From the IMG/VR virus record IMGVR_UViG_3300042013_000103: 64,000 nt of DNA. One strand, written 5' to 3'. The notes beneath the pieces are model-generated. The model saw only the letters and a program-made list of their open reading frames with translations, did no database searches and was not told the origin of the DNA. The translations under genes were made by a program, and so were the position numbers. This stretch comes from a virus. Taxonomy: Duplodnaviria > Caudoviricetes. Shown in pieces: positions 1 to 64,000 of this stretch; the first letter of the stretch is position 1, and the number at the start of each line of letters is the position of its first letter.

Positions 1-1008
1 CTTGCCGTCGAACTTGACGTACAGGTGCTTCAGACGACCAGCAGGATCGATGGTGTCGGAAATGTCCAGCTGGCCTTTGTTGATCAGCAGGTTGGCGTTG
101 GAGTTGCCCATCAGGTCGATCTTGACGCCCGGCAGCAGCGGAGCGGTGGTGATCGACAGGTTCTGGTCGTTGATGATGGTGACAGGTGGCACCAGCAGTG
201 GGTCCGCGAAGAACGCGACGTTGCTGTTGTCCGGGCTGATAGCCGGGATCAGTGCGGTGGAGCTGTCGTCCAGGATCGAAGGGTCACGGTAAGCTTCTAC
301 CATGTTCACTTCTTTGTTTTCCAGGCGCACGCCAGACACAGCGTGGTGGACGTCTTTCATGATCGCGATGTACGGCAGGATCTGAACAACGCCGCCTTCG
401 ATTGGGTTGACGATGGTGGTCGGGTAAACGCGTTCAGCGAACTCGTCCTGCACCGGGGAACCCAGGTTGTAAGCCACGGTCACAACGCGGTAGTCGCGCT
501 GGGATTTTTCGTTGTAGTTTTCCAGGCCTTGGCCGTTTTGGAAAACCTGCATCGAACCGGCGGCGCCTTCGAAGTTGTGAGTCACGTTGAACACGTTAGG
601 GTCATTGCTGACCGACTCAACCGAGACCTTGCGCAGGGCTTTGATGTAGTGGCTTTCGTTGGAGCACGCGATCGCAGCGATGGACGCCGAAGTGATGCGG
701 TTGTCGTGAATGCGTTGCTCTTCACGGGTCATCGGCTCTTTACGGCCATCCAGGTGGGCTTCGAAACCGAAGCGCTTCAGCAGGGAAGTCAGGCCGCGGT
801 AGATGCCTTGGGCTTCTTTGGCTTCATCACCGGAAACGGCGCCGAAGGATTCCATGCCAACGGATTTCACCAGGTTGCTGCCTTGGGACAGGATGCTGTC
901 AGCCAGGCCGGCGGTCGCGGTGAGTTCGTTGGTGAAGTCTTCCATGGAGAAGCGGGTGTAGGTCGCAGCGGAATCCGCTTTAAACATCTGCTTTGCTGTA
1001 TGTTTCAT
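1..1008 (-). CDS. Major capsid protein (phiKZ gp120-like), N-terminal part; runs off the left edge
   Basis: Not in the ORF track. Manual translation from ATG 1008 (RBS AAGGA): MKHTAKQMFKAD...QGLENYNEKSQRDYRVVTVAYNLGSPVQDEFAERVYPTTIVNPIEGGVVQILPYIAIMKDV...EAYRDPSILDD..., recognisable as the phiKZ-type MCP. It lies next to a gp119-like gene and DnaB as in phiKZ. Confidence 0.95.
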   Translation of the reverse strand, partial: MKHTAKQMFKADSAATYTRFSMEDFTNELTATAGLADSILSQGSNLVKSVGMESFGAVSGDEAKEAQGIYRGLTSLLKRFGFEAHLDGRKEPMTREEQRIHDNRITSASIAAIACSNESHYIKALRKVSVESVSNDPNVFNVTHNFEGAAGSMQVFQNGQGLENYNEKSQRDYRVVTVAYNLGSPVQDEFAERVYPTTIVNPIEGGVVQILPYIAIMKDVHHAVSGVRLENKEVNMVEAYRDPSILDDSSTALIPAISPDNSNVAFFADPLLVPPVTIINDQNLSITTAPLLPGVKIDLMGNSNANLLINKGQLDISDTIDPAGRLKHLYVKFDGK

Positions 1009-1072
1009 GTTGCATTCCTTCGAAGGATGAAAGTATGGTTTGCTAAGCGCAATCAATCTGGCAGCCGGGTAT

Positions 1073-1627
1073 CTAGTCTACCCGCTGGGATTCCAAATAA
1101 TTAGTGAAGATTTTGGTCGCTGCTACGAGTTCAAATGAACGGTTTCTCAACAGCTCGCCAATCACGCTATCAAAGAAATCGCGATTGACCTTAACCGAGA
1201 GTCGACTTGGATCGCCTATAACATCATGCAACCTCTGCTGCACTGCAACCCACAGATTCTCATCTACAGGATAAAGGGTATAAGAGCGAATGGTGCGCGC
1301 GCTCGTCCCTTGACGTAAATGCAAGCTTTGCATACGTCCCTCTAAACGATTGTGCAACTCACGCCACTTCGCTTGGTACGCGTCGAGGGTGGCTGCACTC
1401 TTTGCCAGCAGTGCCAAAGGAGGCTCTGCCAAGCAGACATCGAGTACCGAACAGAACTCAATGGTGAAATTGTCATGGGCGTCCTGCATTTCTGCCAGGT
1501 CCGTCACCGAGCTAACTTCTGTTATATAGTTGGTATCACACAGTTTACTGAACTGGACACCATCCGTCTTGTAACGGTCGTAAGTGGACGCGGGTAACAC
1601 AATTAACCTGGTCATGGAAGCAAGCAC
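1073..1627 (-). CDS. Conserved hypothetical/virion protein (positional phiKZ gp119 equivalent)
   Basis: 184-aa ORF between DnaB and MCP; GTG start, alternative ATG at 1615. Confidence 0.7.
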   Translation of the reverse strand: MLASMTRLIVLPASTYDRYKTDGVQFSKLCDTNYITEVSSVTDLAEMQDAHDNFTIEFCSVLDVCLAEPPLALLAKSAATLDAYQAKWRELHNRLEGRMQSLHLRQGTSARTIRSYTLYPVDENLWVAVQQRLHDVIGDPSRLSVKVNRDFFDSVIGELLRNRSFELVAATKIFTNYLESQRVD

Positions 1628-1752
1628 CTATAATGGAGATTAGGCTAACGTAATGAATACATACTGTTACGTACACACACGGGCGACATTTTACTAACCC
1701 TGCTTATGGTACATAGAGGTCTACATTATTTTTGCAGCAAGGAAATGGATAA

Positions 1753-3291
1753 ATGGCATCTCCAAAACAACTCATGATTAGCTGTGTTACCTTGCTCTGC
1801 TTGGAGCACCGAGACGATTCACCGGCGTCACCATCCACTGAGCTGATCAATGAAGTTATCGAAACGTTGCCTGTCAAGGAAACCACGGTTGACATCGACC
1901 ATGGCATGCAGACCTTTATGGAGCTGCGCAAGCTGGTTCAAGAACTGAACCGCAAACTGAAGACCCAGTTCCCGTCGACCTCTGAAGTCATGCAGATGAT
2001 TCAGATCAGCTGCCGGGAAGAAGTGTTCCTGTACGAAGCGGCCCGTGACGCTATTAATGAAGACTTCCCGGATGGGCAGTCCATTATGCGCCGGGTGAAC
2101 TCGTACCGTTCCACGCTGCACACGTACATGAACGAAGAACGCATCAAAGCGTTGGTCAAGGACTGCTCAGCGAAGCTGCTGTTCAACCGTGGCGGTGCGG
2201 TGGATCCAGCGGCGCTCGTGAACGACATGGTGGAAAAAGTCGCCCCGTACCTGAAAGCCCGTTCGGAGATGCGTCACCCGGCTGAGATTGGGTCCATGGA
2301 CTTCTCCAACCCCACCGGTGTGGCGGACTACTTCGAGTCGGTGAAGAACACGCTCTCGTCGGAAGGTGCCTTCAAGACTGGTTGGAAAGGCTTTAACCGC
2401 ATGCTGGGCAAACTGGGGGCCATGCGTCGGGGTGAGTTCATCTTAGGTGGTGGTCTACAGCACAACTTTAAAACGGGGTTGTCCCTGGCGTTATTCTGTC
2501 ACGTGTGTTTGTTCAACAAACCGTTCATGCGGGACAAGAACAAGAAACCCATGGTGTTGTTCGTCACCCTCGAGAACGAGATCCCGGACAACCTGCTGAT
2601 CATCTACGCCTACATCAAAGAAAACGAAACCGGCGAGAAGGTCGACGTTGGGCTGATCAACAAACAGGAAGCGGCTGATTACGTGTGTGCCCGGATGGAA
2701 GAAACCGGGTTCACCGTGAAGATGGTGCGCTTTGACCCTTCGGACTTTAGCATTGGGGGCTTCACCAACTACCTCGATGGGATTCAGGCACAGGGTTTTG
2801 AGATTCAGTACCTGTGCGTGGACTACCTCAACATGCTGCCGAAGACGGGGCTGGACGCACAAGTGGCCGGCGATGACATTCGCTTGCTGTTCCGTCGGAT
2901 GCGCAACTACACCACGCCTCGGGGCATTACCTTCTTCAGTCCCCACCAGCTCTCCTCGGACGCCCTCCAGCTTTCGCGAGAGAACACCGAGGACTTGGTT
3001 AAGGTGGTGGCGAACCGTGGCTACTACGACGGTTGCCGACGTCTGGGCCAGGAACCCGATTTGGAGATCCTGTTCCATATTGTGAAGATGGGGGGCAAAT
3101 CGTACTTCACCGTACAACGGGGCAAACACCGGAACACCGTAACCCGTGCGGAAGACCAGTACTTCGTGTTGCCGTTCCAAGACATCGGGACCATCCCGTG
3201 GGACATCGACAAAGACGAAGACTACACCCTGTCCGCCGTGGGGCGTAAACAAGGGGCCGACGGCGACGAGTTCGACGACAGCTGGGCGTAA
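1753..3291 (+). CDS. dnaB: DnaB-like replicative helicase (phiKZ gp118-like)
   Basis: TGWKGFNRMLG, Walker A variant GGGLQHNFKTG, Walker B LCVDYLNM, FSPHQLS, QRGKHR. Confidence 0.92.
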   Translation: MASPKQLMISCVTLLCLEHRDDSPASPSTELINEVIETLPVKETTVDIDHGMQTFMELRKLVQELNRKLKTQFPSTSEVMQMIQISCREEVFLYEAARDAINEDFPDGQSIMRRVNSYRSTLHTYMNEERIKALVKDCSAKLLFNRGGAVDPAALVNDMVEKVAPYLKARSEMRHPAEIGSMDFSNPTGVADYFESVKNTLSSEGAFKTGWKGFNRMLGKLGAMRRGEFILGGGLQHNFKTGLSLALFCHVCLFNKPFMRDKNKKPMVLFVTLENEIPDNLLIIYAYIKENETGEKVDVGLINKQEAADYVCARMEETGFTVKMVRFDPSDFSIGGFTNYLDGIQAQGFEIQYLCVDYLNMLPKTGLDAQVAGDDIRLLFRRMRNYTTPRGITFFSPHQLSSDALQLSRENTEDLVKVVANRGYYDGCRRLGQEPDLEILFHIVKMGGKSYFTVQRGKHRNTVTRAEDQYFVLPFQDIGTIPWDIDKDEDYTLSAVGRKQGADGDEFDDSWA

Positions 3292-3305
3292 GACAAAAAA
3301 AATAA

Positions 3306-3343
3306 GGCATAAGCCCCCTCCGCGATGGAGGGGGCAATATGTC
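3306..3343. terminator. Bidirectional hairpin terminator (GGCATAA-stem-AATATGTC family)
   Basis: GCCCCCTCC-gcgat-GGAGGGGGC stem between convergent genes. Confidence 0.8.
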
Positions 3344-3347
3344 GTGT

Positions 3348-4439
3348 TTAGCCTTGAACGTAGATCCGTTCGAACTCCAGCTTAAGGTGCGTTTGTACCC
3401 GCTGCATGGCATCGGCCGCTTCCTCGAGGGTGTCGGCGGTGAAGCTGTACATCGTTTGTCCTATGGTTGCTTGGATCAGTGCCAACTTTGGAACGGGGGT
3501 GTCACTCGGCATGGACCGATTGCACGCCGCTTCTCGCTGTTCCCGACGGATCCGGTTCAAGTTATTGGAAAGGTGCGTGTAGGCCAATGCCACCCCTTCG
3601 ATACTCAGGGCTAGGGCACCGTCTGGTAGTAAGTCCTTAGTTCGATCTTGGGTGGTTTCCTGCTGTTGCTCTGGTGGCGTGTCGACACTCAGTGGAGGAT
3701 TTGAGTTGGCTAACGCCATTCGTACCATGTTGGCGACCACCGCATACGACAGTGGACCATCGAATTGCTCGGGTGCATTCATGCTCACCCTGAGTTCGTG
3801 ATTCTTATCGGTCCACGGCCACATAACCGAACCGCTCACCTGGACGTGATCTAGATTGCGCAGGTGCGCATAGGCCAAGAAAATCGCCTTGTCCAAGGGG
3901 GTGGAATAAGCCACGTAGCTAACCCGTTCTTCGTCACTGGTCACCAGTTGCAGTTCTTGCAAGTACAGCATTGCATTCCGCAGGGTACTCCCTGCGTTCA
4001 CCAAGTCTGAAAACTTAATGATGTTGTCGGAAATGTCCACGTGCGGTCCTTTTAAATTACTGTTGTCATTTCTTACGTTTATTGGGGTGAATTCATTGAT
4101 TGGCAGGGGGGCGTACTGCCGGTCGTCGCGTAGGGCTAAAAAGACCCGACGGGTGAGGTTCGTCAAAGGCCCCAACCGATGAGTGTGTTTCAATCCATCC
4201 GTCACCACTAGCTGTTGGTTTTCCGCCAACGCCAGAAACCGATCATTGGAAAAGTAAATCCTGTACCCCGCTTGCAGGAAAAACCGCATCGCCTCAAGCA
4301 CGGAAAATGCTTGGGTACGGGGTAAGTAAGCGGCTAAGGCTTCGCGGTTGATGCCCGGGGAATTGAACACGTAAGCTTTACGGTCCCCACCGGACATTTT
4401 TTCCAACGTGGCGACGCGAATCATCTGGGGCTGGTACAT
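3348..4439 (-). CDS. Hypothetical protein (363 aa)
   Basis: Long ORF with ATG and RBS AGGA, colinear with neighbours. Confidence 0.8.
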   Translation of the reverse strand: MYQPQMIRVATLEKMSGGDRKAYVFNSPGINREALAAYLPRTQAFSVLEAMRFFLQAGYRIYFSNDRFLALAENQQLVVTDGLKHTHRLGPLTNLTRRVFLALRDDRQYAPLPINEFTPINVRNDNSNLKGPHVDISDNIIKFSDLVNAGSTLRNAMLYLQELQLVTSDEERVSYVAYSTPLDKAIFLAYAHLRNLDHVQVSGSVMWPWTDKNHELRVSMNAPEQFDGPLSYAVVANMVRMALANSNPPLSVDTPPEQQQETTQDRTKDLLPDGALALSIEGVALAYTHLSNNLNRIRREQREAACNRSMPSDTPVPKLALIQATIGQTMYSFTADTLEEAADAMQRVQTHLKLEFERIYVQG

Positions 4440-4488
4440 TGTAATTTCCTAGTCGATGGGTTTATGCCGGGGTTTGGTTTGGTTACGG

Positions 4489-5502
4489 TTATTGCGGTTC
4501 CCAGGCCCCGTTGACGAACTCAGGGAACCGGGTGACGAGTCGCAGGGCGGTGATGATCCCCCCTGTGTGTTGAGCATACGTGTGAGCAAGCCGAACCGCT
4601 TCGTCCATGGGTGCTGTAATTTGGACAGTGTTGGTGTGGTCGTACTCGACTTCCAGATTGATTGAATTCAACAGCCGGTTGTCGTCTTTAAAGGACATAG
4701 GGAGCGTAACACGCTCATCGAACTGGTCCATCGGTTCATTGTTCAATTGAGAAGCCAATCCATGAAACGGGCTGGTGTTTGGCAAGGCAGCTAACACTTT
4801 GCGCAGTTCACTGATCGGGTGTGGTTTTCCGGTCACACTTCCGGCTCGGATTTGGAACTGCCCTGCCCAGTGACCCTTACCCCCGATCAACAGGTGGTAA
4901 CCATCCATCACATTACCTCCGTGTTCCAGTACCGATTGGAGTACGTACAACTGGCACAGCTGTGGGGTGGGCAAGTCTTTCGCGACAAAGGGTTGTCCGG
5001 ATAGGCCATGGCGTTTCATGTACTGCTTTACCTGGTCCTGAGTTTGGATACTTTCCCTGAGCTCAGCCCACGTGAGAACAAGCTTCGGTTCGTCTGTGTC
5101 TTTAGGGTTCACCTGTTCATTTTTCATAGTGTCGTCTTTGGCAGCCTGCCGCGCTAACTCAGTGAAATGGCTGGTTAAATTGAGTTCATCCAGCACCTTG
5201 CCCAAATCCGCTACGGAATACACGTCGGAGATATGCTCCTTGTCTTTAAAGTAAAACTGGTCCAACCCCGTGGGGACGAGGGCAAGGGAGGTTTTCATTA
5301 AGCTACGTTCAGTGACTGTTCCGTTGTGGTTCAGAATGGTTTTGATTACAAACAGTCGCCACTGGGCCTCTGTCCAGAACGGGCACCGTGGATCAGGGGC
5401 ACCCCAGCGCCAGCGGTGGGTGTCAAAGAAACGGTCTACATCATCGGGGGTTTTGATTTGCTGGACCAGTTCATCCAAATAAAACTGTTGACGTATAGCC
5501 AC
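4489..5502 (-). CDS. Hypothetical protein with internal duplication
   Basis: Probable GTG start at 5502 after RBS GAGG; two similar ~120-aa units. Confidence 0.8.
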   Translation of the reverse strand: MAIRQQFYLDELVQQIKTPDDVDRFFDTHRWRWGAPDPRCPFWTEAQWRLFVIKTILNHNGTVTERSLMKTSLALVPTGLDQFYFKDKEHISDVYSVADLGKVLDELNLTSHFTELARQAAKDDTMKNEQVNPKDTDEPKLVLTWAELRESIQTQDQVKQYMKRHGLSGQPFVAKDLPTPQLCQLYVLQSVLEHGGNVMDGYHLLIGGKGHWAGQFQIRAGSVTGKPHPISELRKVLAALPNTSPFHGLASQLNNEPMDQFDERVTLPMSFKDDNRLLNSINLEVEYDHTNTVQITAPMDEAVRLAHTYAQHTGGIITALRLVTRFPEFVNGAWEPQ

Positions 5503-5570
5503 GGTGGAAATTCCTCTTGACGGCATAAGGGGAGATCCCTGAGGAGGATCTCTTAAGTGGTGACCACTTC

Positions 5571-5582
5571 TGTTATATAGTT
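5571..5582 (-). promoter_or_regulatory. Putative early (virion RNAP) promoter, ACTATATAACA variant
   Basis: Matches the recurrent ACTATAT(T/A/C)ACA motif; ~70 nt upstream of the 5502 start. Confidence 0.65.
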
Positions 5583-5597
5583 CTGACTTTTTCTATA

Positions 5598-5936
5598 CTA
5601 GTCGAACAACACGCCAGGACGGTCTAATTTACTGATGTCTGAGGTGACGTGATTGTGACCCGCCTCGTCTTGGTACAGGTACACCCCATCGGCCAACCCC
5701 ACACCCCATTGCTTTTCCAGCAAGCGGTTGATGACCATGGTGGTGCATTCACTCTGATTCAAATCGGCATCGTAGTAACGTTCCGTATCGGTAGGCCACA
5801 GTCGCTCAGCGGCGATGTGTTCGTGCAGGGTCTTTTGTAGGATAGCTTCTTCGATTTCATACAACATCATGATAGGCCAGCACATGGTACAGGTTCCTTT
5901 TGGCGGGAGTTTTCTTTTTGGGTTTTCTGAATACAA
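5598..5936 (-). CDS. Hypothetical protein (start uncertain)
   Basis: 112-aa ORF; TTG start or a downstream ATG. Confidence 0.6.
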   Translation of the reverse strand: MYSENPKRKLPPKGTCTMCWPIMMLYEIEEAILQKTLHEHIAAERLWPTDTERYYDADLNQSECTTMVINRLLEKQWGVGLADGVYLYQDEAGHNHVTSDISKLDRPGVLFD

Positions 5937-6136
5937 AGTAGTTCCCTTCTCCTAAGGGAGAAGTAGAGCTAAGGATGTTGTAGCTTAAGCTACAACGGGT
6001 TAATACGAAATAAAGCCTTCCTCCTTTGATCTTAGGACACCCCCCAACTCATTTTATTTACACGCTGAGTAATTCTTCCCTAAGGCAAAAGAAAAGAACT
6101 TACTGGATCCCTCAAACGAGAGACCCAGTAATGTTG

Positions 6137-6526
6137 TTATGCCGTGACAGGCAACACCGCAGGAGGCGCAAACACAGGAGCGGAGAGGTCAACCAACGTC
6201 GCCGCTTCGGTATGAACGTACTTGGTTCCGAACAACAGCTCGTTGATCTGACTGGCGTAGTGCTGACCAGCAGGATCACGTTCCATCAAACGGATGCAGC
6301 AACTGCCATGCCCACCGGTGTCGGTCCAGTAGGTATAGACCTGTTGGACGTTGCCCAACCCAGGGCGGGACTTGTCACGTTTAGCCATCACAGCAATCAC
6401 GTTGCACTTCATATCCACCGGTACGTCAAACAATGCACCGTCATACGAGCTTTTGGTCAGCTCATTAATCTGCACCAGCTTAGCATTCAGTTCTTGGATC
6501 CGGACATCACGTTCTTGTTCGATCAT
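6137..6526 (-). CDS. Hypothetical protein
   Basis: ATG 6526 with RBS AGGA (MIEQERD...). Confidence 0.75.
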   Translation of the reverse strand: MIEQERDVRIQELNAKLVQINELTKSSYDGALFDVPVDMKCNVIAVMAKRDKSRPGLGNVQQVYTYWTDTGGHGSCCIRLMERDPAGQHYASQINELLFGTKYVHTEAATLVDLSAPVFAPPAVLPVTA

Positions 6527-6536
6527 TGCGGGGTTC

Positions 6537-6959
6537 CTATTGGACTGGGGCAACCGTAGCCAACTCGTGGGCACGAGCAGCTTCGAGGAAGCGGGAAAAG
6601 GCGTGGATGAAATGAGCAGAGGCGTAGCTGTACGACTTCTGGCGCACCTCAGTTTTCACATGGAAACGTTCGGTGGTGGTGTCGTACCAGATCGACACCC
6701 GGAAGCCACCCACGAGGTTGATCCACAGGGGACCAACATGGGTGATGTTGTGGCGATAGATACCGGCCAGTGACGCGAACGTCACCAGGTCAAACACTTC
6801 GGCCGGAAGACTGGCTTCGGCGGTGTCCAACATCCGCCACAATGGGTCTTGGTCAGGGAAACGGGTGTAGAGTTCCAGCGTGTGTTCGATGGCGTTCAGC
6901 ACCGTGATCTCATTGAGCACGTACGCCGCCAACACGGATTGCAAACTGTCGTAAGTCAT
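6537..6959 (-). CDS. Hypothetical protein
   Basis: ATG 6959 with RBS GAGG (MTYDSLQ...). Confidence 0.75.
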   Translation of the reverse strand: MTYDSLQSVLAAYVLNEITVLNAIEHTLELYTRFPDQDPLWRMLDTAEASLPAEVFDLVTFASLAGIYRHNITHVGPLWINLVGGFRVSIWYDTTTERFHVKTEVRQKSYSYASAHFIHAFSRFLEAARAHELATVAPVQ

Positions 6960-6969
6960 GTCAATAACC

Positions 6970-7404
6970 TCAACGAGGGAACAGTGCCGTCTCGCCCTCA
7001 ATTTCTGGAAAGGCGGTAAGCAAACCGTCCAGCACGTCATCGGGCAAGTCGATGGCACCGGGTACTGCAGGTGCTTCGGGCGGTAAGCCAGACCACAGGA
7101 CCACTGCTTTACGAAAGCCAGTGCGGTAACGGGGCAGGATGTCCGCCAAGGCCTTGTGGAACTTCTTGCCGTTCACCAAATAGATCGCCGCCCCGTTGGG
7201 CAGGGTTACTACACGTGCCGGTACCCGCGTAGCCAGTACCCGCGCAATGGCTCGGTGGGCGTAGGTGAATTGACGACGGGCTTGGTAGCGCTCACATTGA
7301 GTGACAGCCAAGCGAATGAGTTCCACTAGGTCGGTGAAGATCAGTTCGGTTTTCTTGCACCCCGACAACTGCCGGAGTTCAGCGTAGGTATAATGCAGGG
7401 CCAT
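6970..7404 (-). CDS. Hypothetical basic protein
   Basis: 144-aa ORF tightly packed in the operon. Confidence 0.75.
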   Translation of the reverse strand: MALHYTYAELRQLSGCKKTELIFTDLVELIRLAVTQCERYQARRQFTYAHRAIARVLATRVPARVVTLPNGAAIYLVNGKKFHKALADILPRYRTGFRKAVVLWSGLPPEAPAVPGAIDLPDDVLDGLLTAFPEIEGETALFPR

Positions 7405-7419
7405 GAGGCGCTCCTAAGG

Positions 7420-7833
7420 TTAAGAGTTGAGGTCGTACTTAAAACCACGGGCACGATACAGGTGGAAGAAGAACTCCACAGCCGCGAGGAGTTTGTCCTT
7501 GTCAAACAGACTGATGAAGTCTTGGTCTGTGGCGTAGCTGACCGCGTAGTCCTCACCAGTACGGTAAAGGTTGATGGCCTGACCGTGAGTTTCGATACAC
7601 AGGTCACTCCCGTTGATCAGGAAGCGTTCCAGCCCGTACGCGACCAACGACGCTCCCACGAGACGGTTCCATTTTGGATCGTTCTCAAGGTGCAGGGCAC
7701 GGTACTGTTCTTGCAGGGTGGTGAACCGGAGATCGAAGGTCATGGTGGGATCCAGTTGCACCAGGGTGCGGATCAACGTGTCCACGTCACCTTCACGGGC
7801 GTACAGTTCCAGGGCGTCATTCAATTTAGTCAT
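7420..7833 (-). CDS. Hypothetical protein
   Basis: ATG 7833 with RBS GAGG (MTKLNDAL...). Confidence 0.75.
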   Translation of the reverse strand: MTKLNDALELYAREGDVDTLIRTLVQLDPTMTFDLRFTTLQEQYRALHLENDPKWNRLVGASLVAYGLERFLINGSDLCIETHGQAINLYRTGEDYAVSYATDQDFISLFDKDKLLAAVEFFFHLYRARGFKYDLNS

Positions 7834-7888
7834 TACATTTTCCTCTTGGTAAAACGGAATAGAACGTGGCCCCGAGAGGCCACGGCAG

Positions 7889-9163
7889 TTATTGGACCTT
7901 ACGTACGAAGCAAGGCACCGGGTACAAGCACGCGTAGGTTTCACTGTCACCCAACGTGTACCGATGAAACCCTTGAGTCAATAGAAAGTCTAGGCTTCCC
8001 CCGGGGGTGGAATGGGCTCGAGTCATGTCGAGGTCGATTCCTGTGAAGGTAAACACCCACGAGGCATCGCCCAATCGAACCTTGGCCGAACGCAGCTGGT
8101 AGCCATCGTACGTGAACATAATGCGCGAGCGGGCATCTGCTTCACTCAGGTCACCCGATGCAGCAGTCGGGTCGATGGCATGATAAGCCTGAACCAACTT
8201 AATCATCATTTCCTCGCCTTTCCGGGCGTTCTCTTTGATGGCTTGGTGGTCGCTCAGGGCATTGAACGTCGCACCAACGGGTTTCGTTACCGGCTCAGTG
8301 AACGGGTGTACGATGGAGGTATTCGGAGCTGGGGCTTGGCCAGCCCATGCATTGAGGAACGGCCACTGCTTCGGGTTGTAGTGACGGTCCAAGGCCGCGA
8401 ACATCACCGGGGTGGTGACGTACCCGGTCGATTCTTCTTTCCCATGGGTTTGGTAGAACCGGTTCCGCAGGGTGATCAAGAAGTTGTCCCAATCCCACGG
8501 GGAGAAGAACTCGTTACGGCCGTGGTGGTGCGCGACAAAGTGCACCAATGACGCAGTATGGCACACCGAAACGACACCTACCGTCCGATGTTCCTGTTCC
8601 AAGTCGAGGTCCATCACAGCCAGGCCCACGATCAAATACCCCGTACGGTTATCACCCACCGCCACCAGGCGCCCATCGGCCAGATCTTGCGGAGTCAACA
8701 AGCCGATTTGTTCCGGGTGCCACACGGTAAACACCCCCGAACACTCCGCCAAGAACAACTCTTCCATGGTGGTACCAAACCCCGACAATTCTTCGATGTT
8801 ACCCTCGTAACGATAAAAGAACGCTTCAAATGCCGTCAACGGGTTGTATTCCGCAAAGTATTCATAGGTGGCGTGGTGGGCAACGTCGAGGATGCTGTAC
8901 GGCGCGTCTTTTAGTTCGATACCGAACGCATGCAAGGTCGCGGCGGGGGTGGTGCCATGATTCGGTTGTGTGTAGGTATGTTTGCTCAGGTCGAGGACGT
9001 ATTCCCGGCCCGAGTACGTTTTGGTCAAACGAAACGAATGGACCATGCGCATCACCAATTGCTCGGCCGACATGCCGCGGCATTGGTGGTACAGCTGTTG
9101 GGTCTTTTTGTCCATGTGGTGGACACTGTTGTGAATGGCACTGGCTACGGATGCAAAAGACAT
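7889..9163 (-). CDS. Hypothetical protein (424 aa)
   Basis: Long ORF with RBS AGGA. Confidence 0.8.
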   Translation of the reverse strand: MSFASVASAIHNSVHHMDKKTQQLYHQCRGMSAEQLVMRMVHSFRLTKTYSGREYVLDLSKHTYTQPNHGTTPAATLHAFGIELKDAPYSILDVAHHATYEYFAEYNPLTAFEAFFYRYEGNIEELSGFGTTMEELFLAECSGVFTVWHPEQIGLLTPQDLADGRLVAVGDNRTGYLIVGLAVMDLDLEQEHRTVGVVSVCHTASLVHFVAHHHGRNEFFSPWDWDNFLITLRNRFYQTHGKEESTGYVTTPVMFAALDRHYNPKQWPFLNAWAGQAPAPNTSIVHPFTEPVTKPVGATFNALSDHQAIKENARKGEEMMIKLVQAYHAIDPTAASGDLSEADARSRIMFTYDGYQLRSAKVRLGDASWVFTFTGIDLDMTRAHSTPGGSLDFLLTQGFHRYTLGDSETYACLYPVPCFVRKVQ

Positions 9164-9190
9164 TGTTAGATTCCTATTAGAAAAAGAGAG

Positions 9191-9376
9191 TTACCAGGTT
9201 TTGGCCACGAGGACGACAAACAGCACGACCTCAATCAAGAAAGTCCAGGTCACCAAGTGCCGTACGGACAACTGCTTCAGTACGTTACTGCCTTCAATGA
9301 CCAAACTGACCCAGATGCCGGCGAAGATGATCAACGCGAACGTTACAACGATGTTGCCTGCAATCAACGCACCCAT
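9191..9376 (-). CDS. Small membrane protein, two TM segments
   Basis: Almost entirely hydrophobic 61-aa ORF. Confidence 0.7.
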   Translation of the reverse strand: MGALIAGNIVVTFALIIFAGIWVSLVIEGSNVLKQLSVRHLVTWTFLIEVVLFVVLVAKTW

Positions 9377-9546
9377 GGAAATGCTCCGGCGAGTAGAGTG
9401 TAAGAAGAGCAGGGCTTCTGTGGGTTCGTACAGAACTCACTAGACACAAACCCTACCGGTTTTACCAGTTGCGTGTAGAAAACCGCCCCAGCGAGGCCTA
9501 GGGCGCTTCCGACCACCAACACAACGACCAACAGCTTGTGTTTCAT
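9364..9546 (-). CDS. Small protein with N-terminal signal/TM segment
   Basis: MKHKLLVVVLVVGSALGLAGAVFY; ATGA-coupled to the upstream gene. Confidence 0.65.
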   Translation of the reverse strand: MKHKLLVVVLVVGSALGLAGAVFYTQLVKPVGFVSSEFCTNPQKPCSSYTLLAGAFPWVR

Positions 9547-10157
9547 GCCTTGACCGCCTTGGGTGCTGCTTTGCGACCGGTCAGGCTGGTGGTGATGTAC
9601 TTGTTGAAGTCGACTTCATTGCCGCAGAAGTCATACTCCAAGTAGTCCACCCCGCTGTCAAACTTCACGTCTTCGGTCACGGTGGCTTGGAACACCAACG
9701 TCACTTCACGGCGATCGGTCACCAGCTTGTCGAAGTACAGGCTGACGATGGCATCTTCTGGCAACACCGGTTCGTTGAACTGGTTGGTGAAGTCCACGCT
9801 GTTGTCGATGATGTGCTTGGCGGTGTCATAAAACGTTTGCCGCACCAAGTCGTCCCCGTTCAACCCGTCCGTCACCAGGTCTTCGTGGTTCATCAGGTCC
9901 GACACCAAACCCGTGGCTTGACGTTTGCCGCTCTCCAGCGTTTCCATCCAACCCACGTGGAGACGCGAACCGTCCTCGCGCAGTACCTGGAAGTGTATCG
10001 CCACCCGGACTTTCTTGAAGTCCTTCACGTCCAGGGTTTTTGGCACCAGGCACACCACGTCGTGCAACCGACGAAACGCGTCATCGGTGGTGATGTACGT
10101 GCTGCTGACTGGGTACAGGCTAGCCGGAACAGCGAGGTGCATAATGGACAGAGTCAT
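9543..10157 (-). CDS. Hypothetical protein (204 aa)
   Basis: RBS AGGGG, phage-like codon use. Confidence 0.8.
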   Translation of the reverse strand: MTLSIMHLAVPASLYPVSSTYITTDDAFRRLHDVVCLVPKTLDVKDFKKVRVAIHFQVLREDGSRLHVGWMETLESGKRQATGLVSDLMNHEDLVTDGLNGDDLVRQTFYDTAKHIIDNSVDFTNQFNEPVLPEDAIVSLYFDKLVTDRREVTLVFQATVTEDVKFDSGVDYLEYDFCGNEVDFNKYITTSLTGRKAAPKAVKA

Positions 10158-10216
10158 GGCGTATCCCCTAAAAAGAAAAATGGTGAATGGAGGCCAAAGC
10201 CTCCACTGCTCAAGCG

Positions 10217-10483
10217 TTAGATTACGAACTCAACGAAATCCGTGATCTCAGACAGGTAGAGAGCCGAAGCTATCAAAGAATCCTGTATCCGACCATCGTG
10301 CGCGGTCTGCCACATCCTGGCCACTGAGCCGTTGATGATGGCATTGGCGCCGGTGAGGGTAAGATCGCAGATTAAGCGAGATTCAATGCTGCCCAACGAT
10401 CGAACGAATTCGAACGCGGTCAGGTTGTCAGCACGGGCGACAGTTTCATCGATCAGCTGACGGGTCATGTTGGTGAGTTGCAT
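10217..10483 (-). CDS. Hypothetical protein
   Basis: ATG 10483 with RBS AGGA (MQLTNMTRQ...). Confidence 0.65.
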   Translation of the reverse strand: MQLTNMTRQLIDETVARADNLTAFEFVRSLGSIESRLICDLTLTGANAIINGSVARMWQTAHDGRIQDSLIASALYLSEITDFVEFVI

Positions 10484-10559
10484 TATAATGTTCCTATTGA
10501 TAGCGTTAAAAAGGTCAACGTACAGAAAATAAAGGAACCTGTGAAAGCGTTCCGGGGGC

Positions 10560-10904
10560 TTACAGGGGATCGTTATTAGTATCCAGTTCTTTGTTGTACT
10601 TCCCGAGCAGGTTGAACTTGACTTCAAACTCCATGGACGGTTGCGTGTCCATGTGCTTGTGCCCCAAATGCCCTGGGTAACGACCAGGGAACTTGGAGAA
10701 CAGCAAGGTTCCGATGGTCCCGTCGGTGTTCCGGGCATTCATTTGGATGTACCACCAGATCGGGTCACCGCGCTCTTCATTTTCCACGACCCGCCCAAAC
10801 CCATCGCGTCCTTTGTAGGCTTGGATCGCTTGGACGTTCAGGTTCAACACGGTGGCGATGAAACCCAGGCAGTCCTTCAAACACTCGTCCGTCGTTAACG
10901 TCAT
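10560..10904 (-). CDS. Hypothetical protein
   Basis: 114-aa ORF with RBS AAGGA. Confidence 0.75.
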   Translation of the reverse strand: MTLTTDECLKDCLGFIATVLNLNVQAIQAYKGRDGFGRVVENEERGDPIWWYIQMNARNTDGTIGTLLFSKFPGRYPGHLGHKHMDTQPSMEFEVKFNLLGKYNKELDTNNDPL

Positions 10905-10915
10905 TGCAATGTTCC

Positions 10916-11413
10916 TTAGCAGGTTGGGTCAACTAAACCCAGGCCGGTGGATTTATTGGGTTCTTTGTACCGCCGAACGATGGCTTCCAACAGGAGCACT
11001 GGCGTCCACTTGCTGAAGTACTCGGTGCGTCCTTGGTTAATCCAACCCCAATGACCACCACCACGCAAACCGATGTGTTCCAAGTGCAGTTCAAAGATAG
11101 GACCACAATCCCAACGACCGACCCGATGCGCTTCTTCAATGCGCAACCGACTGCTGGTATCAAGGGTAATCGCCAGCCCTTGGTTGAACATGTCGATCAG
11201 GACCTTTTCCCGCGTGGCGTCCAACAGCGTAAGGCCGTCGGTCACGATGTCTTTGGCCTGTGGGATGTCAAACGTCAAAGGCTGGTTCGTAAAGGCATCT
11301 ACCTGGTTGAGGGCACTCATGATACTCAGCCAGTTGTCCAGGGAACGTTCAGTGAACCCCGGACCCACCAACGCAAACAACGCGCGCTGCACCGGTTTCG
11401 ATAACTCGATCAT
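10916..11413 (-). CDS. Hypothetical protein
   Basis: ATG 11413 with RBS AGGA (MIELSKPV...). Confidence 0.75.
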   Translation of the reverse strand: MIELSKPVQRALFALVGPGFTERSLDNWLSIMSALNQVDAFTNQPLTFDIPQAKDIVTDGLTLLDATREKVLIDMFNQGLAITLDTSSRLRIEEAHRVGRWDCGPIFELHLEHIGLRGGGHWGWINQGRTEYFSKWTPVLLLEAIVRRYKEPNKSTGLGLVDPTC

Positions 11414-11501
11414 TGTAAGATTCCTATTAATAAAAGTACGGCGGGGATAAAAAATAAAACTGGAGCAGGCAGTTGGCCTACCTACCCCAGTGTGTTGCGC
11501 G

Positions 11502-11702
11502 TTAGAGCGCTTCGGCCACGCGCTCCGAATCGATCCCCGAGGTGGACTCGGTGTTACCGTTGACCAGGTTGCCGTCGGCATCGACTTCCGAGGTATTACC
11601 CGCGGTTGCATCTTTGCTGAAGGCGCCCATGCGGTAAGCGACGCCAGCGCCAGCTACCACGAGACCCAGGATCATGCCAGTTGCAGTCAGAATTGCTTTC
11701 AT
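11502..11702 (-). CDS. Small N-anchored membrane protein
   Basis: N-terminal TM followed by an acidic tail; two promoter-like motifs upstream. Confidence 0.7.
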   Translation of the reverse strand: MKAILTATGMILGLVVAGAGVAYRMGAFSKDATAGNTSEVDADGNLVNGNTESTSGIDSERVAEAL

Positions 11703-11717
11703 GTGTGTTACTCCAGT

Positions 11718-11755
11718 TGTGATATAGGTAGGTATTGCGGGTGTGTGATATAGTT
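11718..11755 (-). promoter_or_regulatory. Tandem putative early promoters (CCTATATCACA, ACTATATCACA)
   Basis: Two variants of the motif at 11718-11729 and 11744-11755. Confidence 0.55.
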
Positions 11756-11766
11756 GTTTAAAACGT

Positions 11767-13029
11767 TTAAACGTAAATCGTTACAGTGGTCCCAGCGGCG
11801 TGAGGTGAAAAATCCACCTCACGCCAGCCAGCCGCTTTGGCCTGTTGCGCAAAGCGTTGCATTTCGGCAGGACCAAACGTCGCAATAATGTTGAACGACA
11901 AGCCGCTTCGTCGCGCCAGTAGGGTGGCATCAGTTCGATCGTAACGGACAACCCGTTCGAACGTATCCACCAACATCCGGTATCGTTCTGGGTCAAACCC
12001 AGTATCCAACACTGACCAATCGGGACCGGTGAGTTGCGTCTCCGGCAAAGGAGCAGAGGCTTCCGGCGCTGGGTAACCACTGGGATGTGAAACGTCGCCC
12101 TCGGCTGGAGAAGCACCTTGGGCCATAGCGCGCAGCTCTTCTTTGGCCAAGGCCAAGAAAATCGGATTCTGCGGAGTTCGCGTCGAGCTGGTGTGTTGTT
12201 GCCAGAGGGCCAGCACAATTTCCATGGTCCGACGAAGAAGCGGATGCACTGCCTGCATGAAGTTGTGTACCCCGGTGGCCATCGGAGTGTACTGCTTGGC
12301 CCGCATGGCGTCCGCGATGTAATCAAACGCAATGACGCCATTATGGTGGCGGGGGCAACCGAAAAGCACGTATTGCTTCTGGCCTTGAAAATACAGCTCG
12401 ACCAAGAACAGGTCCTGGAAGCGACCCGGCATCAAATGACTCACCGGTCCGAACCCCGTGTCCTGGAACAACAACCGGTCCGAGGCACGAATCTCGCGCA
12501 ACAACGTCAACCCATGACCGCCGGGCAGGGCGTGCACTTGGTTTTGGTAAAAGACCTGCGCCACATCGGGGGTAACTTTACCCCAGTGCGCCTCCACCAA
12601 GGCACGCAGCTTATTCGGCTTGGTTTGTTCACGGGTAGCGGCGTCGTACCCCACAAAGACATCCGCCATTGGGCGGTTTTCACTGTTCGCGACAATGCTT
12701 TCGTTGAGGAGTTGTCCAACCAGGGTCATGTGCAACTGCATGTCGGAGGTAAAGCACAGATGCCGAATCGCGGTCAATACATCTTGTACGTATGCGACTG
12801 GCGATCCGGTACGTTGTTCCGCCGGGGTGGTTGCTTCAGCGATGACGGTGTAATACCGTTCACCCTGATAATGGAAGCCGACCTGGAGTGCACCACCGCC
12901 GTGGTCCCAATGACACAGTGGGGTGATGCTCATGTCAGAGAGTTGGGTGGCCAGTTGGTAATAATCGCCATGGACATCCGTGTCAAGCATTATGCTGTTT
13001 GTGGAACTGAGGATGTTGTTGAGGCGCAT
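11767..13029 (-). CDS. Hypothetical protein (420 aa), possible internal repeat
   Basis: RBS AAGGA; long ORF. Confidence 0.8.
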   Translation of the reverse strand: MRLNNILSSTNSIMLDTDVHGDYYQLATQLSDMSITPLCHWDHGGGALQVGFHYQGERYYTVIAEATTPAEQRTGSPVAYVQDVLTAIRHLCFTSDMQLHMTLVGQLLNESIVANSENRPMADVFVGYDAATREQTKPNKLRALVEAHWGKVTPDVAQVFYQNQVHALPGGHGLTLLREIRASDRLLFQDTGFGPVSHLMPGRFQDLFLVELYFQGQKQYVLFGCPRHHNGVIAFDYIADAMRAKQYTPMATGVHNFMQAVHPLLRRTMEIVLALWQQHTSSTRTPQNPIFLALAKEELRAMAQGASPAEGDVSHPSGYPAPEASAPLPETQLTGPDWSVLDTGFDPERYRMLVDTFERVVRYDRTDATLLARRSGLSFNIIATFGPAEMQRFAQQAKAAGWREVDFSPHAAGTTVTIYV

Positions 13030-13044
13030 TGGAAGTTCCTTGTG

Positions 13045-13206
13045 TTATTTGGTGACAAGCATTTCTTGGCCCGAGGGCCCGATGCGGTGACCGAGGATCA
13101 CCTCGGCTTTTACTGCAGTAACGGTAGGGGCTTTAGAAGCCATGACGTTGTTCATGATGCCACCACCGGCGATTAATGCCAGGGTAAAAATGAGTGCCTT
13201 TTTCAT
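13045..13206 (-). CDS. 53-aa protein with signal peptide (not in ORF track)
   Basis: MKKALIFTLALIAGGGIMNNVMASKAP...; read manually. Confidence 0.65.
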   Translation of the reverse strand: MKKALIFTLALIAGGGIMNNVMASKAPTVTAVKAEVILGHRIGPSGQEMLVTK

Positions 13207-13294
13207 GGGAGTGTTCCTTGAGTAAGTTGATAAGTAATAAAAGAAAATCCAACAGAAAAGAAAACCTCACCCCCGAAGGGATGAGGGCGGGACG

Positions 13295-13708
13295 TTACGC
13301 GGCGGTGACCGAATCCACCAGGTCTTCGATGTGCATATCGCACAGTTTGTTGAACTCTTCCCGTCGGGATTCCGGTAGGCTCCGGGCGATGCGGTCCATC
13401 ATACCACCGGCATCAGAGTAGAGCTTGGTACGCAGCGACGTCCGCTCGGTCAGACGGAACATATCCGCTGCCACCGTCGGGTTCTTGCGAATGCCCATGA
13501 ACTCCGGGGAGACCACGTGCAGCGTTTTCGAAGCAGCCACCAGGGACTTGACCGCGTTCAGTTCTTTCCAGAACGGACCGTTAGGCTCTTCTTGGTCGCC
13601 CAACATCCAATGGGCCAAACCGCCCCCGATGCCCAGACCGATGTAGGCACACGACACAGAAACAACAGCAGTAACGATGGAGCCACCAACGAGTTTGAGC
13701 AAGTTCAT
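13295..13708 (-). CDS. N-anchored membrane protein
   Basis: Hydrophobic residues ~8-35, then a helical soluble domain. Confidence 0.75.
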   Translation of the reverse strand: MNLLKLVGGSIVTAVVSVSCAYIGLGIGGGLAHWMLGDQEEPNGPFWKELNAVKSLVAASKTLHVVSPEFMGIRKNPTVAADMFRLTERTSLRTKLYSDAGGMMDRIARSLPESRREEFNKLCDMHIEDLVDSVTAA

Positions 13709-13737
13709 TTGAAGTATCCCTATTGAGTGCGATGTGA

Positions 13738-14130
13738 TTAAACAGCTGCGGCTACGTCTTGAACGACCGGTGTTTCTTCCGTGCCGGTTTCAGCAGTAGC
13801 TTTGGTAAGGGCAGCCGACAGGAAAGTGTAGGCTTTCATGGATTCGGCCCAATCCGCTTTGTAGCGCTCGGCTACTTTACTGTCGGTGATGGTGGCCAGG
13901 ATATCGACCAAGCGCAGTTCAGCGCCTTTCTGGAACAGGGTTTCACGTTGTTCGTCGGTGTAGCCCGGCAGGCAATCCACCGACTTCCACAGGTTGTAGA
14001 CTTCCATGGTGGCGGAATGTCCGCTGTGGTCGGTTCTGGTGAACACACCCATGGCGCGGAACATCAGGATGCCGCCGAAACCAATGACAGCAGCGACAGC
14101 AATACGGGCACCGATGTTGTACTTGGACAT
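13738..14130 (-). CDS. N-anchored membrane protein
   Basis: ATG 14130 (MSKYNIGARIAVAAVIGFGGILMF...). Confidence 0.75.
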   Translation of the reverse strand: MSKYNIGARIAVAAVIGFGGILMFRAMGVFTRTDHSGHSATMEVYNLWKSVDCLPGYTDEQRETLFQKGAELRLVDILATITDSKVAERYKADWAESMKAYTFLSAALTKATAETGTEETPVVQDVAAAV

Positions 14131-14164
14131 TAGAGAGTTCCTTTTGAGTAAATGACTTGTTGGG

Positions 14165-14476
14165 TTACAGACGGATTGGGTCTTTGAAGACCCGGATGGT
14201 GGTACTGAGGCCACCGCTATCTTTTTCGAAGGTGAACGTGACGGCGCCCCAAGCCGAAGCTAAGGCGATTTGTCGGATGGTGCGTTGAATGGGTTCGGCC
14301 ATATGGCCTTGGGCGTGAAACACCCAGAACTGGTTGTCATGGGTCGCGGTGTTGACGTTGGACTTTACCCAAGATGGGTTGATCATGCAATGGTTGAAGT
14401 TGGTGACGAAGCCTTCCACACACGTGGGGACTTGTTCCCCCAGCGCGGTGTCGCAGTGCAGCATGTTGAGTTCCAT
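14165..14476 (-). CDS. Hypothetical protein
   Basis: 103-aa ORF in the operon. Confidence 0.7.
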   Translation of the reverse strand: MELNMLHCDTALGEQVPTCVEGFVTNFNHCMINPSWVKSNVNTATHDNQFWVFHAQGHMAEPIQRTIRQIALASAWGAVTFTFEKDSGGLSTTIRVFKDPIRL

Positions 14477-14484
14477 GGAATAAC

Positions 14485-14781
14485 CTAAGCTGGAAAGGAG
14501 TAAGAGTGGAGTAAGTTGTCGAAGTGTTTGGCAAATGCCACCTGACGGCGCTGTGTGCTGATACGAGCAACGATCAGCGTGTAGATGGTCATGGCTTGGG
14601 CGTGGTAAGCGGAGATCCGCTCAACGCGGCTCAGGGAGGTTTCTTTAGCAATGGCATTGTAGAGGTGATCGACACGAAGGGTCGCCTCTGATTCCAGAAG
14701 ACGATCACCCGTGGTGAAGAACCAAGCGAGCAGCAACTCACACAGGTAATCTACAGCTTGGGCCAAGAATGGAATGATCAT
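14485..14781 (-). CDS. Hypothetical protein
   Basis: 98-aa ORF with RBS AAGGA. Confidence 0.7.
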   Translation of the reverse strand: MIIPFLAQAVDYLCELLLAWFFTTGDRLLESEATLRVDHLYNAIAKETSLSRVERISAYHAQAMTIYTLIVARISTQRRQVAFAKHFDNLLHSYSFPA

Positions 14782-14793
14782 CGTCTGGATTCC

Positions 14794-15135
14794 TTATCGA
14801 ACTAAATCGGGTTTATATTCAAACATCAGGTCAAACAGCAGGTGCCGGTAAGCCAGCAGTTCTTCGGGGGTGGTGCAGCAGCCAACATTGGCCAGGTATT
14901 CTTCTTCTACCGCTACGGCCATCAGGTCCGTCCACAGCACACTGGCAGCGGCATAGCTGTCAGTTTCTTCTAAGCAGTGGTCTTCGATGGCTTGCATGAT
15001 GTGGGTGAATTGACGTGCACGGAAATCCATGCGGTCTTTGGGAGTAACCCGAAACGCTTGAGCGATCGCCCGGCCGGTATAGCCAAGCAATAGACCGCCG
15101 ATAAACAACAGGGCAAAGCCGAGGTTCTTAGACAT
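14794..15135 (-). CDS. N-anchored membrane protein
   Basis: ATG 15135 with RBS GAGG (MSKNLGFALLFIGGLLLG...). Confidence 0.75.
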   Translation of the reverse strand: MSKNLGFALLFIGGLLLGYTGRAIAQAFRVTPKDRMDFRARQFTHIMQAIEDHCLEETDSYAAASVLWTDLMAVAVEEEYLANVGCCTTPEELLAYRHLLFDLMFEYKPDLVR

Positions 15136-15460
15136 GGACCACCTCGTCGGGGGTTTGTAAACCAAACAGGTTGTCCAAGTAATCGGAGAACGCTTGGCTT
15201 TTAGCACGCTGCAGTTCAGCGAGCTCAGCCAACTCCTTCATGGCCAGTTCGTGTGCTGCGGCATCTGCCACAATGCGGGCCTCAGTGGCCGCCATGTTGG
15301 CTTTGTGTTGGACGTAGCACCGTGCGGTTTCGGCACGGGCATTCGCAATGGTCACCTCCGCTTCTTCCAGAGCCAACCCCGTGAGGATTTTCTGGGCGAA
15401 GTAACCTTTGATCGAAGTGATCAGTTCAATCAGGCTGGTGATGAAGTTGATAATGAACAT
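15128..15460 (-). CDS. Hydrophobic N-terminus, Ala-rich coiled-coil protein
   Basis: 110-aa ORF directly after an early promoter motif. Confidence 0.75.
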   Translation of the reverse strand: MFIINFITSLIELITSIKGYFAQKILTGLALEEAEVTIANARAETARCYVQHKANMAATEARIVADAAAHELAMKELAELAELQRAKSQAFSDYLDNLFGLQTPDEVVHV

Positions 15461-15502
15461 GGCAAGTTTCCTTTTGGTTTAATTTGGTTGTATTAGCACG
15501 AT

Positions 15503-15514
15503 TGTAATATAGTC
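15503..15514 (-). promoter_or_regulatory. Putative early promoter GACTATATTACA
   Basis: Exact 12-mer also at 16451, 18749, 54449 and 61269; contains TATTAC, the phiKZ early consensus. Confidence 0.75.
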
Positions 15515-15577
15515 GTTTAATTGACTGCATTACAATCCAGCCAACCCCCTCCTTTTTAGGGGAGGGGTATTATGCCG

Positions 15578-15865
15578 TTACGGCGCGTATTCCGTTTCTT
15601 TGAGGGTCTGGTACCCCAAGGCAGTCAGTTCGTCTTTGATCGCGATGAACTGAAACCAGCACGTGGGGTAGTAGGTGAAGTGCATGTCCCCGCCAATGGG
15701 CGCAGTGTACTCGCACTTCCTGGCCACCGCTACACGATGGGCTTCCGCGTACCCACAAGAAGCGGCTTTTTCATACAGCGGGGTTACGGAAAGGATTTTT
15801 ACATCAGCATCCATTGGAGAGGTCCTTTTGGTTACGGGGTTACGAGTTATGCCGCGGGTTGCCAT
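15578..15865 (-). CDS. Hypothetical protein
   Basis: 95-aa ORF overlapping the upstream stop. Confidence 0.65.
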   Translation of the reverse strand: MATRGITRNPVTKRTSPMDADVKILSVTPLYEKAASCGYAEAHRVAVARKCEYTAPIGGDMHFTYYPTCWFQFIAIKDELTALGYQTLKETEYAP

Positions 15866-16155
15866 TCATTGACAGCGGCTTCGCAGAGGATTTCGAGGTT
15901 CAGCAGGTGCGTGTTATATTCCTTTTCCCGCAGCAGCGTCAGCATGGCCCGACGGTGTGGACGCAGGGCGGCCAACAGATCAGCCGTGGTCGGTTTACTG
16001 GTGGTGTAGAGTCCCAACGTGGTCTTCACGTCTTTCTCTGCTGCTTCATTGGCAGTGCGGACACGCCGTGCACGCAACCAGCTTTCGCAACCCACTTGAA
16101 CCACGGACAAAGAAACGAGGCCAACAACAGCACAGATCAACTTAGCAGCAGACAT
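15847..16155 (-). CDS. N-anchored membrane protein
   Basis: MSAAKLICAVVGLVSLSVVQVGC; RBS AAGGGG. Confidence 0.7.
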   Translation of the reverse strand: MSAAKLICAVVGLVSLSVVQVGCESWLRARRVRTANEAAEKDVKTTLGLYTTSKPTTADLLAALRPHRRAMLTLLREKEYNTHLLNLEILCEAAVNEWQPAA

Positions 16156-16165
16156 GGAGATCCCC

Positions 16166-16411
16166 TTAAGGAACGATGCGGTAAATGGAGTTCAGGGTTT
16201 CGACGTAACCTTCTTCGATGTTGACGTTAACCAACAAGGACGTACGGGTCATGCCACCGGGTTGCAGGTCCTCGATCGGACCGGTCATGGCGATGCCTGT
16301 TGCAACGAACTTACCTTCACAACTGGCCACTCGATCAGGCCAGATTGACAGCGCCGGTACCAGCTGCAGGTCCCGGATGTGGTAAACCGGTTTGGTTTTT
16401 TTATCACTCAC
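16166..16411 (-). CDS. Small hypothetical protein
   Basis: GTG start with RBS AGGA; follows an early promoter motif. Confidence 0.7.
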   Translation of the reverse strand: MSDKKTKPVYHIRDLQLVPALSIWPDRVASCEGKFVATGIAMTGPIEDLQPGGMTRTSLLVNVNIEEGYVETLNSIYRIVP

Positions 16412-16450
16412 GACGCAATTCCTATTGATTAATGGTTGTATTATCTCTGC

Positions 16451-16462
16451 TGTAATATAGTC
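16451..16462 (-). promoter_or_regulatory. Putative early promoter (TTTAAAT)GACTATATTACA
   Basis: Exact motif match with AT-rich upstream element. Confidence 0.75.
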
Positions 16463-16484
16463 ATTTAAAGCGTTTCAATACAAC

Positions 16485-16868
16485 TCAGTGTTCTTTGGGT
16501 TCCTCAGGTTCCGACGCCCACCAATGCGTGAGGGTCGAGTCCACGTCCAAATCCTCTCCCGCTGAGACCGACCAGCGGTTCATCTCAGTCACCCGTTGGC
16601 TCAGTGGGGTATTGCCTTCCACGCAGTAGCCCACGACTTCCCCTTCGATGTACGACCCGTCATGCCCCAACATCTCCAACAGGAAATCATGGGGGTGTGG
16701 CTGGTCATTAAAATGCGTCACGATGTCATCGTATTCGGCTTGGGTGAGTTCTTCGCCGGTTTCCGGGGCACCCAGTTCGCGGGTGATGGTCAGGTTGCGT
16801 GGACCGTTGGTGTAGAGTGGCACGTCGGCGCCACCGGTGTGGACAAAGGTAAAGAGGAAATGTTTCAT
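16485..16868 (-). CDS. Hypothetical protein, paralog of 16884-17267
   Basis: 127 aa; shares HPH(D/E)FL and GE.VGY.VEGNT motifs with its neighbour. Confidence 0.85.
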   Translation of the reverse strand: MKHFLFTFVHTGGADVPLYTNGPRNLTITRELGAPETGEELTQAEYDDIVTHFNDQPHPHDFLLEMLGHDGSYIEGEVVGYCVEGNTPLSQRVTEMNRWSVSAGEDLDVDSTLTHWWASEPEEPKEH

Positions 16869-16883
16869 GGAGCATACTCCAAT

Positions 16884-17267
16884 TTAAGGGTTGGTCGAGA
16901 TCACCTCGGCCGTCCAGGTGTGGGACAGGAACGTATCTGAGTCATCCAACTCACTGCATTCAATCTTCCACCGGTGGTGTTCGGTGACTTCCAGGGTTAG
17001 GAAAGTGTTGCCTTCGACGCTGTACCCAACCAGCTCCCCTTCAAGGTGTTGGCCGGTCCCTAGGAGATCGATTAAGAACTCGTGGGGATGGGCGTTGTCG
17101 CGTAGGTGCTCAACCACTTCTAAGTACTGCGGTTCAGTCAACAACTCCCCGAGGTCTTCGTGGTAATCGTGAACGTTCTTACAACGCAGCTCTCGGCTGT
17201 TGGCCACGAACAACGGCACGCCAGACCCATCGCTTTTTACAAATGCAAACAGCCAGAATTTACCCAT
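16884..17267 (-). CDS. Hypothetical protein, paralog of 16485-16868
   Basis: 127 aa; same motifs. Confidence 0.85.
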   Translation of the reverse strand: MGKFWLFAFVKSDGSGVPLFVANSRELRCKNVHDYHEDLGELLTEPQYLEVVEHLRDNAHPHEFLIDLLGTGQHLEGELVGYSVEGNTFLTLEVTEHHRWKIECSELDDSDTFLSHTWTAEVISTNP

Positions 17268-17302
17268 AGTAGCCTCTTAATATCACGGTTGCGGAATAAC
17301 AC

Positions 17303-17344
17303 GGCATAAAGCCCCTCTGCATTTCGGCAAAGGGGGCTTATGAC
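17303..17344 (-). terminator. Hairpin terminator with GGCATAA/TTATGAC flanks
   Basis: Stem GCCCCT.TGC...GCA.AGGGGGC after the macrodomain gene. Confidence 0.7.
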
Positions 17345-17347
17345 GAA

Positions 17348-17821
17348 TCACTCGACAGCAATCATCCATGGCGGGTACACGCAGACAACTTGGTTTGGAA
17401 TGTGCTTGGACATTTCTTCGATCATTTCTTGAACGATGTCAAAACTCAACTTCCCGTTCCCGCAGCCCAAAGGCGGCATCACGATTTTCCATTTCGGGTC
17501 GATTCCACCTTCTTCGCCAATGTTGGTTGCCATCCAGTGCAGGCCGGCAGCCACATAGTCGTACGTGGAGTTATTGCGCCACTGCTCTTTCGTCGGGAAC
17601 ATCAGGTAGTGTTTACCGTCATCCCCTTTGTAGAGCGCGCAATTCCCGATCGTGATGATGCGGTACTTACAGTCGTGTTTGTACTTTGCCATCAGGTCTG
17701 GGTGACGTTCGGCAAACGCTTTCGCTACACCCGCCCCCATAACACCTTGGGTGTTAACTGTAACAACGTAAAGATCTCCAGGTTCCTTGAAGATGTCTTT
17801 ACCGATAATGAAATCAGCCAT
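17348..17821 (-). CDS. Macrodomain ADP-ribosylhydrolase, DarG-like
   Basis: VNTQGVMGAGVAKAF, MFPTKEQWR (FPTK lysine), MPPLGCGNGKL are hallmark DarG-type macro motifs. Confidence 0.9.
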   Translation of the reverse strand: MADFIIGKDIFKEPGDLYVVTVNTQGVMGAGVAKAFAERHPDLMAKYKHDCKYRIITIGNCALYKGDDGKHYLMFPTKEQWRNNSTYDYVAAGLHWMATNIGEEGGIDPKWKIVMPPLGCGNGKLSFDIVQEMIEEMSKHIPNQVVCVYPPWMIAVE

Positions 17822-17892
17822 ATAGATGGCTCCTTAAAATTGGTTAGTCCTAAAAGAGGCACCCGGTGAGAGGTGCCTCATTAGATTGTTCA

Positions 17893-18051
17893 CTAACCGC
17901 GTTTGATATTGCGGAGCAGAACGATTAGGCCCAGTCCCCCGGCAATCAACGTAATAGCCTGCGTTGCGTACCTGAGTACATTAGTGTTGTGCACAGTCTG
18001 CTGGTTCTTTGCTGCGTTTTCTTCACGGGTTTGATTGACATCGTAAAACAT
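17893..18051 (-). CDS. 52-aa C-terminally anchored membrane peptide (not in ORF track)
   Basis: MFYDVNQTREEN...QAITLIAGGLGLIVLLRNIKRG; RBS AAGGA. Confidence 0.65.
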   Translation of the reverse strand: MFYDVNQTREENAAKNQQTVHNTNVLRYATQAITLIAGGLGLIVLLRNIKRG

Positions 18052-18060
18052 AGTCGGTCC

Positions 18061-18477
18061 TTAATTAAAGCCGATGTATTTGTCTGAAGTGGGGCAGTAC
18101 AGGTAGAACGGGGAAGGCTTTCGGATCAAGTCCTCCAACAGTCGCTTCCGATCGTGCCAGGTTTGTTGCAACAAGGCAGTATGGGTCAAAACCATCATCC
18201 CCGAGTTCATAACCGCGTAGGGGAAGTTGTCCATTTCGGCCGTGCGGGTCACCAGCGCCGAGAGTTTGTCGCTTTCGTACAGGTAGGGGTCCTGACCCTT
18301 GACGAAGAAGCTCGCTTTGGTCAACGCCACCAGCATGTCGGCGAAGTGTTCCTCGTTGCTTTTGGGGGTAACCCCTAACCAACGCAGGAAGGCCGCGTAA
18401 CCCCGACGGAGAAGCTCTACAACGCTCCAGGCGCCGAGAAGCCCAACTACAATGAACAGAGCCATTACTAAAGGCAT
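18061..18477 (-). CDS. N-anchored membrane protein
   Basis: MPLVMALFIVVGLLGAWSVV; RBS GGAGG. Confidence 0.75.
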   Translation of the reverse strand: MPLVMALFIVVGLLGAWSVVELLRRGYAAFLRWLGVTPKSNEEHFADMLVALTKASFFVKGQDPYLYESDKLSALVTRTAEMDNFPYAVMNSGMMVLTHTALLQQTWHDRKRLLEDLIRKPSPFYLYCPTSDKYIGFN

Positions 18478-18486
18478 TAAACCCTC

Positions 18487-18657
18487 CTAGAAGCCGCGTA
18501 GGACGGCGGTGACAACCAGAGCAATCCCGAAGAACCACACCACCGATCGTACCGACAGGTAGTCTTGTTGTTGGGGCTTGGTTGGGCCTGAGTCTTGCGC
18601 TTTAAACGTGCCGTCAAACATGGACGACGCAGGACGATAAGGTTTGCGTGAAGTCAT
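18487..18657 (-). CDS. 56-aa C-terminally anchored membrane peptide (not in ORF track)
   Basis: MTSRKPYRP...SVVWFFGIALVVTAVLRGF; RBS AGGA. Confidence 0.65.
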   Translation of the reverse strand: MTSRKPYRPASSMFDGTFKAQDSGPTKPQQQDYLSVRSVVWFFGIALVVTAVLRGF

Positions 18658-18748
18658 TGGAATGTCCTATTGAGGGTATAAAACTTCCCCGAAGGGAAGT
18701 TTAAGGGCTTAGGGCAAATAGCTTACATCAAGGTTAATTATGCACCTG

Positions 18749-18760
18749 TGTAATATAGTC
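18749..18760 (-). promoter_or_regulatory. Putative early promoter (TTTAAAT)GACTATATTACA
   Basis: Exact motif at the boundary of the structural and accessory blocks. Confidence 0.75.
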
Positions 18761-18762
18761 AT

Positions 18763-19191
18763 TTAAATCGTTGTAATGCAAGACAGCACAAATGCCTCCA
18801 CATCGCCTTGGGCGTTGTTAACGACTTGGATCGATTGGATCTGACTGGGCACTTGGGTCAACCCTAAGCGCAAGCTGTTGTACAGCATCCTGAAGTACGA
18901 GATGGAGTACGTGGGGTGGCAAGGGTAGGACACCAAGCGCATGTTCAAATGTTCGGCAAACAAGTTCCACACGATGTTGTCGCGCGATAACTGGAAGTTG
19001 TGCCAGTGGCGAACGTAGTCGGCGGCTAACCCAAACAGGTCAGCGAGTACGGCCGTATTCACGTCCATGGTGCCTTCCAGGCCACCGATGTAATTATACG
19101 ACCAGACGATGTCGACTGGTATTAAGACTCTGGTCATATGGCCATCCGGGTATAAAGCCCACCCCCTAAGGGGCGGGATTGGCAATTTCAT
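18763..19191 (-). CDS. Hypothetical protein
   Basis: 142-aa ORF overlapping the end of the upstream gene. Confidence 0.65.
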   Translation of the reverse strand: MKLPIPPLRGWALYPDGHMTRVLIPVDIVWSYNYIGGLEGTMDVNTAVLADLFGLAADYVRHWHNFQLSRDNIVWNLFAEHLNMRLVSYPCHPTYSISYFRMLYNSLRLGLTQVPSQIQSIQVVNNAQGDVEAFVLSCITTI

Positions 19192-20545
19192 TCACGACGT
19201 GACGGTTGATGAACACACCGAGGCGCACCTTGGAAGCCCAACGGTTCGCAGTTGCTCCAGGATTAGCTGCAAAACGCCATTCTTCTACACCTAATAAGAC
19301 ACCGTAGTAAGTTTCCACCGAATCGTTGCTCACCGTCTGGTATTTGACCGGCATTCCGGGGTACAACAGGTTGCTATCCCCATGGGTCCATTCGATGGTC
19401 AACATCTGGCCTTTCTTACGGGCCAGGTCGGAATACTCCTTGAACGGGTTGGACGTGGCCCGCTTTTCACCCCAGCGGAAGTTGTTCACCCCCGACGCCA
19501 GTTTCTCCGTGACAAACTCCGCCACGTTGGTGGCTCGGTCGATCAGCATCTTGCCGTCTTTCACCAACCCGAAGTCCGTGAGAATCCGGTTAGAGTCCAA
19601 GAACCGGGTGGCGTTGCCTTTGGTGAGCGAGTCCCCGAGGCTAGGGTCATTCAGCGAAGCCGACCCCGTGCACAACACGGTCACGTTCATGGCGTCGACT
19701 TTGTAGGTCTTTTCACCGCCCCCATAGCGATCGTTGGGGACGTTGATCACCGATAGCGTCCGGGCATTCTTCCGGTAACGTTCCGTGTCATACAGCGGGT
19801 AGATGTAGAGGATCTGGTCTTGGATGTAGCGTCCACACCCGGTGGCGTACAACCCACCGCCTTTCTCGTGCACCAAAAACGGAATGTCCTTGAACGGCGT
19901 CCCGTGGGGAATGGGCATCTGGAGTTTCACCGTTTGGTTAAACCCGGGTACGATGTCCAGCCCCAAGATCCGGGCCGAGTTCTTCGTCCCCATGGCGCCG
20001 ATGAGCTTGGTGAGTTCCGCGACCACGATGTCCATGCCCGTCATCTGCCGGTAGTTGTCCCCACCTTGGATCATCATTGCCCGGTACACGCATTCGTCAA
20101 TGAGCTGAATGGTCACGTACGTCAGCCCCGAGGCCTGGTCCATGGCTTCACGGGTTTGCATTTGGGAGTGCTTGCCCGCAATGGTGGCGTCATCGATGTT
20201 ACCCAAGATGGCCCGGTAACGCCGGGTGAAGCTGGGCAGGTCCGGCACGGGAATGGCGGTGCCGGGTTGCAGGTACGTTTCCGTCATGTCCAGCTGCAGG
20301 TTGTCTCGGTTGGCCAACAGGTCGAACACGTACGTACCACGGGTGACGGAGATTTCAACAAAACGCATGTCTCCGTACTGGGAATCCGCGTACTGCCGCA
20401 ACACGTTGGTCTGTTCAATCCGAATGGGCTTGATCCACGTTTTCCCCGCCAGGATGTTCACGTCCAGTTGGATGGTAGCGTCACCTTTGCCGTTATTGAC
20501 AATCTCGGTCACTTCTTTCATTAACAGCGTATTGTCAACCGACAT
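19166..20545 (-). CDS. Virion structural protein (positional phiKZ gp101-like)
   Basis: ATG 20545 with RBS GGAGG; conserved-block position. Confidence 0.75.
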   Translation of the reverse strand: MSVDNTLLMKEVTEIVNNGKGDATIQLDVNILAGKTWIKPIRIEQTNVLRQYADSQYGDMRFVEISVTRGTYVFDLLANRDNLQLDMTETYLQPGTAIPVPDLPSFTRRYRAILGNIDDATIAGKHSQMQTREAMDQASGLTYVTIQLIDECVYRAMMIQGGDNYRQMTGMDIVVAELTKLIGAMGTKNSARILGLDIVPGFNQTVKLQMPIPHGTPFKDIPFLVHEKGGGLYATGCGRYIQDQILYIYPLYDTERYRKNARTLSVINVPNDRYGGGEKTYKVDAMNVTVLCTGSASLNDPSLGDSLTKGNATRFLDSNRILTDFGLVKDGKMLIDRATNVAEFVTEKLASGVNNFRWGEKRATSNPFKEYSDLARKKGQMLTIEWTHGDSNLLYPGMPVKYQTVSNDSVETYYGVLLGVEEWRFAANPGATANRWASKVRLGVFINRHVVNEIANPAP

Positions 20546-20547
20546 GG

Positions 20548-21132
20548 TCAGTCCTCCAGGACGTATTTCTCGATCTTGTCCACGATGGACTCGTAGGGTT
20601 TCAATACCCCTCGAGCATCCAGCGCACGATCGGCGATCCATTTGTTAGTGGCGCCCAAGTTCCGGCGACGGTTCATTCCCAGCAAGCGGTCCATCAGGGC
20701 AGAACGGTCATCCGCCATGGGCATGATCGCTTTCACCGTGGAGTAGACCTCCACCGCCAAACACTCCAACAACCGGAAGTCATCCAGGGGAGGGAATTGC
20801 CGCGGGTCGGTACCGTAGTAGGTTTGTTCCAGCCAGTCTTGGAAGTGTTTTTGGATATCGTGGTACATTTGCAGTGAATCGCCGTGCTTCACCAGACTAA
20901 ACGGGTGACCTTCCGCATACAGGATGGCCAAGCCCGCTACAGTCTGCCACACGCGCTCCATGGGGTTTACCCGTGCACGGTCCAGGGTGCGGTCGCCCGA
21001 CACCCCCACGCCGTTCTGAGCCACGTACTTGGCCGAGACCATCGCCAGCTCCGGCAGGTACACTTCGTAACGGAAGTTCCACAACCGGAAGGCTGCGGAC
21101 TTCGTCAGGTTAGGACTAAATTCCTTTGACAT
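20548..21132 (-). CDS. Conserved hypothetical protein (gp100-like position)
   Basis: 194 aa, between structural genes. Confidence 0.75.
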   Translation of the reverse strand: MSKEFSPNLTKSAAFRLWNFRYEVYLPELAMVSAKYVAQNGVGVSGDRTLDRARVNPMERVWQTVAGLAILYAEGHPFSLVKHGDSLQMYHDIQKHFQDWLEQTYYGTDPRQFPPLDDFRLLECLAVEVYSTVKAIMPMADDRSALMDRLLGMNRRRNLGATNKWIADRALDARGVLKPYESIVDKIEKYVLED

Positions 21133-22543
21133 TGATCTTCGCCCCTTGAGCGTACGCCAGCATGGCCAACAGCACCGGGTGGAAATAGAACCGTTCCAGG
21201 TTATCCCAGTCGAAGCACTTGACCAACACGGCTTTGAATTGATCCAGGTTTAAAGCTTCCCGGTTGATCATCTGGTGCGTGAGCATTTCCAGTTTGGACT
21301 GCAGCTTGGCGTCACAACGGTAGAACGCTTCCGAGAACACGTAATGGGTGTCACGGGTCACCGGGTGGATGTCCGCCGGGACGCGCCACGCGTCGTAATC
21401 ATCCGCGACCTCCGGGGCAATGCGCTGGAACCACAACAGGTCCCGTTGCAGTTGCGTGCGGTACTTCGCCTCTGGACGGCGCGGACGGCCTTCGTGGAAC
21501 GGGATGCCCCATGGACGGAACCGGTCTTCGAGGTCGTACTGGGCGTCCACGTCGGTCGGCGCGTCAATCGGGAACACCATGCGTTCGATGCCCGTGTAGC
21601 CAATCGCTTGCAGTTCCGGTTTCCACCGGGAGATTTTGGTTGCGGCCAAGAAAGCCCGTTCGGTCGAATCATAGGCCCGTGACGGGTCGTGACGCACGAT
21701 GGCGTCCCAGATTGTGGGTTGGAGCATAACGGACTCTGACTGGACGTTCAGGGCCTTTACACGGCGGATACGGCCGTCTTGGGCAGAACCGATCATCTGG
21801 ATCATGGCCTTGGTCACAAAATGGTCATAGGTCTTCCACAATTGATCCGGCACCAAGAACGTCGAGTGTTCCACCGAGAAGAAATCGTTGAAGTACCGAC
21901 GGACCATCTCGCTGTAGATCTTGCTGTACGACTCCAGGTCCGCCTGCCCTTCCCCCGACACAAACGGACCACAGCCGTTTTGCATGCTCGACGCCGAGAA
22001 GTACAGCGTCTCCATGGTTTTACGGTCCAGGTCGTCTTGCCAGGTTTTGTCCAGTTCCCGGACCATCTTCCATTCAATCGCGTAGGTCGAGTTCTTCAAG
22101 AACGTTTCCCGGCGACGCTCGGTGATGGTGAACAACCCGGCCTTGCCGTCACCGATGTTACCGATGAACATGTCCCCTTTGTTGGGGGTCACGAACGGGT
22201 ACATGTGGCCCGCACCGGTGACGGAGAACGTGTCGGTGATCTGCGTCTGGGAAATCTCCAACGCCCGGTTCACCTTCAGTGGCAGTTTCTTGATCAACCG
22301 GTACTGTTGGTACTCCGGGGTTCGCTCGATGTTCTGCGTGGTGGGTTCCACCGTCGGCCCCAGCACCTGACTGTAGTAGTCGATGGTCCAGTTCGAGCCG
22401 TTGATCCACATGCCCACCGCGGAGTTGGGTTGGTACCGGGTGTCGATCGTGATCCCCGCGTACTCGGCCGGTTGGTGTTTGATTTGGATCGGGTCATCGC
22501 GTTCCGGGATAACGGGGGTTTCAATTTCGTCAAAGAGTGCCAT
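21116..22543 (-). CDS. Virion structural protein (gp99-like position)
   Basis: 475 aa; FVTPNKGDMFIGNIGDG motif; RBS AAGGA. Confidence 0.75.
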   Translation of the reverse strand: MALFDEIETPVIPERDDPIQIKHQPAEYAGITIDTRYQPNSAVGMWINGSNWTIDYYSQVLGPTVEPTTQNIERTPEYQQYRLIKKLPLKVNRALEISQTQITDTFSVTGAGHMYPFVTPNKGDMFIGNIGDGKAGLFTITERRRETFLKNSTYAIEWKMVRELDKTWQDDLDRKTMETLYFSASSMQNGCGPFVSGEGQADLESYSKIYSEMVRRYFNDFFSVEHSTFLVPDQLWKTYDHFVTKAMIQMIGSAQDGRIRRVKALNVQSESVMLQPTIWDAIVRHDPSRAYDSTERAFLAATKISRWKPELQAIGYTGIERMVFPIDAPTDVDAQYDLEDRFRPWGIPFHEGRPRRPEAKYRTQLQRDLLWFQRIAPEVADDYDAWRVPADIHPVTRDTHYVFSEAFYRCDAKLQSKLEMLTHQMINREALNLDQFKAVLVKCFDWDNLERFYFHPVLLAMLAYAQGAKINVKGI

Positions 22544-22546
22544 GGT

Positions 22547-24166
22547 TTATTCCTTTCTTACGGCGATGATTTCACCGAACAAAACAGTCATCGGACCAAC
22601 CCGATCCTTAGTCACTTGGTTACCCACAGTGGCGTCTTCGTCTTGGCGAGCATCGGTGATGTCGGACCACTTCAGAATCCCCCGGTCAATCGTGGGACAC
22701 TGGGCCGTGTACTCGGACGTGCCTTCCCCCGGACAGTCCAACGATGGACGGCGAGGTGCACCTGCCCCAAGCAAATCCACTTCCGCCAACGGCCGTTTGC
22801 CAATCCCCACCCCGAACAGCTTAAAGAGGGTCCAGGTCATGGTGGGGTAGCGCCGCAAGCACTGCCAGGTCTCATTGGCCACGGAGAACCAGTTGCGGTT
22901 GATCGAGGCTTGAATGTGGTACACGTAACGCGGGTCCAACGGTTCCTTGGAACGCAGGATCAACGTGCCGGGAACAAACTCCAGCTGGGTCCGGGTCCAC
23001 TCGTCCCCACGGTACAGCCGGAACTCGAACAACCCATTCGGCCCAATCGCTCGGTCACCCACTTGGGACAGGTACTCGAGGAAATAGCAACGGAAGGTGT
23101 ACTTGCCCATTTTCGTGAGGTCGAGCAAATGTTCCGGGTTGGGGCAGCTCAACGACAGCAACCCCGAGAAGAATGTAAAGCGTTCTCGGGGAATGTCTTG
23201 GGTGACCCAGTCATCGGTGTCCGGGTGGGAGATGTACGGGATGTACCCTTGTTGCATCAGCACGAAGGAATAGTCAAAAGCTTCCCGCATCTTGGTCACC
23301 CGCCGCAACACGTCATGGTAGGTGGAGTACGGGACGGTCGGGCGGAACTTACGGCCGATGGGACGCTGGTGCATGACCATCGGGTACAGGCAATGCAAAT
23401 GCGTCGGCCGTTCATAACGCAGGAAGTAACTCACCCGGGCCATATACCGACCGGTGTTGTCATCGGACGGCATCGGCTTGTCCGGGGTGGAGGTAAAGTC
23501 AAACCACCCCACCAGGTCATACTGGTGTTCCAACACGGTCAAGCGGGGGTGAGTGCCCCACAGCGTGGTGAGTTCCGTCATGGGGGCTTTCCAGTTCTCG
23601 GTGACCCACTCCTGGTAGGTCAGTTCCGACGGGAACTCGGACGCCTGCATGGTCTCGTAGAGGTTCGCCAGCAAGGCCAACGCCCCATCGGGCACGGCGT
23701 AACTGTACTGGGCGTCTAAGGTGAGCTCAGCCCCGCCGCGAGAGATCCGAATCCGTTGCTCGTCCAACCACCGGGTGGCCACCACGATCCCAGACGCTTG
23801 GTATTCGACATCAATCCGCACGTCCACAAAGCGCCGCACGGGACGGAAAGCAATCCCCCGCATCTTGTCTTCGAAGATCGGAAAGTTCTGCTTGTTGTTG
23901 ACGGAGGTCGTGAGGGTGAACTGTTCGTCCGCCACCTCATCATACTCCACCAAGATGCGTTCTTCAGGGTCATAGCGAACCCCTGACGCGCAGCAGTTAC
24001 CGAACTCCCCGCCGTTCATGGGGATGGACTTTTCATTGCCAGGGATCAGTACCGCCGTGTTCTCCGGCAGTTGCATGACACGGGAAATTTGCGCCACGAT
24101 ATCAACCATGACTTTGCGTGTGACGGACTCATACACGTCCGGTAGGGGGATTAAGGCATGGGACAT
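22547..24166 (-). CDS. Virion structural protein (gp98-like position)
   Basis: 539 aa; late TATG motif upstream. Confidence 0.75.
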   Translation of the reverse strand: MSHALIPLPDVYESVTRKVMVDIVAQISRVMQLPENTAVLIPGNEKSIPMNGGEFGNCCASGVRYDPEERILVEYDEVADEQFTLTTSVNNKQNFPIFEDKMRGIAFRPVRRFVDVRIDVEYQASGIVVATRWLDEQRIRISRGGAELTLDAQYSYAVPDGALALLANLYETMQASEFPSELTYQEWVTENWKAPMTELTTLWGTHPRLTVLEHQYDLVGWFDFTSTPDKPMPSDDNTGRYMARVSYFLRYERPTHLHCLYPMVMHQRPIGRKFRPTVPYSTYHDVLRRVTKMREAFDYSFVLMQQGYIPYISHPDTDDWVTQDIPRERFTFFSGLLSLSCPNPEHLLDLTKMGKYTFRCYFLEYLSQVGDRAIGPNGLFEFRLYRGDEWTRTQLEFVPGTLILRSKEPLDPRYVYHIQASINRNWFSVANETWQCLRRYPTMTWTLFKLFGVGIGKRPLAEVDLLGAGAPRRPSLDCPGEGTSEYTAQCPTIDRGILKWSDITDARQDEDATVGNQVTKDRVGPMTVLFGEIIAVRKE

Positions 24167-24188
24167 GTCAAGTACCTTGGTTGTTTAA

Positions 24189-24200
24189 GGAATCATAAGA
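24189..24200 (-). promoter_or_regulatory. Putative late promoter (TCTTATGATTCC)
   Basis: TATG core is the phiKZ late consensus; identical 12-mer at 42589-42600. Confidence 0.55.
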
Positions 24201-24212
24201 TCTGGCCACGGT

Positions 24213-24249
24213 GTCATAAAAGCCCACCCTTGGGGGGTGGGCCTTATGC
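24213..24249 (-). terminator. Hairpin terminator
   Basis: GCCCACCC-ttgg-GGGGTGGGC flanked by GTCATAAAA/CTTATGC. Confidence 0.75.
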
Positions 24250-24255
24250 TGTTAC

Positions 24256-26010
24256 TTAGAGCGCACGGCGAACCGTGGCAATCAACGCTTCAGCCATGTC
24301 CAGGGCATGACCTGCCGTGAACTGGTAAACCGCGATGTGTTGTTTGGTGATCACCGGCAACGAACCCATCAACGAATCGAGTTCCTTACCTTCGCTCCAG
24401 CTGGTTGGGGCCGAGGTGCTGCGACCACTACTGTCCATGCCAATGGCGCGCGTTTTGGCGTACTTGTTGGCGGTCAGGGTTTCCACGGCTTTGATGCCCG
24501 AGGTCTTGGCGATGGCTTGCGCGATCCCCGTGTAGACCTTGGCCAGCTTCAGCAGGTTCTCCAGATCGGCTTTGGTCAAGGAAGCCGCTTTGATGCGCTC
24601 TACCTTCTCGCGTTTGACCGAAGGGATGGCGGTGGCCATGAAGCCTTTGATCATCGAACGGTTATCCGTACCGGCACCGTCTTTGACTTCACCCGCCACG
24701 AGTTTCCAACCACCCGCCAGTTCGCCTTTGAATGCACCTTGCGGCCACGACGGCGACGCAGGTTTCACTTGGGCCAGTTTGGCAATGATCGGACCGACCT
24801 TGCCCACGCCGCCGGTGGCGACGGCTTCGTTCAACACACCCACCAGCTCGGTCTGCAGACGCTCATTCGCCTTCAGGCCTTTGGTGGCCATCTCGGTGGT
24901 GAGTTGCAGGTCGCGTTGCACGCCACGCAGCAGGTTACCGCCTGTCGACGACAGTTCCGCGGGAATGCCCGAGACTTCTATCGGACCGGCCGCGCTGAGG
25001 GCACCCAGTTTCTGACCAGCCACGTCAGCGTTCTTGTTCGCCGAGGCCGCACGGGATTCGATCTTACGAACCAACCCGCCGCGTTTCCACATCTCGATGA
25101 TGCCATTGCCCAAACGGCCTTGCAGGTCACGGATGCGTTTCAGGAAGCCTTGGAACGATTCCATTGCCGCGGTGTAGTATTCGCCCAGGTTTTCTTCGCC
25201 GAACGCTTCCAGGGAAGGGATCGTTGGGGAGAATTCCTTGCTGAACGCCGTCTGCAAATCTTGCAGGTGTTCTTGGGCCAGGACGATGGTCTGCGGGGAA
25301 TACTGGCCGCGTTGGATGCCTTGGTCCAGCACCACCATGAACTTCTCGATGGCCGCTTCTTCCGATTGCAGATCAGCAATGGTGGCTTCGCCATCCACGA
25401 TTGCGTTTTCTTCCGCTTCAACTTCGGCTTCCACGTCCACCTGTTCGGCTTCCGCATCGGCCACGTCGTCGTCAGTGGTGTCGTCCGACAGTTCTTCCAC
25501 GTCGAAGTCCATGCTGTCGTCATCGCCATCGACTGGGGTTTCGTCAGCCGGTGGGGTCTCTTCGACGGGAGGTGTTTCCTCCACTGGTGGCATTTCTTCC
25601 GTAACCGGTTCAGCCGGGACGTCGACTTCTGCGGGTGGCACTTCCGGTTCAACCGGGGCAGCGCCTTCCGTGCCAGCAGGAGGCACCGCATCCAAATCGC
25701 CGCCCACGGCAGCAGCATCGGTAGGGCCTTCGTTCAACGCGCCTTCAAGCGGCACTTCGGCCACGGGAGTAGCGGCGGCGTCGATGGCGTTCATCAGCTC
25801 ACCGGTTTCTGGTGCGCTGTCATGTGCCAAGGGAGCGTCAGTCGTGTCGACGGTTACGGCCGGTGCACCAGCAGTATCGCCCACAGCGCCTTCGGTGACG
25901 GTGTCCGATTGGTTTTCCAGAACGCTCGGCTCGATTGGCGCAGCGCCTTCATCAGCCACTTCACCAAACTCTTCCAGAGCGCCCTTGTAACGACTCAGAT
26001 TCTTTAACAT
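24256..26010 (-). CDS. Internal head protein (gp93-97 paralog family) with long acidic propeptide
   Basis: ~250-aa E/D/P/A/V-rich N-terminus, PVEETP repeats, SLE motif (IPSLEAF). Confidence 0.85.
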   Translation of the reverse strand: MLKNLSRYKGALEEFGEVADEGAAPIEPSVLENQSDTVTEGAVGDTAGAPAVTVDTTDAPLAHDSAPETGELMNAIDAAATPVAEVPLEGALNEGPTDAAAVGGDLDAVPPAGTEGAAPVEPEVPPAEVDVPAEPVTEEMPPVEETPPVEETPPADETPVDGDDDSMDFDVEELSDDTTDDDVADAEAEQVDVEAEVEAEENAIVDGEATIADLQSEEAAIEKFMVVLDQGIQRGQYSPQTIVLAQEHLQDLQTAFSKEFSPTIPSLEAFGEENLGEYYTAAMESFQGFLKRIRDLQGRLGNGIIEMWKRGGLVRKIESRAASANKNADVAGQKLGALSAAGPIEVSGIPAELSSTGGNLLRGVQRDLQLTTEMATKGLKANERLQTELVGVLNEAVATGGVGKVGPIIAKLAQVKPASPSWPQGAFKGELAGGWKLVAGEVKDGAGTDNRSMIKGFMATAIPSVKREKVERIKAASLTKADLENLLKLAKVYTGIAQAIAKTSGIKAVETLTANKYAKTRAIGMDSSGRSTSAPTSWSEGKELDSLMGSLPVITKQHIAVYQFTAGHALDMAEALIATVRRAL

Positions 26011-26085
26011 GTCGGTTTACCTTACTGTACAGTAATTGGGCCAGGACAATCATCCTTAGCCTGGCCATGTGCGTATTTCAAATGA

Positions 26086-27360
26086 TTAGGTAATATTGCC
26101 TTCGCATACGTTCAACAGCGCTTTCATGTTACGGCAGGTCAAGGTGAACAACTCCAGGTACGGTGAGGTCAACCACCCCACGTAGGTTTCGATCAACGAC
26201 ACCATCTGCCGGTAGTCGTCTTCCGTATGCTGGTGTTCATGGTCCAAGCGATTACGGATCTTCTGCATGCAACCGCGCATGGCTTCCAACCGTTGGTGCC
26301 GTTCATTGGAAAACAACGTCCCCACGGACTGTTCCAGGATCTCCCCCGTCTCGCGGATGGTGTTCATCAGCTGGTCATGGGTGGGCATGGAGAAGCGGGT
26401 GTACTCGATGACCTCGGGGATCACGTAATGGGTCGTCCGGGATTCTTCCATCGCAATGCGAATGCTGCGCACGCCTTCAAACGGGTCATCCACCGGGCCG
26501 TATTCCACTTTGATGTAACGGTTCCCCAACAACGGCACCGAGGACGTGCCGTCTTGGTCATTGCGCCAGCCGCGTTGCCCGTACAGTGACGTAGGGGCCG
26601 CTTGCAGTAACAGCTGAGCAATGGCGTCCCGAGGGGCGTCCGCTGCCACCAGTCGTGTAATCCCCGCCGCTGCCGCCGAGGTGGACCGGTCAATGGTGGT
26701 GTAATAGCTTTTAACCACGTCCCGCAGGTTACGGGAGGCCACCAACAACCCCAGGGAATCCGAGACTGGACGTCCGCGTACGATCAGGTTCCCCAAGCGA
26801 GTCTTGACCTGGAACGTGGGGCTGGTGGATTTTCGGTTCTCCCGACGGGCCTGCTCGTAGAGCTCCATGTGCCGGTCCATGATGTTGTCCAGCACCAGCT
26901 TCGAGGCCACCATGTTCTCAGTGAACTTGGCAAACAACCGACGGCACCATTCGATCAACTTGTCCAGGATCTCTTTCAGCGTGTCGCCAAAGCCTTCCAG
27001 CGACAGCATCGGGTGGGTGATGTTGTAGTACTCAGCCCGAAGGCGTTGGTAGTCTTCCAAGGCACCCATCAAAGCCAAGATCTCGTCATCGTCCCCGGAA
27101 CCCTCCAGCAACTTGGCCACGGCAGCCGGGGTGTTCTCTTCGCCCACCACACCGTCTGTGGCCAAGGCCCTTTTACGCTCGGCTTCCAGCACCAACTGTG
27201 CGGAGGGCGAGGTGGGGGTTAACGGCACGCCCAGGCGTTGGCGTTCGGTCCATTCGGCGTCGGTTTCTTGTTCGGCTGCTGCCAGCATGGCTCGCCCTTC
27301 AGGAGTCTCCCCCCGACGTTCAGCTAAGTTCGCCAAACGTTGTTTAATATCAATAGCCAT
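26086..27360 (-). CDS. Internal head protein (gp96-like)
   Basis: ALEDY and SLEGFGD processing-type motifs; position in the block. Confidence 0.8.
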   Translation of the reverse strand: MAIDIKQRLANLAERRGETPEGRAMLAAAEQETDAEWTERQRLGVPLTPTSPSAQLVLEAERKRALATDGVVGEENTPAAVAKLLEGSGDDDEILALMGALEDYQRLRAEYYNITHPMLSLEGFGDTLKEILDKLIEWCRRLFAKFTENMVASKLVLDNIMDRHMELYEQARRENRKSTSPTFQVKTRLGNLIVRGRPVSDSLGLLVASRNLRDVVKSYYTTIDRSTSAAAAGITRLVAADAPRDAIAQLLLQAAPTSLYGQRGWRNDQDGTSSVPLLGNRYIKVEYGPVDDPFEGVRSIRIAMEESRTTHYVIPEVIEYTRFSMPTHDQLMNTIRETGEILEQSVGTLFSNERHQRLEAMRGCMQKIRNRLDHEHQHTEDDYRQMVSLIETYVGWLTSPYLELFTLTCRNMKALLNVCEGNIT

Positions 27361-27413
27361 TTACCCGCTCCTGACATAAGACGAGCCGCCGAAGCGACCC
27401 GTCCTAGGTTTAG

Positions 27414-29186
27414 TTATGCCTTCTCGGCGTTTGCCGCCTGAGAGGCGCGTGCTTTGGCCACCAACTCAGAGCTGGAAAGAGCCTTCTCGCTGCTGGTCAG
27501 TTCTTGGTTAGCCACTGCCACGTAAGCGCTCACGCCCTTGACGCAGTAAGCAACGATTTCTTTGTTACCCGGAGTGGCCTTACGGATGGCTTGGTACGCC
27601 GCGTTGATCACCTTGCCGGCTTCACGTTTGCTGGCTTCGTCGAGGTTACCGTTCTTGTCCAATTGCTCGGACTTGAGCATCAACTTCATAACGGCACTGA
27701 TCACCACGTTGCCGGCGTCTTCCAGTTTGTCCTGGTTGCCGCGCAGCTTCTTCAGGTCATCCAGCACCGCACCCAGCTTGTCCAGAGTCTTGACGACCTG
27801 GGCACTTGGACGCGGGGTGATAGTCAGGCTGTCCGGATTCGCTTTCGCGCCTTCGGCATCGCCCATGGTCCAGCTGTGGCCGTCGGCTTTCGGCAGGGCG
27901 GTTTTGTTGTTCAACAGCACCATGTGTTCTTCCCACAGGTGGTCGATCGGACCGGCTTTGCTTTCCACCAGTTCGATAAACGACGCCGAGTCACCCGACG
28001 CGATGTTGTACGCACCGACCGCGGTGGCGATTTCCTGGTAGTACTTGGCCACCTGAGCAGGGTAGATCTCAGCCGCAAACTTGGCCACGGCGGTCAGTTG
28101 AGCGGTTTCTGGGTACACCTGCTGACCATCGGCACACAGCCAACCTGGAGCGCTGACTTCAAACGGCTTGTTGCCAGTATTGCCGCGGTTGGCAATGTCC
28201 TTGGCCATTTTGATCTTGACTTCAGCAGCCGTAATGCCTTGCAGCATTTCAGCGACCTTGGCCTTGGCAGCTTCCCACAATTTCGCCAGCCACTCTTTGA
28301 AGGTGTTCATCGCCGCCTTGGAGGTTTCGATGATGTCTTCCAGAGATACCACGGCTTTGCGCAGGGCCATGCGTGGGGTGGCGTCGTACGCTTCGAGACC
28401 CGTGGTCACGTTCTCCATGCGCAGACGGCGCTTGCAGTTGGTCAGGGCAATGTGCAGAACGGCAGCCGATTGACCGCTCAGGCCATCGAGGCCCGCTTGG
28501 CGTACCAAGTGCGTGTAGGCTTCCAGGGATTCCTGAACGTCTTCCACGTTGTCGAGTTCGGCGTCTGCCATTTGCTCGTCTTCGGAGATGCCGTCGTCAG
28601 AACCGTCCAGACCTTCCAAGATGTCGGTTGGGTGTTCAACGATGTCAACCGACACGGTTTCGTCAGTCGGAGCAGCAGGTGGTACAGATTCGCCCACGCC
28701 AGCAGTGTCGTCGCCAATGGCGGCCACTACTTGGTCCGCGGCAGGAATGCCATCGCCCACGGCGACTTCGGTCACACCGTCAATCGCCAGACCACCAACC
28801 GGTTCACCACCGACCACTTCACCCGGAACTGCAGCAACCGGTGCGTCGGTGCCTTCAACGGGTGGGGTTTCAACTACCGGCTCGGTGCCGATGTCGCCAG
28901 TAGGTTCAACCGGCAATTCGCCTTCGACCGGAGGGGTTTCCTCCACAGGGGCGGCAGGGGCTTCTTCACCCGTAACAGGGACGGCGTCGACGGGAGCTTC
29001 GCCTTCTACAGGCGGCACAGCGTCCACCGGGGCGTCTTCGGTGATGGCCGGGACTTCAGCGGTTGCTTCCACGACCGGTTGGGCTTCGCCCGCGGCCGGT
29101 TCTGGCTTTACGCCTTCAACGTCGTCCAGAGGCTTTTCTTCAAAGTCTTCCAGCGCTTGACGGTATTTCTGGAGATTCATCAACAT
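27414..29186 (-). CDS. Internal head protein (gp95-like) with acidic propeptide
   Basis: Acidic Pro/Val N-terminus; SLEAY, GLEAY, SLEDII motifs. Confidence 0.85.
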   Translation of the reverse strand: MLMNLQKYRQALEDFEEKPLDDVEGVKPEPAAGEAQPVVEATAEVPAITEDAPVDAVPPVEGEAPVDAVPVTGEEAPAAPVEETPPVEGELPVEPTGDIGTEPVVETPPVEGTDAPVAAVPGEVVGGEPVGGLAIDGVTEVAVGDGIPAADQVVAAIGDDTAGVGESVPPAAPTDETVSVDIVEHPTDILEGLDGSDDGISEDEQMADAELDNVEDVQESLEAYTHLVRQAGLDGLSGQSAAVLHIALTNCKRRLRMENVTTGLEAYDATPRMALRKAVVSLEDIIETSKAAMNTFKEWLAKLWEAAKAKVAEMLQGITAAEVKIKMAKDIANRGNTGNKPFEVSAPGWLCADGQQVYPETAQLTAVAKFAAEIYPAQVAKYYQEIATAVGAYNIASGDSASFIELVESKAGPIDHLWEEHMVLLNNKTALPKADGHSWTMGDAEGAKANPDSLTITPRPSAQVVKTLDKLGAVLDDLKKLRGNQDKLEDAGNVVISAVMKLMLKSEQLDKNGNLDEASKREAGKVINAAYQAIRKATPGNKEIVAYCVKGVSAYVAVANQELTSSEKALSSSELVAKARASQAANAEKA

Positions 29187-29289
29187 GTTACACTTCCTTC
29201 ACGTGTTGTGCCCTGGGGCAAAATGGTTAACCATACTATTGTTTTGCGAGTTGAATCGAAGTGACTCAACTCGGTGGGGTCGTTAGCAG

Positions 29290-30375
29290 TTATTCCTTGA
29301 CGACGTACAGTTCAAGTTCTTTCTCAGCAAGGGCAATCTTGCCATTGATCGAATACTGGACCCGACTCAACACAGCATTCAAAGCAGGGATGCCCCGTTG
29401 ACGCAACACGTCGAGTAACAGCACCTCGGCTTGCATGTGTTGTATTGCCGCGTTCATGTCGCCGCCAGGGCCTCGGCTTTCCAAAGCATGGGCTTTGTCC
29501 AACACCGCTTGGAACCGACGATCCGGTTGTTCGAACTGGGCCAAGCTGGCGTTCAGCAGTTTGGCTTCTTTCAAGAACTTGGAGAGTTCCCCCACACTGC
29601 GGACTTTGGCTTGGTACTCTTCAGGGGCGTTGTCTTGGGCGTCCACAAACGCTGCCCGGTAGCCGTCCAGGATTTCAAAGCGCACCCCACCGACCCACGG
29701 GATCTCAGGGTTGTCGATTGGATGCTGATTGCACGCTTGGGTGAGTTGTTCTTTGAAGGCGTTGAAATCGTTACTGGTGAAGTCAAACTGTTCCAGTACT
29801 TGAACCGCGGCATTCATTTGTTGGTCACGCTGGGCCGGGTAAGCCCGGAGCATGAAGTCCACCAGCTCCCGTTCGTTCCGGAGGTGGTTGCCCACGTACT
29901 CGTCACCGATGAACAGGCGTCCGGCAAACCCAACGTCGATCACGGAGTGGCTGGGTTGGGCCCCGCTGGCCAGTTGGGTGATCTTCTGCAACGCTTGGTC
30001 CACCCGACCCGCCGAGCTGCGCAGCAGGTGAATGACCTTGGCCAACTGTTCTTTCAGGAACGCCATGATCTTGGCGATGATTTCCTTGGCCCGTGCAGCA
30101 CCTTCCTTAATGCGTTCTGACAGCTGTTTGACGTCAACCGCCACCGTCTTACTGGCGGAGTCATAACTCCCGTTAAAATCCTCCACAGCGGCTGTCAGAG
30201 GGGATACGGTGCCCAACAGGGCATCAGTACGCTTCAGGTCCACTTTCAGGATCGCTGCAGCCTGCCCATTGATGCCATCTGTACCGGCCATTGCCAAACA
30301 ACGACCGTACTGTTCGAGTGAGGCCATCATCCCCTGCACTCGGTTTAACGCCACTTCTAAATTAACGAGAGTCAT
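29290..30375 (-). CDS. Internal head protein paralog (gp94-like)
   Basis: SLEQY...AGTDGINGQAAAILKV family signature. Confidence 0.85.
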   Translation of the reverse strand: MTLVNLEVALNRVQGMMASLEQYGRCLAMAGTDGINGQAAAILKVDLKRTDALLGTVSPLTAAVEDFNGSYDSASKTVAVDVKQLSERIKEGAARAKEIIAKIMAFLKEQLAKVIHLLRSSAGRVDQALQKITQLASGAQPSHSVIDVGFAGRLFIGDEYVGNHLRNERELVDFMLRAYPAQRDQQMNAAVQVLEQFDFTSNDFNAFKEQLTQACNQHPIDNPEIPWVGGVRFEILDGYRAAFVDAQDNAPEEYQAKVRSVGELSKFLKEAKLLNASLAQFEQPDRRFQAVLDKAHALESRGPGGDMNAAIQHMQAEVLLLDVLRQRGIPALNAVLSRVQYSINGKIALAEKELELYVVKE

Positions 30376-30430
30376 TTCTCTATTCCCAGTGATTTGAAAC
30401 TATAGGATTAGCTGCTCCATCCAGCTTACT

Positions 30431-30461
30431 GGCATAAAGCCCTCCCCGGAGGGAGAGCCTT
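30431..30461 (-). terminator. Hairpin with GGCATAA flank
   Basis: GCCCTCCC-cgga-GGGAGAGC. Confidence 0.65.
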
Positions 30462-30466
30462 AAAGG

Positions 30467-31639
30467 TCATGCGTCGAGGAGACCGAGTTCCTGGTTCACC
30501 ACACGCAGCTTCGCCACCTGGGTATCGGACAGTTGACGGATCACGGCGTTAACCGAACCGTCCAACAGTTCTTGCAGGAAGTGGATCACATGGAGTTCAC
30601 AGTGCATGCCGGTGACCGCCCCTTGGTCCGTTTTGTACGGCATGGCGTAAGCCTTGACGTCTTCCAGAGACTCGGAGGCACCTTCCGTCAAATCGAACAG
30701 CCCGCCCATGGCCGCTTGCATGGCTTTGGACGACGACACAAACTGGTCTAGTGCGGACCGGTCGCGCACTTCCAGGTCCACCGGTTTCGGGGCCGCACGG
30801 TCATCGTCTTGCAACGCCAACGAAGAACTGTGCTCGTCCTTGTAGTCGATGACGTAACCGCCAGCGATGGTCAAGCCCGCGGTCGGGCGAGTGCCGAACC
30901 AACTGCGGCGGGCTTCGCCGAAGGTCCGGAAGAAGTCTTCCGCATTGCCTTCTTCCACTTGGTACGTGGACACCAGCTTACTGGCGAAGGTCATGCCTTC
31001 CAGCACCCACTTCATGTGTGCGCTTTTCAACCAGGTGATGGCTTTGACTTCGGACCCCAAACCGAGGTCCAATTCGCCACCCACGTACAGGTGCTTGGGG
31101 TTTTGAATGGTGAAGGTCAACGACTCCGCTTTACCGGTGGGCGCAGCTTTCACAGCGGCCGTCACGGTGGATTGCAGGGCGTCTACTTTGGCATAGCGTG
31201 ACTTGGCGTCCGTCCATTGTGCCTTAAGCCACGCTAGAAGCTTTCCCAGCATCTCCTTGGCTTTAGCCACCCCCTTTTGAATGCGGTCGGTGATGTCTTC
31301 CAGGGAGACGTTCGCTTTGCGCAGGGCGCTGCGAGGCGAGCCGTCGAAACTTTCGAGGCCCGGCACCGGAGTGTCGTAACCGATGACGCGGTCGATGGAA
31401 CGCAACGCCACGCGCAGGATCGCACCGGACTGGCCGTTCAGACCGTCAGGGCCTGCTTGGGTAAGCAACTGACGGAACTCTTCCAGCGAAGTGATGGCTT
31501 CCGCCACTTCGTCGCCATCCACGTTGTTGTATTCCACGGTCTGTGGGTTGATGTCGGTCGTGTCGGACACGGCAATGTTGGTCGTCGAATCTACGGTGAG
31601 ATCCGGATCGGTCGGTTTCTCGTTCGTTTGCGTGGTCAT
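30467..31639 (-). CDS. Internal head protein paralog (gp93-like)
   Basis: SLEEF...AGPDGLNGQSGAILRVAL...GLESFD...VSLEDI. Confidence 0.85.
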   Translation of the reverse strand: MTTQTNEKPTDPDLTVDSTTNIAVSDTTDINPQTVEYNNVDGDEVAEAITSLEEFRQLLTQAGPDGLNGQSGAILRVALRSIDRVIGYDTPVPGLESFDGSPRSALRKANVSLEDITDRIQKGVAKAKEMLGKLLAWLKAQWTDAKSRYAKVDALQSTVTAAVKAAPTGKAESLTFTIQNPKHLYVGGELDLGLGSEVKAITWLKSAHMKWVLEGMTFASKLVSTYQVEEGNAEDFFRTFGEARRSWFGTRPTAGLTIAGGYVIDYKDEHSSSLALQDDDRAAPKPVDLEVRDRSALDQFVSSSKAMQAAMGGLFDLTEGASESLEDVKAYAMPYKTDQGAVTGMHCELHVIHFLQELLDGSVNAVIRQLSDTQVAKLRVVNQELGLLDA

Positions 31640-32937
31640 GGTTTCTTCTCAGCAGTGGGTTTTTGGACAGGTGGAATATAGGCTTTCAATTCCAAATCGG
31701 CTACATATACTAAACCGCCCAGTAGTCTTAACTGACTGGCTACGGCGTTGTTGTAATCGACCGCCAAGCGGTTGACGTTGTGCAGCATCAGGGTCACATC
31801 ATGGATGATTTCTGAGACAGCAGGGATACCCGGGGCTTTGGCCCCCTCCTCGTCATCGTCGTGTTCTTTTCCATCGGGTGTGCGAATCTGTCCGGCTTTG
31901 GTGCGCACCCGTTCGGCTGCCGCTTGGAGTTTGCGGATGCTGGCCGCGAGTTTCTGTTCCGTCCCTTTACGGGCCACGAAGCGGGTGGTCACCGCCGTCA
32001 ACAAAGCCAAGCGTTGCTTGAGGGCATTGAGTTCCGCGGTATCAAACACCCCGTCGGAGTCACTGTCACTTTTCAGGTCAGGCACCGGGAGCAGTTTAAA
32101 GGACAATCCGCGGGCGGTGTTCACCATGAACTTCCAGTCGCGGAGTTCTTCCGTGTCGGTTTTGGTGGGACCCCCCGCGTACAGCGCTTTGTTCCCTTGG
32201 ACGGGCTGTCCCCGGTACACGTCCGCATCGGTGCGGAACCGGTCATCGTCTTCAATGCGCTCCGCGGCTTTTAACCACGTCTGCGGATTGAACGAACTGA
32301 AGTCCACCGCGGCTTCATCAGTGAACTCTTTGTCAAAGCTCAGTTTCGACAACACCCCGGTGAGGGTGTCCACGTACCGGATAAATACTTTGTCAAAAAA
32401 GTCGAACGAGTTGTTGGACAACTCCACCAAGGGACGGACTTCGCCCGGGAGGACTTTACCGTCGAGCACGAACTTGGCGTGCGTCGGCAGGGTGTAAGTG
32501 GTTTGGTGAGGTTTGGTTGACCCCAGGTTCCCCACGCGTTCCACCAGCATGTGCAGGTGTTCTTGAACCCGCTGTGCCCCCGAGTTGATCAACCCGGAGT
32601 AATCGAGGGACTGGGTGAGCAGCAGTTTGATCATCGACATCGCCGCGTCCCATGTGGTCTTGGCCGATTCGGTGATGTCCTCTAAGCCCAACCGGTGTTT
32701 GCTGGTGATGTACTGCAACATGGCCAGGTCCGGGGTCAGGGCGTGCTGCATAAAAGCGGAATGTACGGACCACTGGGTTTGCAGTCCATTGGCGGTGACG
32801 TCTACCCGTGCGGCAGCCGCTTCTAGTCCAACTTGAAGGCGCGACAACAGTGCGCCAAACGAGTCAGACATATCGGTGGGGTCACCCCCACCGACTGTCG
32901 TTGCTGGTAACGGGAGACGTTGGGTAACGTCGTCCAT
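31636..32937 (-). CDS. Internal head protein (gp92-like)
   Basis: ATG 32937 with RBS GGAG; GLEA and GLEDIT motifs. Confidence 0.8.
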   Translation of the reverse strand: MDDVTQRLPLPATTVGGGDPTDMSDSFGALLSRLQVGLEAAAARVDVTANGLQTQWSVHSAFMQHALTPDLAMLQYITSKHRLGLEDITESAKTTWDAAMSMIKLLLTQSLDYSGLINSGAQRVQEHLHMLVERVGNLGSTKPHQTTYTLPTHAKFVLDGKVLPGEVRPLVELSNNSFDFFDKVFIRYVDTLTGVLSKLSFDKEFTDEAAVDFSSFNPQTWLKAAERIEDDDRFRTDADVYRGQPVQGNKALYAGGPTKTDTEELRDWKFMVNTARGLSFKLLPVPDLKSDSDSDGVFDTAELNALKQRLALLTAVTTRFVARKGTEQKLAASIRKLQAAAERVRTKAGQIRTPDGKEHDDDEEGAKAPGIPAVSEIIHDVTLMLHNVNRLAVDYNNAVASQLRLLGGLVYVADLELKAYIPPVQKPTAEKKP

Positions 32938-32938
32938 A

Positions 32939-33475
32939 TTACACTCCGTCTTTGATGCGCATTGACACGGTGCCAAATAGCAGGTGCAACGTGTACATCA
33001 TGTCATCGAACCCTTTCTTGTGCGAACACCATTGCTGGATCATCGCTTCCGGGGACGTGCTGAGTTGCAGCAGTTGGAACAGACCACGGATGTCGTGACG
33101 GTTCTCCACCAGCTGTACGCCCGACTCCGGTTCGTCCGAGATCAAACCCGGCCAGGTATGGATGTCCAAGCGACGACGGCCCGTGGCGATAAAGCGCAAG
33201 GTGTCTTGCAGGAACTCATAGCTGTAACCGGTAACTTGGGCATTGGAGTCTTGACGGATGAACCAGTTGAAGTTCCCGGTGAACAGACGCAGCGCTTCGT
33301 TGATGACCTTCTTGCGAAAGTCCCAGTACACGGTGCGTTGTGGGAACACGGTGTATTCCAGGAACAGGTCGTGAATCTTGTTGTCGCCTGGACGGGAGAC
33401 GTACTGGTTCTGAGGACGTGCTTGGCCGCCCGAGTAAGCACGGCTTCCAAACTCTTTGACTCTGTTAGTAGCCAT
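32939..33475 (-). CDS. Conserved hypothetical/virion protein (gp91-like)
   Basis: 178 aa in the structural operon. Confidence 0.75.
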   Translation of the reverse strand: MATNRVKEFGSRAYSGGQARPQNQYVSRPGDNKIHDLFLEYTVFPQRTVYWDFRKKVINEALRLFTGNFNWFIRQDSNAQVTGYSYEFLQDTLRFIATGRRRLDIHTWPGLISDEPESGVQLVENRHDIRGLFQLLQLSTSPEAMIQQWCSHKKGFDDMMYTLHLLFGTVSMRIKDGV

Positions 33476-33486
33476 CGGTGTTCCCC

Positions 33487-34389
33487 TTAAGCCGCTTCCG
33501 CGCCAGCAGCTTTCTCTTCAACCTGCAACAGTTTATATTCGTAATCGGAAGCCCGACGTTCGAATTTCACGATGCGGTCTTGGATCACCAGACTCGACGG
33601 GTTGCCCGCTTGCAGTTCGCGCAGTTCTTGCAAACGCAGCTGCAGGCAGTAGTACTCTTCCTTCGCCGTTTGGTACGACGCAAAGCGCCACTCGGCCAGG
33701 AACTTGCCCATCAGCATCAACGGGTTGGACTGCGGACTGAAGCCTTCCAGTTGCAGTGGGTCAGCTTTGGCCGCACCCAAGCTGGAGAGGGCCAGGTCGA
33801 ACGTTTCGTCGTTGAGTTCAGCCGACGACGTGCCGTGGATGCGCTGTTTCAGTTCCTTGTCGGTCAGCGACATCGCGACGAACAGGTTGACGAACTGCTG
33901 CATGTTGGTGTGAATCCAATCCACTTCACCGGTGGACCACTTCATCGGCGCGGCTTTGCCCAGTTGAGCGGCTTCCGCCCCGACGAGGTAAAGCAGGAAC
34001 TTACGGCCATAACGCACGTAGAAGTTCATCGCGTCGACGTACTTCAGCACGGTGGCGCGGTTGAAGGTCAACGAGGTGTTGGTGAACTGCACCGAGAACA
34101 AGGCACGGGCTTCACGCTCGACCACGTCCAAATTCGTGCGCATGTTTTCCAACGACGCCACCATCACGTCAAAGCTGGAACCTTGGACCTTCACGAAGCG
34201 ACGCAGCACGACGTCGTAGTCGCGCATCAGCTTCGATTTGAAGGTATGCCCGGCAAAGCCTTCTTTCACGTCCAGCAACAACGGCGCCAGCGTTTCATCG
34301 TAGGCCGTCCGAATCCCTTCCAGCTGTGCCATCAGGTCACGGCGTTCCACGATAGGGGCGAGACCCTTTACATATTCAAGCAGTGTCAT
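33487..34389 (-). CDS. Head/inner body protein (gp90-like)
   Basis: 300 aa, C-terminal coiled coil; synteny. Confidence 0.75.
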   Translation of the reverse strand: MTLLEYVKGLAPIVERRDLMAQLEGIRTAYDETLAPLLLDVKEGFAGHTFKSKLMRDYDVVLRRFVKVQGSSFDVMVASLENMRTNLDVVEREARALFSVQFTNTSLTFNRATVLKYVDAMNFYVRYGRKFLLYLVGAEAAQLGKAAPMKWSTGEVDWIHTNMQQFVNLFVAMSLTDKELKQRIHGTSSAELNDETFDLALSSLGAAKADPLQLEGFSPQSNPLMLMGKFLAEWRFASYQTAKEEYYCLQLRLQELRELQAGNPSSLVIQDRIVKFERRASDYEYKLLQVEEKAAGAEAA

Positions 34390-34404
34390 AGACCACCCCT
34401 AAGG

Positions 34405-35634
34405 TTAAATGTTGGTTTGCATGGCTTTGTTGAAGACTTTGAACAGTTCACCGATGTCCGAACCTTTGTTCTTCTCCATCGCCTTGATTTCGTCGTAGCG
34501 GTGTTCGGTGGACAGGTCGATGCCGCGGTGGTAGATGCGCACGCGCTGGAAGCGTTCGTCGACCACGATCAACAGCAACAGGTAGCTGTTGGCGAAGATG
34601 GCGTCACGGACGGCTTTCTGTTCGATCTTGCCGTACAGCTTGGAACCGGCTTCTTTCAGCGTCTGGGTGGAGATCACCGCGATGTTGGAAGCGTCCGCCA
34701 TGCTCACCCGGCCGGTCGACATCGCCGCAGCGGTGTTGTCACGACGGCGGTCCATCATGGTGGAATAAGCGCCGGACTTGTCGTCCATCAGGGCTTTGAA
34801 GTGGGCGTCGATCATGTCTTGGCCCAGCACGAAGTCGCGCCAGAAACGCAACTGACCGGTCTGCACCATGAAGAAGCGCTGCGCCCAGTTATCCCGACCG
34901 TCGGCACTAAAGATATGTACGAGAACACTCGATGGCACCGGCACGGGGATCAGGCGCAACAGCACCGGGATCTTCGCTTTGTGTTCGCCGTCGCGCAGTT
35001 CGACGTTCAACAGTTTGCCCACGGCCAGGTTTTCTGCTTCGTAGATCTTCTGACCGTCCGAAATGATGGCGTCTTGCAGGCGCTCAGTTTTCTTCGCGTC
35101 TTTGCCTTGGGACTTGTCGGTGGATGCTTTCTCGCTGGAGTCTTCCAATGAGGCCACGGCCACGACGTCTTTGCTGTAACCGGGTTCGAAGGCTTCCACA
35201 GCCGGCAGACCGAGTTCAAACTTTTCAGTGCCCAGCGCCGTACGCAGACCTTTGGTCGCTTCGCGGCGAACCGCGTTGCCCAACGTCGTGCCGCCATTGA
35301 TCGAGCGGTGCGGGTTGAGGGTATCGAAGACGCCCAGAGTATCGATGCTACCCACGCCGCAGATCATGTTGACCGCTTGCAGGTAATAGCCGGCGTAGTT
35401 CGACAGGGCGAGTTTCAGGATGTCTTGCATGAACGGCTGGTCAACCAGCACTTGGTCAATCAGGCACACCGGTTCAACCCGAGCTGGCTTGGCCGCATCC
35501 GCCAAGGAACTCGCTTTAAAACCCGTACGCGACCAGTTGGTGACCGAATCGATCAAACCTACTCCGATGGACGTAGCGACGCTGGTGGCTACATTGGTAG
35601 CGGCCGCAGCGCCAATAGCGGCGAATGGTAGCAT
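34405..35634 (-). CDS. Head/inner body protein (gp89-like)
   Basis: 409 aa; ARVEPVCLID and internal AVEAF/ASLED motifs; synteny. Confidence 0.75.
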   Translation of the reverse strand: MLPFAAIGAAAATNVATSVATSIGVGLIDSVTNWSRTGFKASSLADAAKPARVEPVCLIDQVLVDQPFMQDILKLALSNYAGYYLQAVNMICGVGSIDTLGVFDTLNPHRSINGGTTLGNAVRREATKGLRTALGTEKFELGLPAVEAFEPGYSKDVVAVASLEDSSEKASTDKSQGKDAKKTERLQDAIISDGQKIYEAENLAVGKLLNVELRDGEHKAKIPVLLRLIPVPVPSSVLVHIFSADGRDNWAQRFFMVQTGQLRFWRDFVLGQDMIDAHFKALMDDKSGAYSTMMDRRRDNTAAAMSTGRVSMADASNIAVISTQTLKEAGSKLYGKIEQKAVRDAIFANSYLLLLIVVDERFQRVRIYHRGIDLSTEHRYDEIKAMEKNKGSDIGELFKVFNKAMQTNI

Positions 35635-35673
35635 TTTCTTTTCCTTTCTTGATTTAAACAGCGAGTTATAAAA

Positions 35674-36711
35674 ATGGCATATGATGATTTCGCAAGTCAG
35701 ATCCTACAAAACACCGGACACGCTCCGAGGAATAAAGCCGTCCAGGATTCCTTCCAAGGCTTAAACATCATCGGTCGTAACCCTGGGTTGCCCGTCAACA
35801 CGTCGAACCATGGTTATACGTTTTTTACACGACCGTATTTGAATCTGTCGGATGAGAACTGCATGGTCGATCGCAGGCTCTCTCAATTATTGGTTCAGGA
35901 CTCCAATTCCATCCAACGGATGATCCGTGCGTACCTGGATCCCAGGGCGCAGAAAGAAGGACTGGAGTGTCGTGGGGTAGACCCACTCAACCCTTTCATA
36001 ACATTACTGTCGAACAACATGATGTCCTTGACCGGGTGGGAGGACTTTACGCTCAACATGGCCTCGTCCACACCGGGGGTTTACCGGGACGTGATGTCAT
36101 ATGTTGATGACGTGCCTTACCAGTACGGGACCTGGGACGCTTCGGCGCAATTCCGGAATTTGGAAGGGGACCCGATTACCCAGCTGTTCTTTCTATGGGA
36201 AGTTTACATGGGCTTGGCCAAGGAAGGGCGCATCATGCCCTACCCCGACGCGGTCCTGTTGAACGAGATGGATTACAACACGCGGTTCTACCGGCTGGAG
36301 ATGGATTACACCCGGACCTACGTCACCCGCATTTATGCCCCAGGGGCAGCCGTGCCCACCACCGCCCCCACCGGTCGCAACGCCGACTACACCGGCGACG
36401 GTTCGGAAACCGGCATGCAAGCCGTGGCGGAAAACATCGGCATTAACTTCCGCTGCATGGGCGTGACCACTTACGACTTTATCCTGCTGTACGAGTTCAA
36501 CGCCGTGATGGAGATGTTTAATCCCCTCATGAAAGACGAGAACCGTTCACAGGTCATGGTCCAATTAAAACCCTGGGAAAAAGAATTCTTCAACTACCGG
36601 GCCTACCCACGCATCAACGTGATCACCATGGAACTTGAGTGGTGGTGCCAACGGGCGTACTACGATCAAGTCGTCCAAGGGATGTTGCGCAAAGGCCCCG
36701 CTGGCCAATAA
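35674..36711 (+). CDS. Virion structural protein (gp88-like)
   Basis: 345 aa; GYTFFTRPYLNL motif; divergent from the gp89-like gene as in phiKZ. Confidence 0.75.
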   Translation: MAYDDFASQILQNTGHAPRNKAVQDSFQGLNIIGRNPGLPVNTSNHGYTFFTRPYLNLSDENCMVDRRLSQLLVQDSNSIQRMIRAYLDPRAQKEGLECRGVDPLNPFITLLSNNMMSLTGWEDFTLNMASSTPGVYRDVMSYVDDVPYQYGTWDASAQFRNLEGDPITQLFFLWEVYMGLAKEGRIMPYPDAVLLNEMDYNTRFYRLEMDYTRTYVTRIYAPGAAVPTTAPTGRNADYTGDGSETGMQAVAENIGINFRCMGVTTYDFILLYEFNAVMEMFNPLMKDENRSQVMVQLKPWEKEFFNYRAYPRINVITMELEWWCQRAYYDQVVQGMLRKGPAGQ

Positions 36712-36722
36712 GGTATTTAGAC

Positions 36723-39629
36723 ATGAGTGATTTTAAAGACAGGATGTACGCGGTCCGTCGGAACCCGGCGTTGATGAGCACGGTGGCGTACACCGAACTC
36801 GACAGCCAACTGGGCACCAAAGGGTCCTACGACGTTCCGGACGGTACCATTCCGTTTGTGTGGGCCATGGAACTGGGGGCCATCGAAACGGCCATGTGCA
36901 TCAACGAGATGGAAGCCTACGGCCGCAAGCTGTACACGCGGTTGGCGATCGATTCCGAAGAAGCCTACCTGCACATGTCGGACATCGACTTCATCGGGCG
37001 TTTTGCTTCCCCGGCCCAAACCGAGTTCTTGCTGTACCTCGATTACGAAGAGGTGCTGTCCAAGGCGGTGGCGTGGGGCACCGAAGGCATTCGCAAGCTG
37101 GTGATCCCACGGTTGACCCAGTTCGAAGCGGCCGGCCTCAAGTTCACCATGCAATACCCGCTGGAACTGCGTGTGATGCGCCACGGGGGCATTCAAGTCG
37201 AATACGACCTGACCGTACCGTCCCCGATCGAAACCTTGGCCACCAACCTCGTGACCTGGGAGATGAAATTGATCAACCGCGCCAGGGTGATGGAACTGCG
37301 CATCCCGGTGAAGCAATTCGCCATTGAATCCCACACCGACCCGGTCAACCCCTCATCGTTGTTTCAAAACGATTTTGCTTTCAGTGACCAGTTCTACTTT
37401 GCCCGCTGCTATTTGAGCGATGACGAAACGGGTGAATGGCGTGAAATCCAAACCACCCACTCGGACCAGGTTTACGACCCGCTGGAAGTGACGGCCGTTC
37501 TGCAGGTGGTGGGGAACCGGTTGTCGGTGGTGATCCCACCGGTCTACACGTTCAAGGGCATGGCCACCGGTCAATTTCGGATCGACATCTATACCACCCT
37601 GGGTTACATCGAACGGGACTTGGCGTCTTACCGCGTCAACCAGTTCAAGGCGACGTTCAACGACATCGACGATGACTCCACCTACGTGGACCCGATCAAA
37701 ACCTTCACCATCAACAACGTGTTGAACGTGGACCGGGTGGTGGGGGGTTCGAACTCGATGGGCTTTGAAGCCTTGCGGAACCAGATCATCGAGAACACCC
37801 TGGGCCCGAACAACGTGCCGATCACCAACGTGCAGCTCTCGGCCGAACTCACCCGTCGGGGTTACGCACTGGTGTCCAACATTGACCAGATCACCAACCG
37901 CCAGTTCTTGGCGTCACGTCGTTTGGGCGAACCCGTGGCGTTGGACATCATTTCGGGCGCGGGTACCGTGATGTCGATGTTGCAGGTGTCCATGGTGGAA
38001 CTGGCCCAATCGGCTCACGTGAAGGACAACGGACCCCGGATCACCCTCTTGCCGTCGATGCTGTACAACTTCCAGAACGGGAAGGTCACGGTGGTGCCCG
38101 ATGCTCAGATCTTGAGCTTGGTCAACGCCTCGGCGGAAAACAAAGTGCGGTTGATCAACGATGCCCGGTATGTGTACTCCCCGTTCCACTACGTGCTGGA
38201 CGCGTCCTCGAACAACTTTGATTGCCGGCCGTATTACCTCGACAACCCGATGATCACCCAGAAGTACTTCGTGGGGGAAAACGACACCGCGCAGATGCAA
38301 GCCTCGATTGACCTGTTCGAGATCCACAAGGTCGCCGAAGGTTACCAGGTCCAGATCACGCTGGTGTCGGATGCCCAGTTCAAAACGCTGGGGAACGACC
38401 AAGTCGCCGTGCAGATCGGTTACCAACCAGACGGGGAAACGGCGTACGTGTCGGTGAACGGGCGCTTCACCGGGCTCACCACCGCCAACGAACGGGTGTT
38501 CACGTTTGACATCAACACTGATTACGACATCAACGCGTTGGGGCAGTTATTCACCACCAACATGTCGATGTACTCGGAGGCGCAAAACAACTACGGGTTC
38601 AAACTGCAGACCGACCTGGACGTGACGATTCTGGTCACCAACACCCTGACCCCAGGTTACCAGCCGAACGACCTGGACGCCATGGTGCAGTCGCACCTGT
38701 TGCCGAACGTGTTCATGGTCGTGAACCGGGAACGCTTGGCCACCACGTTTGGTTACGACATGTCCCGGATCTGGCGCCGGAACCGCACCATCGCGTCGGC
38801 GGAGTCGTACCAGAAATGGGCCGAGAACGTGCAAGCGTACTGGGCCACGGACAAGTACCTGGAAGATGAAAACGGCAACGTGATCATCACGCTGGTCAAT
38901 GACGTCATCACCTACACCAAGGTCCACAGTGCCGGAGACCCGGTGGTGGACAGCAATGGCGACCCGGTGTGGCAGTACCTGAAAGGGGACACCAAACTGG
39001 ACGCTAACGGAGAACCGATCCTGTTGGAACCCCGGAAGATTCACCGGGAACTCACGCTGTTCATGGTCGACGGGTTGTTCTACTTCGTCACGGAAGACGC
39101 GGCAGTGGCGTACCAGAAAGAAATCCCGATGGAGTTGGTCAGTTGGGTGCAGTCGGACATTGACGTGGTCTCACGCAAGCTGTTGTCGGACAGCAAGATG
39201 TTCTTGTACCCGACCAACACCTTCGGGGAAACCTTGGCCACAGTGAAGGATGGGTTGGACACCACCATCACGATCGACCAAGCCATGGCCATCAACTTCT
39301 ACCTCTCGCACTCGGCGTACTCCAACGCCACCATTCGTCCGGCCTTGACCCGTACTGGGAAACAGACCATCAACGACATGTTTGGGGCGAAGAAGATCTC
39401 TGTGTCTGACATCATCACATCCCTCAAGGCGACCTCGGGGGAAGATGTGTTGGCCATTGAGGTCAGTGGGTTGGGGGGTAAGGATAACTTCCCTGTGTTG
39501 ACGGTAAACGACGACGCGGTGCGGTTGGCGTTGCGGAAGAAGCTGGTGGTTCTGGCTAACCAAGAACTTACCGTGGAAGACGACATCACGTTCAACTACC
39601 TGCGACACACGTTGCCAACTCCGGTGTAA
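36723..39629 (+). CDS. Large virion structural protein (gp87-like; possibly baseplate wedge)
   Basis: ~968 aa from ATG 36723; VVGG...FEALR motif recalls baseplate wedge proteins. Confidence 0.75.
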   Translation: MSDFKDRMYAVRRNPALMSTVAYTELDSQLGTKGSYDVPDGTIPFVWAMELGAIETAMCINEMEAYGRKLYTRLAIDSEEAYLHMSDIDFIGRFASPAQTEFLLYLDYEEVLSKAVAWGTEGIRKLVIPRLTQFEAAGLKFTMQYPLELRVMRHGGIQVEYDLTVPSPIETLATNLVTWEMKLINRARVMELRIPVKQFAIESHTDPVNPSSLFQNDFAFSDQFYFARCYLSDDETGEWREIQTTHSDQVYDPLEVTAVLQVVGNRLSVVIPPVYTFKGMATGQFRIDIYTTLGYIERDLASYRVNQFKATFNDIDDDSTYVDPIKTFTINNVLNVDRVVGGSNSMGFEALRNQIIENTLGPNNVPITNVQLSAELTRRGYALVSNIDQITNRQFLASRRLGEPVALDIISGAGTVMSMLQVSMVELAQSAHVKDNGPRITLLPSMLYNFQNGKVTVVPDAQILSLVNASAENKVRLINDARYVYSPFHYVLDASSNNFDCRPYYLDNPMITQKYFVGENDTAQMQASIDLFEIHKVAEGYQVQITLVSDAQFKTLGNDQVAVQIGYQPDGETAYVSVNGRFTGLTTANERVFTFDINTDYDINALGQLFTTNMSMYSEAQNNYGFKLQTDLDVTILVTNTLTPGYQPNDLDAMVQSHLLPNVFMVVNRERLATTFGYDMSRIWRRNRTIASAESYQKWAENVQAYWATDKYLEDENGNVIITLVNDVITYTKVHSAGDPVVDSNGDPVWQYLKGDTKLDANGEPILLEPRKIHRELTLFMVDGLFYFVTEDAAVAYQKEIPMELVSWVQSDIDVVSRKLLSDSKMFLYPTNTFGETLATVKDGLDTTITIDQAMAINFYLSHSAYSNATIRPALTRTGKQTINDMFGAKKISVSDIITSLKATSGEDVLAIEVSGLGGKDNFPVLTVNDDAVRLALRKKLVVLANQELTVEDDITFNYLRHTLPTPV

Positions 39630-39630
39630 C

Positions 39631-39670
39631 GGCATAAGCCCCCTCCCGCACAGGAGGGGGCAATATGTCG
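39631..39670. terminator. Bidirectional hairpin terminator
   Basis: Nearly identical to 3306-3343 apart from the loop; between convergent genes. Confidence 0.8.
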
Positions 39671-39672
39671 CC

Positions 39673-40857
39673 TTAGCGGGCAGCCTTGGTAATCGCTTCC
39701 AACGTCTTGACGACCGCGGCGCGATCATCCGGAGACATGGCAGAGGAGATCACCAGCTTGTGGATCACGTTGGACATCTGGGCGTAGAAGTTGTAGTAGC
39801 ACACCACGTAACGCAGCTGTGCCCGTTCCATCTCCACGTAGCCTTGAATGATTTCGTCGGCCACGCCCAAGATGGCGGTCACCCGGGTGATCAGTTGCTT
39901 GACGTTGCTGACGTCTTGTTCGGATTCAAACGGCAAACGCTTCAGCTCTTCCAAGAACTTCACAGCCTGTTCGTAAACCAGCACGATACCTTCCACGTTC
40001 ACACGGGCTTTGGTGTCGAACTGCGGGGTGAACATCCAGAACTGGTTGTCGACCTTTTGCGTGAAGTAGCCGGGCTCCGGGTCCACGGTCAAGAACTCAC
40101 GCACTTGGACCACGGCTTGGCCCAACCCTTCTTCGATGTGCGCGAAGGTGTCGGGGTTGATCTGACCGTGCTTGGCTTCACCCAGAACGATCTTGAAGCG
40201 GGCTTCGAAGCGTTGCATGATCGTTTCCATCGACCGTCCGGTGTTGGTGATACGGGCGTTGCAGTCTAGGCACCCGAAGGCCGCTTTCTGGAACACGTTC
40301 TGCGGGAGCTTGTCCGACAGCATGACCAGGTTCGCCACTTCCAAGGATTCGGCCAACGTCTGCGGTTGGTAGATCAAGGGCAGCAGTTTAAACAGCTTGA
40401 CCATCTCCAGCACTTTGCCGCGGACGGTTTCGGTTTTCTCTTGGACGGCTTTGCGGCCGGACACCAGTTCTTTCAACCAACGCACCCCGTCCTTGTATAG
40501 CTTAATGCCCAGGTCGATGAGTTTGCGGATGATCTCTTTCACTTTGCCGACGAAAGATTCTTGGGCGATCTGGTGGTTGAGGAAACTGCGTTGCGGGGTG
40601 AACAACCCATGGTAGGCTTCCAAGCCCGTGGTGGTGGCCAGGTCCGGGAGCACGTCTTTCAACGACCCCACGATCTGCGCGACCGCTTCCACGTCAGCTT
40701 TGGAGATGCCTTCCTGACGGACGGTGTCCACCATGTCTTCCAACAACTCCACCGCGTCGATCACTTGGGTGGCCAGTTCCACGTTGGGTTGCAAGGCCGG
40801 GCCAGCCGCGACGTCGTTTTCGTTTACAGGAACACCGGTTCCGAGTACGTGGTCCAT
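39673..40857 (-). CDS. Internal head protein paralog (gp86-like)
   Basis: ATG 40857 with RBS AAGGGG; TTGLEAYHG motif shared with the 27414 ORF. Confidence 0.8.
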   Translation of the reverse strand: MDHVLGTGVPVNENDVAAGPALQPNVELATQVIDAVELLEDMVDTVRQEGISKADVEAVAQIVGSLKDVLPDLATTTGLEAYHGLFTPQRSFLNHQIAQESFVGKVKEIIRKLIDLGIKLYKDGVRWLKELVSGRKAVQEKTETVRGKVLEMVKLFKLLPLIYQPQTLAESLEVANLVMLSDKLPQNVFQKAAFGCLDCNARITNTGRSMETIMQRFEARFKIVLGEAKHGQINPDTFAHIEEGLGQAVVQVREFLTVDPEPGYFTQKVDNQFWMFTPQFDTKARVNVEGIVLVYEQAVKFLEELKRLPFESEQDVSNVKQLITRVTAILGVADEIIQGYVEMERAQLRYVVCYYNFYAQMSNVIHKLVISSAMSPDDRAAVVKTLEAITKAAR

Positions 40858-40867
40858 GGTGATCCCC

Positions 40868-41305
40868 TTAAGCGGCGCCGCTTTCAACCAGCAGTTTGCC
40901 GATGGCGGTTTGCGTTTGCATGAAGTCCGCACGGCTGGTGATGAAGTTCACCGCACCTTGTTCCTTGCGGGTCAGGTTTTCTTCGGTGACTTCACTGCAC
41001 AGGGCCGCGCAGATCAGTTCGGCACTGCAGCCGCCGTTCAGCAGTTCGTAACGGATGCGCAGCAGTTGACGCAGCAGTTCTTGGGCCTTGCGCGTGTCGA
41101 CCGAGGTGTGCTCGTTGACTTCGTTCAGCAGGTCCTTGAACGGTTTGACCTGGGTTTCGGCGAACTGGTCAGAGTTCATCGCCGGGTCGAGTTTGACGTG
41201 GAACGCAAAGGCGTTGGCCAAGTACATGGCCCGAGCCAAACGATCATCACCGTTGGGGGATTTGATTTCTTTCAAGACACGGGAAATAGGGAAACCGACA
41301 TTCAT
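40868..41305 (-). CDS. Virion protein (gp85-like)
   Basis: ATG 41305 with RBS GGAG. Confidence 0.75.
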   Translation of the reverse strand: MNVGFPISRVLKEIKSPNGDDRLARAMYLANAFAFHVKLDPAMNSDQFAETQVKPFKDLLNEVNEHTSVDTRKAQELLRQLLRIRYELLNGGCSAELICAALCSEVTEENLTRKEQGAVNFITSRADFMQTQTAIGKLLVESGAA

Positions 41306-41318
41306 GTTTAATGCTCCA

Positions 41319-42563
41319 TCAACGGGCAAGTTGTTTGAGTTGGTATGCTTGAACAAACATATCATTGTTTAGGAGGCCTTCGAGGGTCCGCTCTGTGGCT
41401 TCGTTCTGTTTGCCCTGACGGTAGTTAGGACGGAAGAAGTACAGCAGGCCATCGATCACGCCAGCGTGTTTGTTGTAAGTGTCCTCAATCACCGTCAACT
41501 GCTGGATGTCTTCCAGAATCGCGGGTTTGAGGGACGGGTCTTTCACGTTGCGGAGTTGGTTTACCAAATCCAACCGAATGCGGCGTGCGCGGTCTTTGGC
41601 GTGGTCGTATTTTTGCCCCAAGTCGGGGGCGAACAGGATCAGTCCCAGGACAAAAGGCGCCACCAGCAGATACCCCAACCCACGGACCACTTCCATTTTC
41701 CAGAAGTTCCCCACGGACTCGAAGTACCCGGGCACTTCCGCTTGGTCCACCCGGCTCAAGGCCAGCACCAGGTCTTTGCCAAAACCCAACCGACTGGGGA
41801 TCACGTCGGCCAATTGCTCGTCCCGGCGCAAATCGTTCTGGGTGGTGCCAAACAAATGTGGACGGGCCAACGTGCGCCACGACGACAGCACGGCCCGTCG
41901 GGTGTTCTCCACGGTGCGGTTGTGGATGAACTCGTTGCGCAAGGTCGGGTCTTGGATTTGTTTGGCAATCTGCGTGTGGTCGAGGATCTCGAGTTTGTAC
42001 ACGTTCGGCCGCTGACCCATCAACACTTCCGTGCCTTCGGTGAGCATGTAGTTCAACAGCACGTAATCGCCCATGGTGGCAAAGAAGTCAAACGCATGGG
42101 CGTACTCGTGCAGCAGCATCGCCGTGACTTCGCGGTCGGTGGTGTCCTCGAACGGACCCGCGAGGTAGGCGTAGGAGACGTGCAGCACGAACGGAAACTC
42201 GCGGGCAAACTTGCCCCCCACCACCATGCGATCCAGGTCCACCGTGAGCTCTTCGTACAGGCCCATCGACGACGTGACGTTGGTCTGTCCCAGCGCACCG
42301 GCTTGACGGGAACCGGAGTGCCCACTGATTGGGGCCAGTTGAATGGCCATGATGTTCTGCCGGGTTGTGTGCCACACCACCTCGATGGTGATCCCCCGGG
42401 AATTGAACAGGTCCACCAGTGTTTTGTTGGCCTTGGCGTCCAAGGTCTGGGTGGTGCGGTAGTGCGTCCGCAGGGCGGTCACGGCAGCCAGTACGTCAGC
42501 CCCAAACTGACGGTCCACGTTGACGTTCACGGCTTCCTTAGAAAGGGTAAAAGGGGCTTTCAT
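41319..42563 (-). CDS. Virion protein with zincin metallopeptidase motif (gp84-like)
   Basis: AMLLHEYAHAF (HExxH) plus downstream EQLAD...RLGFGKDLVLAL; hydrophobic segment near the C-terminus. Confidence 0.75.
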   Translation of the reverse strand: MKAPFTLSKEAVNVNVDRQFGADVLAAVTALRTHYRTTQTLDAKANKTLVDLFNSRGITIEVVWHTTRQNIMAIQLAPISGHSGSRQAGALGQTNVTSSMGLYEELTVDLDRMVVGGKFAREFPFVLHVSYAYLAGPFEDTTDREVTAMLLHEYAHAFDFFATMGDYVLLNYMLTEGTEVLMGQRPNVYKLEILDHTQIAKQIQDPTLRNEFIHNRTVENTRRAVLSSWRTLARPHLFGTTQNDLRRDEQLADVIPSRLGFGKDLVLALSRVDQAEVPGYFESVGNFWKMEVVRGLGYLLVAPFVLGLILFAPDLGQKYDHAKDRARRIRLDLVNQLRNVKDPSLKPAILEDIQQLTVIEDTYNKHAGVIDGLLYFFRPNYRQGKQNEATERTLEGLLNNDMFVQAYQLKQLAR

Positions 42564-42588
42564 TGTAACCGTCCTTTAGTGGGTTAAT

Positions 42589-42600
42589 GGAATCATAAGA
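42589..42600 (-). promoter_or_regulatory. Putative late promoter (TCTTATGATTCC)
   Basis: Identical to 24189-24200; ~30 nt upstream of the start. Confidence 0.55.
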
Positions 42601-42666
42601 ATAGGGTGGCGCAGTTCTACTAGGGGGTCTAATGGTACATGATGGATTTGATTATTTGGGGCTAAC

Positions 42667-44415
42667 ATGACCGACCTAAGCTACACCAAGGCAGACGTAC
42701 TGGGGATCGAAGCAAAGCACATCACCTACGTCACCGACCAGTATGGCAAATACGACGACGCCCATGTCGTGAAAGAAATCATTCACTTGAAAGACGGTCG
42801 GAAAATCCCCAACCTCAAAGTGATCACCAACTACGAGCGGCCATTTTGGGTCACCGAGAAAGGGCGGCAGAACCACACCGAGAAGAAAGATTATGAGTAC
42901 GTCGCTAACACTCGCAAATACATGTCTACTCAAATCAACCTCAGCCGTTCCATTGCACGGGTACTGGGCGATTACAGCATGGGCCCCAACCCACGTTTAC
43001 GACAGTTGGCTCGCAGTCCTTTCCTTTACGGTTCAGACGTGTCGGGCGGTGCTTGTTTAAAGAACGCTTACCGTAAGCGGTGCCCGGACTTGATCTCGAA
43101 GAACACCGTGGCCGGTGGCGACATCGAAACCAACGTTTACGAGGCCGACAAAGACGGGCAGATCATCTGCATGTCCGTGACGTACAAGACCAAAGTGTTC
43201 CTGGCGTACTACAAAGGCTGGATCAAGGACATCCCGGACGTCGTCGAGCAAACGCACAAACTGGCCACGGAAGTGCCGGAGCTCAAAGAACTGATTGAGA
43301 AGCGGGGGTTGGTGCTGGAAGTGGTGGTGTGTGACACCCCTGCCCAAGTGGCGATCGACTGCATCGCGAAGCTGCACGAATGGAAACCGGACTTCTTCTC
43401 GTTCTGGAACATGGACTTCGACATTAGTCGCATCCTGAAGAACCTGAACCAATACGGCGTGGACCCGAAAGATGTGTTCTCGGACCAGTCCGTACCGAAG
43501 AACTTCCGCTACTTCGACTACAACCAAGCGCAAGCCAAGACCACCACCGCATCGGGCGTGACCAAGTCCAAGTCGATGGAGGAACTGTGGAACTGGGTGA
43601 CCACACCGGCACACTTCCAGTGCATCGACGCCATGTCGATTTACCGGGCATTGCGGATTGCGAAAGGCAAGGAACCTTCTTATGCCCTGGACCGTATCCT
43701 CAAGAAAGAACTGAAGATCAGCAAGCTGAAGTTTCCGGGGGCTGAACACCTCACCGGCATCGACTGGCACAAATACATGCAGACCGAACAGAAAGTGTTC
43801 TACGGTTTGTACAACATCGTCGACAGCATCCGTCTGGAACAACTGGACGAACACGTCAACGACCTGTCGTCGTCGATCACGATGTTTTCCAAGTACTCGG
43901 ACTTCAAGAACTTCAACTCTAACCCGAAGCGGCTGTGCGACGACATGCATTTCTGGTACCTGGCCCGTCCAGAACCCCGCGTGATCGGTTCCTCGTCGGA
44001 CAAAATGGTGCACGACCTCGACCGTTACGTGATCGGGCACGAGGATTGGATCACGACCTTGCCATCGTACATGGCAGGGCCCAACGGCATGGCATGCATT
44101 AAAGGCTTCCCCGGGTACGGGTCACTGATCTGGTCGCACGTGGCCGACTTGGACATTGTGTCGACGTACCCGACCGTGTCGCAGAACTTGAACATCGCCC
44201 GGGAAACCGTGGTGATGGAGTTCGGGCAGATGAAAGGGATTCCGGAAGTCTGGCGCCGAGAAGTCGGGGTGAACTTAACCGGGGGTCGGACCAACGCCGT
44301 GGAGATCTGTCAGAAGATTCTGAAAGGCCCTTCCATGGACCAGTTGCTGAAGAACTACCTGGCTATGAAAGCAGGGGCACCGATGGAGGCACAACCGTCT
44401 AGTCTGGGAAAGTAG
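42667..44415 (+). CDS. polB: Split family-B DNA polymerase, 3'-5' exonuclease / N-terminal subunit (phiKZ gp82-like)
   Basis: ExoI GDIET, ExoII FWNMDFDI, ExoIII YNIVDS, PolB motif A DLDIVSTYP near the C-terminus; motifs B and C absent. Confidence 0.9.
   Translation: MTDLSYTKADVLGIEAKHITYVTDQYGKYDDAHVVKEIIHLKDGRKIPNLKVITNYERPFWVTEKGRQNHTEKKDYEYVANTRKYMSTQINLSRSIARVLGDYSMGPNPRLRQLARSPFLYGSDVSGGACLKNAYRKRCPDLISKNTVAGGDIETNVYEADKDGQIICMSVTYKTKVFLAYYKGWIKDIPDVVEQTHKLATEVPELKELIEKRGLVLEVVVCDTPAQVAIDCIAKLHEWKPDFFSFWNMDFDISRILKNLNQYGVDPKDVFSDQSVPKNFRYFDYNQAQAKTTTASGVTKSKSMEELWNWVTTPAHFQCIDAMSIYRALRIAKGKEPSYALDRILKKELKISKLKFPGAEHLTGIDWHKYMQTEQKVFYGLYNIVDSIRLEQLDEHVNDLSSSITMFSKYSDFKNFNSNPKRLCDDMHFWYLARPEPRVIGSSSDKMVHDLDRYVIGHEDWITTLPSYMAGPNGMACIKGFPGYGSLIWSHVADLDIVSTYPTVSQNLNIARETVVMEFGQMKGIPEVWRREVGVNLTGGRTNAVEICQKILKGPSMDQLLKNYLAMKAGAPMEAQPSSLGK
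44406..44412 (+). other. Candidate -1 programmed ribosomal frameshift site (G GGA AAG)
   Basis: X XXY YYZ heptamer in correct phase, immediately before the polymerase TAG; -1 frame closed by TAG at 44400 and open to 44792. Confidence 0.6.
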
Positions 44416-44792
44416 TTTACCGGTGGAAGCGCTACGACGGCTATGAGTGTTCGAGTAAAGGGGACACGCGTTACAGTGCCCTCTTTGCGGTGCTGCCTGA
44501 CGGACGGACGATCGAGGAAGCGTACCAATTGGATTGCAAGGGGTGGCGCTCAGAGAGCAATGACTGGCGCTATGGCAAAGGAAAGCCTCCCAAAGACACC
44601 TCCGTCGACCTGTGGGCCGAGTACAAGCAACTCTGGAACACGTGGGCCGATGCCAACCCCGAGCTGCTGCAAGAGCTGGCCACCACGGCGAAGGAATACC
44701 ACGACTGCACCTTGTCGGACATGTTCGCCTCCACTGACATATCCCAAGCCAGAGCCCTGGCGGAGATCTTGAATGAACGCGCTGTCGTTTGA
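44412..44792 (+). CDS. NADAR-like ADP-ribose glycohydrolase domain (5' end reached only by frameshift or non-canonical start)
   Basis: In-frame VVYRWKRYDGYECSSKGDTRYSALFAVLPDGRTIEEAYQLDCKG...LSDMFASTDISQARALAEIL. Motif spacing (E.S(S/T)K..S(A), E.AYQ..K, D...QAR) recalls DarT1-associated NADARs. Confidence 0.65.
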   Translation, partial: VVYRWKRYDGYECSSKGDTRYSALFAVLPDGRTIEEAYQLDCKGWRSESNDWRYGKGKPPKDTSVDLWAEYKQLWNTWADANPELLQELATTAKEYHDCTLSDMFASTDISQARALAEILNERAVV

Positions 44793-44804
44793 AGGGGACT
44801 TAAG

Positions 44805-45161
44805 ATGAACCTGACTCAATGGTTGTTGGTCAAGCTGGCGGAAGAAGCCAATGAGATGGGCAAGGAAGCTCTAAAGGGCAGTCAGTTTGGGTTGGATTCC
44901 GATTTTCAAGGGACCACCAACGCAGAGTTGATCACCAAGGAGTACAACGACCTCAGGGCCGTCATTGGGTTTGGAACCCTGTTGAATAACCAGAGTCATT
45001 TTGCCAAGTTATTCAGTGATCTTCCTGATGCGGTGTTTTGGCCCCGGGCTTACAAGCTGAGCCACTACGCCTTGCAGTCGCACCGCATTGGTTTACTGAC
45101 CTTAAGCGAAGAGCAACTACGTCAACTGGAAGGCTACGCCAAACAACACCCCGTCAGTTAA
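44805..45161 (+). CDS. MazG-like nucleotide pyrophosphohydrolase
   Basis: LVKLAEEANE...K...FG...NAELITKEYNDL fits the EExxE...ExxD metal-binding pattern; RBS AAGGGG. Confidence 0.7.
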   Translation: MNLTQWLLVKLAEEANEMGKEALKGSQFGLDSDFQGTTNAELITKEYNDLRAVIGFGTLLNNQSHFAKLFSDLPDAVFWPRAYKLSHYALQSHRIGLLTLSEEQLRQLEGYAKQHPVS

Positions 45162-45162
45162 A

Positions 45163-45200
45163 GGCATAATTGGCTTCCCCTAGGGGAAGCCAATATGTCG
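45163..45200. terminator. Bidirectional hairpin terminator
   Basis: GGCATAA-TTGGCTTCCCC-ta-GGGGAAGCCAA-TATGTC. Confidence 0.8.
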
Positions 45201-45202
45201 TC

Positions 45203-46405
45203 TTAAGGTACCAGTTCCAACACAGGACGCCAACCGTAGCCGGTTGCTGTGGAGTTGACTGGCTGATACCACATGCCGTCAATCGTCGGGTAACCAGGGG
45301 CACAGTGACCGCCAGAGGTACTCGCTTCTTGGCAAGTGGTCAGCTGGCCATTGGTAGACCCGCCATCAACACCCAGTTGTGCTGGAGTGTAGGTGCCGTG
45401 GACTGCGTTGGTCAGGCCGACCATGTAGTTGAGCCACTCTCGCCCGATCGCACTGCCGGGGGACGCGGTGGAACCCAACATCAAACGCACTTTGAACGTC
45501 CGCCCACCGATGACCACCGTGGTGTTGCCGGTCACCAGGTTTGCGGTATTCAACTGCTCCCAGCTGATGCCAATGCGAATTGGCAGTTTAGGGAAGTAGA
45601 TTTCTTTACCGGCGTCGATGAAGTGCATCCATGGCGAAGCCGTGTTAATCGAAGCCCCTGCCGTCAGGTTCACGGCGGTGGCCAACGCTTCAGGGGTGAT
45701 GAACGAGGCTGCCGCCACCTCCCCTTGGAACGGAGTCACGGGCAGCGTGGATTTCACAATGACCATCGGTCGCCAGCCGTTGTGGAAGTCCACTTGAGAG
45801 GGGATGTTGTACCACACTCCCATGATGTTCGGATTGGAGTTGGCACTGTAGCCCCGGACGTAGTGACCACGGCTTTCGGCTTCCAAGCACACCGTGGTGG
45901 ACCCGTTCGCGGTCGTGGCTGCATCTGCACTGATGCCCAGCATCTCATCGGTGTAATCGCTCCAATGGGGCGTGTCCCCCGGCAAGGAACCCCGGTAGAT
46001 GCCTCCGTAGATCGGGTACAGGAAGTTGTTCCAATCCCCACCGGCGTTGCTGTCGGTTGCTCCCGTGGATGGGTTAGCCGCGCCGGTCATGAAATGCACC
46101 ACGTGGTCCTCGCCGTTGATGGAAATAGTCTTCCCTGCTTGGGCGGTGTTGATTTGTTCCCACGAGAGATTATAGCGGAGGGTCTTACGGGCTAAGTAAA
46201 ACTCCAGTCCCTCGAGGGTGATGTAGTGCAACCACCCCACGTCCGAGTTGTGTACGCTGCCGGCAGTCAGGTTCAGTTCAGCGGCCAAGTCCGTCGCTGT
46301 GATGAAGTCCTCGTTGGACACATAGCCTTTGAACACGGTGTTGTCTAATACGGGTGGTGGTTCCCACGGTGCCCCTGACAGGGAACTCAACATGATCTCA
46401 AACAT
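45203..46405 (-). CDS. Putative virion structural protein with tandem duplicated domain
   Basis: Two repeats of G.V....FIT...LA..(L/V)NLTAG...N....W.H...R..(L/I)SWEQ(I/L)N. Confidence 0.75.
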   Translation of the reverse strand: MFEIMLSSLSGAPWEPPPVLDNTVFKGYVSNEDFITATDLAAELNLTAGSVHNSDVGWLHYITLEGLEFYLARKTLRYNLSWEQINTAQAGKTISINGEDHVVHFMTGAANPSTGATDSNAGGDWNNFLYPIYGGIYRGSLPGDTPHWSDYTDEMLGISADAATTANGSTTVCLEAESRGHYVRGYSANSNPNIMGVWYNIPSQVDFHNGWRPMVIVKSTLPVTPFQGEVAAASFITPEALATAVNLTAGASINTASPWMHFIDAGKEIYFPKLPIRIGISWEQLNTANLVTGNTTVVIGGRTFKVRLMLGSTASPGSAIGREWLNYMVGLTNAVHGTYTPAQLGVDGGSTNGQLTTCQEASTSGGHCAPGYPTIDGMWYQPVNSTATGYGWRPVLELVP

Positions 46406-46446
46406 ATTCCACCTGGTCGATATAAGTTACTAACACATGATAAAGC

Positions 46447-46482
46447 GGCATAAAACCCATCCCTGGCTAGAAGGATGGGTTA
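46447..46482 (-). terminator. Hairpin with GGCATAAAA flank
   Basis: AACCCATCC...GGATGGGTT. Confidence 0.7.
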
Positions 46483-46485
46483 GAG

Positions 46486-47937
46486 TTACGCGAGGGTGGT
46501 GAAGTACTCGATCACGAACGCTTGGCGGGCGTGTGGCAGTTTGCTCACGTAGGCCGCGATGTCACACTGGGTACGGACCAGCTTGTTCGGGTCAGTGAAG
46601 ATGTGGAACAGTTCCAGGAGTTGAATGTGCGACTCTTGGACCTGACCTTCCACACGCAGACCACCGGTGAAACGGTAGATGTAGGTGTGGGAGAACATGC
46701 CACCGCGGTGCTTGGCAACGAAGTCCAGCAGGATCGACATGCCGCTGACGAAACCTTTCGGGTCTTCGATGTTGATCACGTAACGCAGGACGTCGTCCAG
46801 TTTGCGCTGGGCTTTCACGCCGGTATCAAAGGACACTGGGTGGTTAACACCGCACGTGCTGGCGTAGAAGTCCAGCAGGGTTTGAATGTAGGTGAGGTTC
46901 ATGTTGGACAAGCCTTCGTAAGTTTGGGCGGTGATGCCAATGGACTCAACCGGGGCCACAACGGCCTTGGCCGCCGGGGCGGTCGCTTTGGCACGCGGCT
47001 CGGTTGGCAGGGTAGACGGCTGAGGGGCGCTGGTCAGCTTGACGTAGTGCGCTTTAACGGCTTCAGGGGATGCGTCGCACTTGTAGTCGAAACGACGTAC
47101 CACTTCCACGGCCAGCTTCTGTACGGTGGCCACAGCGCCTTCTGGCGACACGATCGAATTCGCCAACCATGCGGTCAGTTCCGCATCGGTCCAGTCTTCG
47201 GCAGGGCGGGTCAGTCGGGTGAGGTCTTCAACCCACACGTCCGGAGCGGCTTGAGGGGGCACGATCCCCATACGCACGTATTCCACGACGCTGCGGGTGT
47301 TCCAGGCGGCCGGCACGATTTCGACTTGACGGAGTTGGGTCACCAGGTCAGTGTGGTGGGTTTCGTCGTATTCGGCGAAGTCACCGTTGAGGGCGTCGAT
47401 CAGCTCGTCTTTGGTGAGCTCACGGCGTGCACGGCTCGGGTCGACCACGCGGTTGCCATGACGGGTCACGCCATGCAGGACGCCATCAGCGGCCAGGTAC
47501 GCTTTGACTTCGTCGTCGGTCCAGTCTTCAGGCAGGCCCAAGGTCGCACGGGTCGCAACCACGTCCACTTCCACCACCGCAGGGGCAGCAGGGGCGGTGT
47601 CGTAGATATCGGCGGTGCCGATCAGTTTCTCGGCTTGGTTCTCGGCCGGGGTTTGGTCTTCGAACGTGATGGCTTCCACCGCACTGTCCACTTGCGGCAC
47701 GGTGCTCTCGTCAGTGGCCTTGGCAGTGAAACCTTCTTTGATCAGTTGACCGACGCGAACCTTCAGGTCCGACACAGTACGGCCTTTGCCACCTTTGGTG
47801 TGGAACAGGTTGTAATCCGCTTTGGACAGCGCAGGGTCCACCAGTGTTTTGGCAATCGCATTGCCGTCAGCAGCCAGCAGAATAGTGGCGGCATCGCTGC
47901 CCACCAGTTGCGACAACAACGTTTCTACGTTCGACAT
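46486..47937 (-). CDS. Conserved hypothetical protein (483 aa)
   Basis: Strong codon bias; repeated EDWT motifs; RBS AAGGA. Confidence 0.8.
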   Translation of the reverse strand: MSNVETLLSQLVGSDAATILLAADGNAIAKTLVDPALSKADYNLFHTKGGKGRTVSDLKVRVGQLIKEGFTAKATDESTVPQVDSAVEAITFEDQTPAENQAEKLIGTADIYDTAPAAPAVVEVDVVATRATLGLPEDWTDDEVKAYLAADGVLHGVTRHGNRVVDPSRARRELTKDELIDALNGDFAEYDETHHTDLVTQLRQVEIVPAAWNTRSVVEYVRMGIVPPQAAPDVWVEDLTRLTRPAEDWTDAELTAWLANSIVSPEGAVATVQKLAVEVVRRFDYKCDASPEAVKAHYVKLTSAPQPSTLPTEPRAKATAPAAKAVVAPVESIGITAQTYEGLSNMNLTYIQTLLDFYASTCGVNHPVSFDTGVKAQRKLDDVLRYVINIEDPKGFVSGMSILLDFVAKHRGGMFSHTYIYRFTGGLRVEGQVQESHIQLLELFHIFTDPNKLVRTQCDIAAYVSKLPHARQAFVIEYFTTLA

Positions 47938-47991
47938 GGGTATTTCCTTTGGTTAACAAATAGAGTACAGATTATTGTACTGTTAAGTAAT

Positions 47992-48342
47992 TCAGAAAGG
48001 GTAACGCTCTGGGTCGCGGTAATCGATCCCGGCGGCTTGGCACACTTGTTTTAACCGAACAATCTCACGTTCGAGGCGAGCATGCTCCACCTGAGCCGCA
48101 TTGTAATAGTCCTTCCCCACGTTGGTTGGGTTAAACACCCCCTTCCAGTGATCGGAGCGTTCCTGAAAGATTTCATAGAAGGACGTGTCCGTGGGGTCGC
48201 CCTGCGTGCTGATGTAACTGGCCGCATGCGCCAAATCATAGGCGCACCGACGCCCGGCTTTGATCAGCATTTCATTGATTGCCCGCAGTTCCCGAGTGGG
48301 CATGTTGTAACGCAGCCACTTACGTCTTAACCAATTGATCAT
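47992..48342 (-). CDS. Conserved hypothetical protein
   Basis: 116 aa with RBS GGAGG. Confidence 0.75.
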   Translation of the reverse strand: MINWLRRKWLRYNMPTRELRAINEMLIKAGRRCAYDLAHAASYISTQGDPTDTSFYEIFQERSDHWKGVFNPTNVGKDYYNAAQVEHARLEREIVRLKQVCQAAGIDYRDPERYPF

Positions 48343-48429
48343 CTTAAACCCTCCTAGTGAACATAAAGCTTCCCCGGCTGTTATCCCAGGGAAGCCGTCT
48401 GTATTATTAGCCCAGCGTGTAAAGTTTGG

Positions 48430-49749
48430 TTACGTGATTCGAGCAGCCAAGTCCATCCGTACGGTACGTAGCACCGTAGCATGCATTTTGGAAAGGAATA
48501 AGGAGAGGAAGCGACCCCCCACACCAGCAGCGGCAGCAGGAATGCCGTTCGGGTTCTCTGCCACCGCACGCCCGGCGCAGACCGCACAGATGTTCTTCCC
48601 TTTGCCTTGACCCGCTTTGCACGCCATCGGGCCACGGATGTCGATTTTCTTACCGACCAACGAATCGATGTTGTCTTTGGTGATCAGAATCGAGACGCCT
48701 TGCTGGATGTACGTGTACCCGAGCAAACCGGCTTTCACGAAGCTTCGCACCTGCGTCGGGATGCCCATCGTGGTGCCACAGTCCGGTTCGATGATTCGTG
48801 CCGTACCCACCATCCGGTAAATGGTCTTGGTCGATTCACCACCGAGTGCCGTTTGCGCCCCCCGGTTGTACGAACCGAAACGCAGGGAGTTGTTCATCGC
48901 CACCATTTTCTGGGTGTCAATGCCTTCTTCCAGCGACTTCGCAATGTACTCCACCGACGTACCGTCCGAGAACGGCGATTCGCCACCGAAGTGGTAGAAC
49001 ACCTTCATCCGGGTCCGGGCCGTTTTGGCCGAGGCCGTGTAGAACTCCTGGGACTCGTCCCCTTCCAAATACTGGTCATCGGCCGCTTTGTATGTCTGGC
49101 CGATCTTGGCAATGTACACGGGGTCGGTCAGGTGGTCCTTGTACTTTTCCGTTTGTTCGGCGCGGATGGCGTTGCGTTCCGGGGAACTGGTCATGGACTT
49201 GCGGGTCACTGAGGTTACCAGTCCATCCGCATAAGCCGGCATGGCCAGGCAGTGGTCAATGAACATCAGGTACTGCCACACGTGGAACTTCCCCTCGGGG
49301 GCTTTCGTAGTGCGGTCGCCATCGGGGCGGTTGCTGATCAAACGTTCTTCGACTTCGGCTTCCACGATCTTCGGGGAGCAGTAGCCAAACGGGAATTCAA
49401 ACAGCGTACCGAACGGTTCAATCAAACACAGTTGGTTGAAGAACACGTTGCCGTACGTGGTGATCTTGGTTTCCTTGCCGCGGTAGTTGGCAATCAACCC
49501 AGGGGTCAGTTCGAACGCATCCCGGAAGTGCAACGGCGCCCGGTCGGGAATCCAGTCTTCGAGGTAATGGCGTTCTTTGGTGTCGGGGTCGACGAAGAAC
49601 ACTTTGTCCTCGGCTTCCTTGACCAAATGCCGGGGGTAGTGGGGGTTGTCATTCCAGGTGTAGCACACGTTGAACAACCGGGTCATCCAATGGCGTTTCT
49701 TGCCCAGGCCATGTTGCAACCCCAGCAGGAAATAGTCACGCAGTTTCAT
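48430..49749 (-). CDS. rpoC: Virion RNA polymerase beta'-like subunit, C-terminal fragment (phiKZ gp80-like)
   Basis: SYNRGAQTALGG, IIEPDCGT and C...ICAVCAG Zn site typical of the beta' C-terminal region. Confidence 0.85.
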   Translation of the reverse strand: MKLRDYFLLGLQHGLGKKRHWMTRLFNVCYTWNDNPHYPRHLVKEAEDKVFFVDPDTKERHYLEDWIPDRAPLHFRDAFELTPGLIANYRGKETKITTYGNVFFNQLCLIEPFGTLFEFPFGYCSPKIVEAEVEERLISNRPDGDRTTKAPEGKFHVWQYLMFIDHCLAMPAYADGLVTSVTRKSMTSSPERNAIRAEQTEKYKDHLTDPVYIAKIGQTYKAADDQYLEGDESQEFYTASAKTARTRMKVFYHFGGESPFSDGTSVEYIAKSLEEGIDTQKMVAMNNSLRFGSYNRGAQTALGGESTKTIYRMVGTARIIEPDCGTTMGIPTQVRSFVKAGLLGYTYIQQGVSILITKDNIDSLVGKKIDIRGPMACKAGQGKGKNICAVCAGRAVAENPNGIPAAAAGVGGRFLSLFLSKMHATVLRTVRMDLAARIT

Positions 49750-50590
49750 TCGCGTATTCTCCTAAAAGCGCAAACACCGGTTTCAACGTCAGCTGCATGG
49801 TGCGCAACGCGGCGGTGTCTTCCTGGTAGTCAGTGATTAAAGTGTTGGTGTGGTTCGCGATGTCGGCCAAGGGCACGTCCGAGAACAGCACCAGCCCGAA
49901 GATCTCGTAAGCCGCCGCGGCGGGGTCTAGCCGGTCCAACCCATCCACGGCCAGTTGGTAGAGGTTGTCAATCGCTGCCCCCACGCGCAACCCGGCGTCC
50001 GACAGGTCAAACACCATGCTGAAACGTTCACGCCCTACACGGGCCACCACGCGGTTGATCAACCGAATGCGACTAACGGGTGCCAGCGGCGCTTCAATCG
50101 CCCCACGTGCAGCCATACGCGCTTCTAGCGTACGTGCAATGGCTTGAATCAACACATCGTCCACGGTTTGGATGTAATCTATGATTTGATCGAACTTTAA
50201 GCGGGTGAACATCGGGACCATGTGCGCAATGATCTCTTCGTTCGTGTGTTGCCCACCCATCAGCAGCACGATCTGGTCGGGGATGATGTAGTGGTCGAAT
50301 TCGGTCAAGGCTTTGACAATGGCCTGGCGCTGTTCTTGGGTCGCTTCGGTCGAGACCACGAGGTTGTGTTGAATGAAAATCTGGTTGTGGGCGTAATGAA
50401 TCACGTCGTCCAGACGACTGAGCAGCATCGCGTTGTCGGAGATCCCGGATTGGATCTCACACACCTGCTGGATCTCGTCGATGGCCGTTTCGTAGTTGAT
50501 GTGCTCTAAGGTCACCACACAATCAATGAGTACCTCTTTCCGCTCATCCGTAATGAGCGGTGTTAGGATACTGTCTAAATAGTCTTTCAT
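49736..50590 (-). CDS. Virion protein (gp79-like position)
   Basis: 284 aa, coupled to the vRNAP gene; TATG upstream at 50627. Confidence 0.7.
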   Translation of the reverse strand: MKDYLDSILTPLITDERKEVLIDCVVTLEHINYETAIDEIQQVCEIQSGISDNAMLLSRLDDVIHYAHNQIFIQHNLVVSTEATQEQRQAIVKALTEFDHYIIPDQIVLLMGGQHTNEEIIAHMVPMFTRLKFDQIIDYIQTVDDVLIQAIARTLEARMAARGAIEAPLAPVSRIRLINRVVARVGRERFSMVFDLSDAGLRVGAAIDNLYQLAVDGLDRLDPAAAAYEIFGLVLFSDVPLADIANHTNTLITDYQEDTAALRTMQLTLKPVFALLGEYANETA

Positions 50591-50751
50591 TATAAAAAGC
50601 CCCTATGAGCGTAACGATCTGTTTAACATAGGGTTGCGGGCCCAGTACATTACCTCAAGGCAAAGGGGAAGAAATGTACTACATTACCCCACACTATGTT
50701 CAAAGCTTATTTTCCCTCAAGCTTACCTAACAACCGATAAGGGCTATACCC

Positions 50752-51825
50752 ATGCAAACTCCTGTATCTGCTGTTCCGGAAACCGTCCGTGTGATCAACG
50801 AACAAGGTGAACTCCTCAAAGAACTCGCCGTCGGTTCGGAGCAACACCTCGCCCTAAAAGAGTCGCTGGGTATCGATGACTCCGTGCGTGAAGTGCAACG
50901 CCTGTCCCCTATCTCGTTCAAAGTGGACACTTCAGACGAATGGCTGCTGACCCCACGTGGCTACACGTTCAGTGAAACCGATCTGGATCAGATCGCCCAA
51001 GGTGACGTGGACACCCGCCGGTTGGTGGAGTTCGATGTGACCACCACGGCGCGTACCCCGCACCCTGAGTCCGACGATGGCCTGACCATGCACATCGATG
51101 CCAATGATCCAGATCCGTGCTGCACGGTTCGAATGGTCCAAAACAACGGTGCGCGCGTCGATACCGGCGACCTGACCCTCAGCGTTGAAGCCGACCCCCT
51201 CGACCCAGTGGCCGCCGTAGAAAGCCTGGCCAAAGTGGTGTGGGCCCCTGCACAACCAGGCTCGGGCAAAGGTTACCGCAACCGCCGTCAACAAAAGGCC
51301 GATGCAATCGAAGCACACAACTTGCATTACGCAAGCATCGCTAACCAAGAACAACTGGTGAAAGGCATGGCGGCTGTCCAAGAAGAATCCAAGGCCTTGG
51401 CCGAAGGGTTGCTCAAGTCCGAAATGGCCTGGGAGATCCTCGAGACCCTGGCCACCACCTGCACCCAGTTGATGCTGAACACGCGCAACTTCGTGGAACC
51501 GCTGATGCTGAACCTGCAGACCGAAGTCCTGCCGAAACTGGCTGACCCGGTGGCGTTCCAAAAGAACTACCAGAACCTGCTGCACGACGTGGGTGCCATG
51601 ACCAATGCACTGCAACTGCTGGCCGCTGCCCACGTGGGCAAGACCGGGGTGCCGACCGACGCCGATTTCGCCTTGATCGAAGCGACCTCCCTGGGCTACA
51701 GCAAAGTCCAGCACCAACTGGAAACCGCCGTGAACCCACTGATCTACGGCATGATCAAAACCATGGGCGACGCAGGCATCTCTGAACTGGCCCTGACCCT
51801 CCCTGCACAGGACGTGGCGCAATGA
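50752..51825 (+). CDS. Conserved hypothetical protein (gp78-like position)
   Basis: 357 aa; helical C-terminal domain with HVGKTG. Confidence 0.75.
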   Translation: MQTPVSAVPETVRVINEQGELLKELAVGSEQHLALKESLGIDDSVREVQRLSPISFKVDTSDEWLLTPRGYTFSETDLDQIAQGDVDTRRLVEFDVTTTARTPHPESDDGLTMHIDANDPDPCCTVRMVQNNGARVDTGDLTLSVEADPLDPVAAVESLAKVVWAPAQPGSGKGYRNRRQQKADAIEAHNLHYASIANQEQLVKGMAAVQEESKALAEGLLKSEMAWEILETLATTCTQLMLNTRNFVEPLMLNLQTEVLPKLADPVAFQKNYQNLLHDVGAMTNALQLLAAAHVGKTGVPTDADFALIEATSLGYSKVQHQLETAVNPLIYGMIKTMGDAGISELALTLPAQDVAQ

Positions 51826-53426
51826 AAGACCTCAATGACCTGAACGGCAACCAAGGCCAGTTCGAAGAACCGACAGGCCCGGAAGTGTTGGGGGATTCGT
51901 TCACCAACGACGACGCGTTCCTGACCCCCGAACCACCAGCGACCCAAGTGCCGTCGGAAGACCCGGAAGTCGACGCGGACGGTTTGTTCCGCCCAGCGCA
52001 AGCCCCGGTGAACTTCACCGCCCAGCGCCCAGCGGACGGCCCGGTGAACCCGAAGCTGCCCACGGTGCTGTCGTTCCTGCGGGAATCCACCAAGACCTTC
52101 CAGAAACTCCTGGACCTGAACGAAGACTTGTTCGAGCGGTTGAACAACGGGGACATCCCGGAAACTGAAGCCGATCAGCTCTGGCAAATGTCGCTGTACA
52201 ACGGCATGAACCACGTCAACATGGAAGACACCCCGCGCCGCGCGACGGAACGAGAAGGTTCGAACTGGCACCAATCGCTGATGCATGGCGAGATGCAGCT
52301 GCGCCCGGGCAAGCCGAAACAGAAACCGACCAACGCACGCAGTTCCCGGACGGAAATCCTCAGTTACCTGACCAAGGAATCCGGCCTGGGTGCCACCCAC
52401 GAAGCGATGATGCCGCACTCCGGGATCTGGCTGCGCCTGCGTACCCCGACTTTGCAAGAAGTCGTGAGCATGCAACAGAAGCTGGCCCAACGTCGCGTGT
52501 TGCTGGGCAAGGAATCCAAGGGCATGGCGTTCTCGAACGTGGCGGCGATGATGCTGGACGCGATCACGGACCTGGCCTTGAACTGCGTCATCTCCAGCAA
52601 CATCAAATACACCACCGCGACCGACATCGAAGAACAGCTCTCGGCACTGGACGAACCGTTCCTGCACCACGCCTTGGGCACCGCGATGTACATCGACGGG
52701 TTCAACTACAGTCACCCGTGCATCGCCGACGTGCACAGCTGCACCGAAGTCACCAGCGGCAACCTCGACATGTTCGCGCTGGTGTGGTACGACCGCACCG
52801 AATTCAACCAGCAACAAACCTATCACTTGGCCCGTCGGTTCCAAGACGTGTCCCGTGAAGACATCACCAAGTACAAGACCCAGTTCGTTCGTGGACAAGG
52901 TCGCGTGGTGTGGTTTGAAAAGGTCGGCATTCGCTTGGAAGTGCCATCCATCACCGAGCGTCGCCATGCCGGCAACGCGTGGATCCAGGGCATCGTGGAG
53001 ATGACCACCGGGGCGTTCAACGAACAACCCCACGAAGCCAACCGGGCAGCGTACATCGACAAGCTGGCCAAAGCTTCCACCGCGCGCCAGTACGGTCACT
53101 GGGTCACCTCGATCTGGCACCGTGGTGACGAACAGGAAGGCCAACCAGCCGAACCGGTCATGGTCACGGACGATCGCCAGACCATCGACGAGTACCTGGA
53201 CAACATCATGTCGGATGATGCCTACTCGGAACGGTTCTTTGATGCGGTCACACGCTACATTGATGATTCGATTGTCGGCATGATTGCGATCGAGTCGTTC
53301 AACTGCCCAGCGTGCAACACCCCTCAAGCGAAAGCGTTCCACGAACGGTTGGAGCACCTGATCCCCCTCGACATGGTCACGACGTTTTTTACGTTGGCAG
53401 CCCAGAAAGTCAAGAACCTCAGATAA
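51822..53426 (+). CDS. Conserved core protein (gp77-like) with C-terminal CxxC
   Basis: 534 aa; ATGA overlap; HSGIWLRL and CPACNTP motifs. Confidence 0.8.
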   Translation: MKDLNDLNGNQGQFEEPTGPEVLGDSFTNDDAFLTPEPPATQVPSEDPEVDADGLFRPAQAPVNFTAQRPADGPVNPKLPTVLSFLRESTKTFQKLLDLNEDLFERLNNGDIPETEADQLWQMSLYNGMNHVNMEDTPRRATEREGSNWHQSLMHGEMQLRPGKPKQKPTNARSSRTEILSYLTKESGLGATHEAMMPHSGIWLRLRTPTLQEVVSMQQKLAQRRVLLGKESKGMAFSNVAAMMLDAITDLALNCVISSNIKYTTATDIEEQLSALDEPFLHHALGTAMYIDGFNYSHPCIADVHSCTEVTSGNLDMFALVWYDRTEFNQQQTYHLARRFQDVSREDITKYKTQFVRGQGRVVWFEKVGIRLEVPSITERRHAGNAWIQGIVEMTTGAFNEQPHEANRAAYIDKLAKASTARQYGHWVTSIWHRGDEQEGQPAEPVMVTDDRQTIDEYLDNIMSDDAYSERFFDAVTRYIDDSIVGMIAIESFNCPACNTPQAKAFHERLEHLIPLDMVTTFFTLAAQKVKNLR

Positions 53427-53461
53427 ATGGGATTCCGTACACCGATGCCCGGTTCAGTCGT

Positions 53462-53920
53462 TTGGTGGTCGAACCCGCCGACGACAACGGGCACGTGACG
53501 AAACTGACCTTTGGTTTAGACCGCGTGGGTAAGCCGGGCAGCATTGACGACCTCCTTGAAAATGCCCCGGCCGTAAGACCAAGCACTGCCGAACGAATGA
53601 CCCGGGAAGCCTACCAAACCGAGTACGGGATTTGCGACCACAAGTCGCCCTTCCGTCACCCCTTTGCGAGTGTGTTACTGCACCCCAAAGAAAACGCGGT
53701 GGAAGGCGGGCCTTACCGGTCGATCTTGCGGAAGTACGTTCACTACCGAATCTGGGACACGTGGCACCTGTCCATCAAAGACTTCTTGGCGAGCGACTAC
53801 CCGGATGCGATGTACTACCTGCAGGTTTGTGAGTCCACGAACCTGAAAACCGATTCCGAAACAACGCGGATACAGAACGAGTTTAACCGACTCAATCCCA
53901 ACGCGCCGACAAAAAAATAA
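53462..53920 (+). CDS. Conserved core protein (gp76-like position); start uncertain
   Basis: REAYQTEYGI...HPKEN...WHLSIKDFL. No clear ATG with RBS; TTG 53462 is a guess. Confidence 0.65.
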   Translation: MVVEPADDNGHVTKLTFGLDRVGKPGSIDDLLENAPAVRPSTAERMTREAYQTEYGICDHKSPFRHPFASVLLHPKENAVEGGPYRSILRKYVHYRIWDTWHLSIKDFLASDYPDAMYYLQVCESTNLKTDSETTRIQNEFNRLNPNAPTKK

Positions 53921-53927
53921 AGCGTCT

Positions 53928-53978
53928 ACCCCCTCCCCTCCCCCAGCGCAAGCCAGGAGAGAGGAGGGGGTTTATGCC
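53928..53978. terminator. Hairpin terminator with TTTATGCC tail
   Basis: CCCCCTCC...GGAGGGGG-TTTATGCC between convergent genes. Confidence 0.7.
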
Positions 53979-53999
53979 GTTGTAACTAGCGAGCGTCGT

Positions 54000-54230
54000 T
54001 TAGGGAATCTTCAACGCGTAGAACCCCAGCACCGTCCAAGGCAAACAAGCCAAGAACATCAGGGTCCCCACGTTCCGGAATACCCAGCCACCCACACGGG
54101 TACCGGTGCAGAACATCAAGATCCCCGAGGTTGGTCCGGTGATAGCCCCGAACCAGATCGCCATCAGGATTACCACCCATTCAGGTATGGTGAGCATTAC
54201 AGCCTCCTCTTTAATAAGGCAAGTTGGCAC
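54000..54230 (-). CDS. Small membrane protein
   Basis: Hydrophobic 76-aa ORF (real start probably MLTIPEW). Confidence 0.65.
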   Translation of the reverse strand: MPTCLIKEEAVMLTIPEWVVILMAIWFGAITGPTSGILMFCTGTRVGGWVFRNVGTLMFLACLPWTVLGFYALKIP

Positions 54231-54429
54231 TTAACCACGCAGCGCCCTCAATACCAACGTAAACGATAAGACCGCCCACAAGGGCGATTAAGACAGCCTT
54301 GCACCGATTGCGTACACTCGGGCCCATGATAAGGCCACTGAGCCCCAGCAGGGCCATAGAGGCTCCTACCAGGATAGATACCGCCGGCCATACCACAGAT
54401 AATGCAAACATGACATTCACCTCACCCAA
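54211..54429 (-). CDS. Small membrane protein, two TM segments
   Basis: Hydrophobic ORF after an early promoter motif. Confidence 0.65.
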   Translation of the reverse strand: MGEVNVMFALSVVWPAVSILVGASMALLGLSGLIMGPSVRNRCKAVLIALVGGLIVYVGIEGAAWLSANLPY

Positions 54430-54430
54430 C

Positions 54431-55039
54431 TTAGGTTTTATTCATGTTTGTAATATAGTCGTCAATGCGCGTGGAATGCGTTTCGTCGGGGAAGGACCCC
54501 GCCACGAACAGATCCAAGCGGCTGGAGTCAGCGGGTTGTTGTTCCATCACGCAACGAGTAAGGTAGTCGTCCACGTGCTCGTAACTTAATTGCAAGTGGA
54601 TCCGGCGACCGAGTTCGTTCAGGGACTGAACTGCCCGTCCCCGGTGCGGGTCTAAGGAAATCCGCACATCCGACCGGACCGGTAGGTCGGCTGTGAACAT
54701 AGGCTGTAGGGCTAGTGGATCGGGGGTCCTTGTTGATCTCACATACACTGGAGCATCTGTAGTAGGTAGTGAGGAAGGTAACTGGTCGATGCTGGTAAGC
54801 GCGGACGGCGTCAATGCATCGACAATGACCCGGTAACCGCTGCCATCGCCAACTAAACCGATCTCTGAGATCACGGCAGCTCGATCGCCCACTATCGATC
54901 CTAATGGACTGAGGCGATCTTCACGCGCAGCGAGGTGGTCTTTGGGCAACAACCCACCCAGGAACCGCCCCAGTTCTGACAGGACGATCTGTCCCACGGT
55001 ACGGCCACTGTTCCATTGCTTTTTGATGCGAGTCAACAT
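54431..55039 (-). CDS. Hypothetical protein
   Basis: ATG 55039 with RBS AAGGAG (MLTRIKKQ...). Confidence 0.6.
   Translation of the reverse strand: MLTRIKKQWNSGRTVGQIVLSELGRFLGGLLPKDHLAAREDRLSPLGSIVGDRAAVISEIGLVGDGSGYRVIVDALTPSALTSIDQLPSSLPTTDAPVYVRSTRTPDPLALQPMFTADLPVRSDVRISLDPHRGRAVQSLNELGRRIHLQLSYEHVDDYLTRCVMEQQPADSSRLDLFVAGSFPDETHSTRIDDYITNMNKT
54449..54460 (-). promoter_or_regulatory. Putative early promoter GACTATATTACA
   Basis: Exact motif embedded in the last codons of the upstream ORF. Confidence 0.7.
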
Positions 55040-55050
55040 GGTGCTGCTCC

Positions 55051-55494
55051 TTAGAAGGGACTGGTCCAAGCGAAATAAGAAAGAGCCGCATCACCGACCT
55101 GGCACAACACGGTACCGATCAGTACGACGGCCGAACACATGCTGAGGGCCACGACGGCATAACAAGCAGAACTGTAGATGGATTCGTTGTGAGCCACGCG
55201 GTGGGCCAGGACCGCATCCATGGTCATGTCGGCAGCCAAGTAAATCGCAAACACCGACACGTACCAATTGTCCCAGAGTCTCGGGTTCGGAATCAAATAG
55301 GCGCAGACCAAGACCGTGAGGCACAGCATCACCGCCATGATGGCCATGGCTGTTTGACTTACCCAGCGTTTACCGCGGCGTTCTGGCTTGTCGTGGTTGT
55401 GACCATAACATGCGGTCAGGTAGAAGGCAGGGGGTGCTAACACCAACATCAGGATCACCAAAGCCACCGCTTGGATCAATTGCCAATCAATCAT
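55051..55494 (-). CDS. Multi-pass membrane protein (~4 TM)
   Basis: Four hydrophobic segments; RBS GAGGA. Confidence 0.75.
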   Translation of the reverse strand: MIDWQLIQAVALVILMLVLAPPAFYLTACYGHNHDKPERRGKRWVSQTAMAIMAVMLCLTVLVCAYLIPNPRLWDNWYVSVFAIYLAADMTMDAVLAHRVAHNESIYSSACYAVVALSMCSAVVLIGTVLCQVGDAALSYFAWTSPF

Positions 55495-55516
55495 TATCGT
55501 TCCTCTTAAATTAACA

Positions 55517-55542
55517 GCATAAAGCTTCCCCGAAGGGAAGCC
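55517..55542 (-). terminator. Hairpin terminator after the helicase gene
   Basis: GCATAAA-GCTTCCC-cgaa-GGGAAGC. Confidence 0.7.
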
Positions 55543-55544
55543 TG

Positions 55545-57077
55545 TTACGAGATGCGTCGCAGGTACATCGTTTTGATCTTGCCTTTAAAGTCCTCTTCCT
55601 TGGTGGACCAATAACGGAGGTGGTGCGGCACTTGTTGGCACAGAGCACAGGTCAAACGTGGGGTCACGTCCGGGAAGTCCCGAAGTTTCCGCAATCGACC
55701 GGCGATCTGAATACTGTCCTTCTTGGACCCAGTGTTGTGGAACAAGACCCCTTCCCGCAGGTTAGGAATGTCCACGCCCGTGCCCGACGACTTGATGGTA
55801 GACCCCGTCAGTTCGTTGGTGAGGAGTTTGTTGTAGTCGCTGCCCGCGTAATGGGCCCCAGACACGACGTCAGGGAACTGCTCTTTCAGGTGTTTCATCA
55901 CCAGTTCAATAAAAGCCACGGTGGCAAACAACAACAAACACTTCTGACCTGGCAACCGGTCTTTGATGAACACCCCTTCGACAATCCGAGTGACAATGGC
56001 CAAGTAATCCGCCAAGCGCTTCGGGTTCTTCATCATCTCCGTTTCATAACGCGCATGGTTGTACGTGTTCTTAAACGGAGCGAGGTAGTCCTTGGGCTTC
56101 ACTTTGATGTCGTTGTACAACACCCCCATCACGTTGATGTACACGTCGTAGTTAGGCAGCCGCACTTTGGTGTGCTCTGGCAGCATGACGTCGATCATCT
56201 TGGTGACGTAAGCATTCCCAGTGAACGGCGTAGCCGAGAGGTAGATCTGTTTCGCCACGTTGGAGTACATGTCAATCCGAAACAACAGCCCCGGATCTTC
56301 CTGGATCTCATCGTGAATCACACAACCGACCTGCAGCACTTCGTGGAAACGTTGTGGGGGACAGTTGTAGCCCATGTCCGACAACCCTTTCTCGCCGTGC
56401 TTCTCGTACTTCTCGATGTAGTTCCGGTACGACGTGGTCGACACCAGGTACACGTCGATCTCGTCCAAATCGTTTTCAATCCCACGGTCAATCACCCGCA
56501 TGATCTCAGCCGACCCGGAGATCCGACAGAAGCGCAAACCAATGTCTTTATACGTGTTCATCAAGGCTTCGTCCCAGATACCGAAGTACTTGGGTGGAAC
56601 CATGACAATGCACTTGACCCCCAGTGCTTTGAGGATAGCCAACGAAGTTAACGTTTTGCCTTTGCCTGTTTGCAAGTCGATCCGAACAGAGATCATCCCC
56701 TCGCGTAAAGCGTCCTCTTTAATAATCTCCTGGTAATCCCGCAACACGTACTTTTCATACATGTCGTAGTAAGCTGTCGCGCTGCTCGGAGGCAGTACAT
56801 CCACCACTTTGATACGATTCGGTGTAATGAACTGGTTGCCCAGGTATCGAACCAAATCGTCATAGCAGTTACGGTGGATGGTGATTTCCCGGTGATCCTC
56901 GGTCAGACCATAGTACTTTTTCTTCAGTTCCATGATCATGCCGCGACCCGGGATCTTCTTCGGTTCCTTCAACGACAGACCTTCTAAGAAGCCCTGCATT
57001 TTGTAGAAGGTATCCCGTGAAAACCCCGTGAGGCGAACACCGTGGGAATAACGTTCTGCTATGAGTAACGGTTCCAT
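55545..57077 (-). CDS. Superfamily 2 helicase (phiKZ gp75-like)
   Basis: Walker A LQTGKGKT, Walker B IHDEIQE, motif III LSATP, motif VI QIAGRLR. Confidence 0.9.
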   Translation of the reverse strand: MEPLLIAERYSHGVRLTGFSRDTFYKMQGFLEGLSLKEPKKIPGRGMIMELKKKYYGLTEDHREITIHRNCYDDLVRYLGNQFITPNRIKVVDVLPPSSATAYYDMYEKYVLRDYQEIIKEDALREGMISVRIDLQTGKGKTLTSLAILKALGVKCIVMVPPKYFGIWDEALMNTYKDIGLRFCRISGSAEIMRVIDRGIENDLDEIDVYLVSTTSYRNYIEKYEKHGEKGLSDMGYNCPPQRFHEVLQVGCVIHDEIQEDPGLLFRIDMYSNVAKQIYLSATPFTGNAYVTKMIDVMLPEHTKVRLPNYDVYINVMGVLYNDIKVKPKDYLAPFKNTYNHARYETEMMKNPKRLADYLAIVTRIVEGVFIKDRLPGQKCLLLFATVAFIELVMKHLKEQFPDVVSGAHYAGSDYNKLLTNELTGSTIKSSGTGVDIPNLREGVLFHNTGSKKDSIQIAGRLRKLRDFPDVTPRLTCALCQQVPHHLRYWSTKEEDFKGKIKTMYLRRIS

Positions 57078-57132
57078 AAAAATTTAACGAGTTGCTGGGG
57101 GCTTTACGGCCCCCAACAGTTCGCCCTCCCAC

Positions 57133-59100
57133 TCAGTGAAGCTTACCCCCCATCACAGCAAGATCATACGGATGATCGTTGCGTTGTTTGTTCAGGAAGC
57201 TTGCAGGGTTGTTTAGCGGCTCGTGCTGCTTCTCGAACGCCATGGCACCGGCCAAGGACCGATTCTGCATCAGTCGGTTGTATTTCTCGAATGTTCCCGA
57301 GATACCCGGTATAGGCAAGCGATAATCACGCAACTGCGCTGATCTAATCATCATAGCATAGACCAGGCATTCGCTATGCGCCAAGTTGAGCTGGATCTTT
57401 TCGTTCACCAGTGCGTTAAACGCCACCACTGCATCGATCGGGTCACGGTAGTTCTTCAGGAAGGTTTTCCCGGTGAACCCAATCTTGTCACTCGACAACC
57501 GGCTGCCTTCCGTGTCCGACCCAGAGTGCAGGAACGACTGAACCCGTTTCATGAACTCGTAGGTGTTAACGTGTTTAAACGGCAGCGTTAAGAACGGCAA
57601 CGAAGGTTCGAAGCCTTCCAGGTTGATGACGATGTTGTCGCGGTTGTCTGGAGACCACCCGACCTTCTTCACGTGACGCAACAGGTCGGTCGACAACGAC
57701 GCTTTCCGGTTGTACAGCGACACGGTCAGAATGTCCCCTTGGTCCTGTCCATCCACGGTGCGGATCAACCCGATTTTGGTCAGGTTGGAGGCCGCTTCCG
57801 CTGGGTAAGCCGACAGGTCTTTGATCATCAAGATGTCCGCCAGGGATTGGGCTTCCGACTTCTGTATCAGCAAGCGGTAACCCAACTTGGCGACCTCGGG
57901 TTGTAAGTAGAGGGTTTCCTCCACCTTCCCTTTCTTCATGTACTTCGCTTCCGTACCGGCCAGGATGTACTGCTCCACCGCTGAAGTGGCGTCGGTGTGT
58001 TTGGTCGACAACACGGACGAGGTGATTGCATCCCCCATCACAACCGCGGACACCCAACCGATGTTGGTGCCTTTCGGAATGTTGTACGACAAGCGCCCGT
58101 AGCAAATGGCACAGATGCCCTGTGGGTCTGGGTGCACACACGCCAACACCGAACGCATCTTGATGGACTTGCCGATCAGGTGCGTTTCGTTCCCGCGTAA
58201 CCACCCGCGGGTGCCGTCTTCTTTCAGGTAGTACTTGCCCGCCATGGATTTCAGCGTGGCCTTCAGTACCGGATAATCCACATAGTCCGCACCGCAATCG
58301 GTGTGGTGCAGGTTCATCAGGTACTGTGCGATCAGCTGAGACTTCCGGTTGAAATACTCGGTGACCCGCAGCAGCTCCTTGTTATAGAGCAAGGCTTTGG
58401 TCCCAGAGCGGGATTCGATCATGTTGCCGTACAGGTCCCAGATCCCGTCTACATACCCCACCAGGATTGGCTCGGCGAAGATCGTCGAGTTGATGTCCGT
58501 CGGGAAGCCGCGCGGCGCAAACGCTTGCAGCATCTGCTCCATTTTCTGGGTACCGGAACGCAACCCTTCCACCACCGAGTTGCCCCGGAATTTGGTTGGG
58601 TCGAGCAGGGCTTCTTTCGCTTTGCCGTACGCAATGTGTTCGATGCCGTACGTCGTGGGTTCGACGTTGGTGTTGGCCTCCCGGATGAGCGGATCGTTAT
58701 AGATCTCAGCGACTTCAAAGATCGACAGCGTGGTCACGTAAGGTGACAGCTTGATCGTGGTCATGTTGTACAGGATGTTGGTTGCTTCGATGGCGTACCG
58801 GGCCAGCAACTCGGTGTCGACCTGCTCGTTCAAATAGCTGTGGATGTGCCAGATCACCCGGTTCAAACAGCGCACCAAGGACTTGGACGACACCCGCTCT
58901 TCGTTCATGTGGTGTTCCTTCAGAATCGGAACGTCCGGGAAGAACTTGAACGGGTACCACAAGATCACAGATAATTTGGTTATGCGGTCATATGTCAACA
59001 CATCCCCATCGGCCATTTCGACCACCTGCCATTCTGAGGGCAGTCGCATCAGTTCGTCCACTGGCATGTTCGCCAGTTGCCGCGCAGTATATCTGTTCAT
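57133..59100 (-). CDS. rpoC: Non-virion RNA polymerase beta'-like subunit (phiKZ gp74-like)
   Basis: PRGFPTDIN, SRSGTKAL, YFNRKSQL, DCG...C.HPDPQGICAICYG Zn site, LSTKHT. Confidence 0.9.
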   Translation of the reverse strand: MNRYTARQLANMPVDELMRLPSEWQVVEMADGDVLTYDRITKLSVILWYPFKFFPDVPILKEHHMNEERVSSKSLVRCLNRVIWHIHSYLNEQVDTELLARYAIEATNILYNMTTIKLSPYVTTLSIFEVAEIYNDPLIREANTNVEPTTYGIEHIAYGKAKEALLDPTKFRGNSVVEGLRSGTQKMEQMLQAFAPRGFPTDINSTIFAEPILVGYVDGIWDLYGNMIESRSGTKALLYNKELLRVTEYFNRKSQLIAQYLMNLHHTDCGADYVDYPVLKATLKSMAGKYYLKEDGTRGWLRGNETHLIGKSIKMRSVLACVHPDPQGICAICYGRLSYNIPKGTNIGWVSAVVMGDAITSSVLSTKHTDATSAVEQYILAGTEAKYMKKGKVEETLYLQPEVAKLGYRLLIQKSEAQSLADILMIKDLSAYPAEAASNLTKIGLIRTVDGQDQGDILTVSLYNRKASLSTDLLRHVKKVGWSPDNRDNIVINLEGFEPSLPFLTLPFKHVNTYEFMKRVQSFLHSGSDTEGSRLSSDKIGFTGKTFLKNYRDPIDAVVAFNALVNEKIQLNLAHSECLVYAMMIRSAQLRDYRLPIPGISGTFEKYNRLMQNRSLAGAMAFEKQHEPLNNPASFLNKQRNDHPYDLAVMGGKLH

Positions 59101-59113
59101 CTAATACCTATTG

Positions 59114-61210
59114 TTAGTTCGAGAACGCGTAAACAAACTTCAAACCACGGCATTCCAGCAGGTGGTCCAACAACCCCACTGGACGAGAACCCCCGAACGG
59201 TACTTTCTTGCGATCCACCGCTCGAGCAATCCGAGACGGGTACGGGGCCGTCAAGTACGCTTCTACCACCGCTTGGTGGGAGTCGGGGCTGTTGGTTTGA
59301 TCCAGCAGCTCCACGGTGGGTTCTGGGCCACAGGTCGCAATGTAAGAACGAGTCTCAGACTCGCCGTAACTGCGGATGGCCGATTCCCGACCCGGGGTCG
59401 TCGCACGGTCGTTCTTGTTCAGCTTGGAAGGCAACCCAAACTGCTGCACTTCCACGGAGCTCACAGCCGACCAGTCTTCACCGATCTTCTCCAAGCCCAT
59501 GATGTACAACGGACCGACCAACACGTTGTTGACGGTTTCCACCACGGTGCCGCCTTGGTCCCGATAGGTCACCGGGCCGTAGTTCGGGCGGAAGCGTGAA
59601 TTCAACATGCCGTTCACGGCGGCCATCAGGTCGACTTTGTCGTCCACCGGACTGTACAGGTAGTGTTTGCTTTCTTGGAAGATCGAGCGGACATAACGGG
59701 CGCGGTCCGGATCGTCCACCAACATTTCCCGTTGCGTTGGGGTGACGATGGCGTAGAAATCCATCAGCTCCTTAAACGCGTAATCCACGAACTGCGTGTT
59801 GCGCATCAGTACGTCGAGTTCCGGGTTGCTGAAGAAGTGGTGGCGATCAAACCCGGCCTCGATCTTCAACCGTTGCATCAAGTCGCGCGCGGCTGCGCCA
59901 AATCCATGCTCGTAGAGACGACCATAGTTGGCCCGACGAATCGTGGAACCACCGTAGATGATCACGTCCGCCCGGTTGCCCCATTTATCGATCGGCATGT
60001 CCTCGTTCTTCATGACCTTACAGATCACACCCTTACCACCGAAGAAGTCCGTGAGCTTGTAAGCGTTGGACGGACGCTTGATGGACTCGTAGGTGATGTT
60101 CACCCGCCATTCGTCCAGCGGATCCAGTCGGTACATCCGGGTGAGTTTCCGCCCTTCGTTAACCGGCATGTGGATCTGGGCTTCAATCAACAACATGTTG
60201 AACTCCGGGGTGAACCGGAAGTGTTCTTTGCGCGAGCGTTTGAGTTGCTCGGCGATGCGAATGATCTCCTTGTAGTACATGTGCATGGCACCGTAATACT
60301 TCATGAGCTGTCCGTCCATCCCCGTGGGGGTGTACGAAGGGTTCACGCGGTTATCACGGAACACGTCCACGTCAATAATAAAAGCACCCGGTTCACCGAT
60401 GGCCGCTCGATCGAACGTCCGGTCGAGGGTACGCAGTGCCCGGGGAGTCATCTCTGCAGGGGTGAGGTCGTCGTCATGGTCACGCAGGGCAAAGATCACC
60501 CCGTCGGCCCGGATACGTTCCCCCACATCGGGAAACGGCTTGAAGGTCTTGTCATCGCCATACATGTTCAAGAAGAACGACTTCCGACCGGCGTTGCCCA
60601 CCACTTGCGTGTAGGTGCGCATCGAGATTTTGTCGAGGCAGTCTTCGTTGATGATGAACCCGTCTTCGATGGTTCCTGGCACTGCCATGAACACCGCGTT
60701 CAAGTTCACGCCCATGCCGTACAACCCGTTGGCTTTTACCGCCGTGGAGTTGGCCAACACGGTGTCTTTGGCGATCAGTGCACCCACGTGCATTTGTTCC
60801 CAAGCCGCCCGGTTCCGCTGGAGGCGATACCCGAAGTCTTGGTGCATGGAAATAAACTCCGGCACCTGCAGCACGCCGATGGTTTTGTACGGGTCATTGT
60901 AATGTTCGTAGATGATGGTGGTCACCGGGTTCATCCGGATACTGTCATGACCTACGCCTGTTGGGTATTTCCGTAAGATGTGAAGAATCTGCACGTCTTC
61001 GGGGAGGCGAATATCAAACGTGTGTTCCGCGTAACGAATTTCCGAACCCGTGATTACCAACCGGGATTCGTTCCCTTCCAGAATGGGGGCTTGTCCTGCG
61101 TGGTTAACAAACATGGCCCCCCGAGCTGAAGACGTCGTACCGACATAAGGGTCCAGTGCGCTCACCCCTAACAACGTGGGGTCCAGTTCACGATTAAGCG
61201 GGTCAGACAT
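59114..61210 (-). CDS. rpoB: Non-virion RNA polymerase beta-like subunit (phiKZ gp71/73-like), uninterrupted
   Basis: SSARGAMF, GTIEDGF, YKLTDFFGGKGVI, RYGESE-like RSYGESETR beta motifs. Confidence 0.9.
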   Translation of the reverse strand: MSDPLNRELDPTLLGVSALDPYVGTTSSARGAMFVNHAGQAPILEGNESRLVITGSEIRYAEHTFDIRLPEDVQILHILRKYPTGVGHDSIRMNPVTTIIYEHYNDPYKTIGVLQVPEFISMHQDFGYRLQRNRAAWEQMHVGALIAKDTVLANSTAVKANGLYGMGVNLNAVFMAVPGTIEDGFIINEDCLDKISMRTYTQVVGNAGRKSFFLNMYGDDKTFKPFPDVGERIRADGVIFALRDHDDDLTPAEMTPRALRTLDRTFDRAAIGEPGAFIIDVDVFRDNRVNPSYTPTGMDGQLMKYYGAMHMYYKEIIRIAEQLKRSRKEHFRFTPEFNMLLIEAQIHMPVNEGRKLTRMYRLDPLDEWRVNITYESIKRPSNAYKLTDFFGGKGVICKVMKNEDMPIDKWGNRADVIIYGGSTIRRANYGRLYEHGFGAAARDLMQRLKIEAGFDRHHFFSNPELDVLMRNTQFVDYAFKELMDFYAIVTPTQREMLVDDPDRARYVRSIFQESKHYLYSPVDDKVDLMAAVNGMLNSRFRPNYGPVTYRDQGGTVVETVNNVLVGPLYIMGLEKIGEDWSAVSSVEVQQFGLPSKLNKNDRATTPGRESAIRSYGESETRSYIATCGPEPTVELLDQTNSPDSHQAVVEAYLTAPYPSRIARAVDRKKVPFGGSRPVGLLDHLLECRGLKFVYAFSN

Positions 61211-61268
61211 TGCAGCTACCTCTTTAGATTCATTCTATGATTCCTTCGACTACATGGTTCAGCAAACC

Positions 61269-61280
61269 TGTAATATAGTC
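61269..61280 (-). promoter_or_regulatory. Putative early promoter driving the nvRNAP-helicase operon
   Basis: Exact GACTATATTACA ~60 nt upstream of the nvRNAP beta gene. Confidence 0.75.
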
Positions 61281-61308
61281 TCGAAATTTAATGCATTGGT
61301 AAACCACT

Positions 61309-61671
61309 ATGGCCTTTACGATCATGACAGGCATGGCGAAGCCTGGAGAGCAACTCTACTACGAGCCGGGGTTCCGGTTGATCGTGGAGACTTGCCTCAA
61401 TCAGCTGAAACAACTGGCGGTCACCATCACTGACATTCCCGTGGATATGCTTTACCAATACGAAGGCAACTTCTACGGTTACCTGGTGGACAAAGGGATC
61501 CGTCCGGAACTCCATTGGATTTACCTTCGGGTCAACAACATGGAACACCCCAATCAGTTTGGGGCTGAACTGCGCAACCCGTTGAACCAACTACTGGCCC
61601 CACGGTTGATCGAACCGAATGAAAACGTCATTGGGGAGTTACGGGCGTATTACCTCAATCGAAAAAAATAA
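61309..61671 (+). CDS. Conserved core protein (phiKZ gp70-like)
   Basis: 120 aa; YQYEGNFYGYL...HWIYLRVN; opposite strand within the RNAP block as in phiKZ. Confidence 0.75.
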   Translation: MAFTIMTGMAKPGEQLYYEPGFRLIVETCLNQLKQLAVTITDIPVDMLYQYEGNFYGYLVDKGIRPELHWIYLRVNNMEHPNQFGAELRNPLNQLLAPRLIEPNENVIGELRAYYLNRKK

Positions 61672-61674
61672 GCC

Positions 61675-61708
61675 AAGCAGGGGCCCCGTGAGGAGCCCCG
61701 CTTATGCC
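61675..61708. terminator. Hairpin terminator with TTATGCC tail
   Basis: AAGC.GGGGC.CC...GG.GCCCCGCTT-ATGCC between convergent genes. Confidence 0.65.
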
Positions 61709-61711
61709 GTC

Positions 61712-63043
61712 TTACAGGTAGCTGGTTGGAGTGGTCACGAATGGAAACGTGCTTTGTGGCATGCTCACACCACCAGACGTCACACCCGCGTACGGATTCA
61801 TCGGCTGCTGTGGCATCTGTTGTGGTTGTTGGAACCAGCTCGGTTGTACGAACTGGGGCTGTTGTGGCACTGCCGGCTGCATTGGTTGAAAGAACTGCGG
61901 TTGTTGTGGCTGCGCGAACAGGGTAGGTTGCATGCCCATGTTCGGGTTGTACCCTGGGTTCTGTGCTTGACGCAGACCAGCAAGGGCGTCTTCGATGCTG
62001 ACAGTGCCCGGGGCAGTCGCGGCAGGTTGCACCACGGCATTGCGCGTTGGGTGCGCGACGGTACGTTTCGGTTCCGTCTCCTGCTGGAACATCGCCGTGG
62101 ACTTCATGGCCGTGCCTTTCGGGGCAGCGAGCATTGTCGGCACCGCTTCTGCTTCGGCCGCAGCTTCTTCTTCCGTTTGACGCCCACCTTCGTTACCGCT
62201 CAACGCTGGGATCTCGTTGTAGACATCTTCGAACGTGTCGTAGATGTTGTCGGGGTAAGTGGGGAAGGGCTTCAGCGTGAAGTGCAAAGCTTCGCCGTAC
62301 AGTGCGATGGACTTGTTCAGCTGCTTGGTGACCTTGGCGTAGGCCTTGAGGAACGAAGTGAAGTACGGTGCCACACGGGTGGTCGTACCGGCACTGTATT
62401 CCTCTGGGTCATCGCCGCCGGGTACCACCAGCTGGAACAGCGCCCGCAGCACTTGGCGTTCTTTCTTCGGCACCGGAATGCCGTAGACTTTGCCCGACTC
62501 GTCCAGCAAGTCTTCCAGGATCGGGAAACGGATCACCGTCATCCGAGTAACTTTCTTCCCTTCGTACTTGCCGTCGGCTTTCAGGTACACCACCACCAAG
62601 CGATGGTTTTTGATCGCCGCGGCAATGATCTTGTCGTACAACGCCACGGTGTTTTTGCCCACGCCCGTCAGCTTGCGCAGGAAATCACTGGCGTCAGGAG
62701 GCAGATCTTTGTGGGTGCTTTGGTCCACTGCGATCTTCAGCAGTTCCGTGGTGATGTACTCCACCGCGTACGCGATGTTTGCCCGGGCGAACCGTTGCAT
62801 GTGTTGCAGCACCGGGGACGTCCCCCGGCGAGCCAGACTCTCTGACAGCGGGTGCCAGAAGGTGATGCCCTCTTCGCCGTCGCGGAGGGCTTTGTTGGTC
62901 GGAAGTGCCAGGCGCTGCCCTTCCACTTTGGCGGGCAACAAGGTACCGGTCGGTTGCAGGATACTCAAATTCCCCAACTCGTCCGCTTCGTAGCGCAGGG
63001 CCGGGTGAATTTTCTTATAGGTAGTCAGCAAACTGGATTGCAT
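61712..63043 (-). CDS. picA: Phage-nucleus protein import factor PicA/Imp1 (phiKZ gp69-like)
   Basis: Between gp68-like and gp70-like genes; RLALP...FWHPLSE...G.SPVL motif; probable ATG 63043 with RBS GGAG. Confidence 0.75.
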   Translation of the reverse strand: MQSSLLTTYKKIHPALRYEADELGNLSILQPTGTLLPAKVEGQRLALPTNKALRDGEEGITFWHPLSESLARRGTSPVLQHMQRFARANIAYAVEYITTELLKIAVDQSTHKDLPPDASDFLRKLTGVGKNTVALYDKIIAAAIKNHRLVVVYLKADGKYEGKKVTRMTVIRFPILEDLLDESGKVYGIPVPKKERQVLRALFQLVVPGGDDPEEYSAGTTTRVAPYFTSFLKAYAKVTKQLNKSIALYGEALHFTLKPFPTYPDNIYDTFEDVYNEIPALSGNEGGRQTEEEAAAEAEAVPTMLAAPKGTAMKSTAMFQQETEPKRTVAHPTRNAVVQPAATAPGTVSIEDALAGLRQAQNPGYNPNMGMQPTLFAQPQQPQFFQPMQPAVPQQPQFVQPSWFQQPQQMPQQPMNPYAGVTSGGVSMPQSTFPFVTTPTSYL

Positions 63044-63998
63044 CTTGTGCTCCATTAATTTGAATTGGTGCGGCCACAGGGTGCACGTACGGTGCGTCGA
63101 AGCTGTTGAACACGTTCTGCTGCTTGTTGGTAGGGATCACTTCCCCCACGAGGTACAGCAGGTCGTTCGAGATCAACTGTGGCAATTGCGCGTTACGGGT
63201 GATCACCGGCGAGAACAGGCTGTCGGTGAACGTTGGGACTACGTACCGGATCGGCGAATTGTCGCCGGCCAGTTGGATGTCGATAACCGAATCACCGGCC
63301 AGGTCACAGGACATCGAGATCTGGAACGGCATTTGGTTGCCCCGGGAAATGGAGTTCAAACAGTCGGTCGCCATGCGCCGTTCAAATTCCATCAGGTGTG
63401 GGCGCATGTCGAAACCGGAATCGATCAACGACTTGGTGCCATCCCCGAAGAACTGGAAGGTGTAGTTGTTAGGACCGGTGCCGTTCATCACGGCGAACTT
63501 CACGTGGCGCAGGAAGGTGTCCATCATCAACGACGGAATCACCTGGCCCAACAACGAGGCAGCAATGGACGCTGGGTCAGAACCATGCATGTGGTTGGAG
63601 TGTTCAGCGAAGTTCACGATTCGCTTCGACTGACCGTTGTCCATGGAGAACTTGGTGACTTGGTCCGTGCCCACTTCTGGGAACAGGCGTACCAAATCCT
63701 GCAGCTCAACGTAACCACGTTCCATGTAGTTGGCATGGTCCTTCAGCATCGCCAAGAAACTGTTCTTCTGAATCTCTTGGTTGGCCACCCGAGCGTGCGC
63801 TTCACCCAACAACATCTCTGGGTTCAGTGCGCTGCCGGCCGACAGGTAATCCCCTTCGTTGGCCATGTTGGCTTCTTTCACGGCGTGGGAGTAAGCCCCC
63901 AGCGTGTCAGAAACGAACCGGGTCGGTGCCGTGTCACGGCGGTGGGAATACTTGTACGCACCACCTTCACCCAACATGGCGCTCTGGGTAATGTGCCG
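63015..63998 (-). CDS. Non-virion RNAP promoter-specificity subunit (phiKZ gp68-like), C-terminal part; runs off the right edge
   Basis: Frame open to the window end; YVVPTFTDSLFSPVIT C-terminal motif; synteny with gp69-gp74 equivalents. Confidence 0.75.
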   Translation of the reverse strand, partial: RHITQSAMLGEGGAYKYSHRRDTAPTRFVSDTLGAYSHAVKEANMANEGDYLSAGSALNPEMLLGEAHARVANQEIQKNSFLAMLKDHANYMERGYVELQDLVRLFPEVGTDQVTKFSMDNGQSKRIVNFAEHSNHMHGSDPASIAASLLGQVIPSLMMDTFLRHVKFAVMNGTGPNNYTFQFFGDGTKSLIDSGFDMRPHLMEFERRMATDCLNSISRGNQMPFQISMSCDLAGDSVIDIQLAGDNSPIRYVVPTFTDSLFSPVITRNAQLPQLISNDLLYLVGEVIPTNKQQNVFNSFDAPYVHPVAAPIQINGAQDAIQFADYL

Positions 63999-64000
63999 AT

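What the first reader, a model, noticed from the sequence alone, without database searches (positions are those of the whole stretch)
44371..44792. Candidate programmed -1 frameshift fusing a NADAR-like domain onto the DNA polymerase subunit
Seen: the polymerase ORF ends ...CTG GGA AAG TAG. The heptamer G GGA AAG (44406-44412) is in correct X XXY YYZ phase. The -1 frame is blocked by TAG at 44400-44402, then runs open from the slip site to 44792 as GKVVYRWKRYDGYECSSKGDTRYSALFAVLPDGRTIEEAYQ... That frame has no ATG/GTG/TTG until GTG 44490, which would cut off the conserved-looking N-terminal motifs. Established: GGGAAAG is the lambda gpG-T slippery site. Inference: a fraction of ribosomes make a ~708-aa polymerase-NADAR fusion, tethering a de-ADP-ribosylase to the replisome. 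Alternatively, internal initiation at ATG 44383 (RBS AGGGG) plus the same shift gives a 136-aa free NADAR. I know of no described frameshift-made polymerase/ADP-ribose-hydrolase fusion in jumbo phages.
Basis: partly seen in the sequence, partly recalled or inferred. Interest (0 to 1): 0.9.

Follow-up and report, generated by a model that had tools for sequence, protein, structure and literature searches.

The report
Frameshift adds NADAR-like domain to polymerase
In this phiKZ-type giant phage, some ribosomes probably slip back one base at the last codons of a DNA polymerase subunit gene and so add a small domain folded like enzymes that strip ADP-ribose from DNA; the same signal is conserved across the phage family but I found it in no annotation or paper.

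Summary
The polymerase N-subunit ORF (42667-44415) ends CTG_GGA_AAG_TAG. G_GGA_AAG (44406-44412) is in phase. The -1 frame is open only from 44403 and has no ATG/GTG/TTG before 44490.

Two assemblies from different studies (depth 55 and 205) agree with the window here without an indel.

All 18 distinct -1-frame junctions of phiKZ-like polymerases that I fetched carry an in-phase X_XXA_AAG heptamer inside the short permissive window. It is C_CCA_AAG, G_GGA_AAG or A_AAA_AAG. Twelve of the 18 have no start codon there. The residue before the heptamer varies, but its third base always matches the heptamer.

A distant phiKZ-like contig encodes polymerase and this domain as one uninterrupted 698-aa ORF.

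The domain (phrog_9995) folds with pLDDT 96.6. Its best solved matches are the three NADAR structures (Z 8.8, 7.7, 7.2; next 4.5). No NADAR HMM detects it, so it is NADAR-like by fold only.

Best reading: a conserved -1 programmed frameshift makes a ~708-aa polymerase/NADAR-like fusion. De-ADP-ribosylase activity is inferred.

A sister clade (Psa21, RVTF4) has the domain in the +1 frame; that is unexplained.

Earlier AI notes of this scan reached the same reading on phiKZ. I found no paper describing it.

The parts
42667..44415 (+). Zero-frame ORF of the split B-family DNA polymerase N-terminal subunit (homolog of phiKZ gp82 / DNAP-N), 582 aa
   Evidence: phrog_3011 DNA polymerase, E 2e-221. 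tblastn homology to the phiKZ, 201phi2-1 and PhiPA3 polymerases. phiKZ gp82 is the NTD/exonuclease/part-palm subunit (bioRxiv 10.64898/2026.09.30.755723).
44400..44402 (+). TAG in the -1 frame; it sets the upstream limit of the window in which a shift can reach the open frame
   Evidence: The permissive window up to the domain's G-Y-E motif is only 12 codons.
44406..44412 (+). Slippery heptamer G_GGA_AAG, in phase with the polymerase frame
   Evidence: The homologous position holds C_CCA_AAG in 10 lineages, and A_AAA_AAG lies slightly upstream in 7 lineages. All three are the highly shift-prone heptamers of E. coli (PMC5009743).
44413..44415 (+). Zero-frame TAG directly after the heptamer; a possible 'shifty stop' that slows the A site
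   Evidence: A stop follows the heptamer directly in 10 of 11 CCC/GGG lineages. A stimulatory role is inferred.
44412..44792 (+). -1 frame extension: 126 codons plus TGA, encoding a NADAR-fold domain (phrog_9995)
   Evidence: phrog_9995, E 2.9e-51. AF2 pLDDT 96.6. NADAR structures are the top three hits at Z 8.8, 7.7 and 7.2. dN is 0.1-0.45 with saturated dS against relatives.
44490..44492 (+). First canonical start (GTG) in the -1 frame; it gives the truncated 100-aa product that gene callers report
   Evidence: P0003. It would delete the invariant N-terminal motif G-Y-E-C-S-S-K-G-D-x-R-(F/Y)-S-A.

Best explanation
A conserved -1 programmed ribosomal frameshift operates at the end of the polymerase N-subunit gene.

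Mechanism. Ribosomes decoding ...CUG_GGA_AAG reach the heptamer G_GGA_AAG with the stop UAG next. A minority slip back one base: tRNA-Lys moves from AAG to AAA and tRNA-Gly from GGA to GGG, or peptidyl-tRNA-Lys slips alone while the stop waits in the A site. They then read GUA GUU UAC CGG UGG... for 126 more codons.

Products. Most ribosomes make the 582-aa subunit. A fraction makes a ~708-aa subunit carrying a C-terminal NADAR-fold domain.

Shown: the signal, its phase, its conservation, the missing start codon, the selection on the extension, the fold, and a natural in-frame fusion.

Inferred: the shift efficiency, probably a few percent as for lambda G-T, because no conserved stimulator was found. 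Also inferred: that the domain is an ADP-ribosyl glycohydrolase acting on ADP-ribosylated DNA bases (DarT-type damage), carried into the phage nucleus and to the replication fork by the polymerase.
For: 1. Anatomy is confirmed.

2. In 18 of 18 distinct -1-frame junctions, an in-phase X_XXA_AAG heptamer lies between the last -1-frame stop and the domain. Only 5 other such heptamers occur in 15,772 polymerase codons.

3. Three heptamer forms occur (CCCAAAG, GGGAAAG, AAAAAAG). These are exactly the shift-prone set for E. coli-type decoding (PMC5009743).

4. The codon before the heptamer encodes L, V, A, S, N or P in the CCC/GGG group and A, G or L in the AAA group. Its third base always equals X. 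This points to selection on the nucleotide rather than on the protein.

5. Twelve of the 18 lineages have no ATG/GTG/TTG in the window. At the codon that is ATG or GTG in some relatives, the window has GTT, phiKZ ATA, Phabio GTA, and L055 and L061 ACT and ACA. The whole AAAAAAG group has no candidate start.

6. In the AAAAAAG group the polymerase stop lies 14-35 codons downstream of the heptamer, in several lineages inside the domain-coding sequence. Termination-reinitiation therefore cannot deliver the domain.

7. Purifying selection acts on the extension, including its first 26 codons.

8. Rosetta stone: P0341 (L064 4001-6097) has phrog_3011 polymerase at residues 29-541 and phrog_9995 at 560-677 in one ORF, on a contig that also carries PhiKZ_MCP.

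9. Two assemblies agree on the junction.

10. Fold: the top three solved hits are all NADAR. The best Atlas hit is a viral cluster partly matching PF22397 NADAR-DarT1, at TM 0.71.

11. Fusion partners elsewhere are SLOG, DUF4326, DUF488 and polyvalent virion proteins. These are the partners described for NADAR in jumbo phages (PMC7824862).

12. Chimalliviruses are already known to need a nuclear macrodomain eraser against DarTG2 (PMC13309987). This window encodes a macrodomain at 17348-17821.
Against: - There is no protein, ribosome-profiling or reporter evidence.
- No conserved downstream hairpin was found (z-scores +1.3 to -1.7 in seven of eight lineages, -4.0 only in Phabio; +0.64 in the window), and no conserved upstream SD-like element. 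Efficiency may therefore be low.
- Six -1-frame lineages do have ATG or GTG at or near the stop (PhiPA3 TAATG, L044 TAGTG, PS119XW GTGA, and 201phi2-1 and Viktualia a GTG four to five codons past the stop). Noxifer has only TTG/GTG more than 100 codons upstream. A free protein by coupled initiation is possible in those six.
- The Psa21/RVTF4 clade has the domain in the +1 frame without a -1 heptamer.
- No NADAR HMM matches (PF08719, PF08010 profile, PF22397).
- The catalytic-residue equivalence rests on motif resemblance only: E38-x3-Q42-x3-K46 and D106 against NADAR E-x3-Q-x2-K and Asp/His/Glu.
- The recombinant phiKZ polymerase studied by cryoEM works without the extension.
Confidence: 0.77

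Rival explanations
1. There is no frameshift. The domain is made as a free ~14-kDa protein, either by translational coupling (termination at the polymerase stop, then reinitiation) or by initiation at a non-canonical codon (GTT here, ATA in phiKZ).
For: Free-standing homologs begin exactly at this point (M-Y/F-x-W...). PhiPA3, L044 and PS119XW have the overlapped stop/start motifs TAATG, TAGTG and GTGA. 201phi2-1 gp143 is annotated from a GTG. The +1-frame clade always has NTG before Y-Q-W.
Against: Twelve of 18 -1-frame lineages have no canonical start. L055 and L061 have ACT and ACA at that codon. In the AAAAAAG group the polymerase stop lies downstream of the domain start, so reinitiation cannot work. 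This reading does not explain the invariant in-phase heptamer, the matched third base of the preceding codon, or the natural in-frame fusion.
Confidence: 0.12
2. Transcriptional slippage is responsible. The phage RNA polymerase adds one A in the A-run, so a fraction of the mRNAs encode the fusion in frame.
For: The AAAAAAG lineages have runs of six A. One inserted base gives the same protein as a -1 ribosomal shift.
Against: The window and ten other lineages have only three A (GGGAAAG, CCCAAAG), far too short for known slippage. The pattern that is conserved is X_XXA_AAG in codon phase, and phase matters to ribosomes but not to RNA polymerases.
Confidence: 0.05
3. The feature is an artefact or decay: an assembly indel in the G3A3 run splits a real in-frame fusion, or the downstream ORF is a dying gene.
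For: Homopolymer runs are classic indel sites. Gene callers report only a truncated 100-aa ORF.
Against: Two contig sets from different studies, at depth 55 and 205, are identical here. The same frame relation recurs in more than 18 independently sequenced phages. dN is far below the saturated dS.
Confidence: 0.02

Closest known systems
Phage lambda gpG/gpGT tail assembly chaperone frameshift (G_GGA_AAG)
   Same: Same heptamer as in this window. [quoted passage not shown] No strong RNA stimulator is present. A minor C-terminally extended product shares the N-terminal body with the major product (PMC5009743).
   Different: The gene family and purpose differ: a replicative polymerase subunit extended by an enzyme-like domain, rather than a chaperone extended by a tail-binding domain. 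Here the zero-frame stop abuts the heptamer.
E. coli dnaX tau/gamma frameshift (A_AAA_AAG)
   Same: A -1 frameshift on an X_XXA_AAG heptamer in a replisome gene. The AAAAAAG lineages use the identical heptamer.
   Different: dnaX shifting truncates the protein (gamma) and is driven to about 50% by an upstream SD and a downstream hairpin (my own knowledge). Here the shift extends the protein, and no conserved stimulator was found.
T4 AdfN (gp30.3) and DarG1-type NADAR DNA ADP-ribosyl glycohydrolases
   Same: Same fold class: Z 7.2-8.8 to 8bat, 2b3w and 8bau. It is phage-encoded and small. It has an invariant Glu...Gln...Lys helix motif and an invariant acidic residue in an L-x-D/H motif. The role would be counter-defence against DarT (PMC11825919, PMC11543638).
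   Different: No HMM-level or profile-profile similarity was found. The Glu-Lys spacing is 8 instead of 7. The domain is about 125 aa and lacks the N-terminal extension of DarT1-associated NADARs. It is not free-standing here but appended to a polymerase. Activity is untested.
Chimallivirus AdfM macrodomain (anti-DarTG2), PMC13309987
   Same: A chimallivirus-encoded ADP-ribose eraser that works inside the phage nucleus. This window also encodes a macrodomain protein (17348-17821).
   Different: The fold differs (macro against NADAR-like). AdfM is a separate protein with its own start and has been tested experimentally.

Membership tests
Bacterial-type -1 programmed ribosomal frameshift site (X_XXA_AAG class) | An X_XXY_YYZ heptamer in phase with the upstream ORF | tested here: met
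   G_GGA_AAG at 44406-44412, in phase.
Bacterial-type -1 programmed ribosomal frameshift site (X_XXA_AAG class) | The -1 frame is open from the heptamer, encodes a conserved protein, and lacks its own start | tested here: met
   Open 44403-44792. phrog_9995, E 2.9e-51. First start at GTG 44490, inside the domain. dN is far below dS.
Bacterial-type -1 programmed ribosomal frameshift site (X_XXA_AAG class) | Phylogenetic conservation of the shift site in phase, with changes that keep it slippery | tested here: met
   18 of 18 -1-frame lineages. CCC, GGG and AAA forms occur. The preceding third base always matches the heptamer.
Bacterial-type -1 programmed ribosomal frameshift site (X_XXA_AAG class) | A stimulatory element (upstream SD-like sequence, or downstream hairpin or pseudoknot) | tested here: not met
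   No conserved structure: z +0.64 in the window, and only Phabio reaches -4.0. There is no conserved SD-like element; the window has GGAGG 16 nt upstream. An adjacent stop codon is present in 10 of 11 CCC/GGG lineages. Lambda G-T also lacks a stimulator, so this feature is not obligatory.
Bacterial-type -1 programmed ribosomal frameshift site (X_XXA_AAG class) | The trans-frame protein is observed | not testable with these tools
   No proteomic or ribosome-profiling data were reachable. The runs found are metagenome contigs.
NADAR superfamily (PF08719 NADAR, PF08010 Phage_30_3, PF22397 NADAR-DarT1) | A match to a family HMM or profile | tested here: not met
   0 Pfam hits at E <= 1 for P0001 and for all 40 aligned members. 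PF08719 and PF22397 find nothing in five relatives' genomes. hhalign against the T4 gp30.3 family gives E 0.06 over 7 columns.
NADAR superfamily (PF08719 NADAR, PF08010 Phage_30_3, PF22397 NADAR-DarT1) | YbiA-like NADAR fold | tested here: met
   VIA-align: 8bat Z 8.8 (118 aa, 3.5 A), 2b3w Z 7.7, 8bau Z 7.2, next hit 4.5. The Atlas top hit is a cluster with PF22397 in 27% of members, TM 0.71 and 2.2 A over 108 residues. Z near 8 is moderate by the tool's own caveat.
NADAR superfamily (PF08719 NADAR, PF08010 Phage_30_3, PF22397 NADAR-DarT1) | A catalytic Glu and Lys on the core helix, plus a third Asp, Glu or His | tested here: inconclusive
   E38, Q42, K46 and D106 are invariant in 40 sequences. 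They resemble T4 E36/Q40/K43 and L-K-H123. The spacing differs by one residue, and no residue-level superposition was available.
NADAR superfamily (PF08719 NADAR, PF08010 Phage_30_3, PF22397 NADAR-DarT1) | ADP-ribosyl glycohydrolase activity | not testable with these tools
   This needs an enzyme assay.
Chimallivirus split B-family DNA polymerase, N subunit (phiKZ gp82) | Homology over the full length to gp82-type proteins, in the conserved genomic neighbourhood | tested here: met
   phrog_3011 positions 4-570 of 576, E 2e-221. tblastn to the phiKZ, 201phi2-1, PhiPA3 and Noxifer polymerases. Virion structural genes lie next to it, as in phiKZ.

The most novel reading that the evidence does not exclude
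Across the phiKZ-like nucleus-forming phages, recoding makes a second form of the replicative polymerase that carries its own DNA de-ADP-ribosylase. The fusion would bring the eraser into the phage nucleus by riding on the polymerase and place it at single-stranded template DNA. There it would remove DarT1-type guanine-ADP-ribose lesions ahead of synthesis, complementing the nuclear macrodomain AdfM that handles DarT2 lesions. The Psa21/RVTF4 clade would reach the same product by a rarer -2 (or +1) shift on GA_AAA_G.
Probability: 0.3. Interest if true: 0.9.

Novelty: new variant of a known kind. Interest (0 to 1): 0.8.

Why it matters
phiKZ is the model nucleus-forming phage, and the structure of its polymerase has just been solved from the annotated 638-aa subunit. 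If a conserved frameshift makes a longer subunit with an extra enzyme-like domain, several things follow.

- The replisome has an unannotated component in every genome record I inspected.
- Gene callers now report fragments in its place, such as PHIKZ082.1 and spurious small ORFs in Viktualia.
- Polymerase-tethered repair of defence-inflicted DNA ADP-ribosylation becomes a testable counter-defence strategy.
- It would suggest a simple route for importing an accessory enzyme into the phage nucleus.
- It adds a replicative polymerase gene to the short list of phage genes that use -1 frameshifting outside tail chaperones and capsid genes.

Tried and rejected
- **Pfam on the domain**: no family.
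- **NADAR HMMs in relatives' genomes**: nothing.
- **PDB sequence search with the family profile**: only chance hits.
- **hhalign against T4 gp30.3, alone and as a 39-sequence profile**: not significant. One insignificant local alignment put D106 opposite the T4 catalytic-position His.
- **ESM Atlas feature search**: no usable hit.
- **Foldseek against PDB**: NADAR ranks first, but at E about 0.6. Only VIA-align and the Atlas shape search gave a clear signal.
- **Downstream RNA structure in eight lineages** and **upstream SD-like motifs**: no conserved stimulator.
- **Whole-genome search of the window's own genome**: no genome is held.
- **RNA evidence**: no RNA run holds the locus. The 'RNA?' wastewater runs hold only fragments of relatives.
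- **Sigma-70 promoter and terminator scan between the two ORFs**: nothing. This is of little weight, because these phages use their own RNA polymerases.
- **Phage tRNA-Lys in the window**: none.
rejected, because no relative has an equivalent ATG.
- **Other long proteins carrying the domain:** P0378 is not a polymerase fusion by BLASTP against P0002; P0379 and P0309 have no polymerase family among their PHROG matches.
- **Literature searches** for a frameshift in phiKZ gp82, for PHIKZ082.1, or for NADAR in phiKZ: no description found.
Full report
**1. The observation**

The window is a phiKZ-like jumbo phage of Pseudomonas. It is about 70% identical in DNA to Noxifer, PS119XW and Viktualia over the polymerase gene.

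- ORF 42667-44415 (582 aa) is the N-terminal subunit of the split B-family polymerase (phrog_3011, E 2e-221). It is the homolog of phiKZ gp82, called DNAP-N in bioRxiv 10.64898/2026.09.30.755723.
- It ends CTG GGA AAG TAG. G_GGA_AAG (44406-44412) is in X_XXY_YYZ phase.
- The -1 frame is closed by TAG at 44400-44402 and then open to TGA 44790-44792.
- The first ATG/GTG/TTG in that frame is GTG 44490.

Contigs of two public rhizosphere-metagenome runs from different studies (depth 55 and 205) match 43900-44492 without a difference or a gap. An assembly indel is therefore very unlikely. These are contigs rather than raw reads, and one of the runs may be the window's source.

**2. The downstream frame is a real, conserved domain whose N-terminus has no start**

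- The 129-codon frame matches phrog_9995 over profile positions 2-122 of 124, starting at residue 6 (E 2.9e-51).
- Free-standing homologs start M-(Y/F)-x-W exactly there.
- Starting at GTG 44490 would remove eight invariant residues.
- Against seven relatives, dN is 0.21-0.45 with saturated dS. For the first 26 codons dN is 0.10-0.35.

So the start-less N-terminus is translated.

**3. Comparative test of the frameshift**

I fetched every phiKZ-type polymerase junction I could reach:

- GenBank phages: L001-L004 and L048-L050.
- IMG/VR contigs found with the domain: L005-L021.
- IMG/VR contigs found independently with the polymerase C-terminus: L052-L063.
- The closest relative, from ENA: L044-L047.

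Every polymerase homolog is followed by this domain.

In 18 distinct junctions the domain is in the -1 frame. In all 18 an in-phase X_XXA_AAG heptamer lies between the last -1-frame stop and the domain:

| Heptamer | Lineages |
|---|---|
| C_CCA_AAG | phiKZ, PA7, PhiPA3, PS119XW, 201phi2-1, Viktualia, Phabio, L044, L055, L061 |
| G_GGA_AAG | this window |
| A_AAA_AAG | Noxifer, L015, L053, L054, L056, L057, L063 |

Further points:

- Outside these windows, X_XXA_AAG occurs only 5 times in 15,772 polymerase codons.
- According to the review PMC5009743, these three are the highly shift-prone heptamers of E. coli-type decoding.
- The polymerase tail before the heptamer is variable in sequence and length. 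The residue just before the heptamer is L, V, A, S, N or P (CCC/GGG group) or A, G or L (AAA group). Its third base is always the base needed for X_XX. That is selection on nucleotides, not on protein.
- The change from CCC to GGG in this window is a coordinated three-base change that keeps the site slippery.
- Twelve of the 18 lineages have no canonical start in the window. At the codon that is ATG in PhiPA3 and GTG in L044, the window has GTT, phiKZ ATA, Phabio GTA, L055 ACT and L061 ACA.
- In the AAAAAAG lineages the polymerase frame runs on for 14-35 non-conserved codons, in several of them into the domain-coding sequence. The -1 frame meanwhile leads straight into the domain. Termination-reinitiation cannot explain them.

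**4. A natural in-frame fusion**

A profile search of 1.84 billion representatives found 867 clusters with the domain. One of them, P0341 (698 aa), is 27% identical to the window's polymerase over 544 residues (E 4e-51). It carries phrog_3011 at residues 29-541 and phrog_9995 at 560-677 in one uninterrupted ORF (L064 4001-6097). Its contig also encodes a PhiKZ-type major capsid protein. The fused protein therefore exists as an ordinary gene product in a distant relative. This is what one expects if the frameshift product is functional.

**5. Stimulators and efficiency**

No conserved downstream hairpin was found (z +0.64 in the window), and no conserved SD-like element upstream.

In 10 of 11 CCC/GGG lineages the zero-frame stop follows the heptamer directly. 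This may slow the A site (the 'shifty stop' of Weiss et al. 1987, cited in PMC5009743); that role is an inference. I expect a low efficiency, of the order of lambda G-T, but this was not measured.

**6. What the domain is**

- AlphaFold2 with a 40-sequence alignment gives pLDDT 96.6 and pTM 0.90.
- An exhaustive structural comparison with 48,161 PDB representatives puts the three NADAR structures on top: G. lovleyi DarT1-associated NADAR 8bat at Z 8.8, E. coli YbiA 2b3w at 7.7, and Phytophthora NADAR 8bau at 7.2. The next hit scores 4.5.
- The ESM Atlas shape search gives as best hit a mostly viral cluster, of which 27% of members match PF22397 NADAR-DarT1 (TM 0.71, 2.2 A over 108 residues).
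- Foldseek lists NADAR first in PDB and repeatedly in AFDB and BFVD, but weakly.
- No NADAR HMM or profile detects the family.

The invariant residues E38, Q42, K46 and D106 resemble the NADAR catalytic Glu and Lys and the third Asp/Glu/His (PMC11543638; T4 AdfN E36 and K43, PMC11825919). The Glu-Lys spacing differs by one residue, and I could not superpose residues.

Elsewhere the domain is fused to SLOG domains (YAcAr, cpYpsA), DUF4326 and DUF488-N3a, and it is embedded in giant polyvalent virion proteins. These are the partners described for NADAR and Macro domains in jumbo phages (PMC7824862).

I therefore call it NADAR-like by fold and context, not a demonstrated family member. ADP-ribosyl glycohydrolase activity is a hypothesis.

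**7. Biological reading (inference)**

DarT toxins ADP-ribosylate single-stranded DNA and block replication. T4 counters DarT1 with the free NADAR AdfN (PMC11825919). Chimalliviruses counter DarT2 with the nuclear macrodomain AdfM (PMC13309987). This window encodes a macrodomain protein too (17348-17821, PF01661, E 2.6e-9).

A NADAR-like domain welded to the polymerase would be imported with it and would sit at the template strand. The published phiKZ polymerase structure and assays used the 638-aa product and do not mention an extension.

**8. What does not fit**

- In the Psa21, RVTF4 and L006-L010 clade the domain is in the +1 frame and the polymerase ORF overlaps it by 22 nt. There is no -1 heptamer. 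All members share GAA_AAG_AAG and an NTG codon (GTG, CTG or TTG) before Y-Q-W. Either NTG initiates, or tRNA-Lys slips -2 from AAG onto the overlapping AAA. I could not decide between these.
- Several -1 lineages also have an ATG or GTG overlapping or close to the stop, so a free protein may be co-produced there.

**9. Novelty**

Literature searches found no description of this recoding. The GenBank records I opened annotate fragments instead: PHIKZ082.1, truncated ORFs, and spurious small ORFs in Viktualia.

Earlier AI notes of this same scan reached the same reading on phiKZ itself. They are not independent evidence. The tests reported here were done afresh and add three things: the G_GGA_AAG covariant, the AAAAAAG clade statistics, and the in-frame fusion.

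**Verdict**

This is a -1 frameshift of a known type in a new place, with an inferred but testable function.

Noticed in passing
L006-L011, L050 (Psa21, RVTF4 and IMG/VR relatives); junction about 25 nt before the polymerase stop: In this clade the NADAR-like ORF is in the +1 frame relative to the polymerase. All members share GAA_AAG_AAG and an NTG codon (GTG, CTG or TTG) before Y-Q-W. This could be a -2/+1 recoding event or weak NTG initiation.
   Followed up: partly
L064:4001-6097 (NCBI GCA_036681025.1, 45.5-kb contig with a PhiKZ_MCP gene at 1577-3751): A distant phiKZ-like phage contig, filed inside another organism's assembly, encodes the polymerase N subunit and the NADAR-like domain as one 698-aa ORF.
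   Followed up: yes
window 17348-17821 (-): A 157-aa macrodomain protein (PF01661, E 2.6e-9). It may be an ortholog of the chimallivirus anti-DarTG2 factor AdfM described in PMC13309987.
   Followed up: partly
window 44805-45161 (+): The ORF after the NADAR-like frame matches a nucleoside triphosphate pyrophosphohydrolase PHROG (phrog_4856, E 4.7e-11) over its first 55 residues only, and has no Pfam hit. A small ORF also follows the domain in 201phi2-1 and L044.
   Followed up: partly
L016, L020, L022, L024, L027, L034, L036 (IMG/VR contigs of 16-100 kb): The same domain sits inside open frames of more than 2,000 codons. These are polyvalent virion proteins (phrog_16227). The domain lies next to a cpYpsA SLOG domain in L027 and upstream of a RecD/PIF1-type helicase in L034.
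   Followed up: partly
window 42667-44415 compared with phiKZ gp82 (L002 591-2507): The window's polymerase subunit is 582 aa against 638 in phiKZ. tblastn alignments break near residue 348. This fits absence of the 'little finger' insertion (phiKZ residues 350-415), which the cryoEM preprint says occurs in only some Pseudomonas chimalliviruses.
   Followed up: no
L048 (PhiPA3 RefSeq NC_028999) 103-1929 against 2507: The PhiPA3 polymerase CDS is annotated as ending about 580 nt before the stop that the homology-defined frame reaches. In my scan the frame carrying the C-terminal homology is open for only 86 codons, so the record may hold a frameshift, an intron or an annotation problem inside the polymerase gene.
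   Followed up: no
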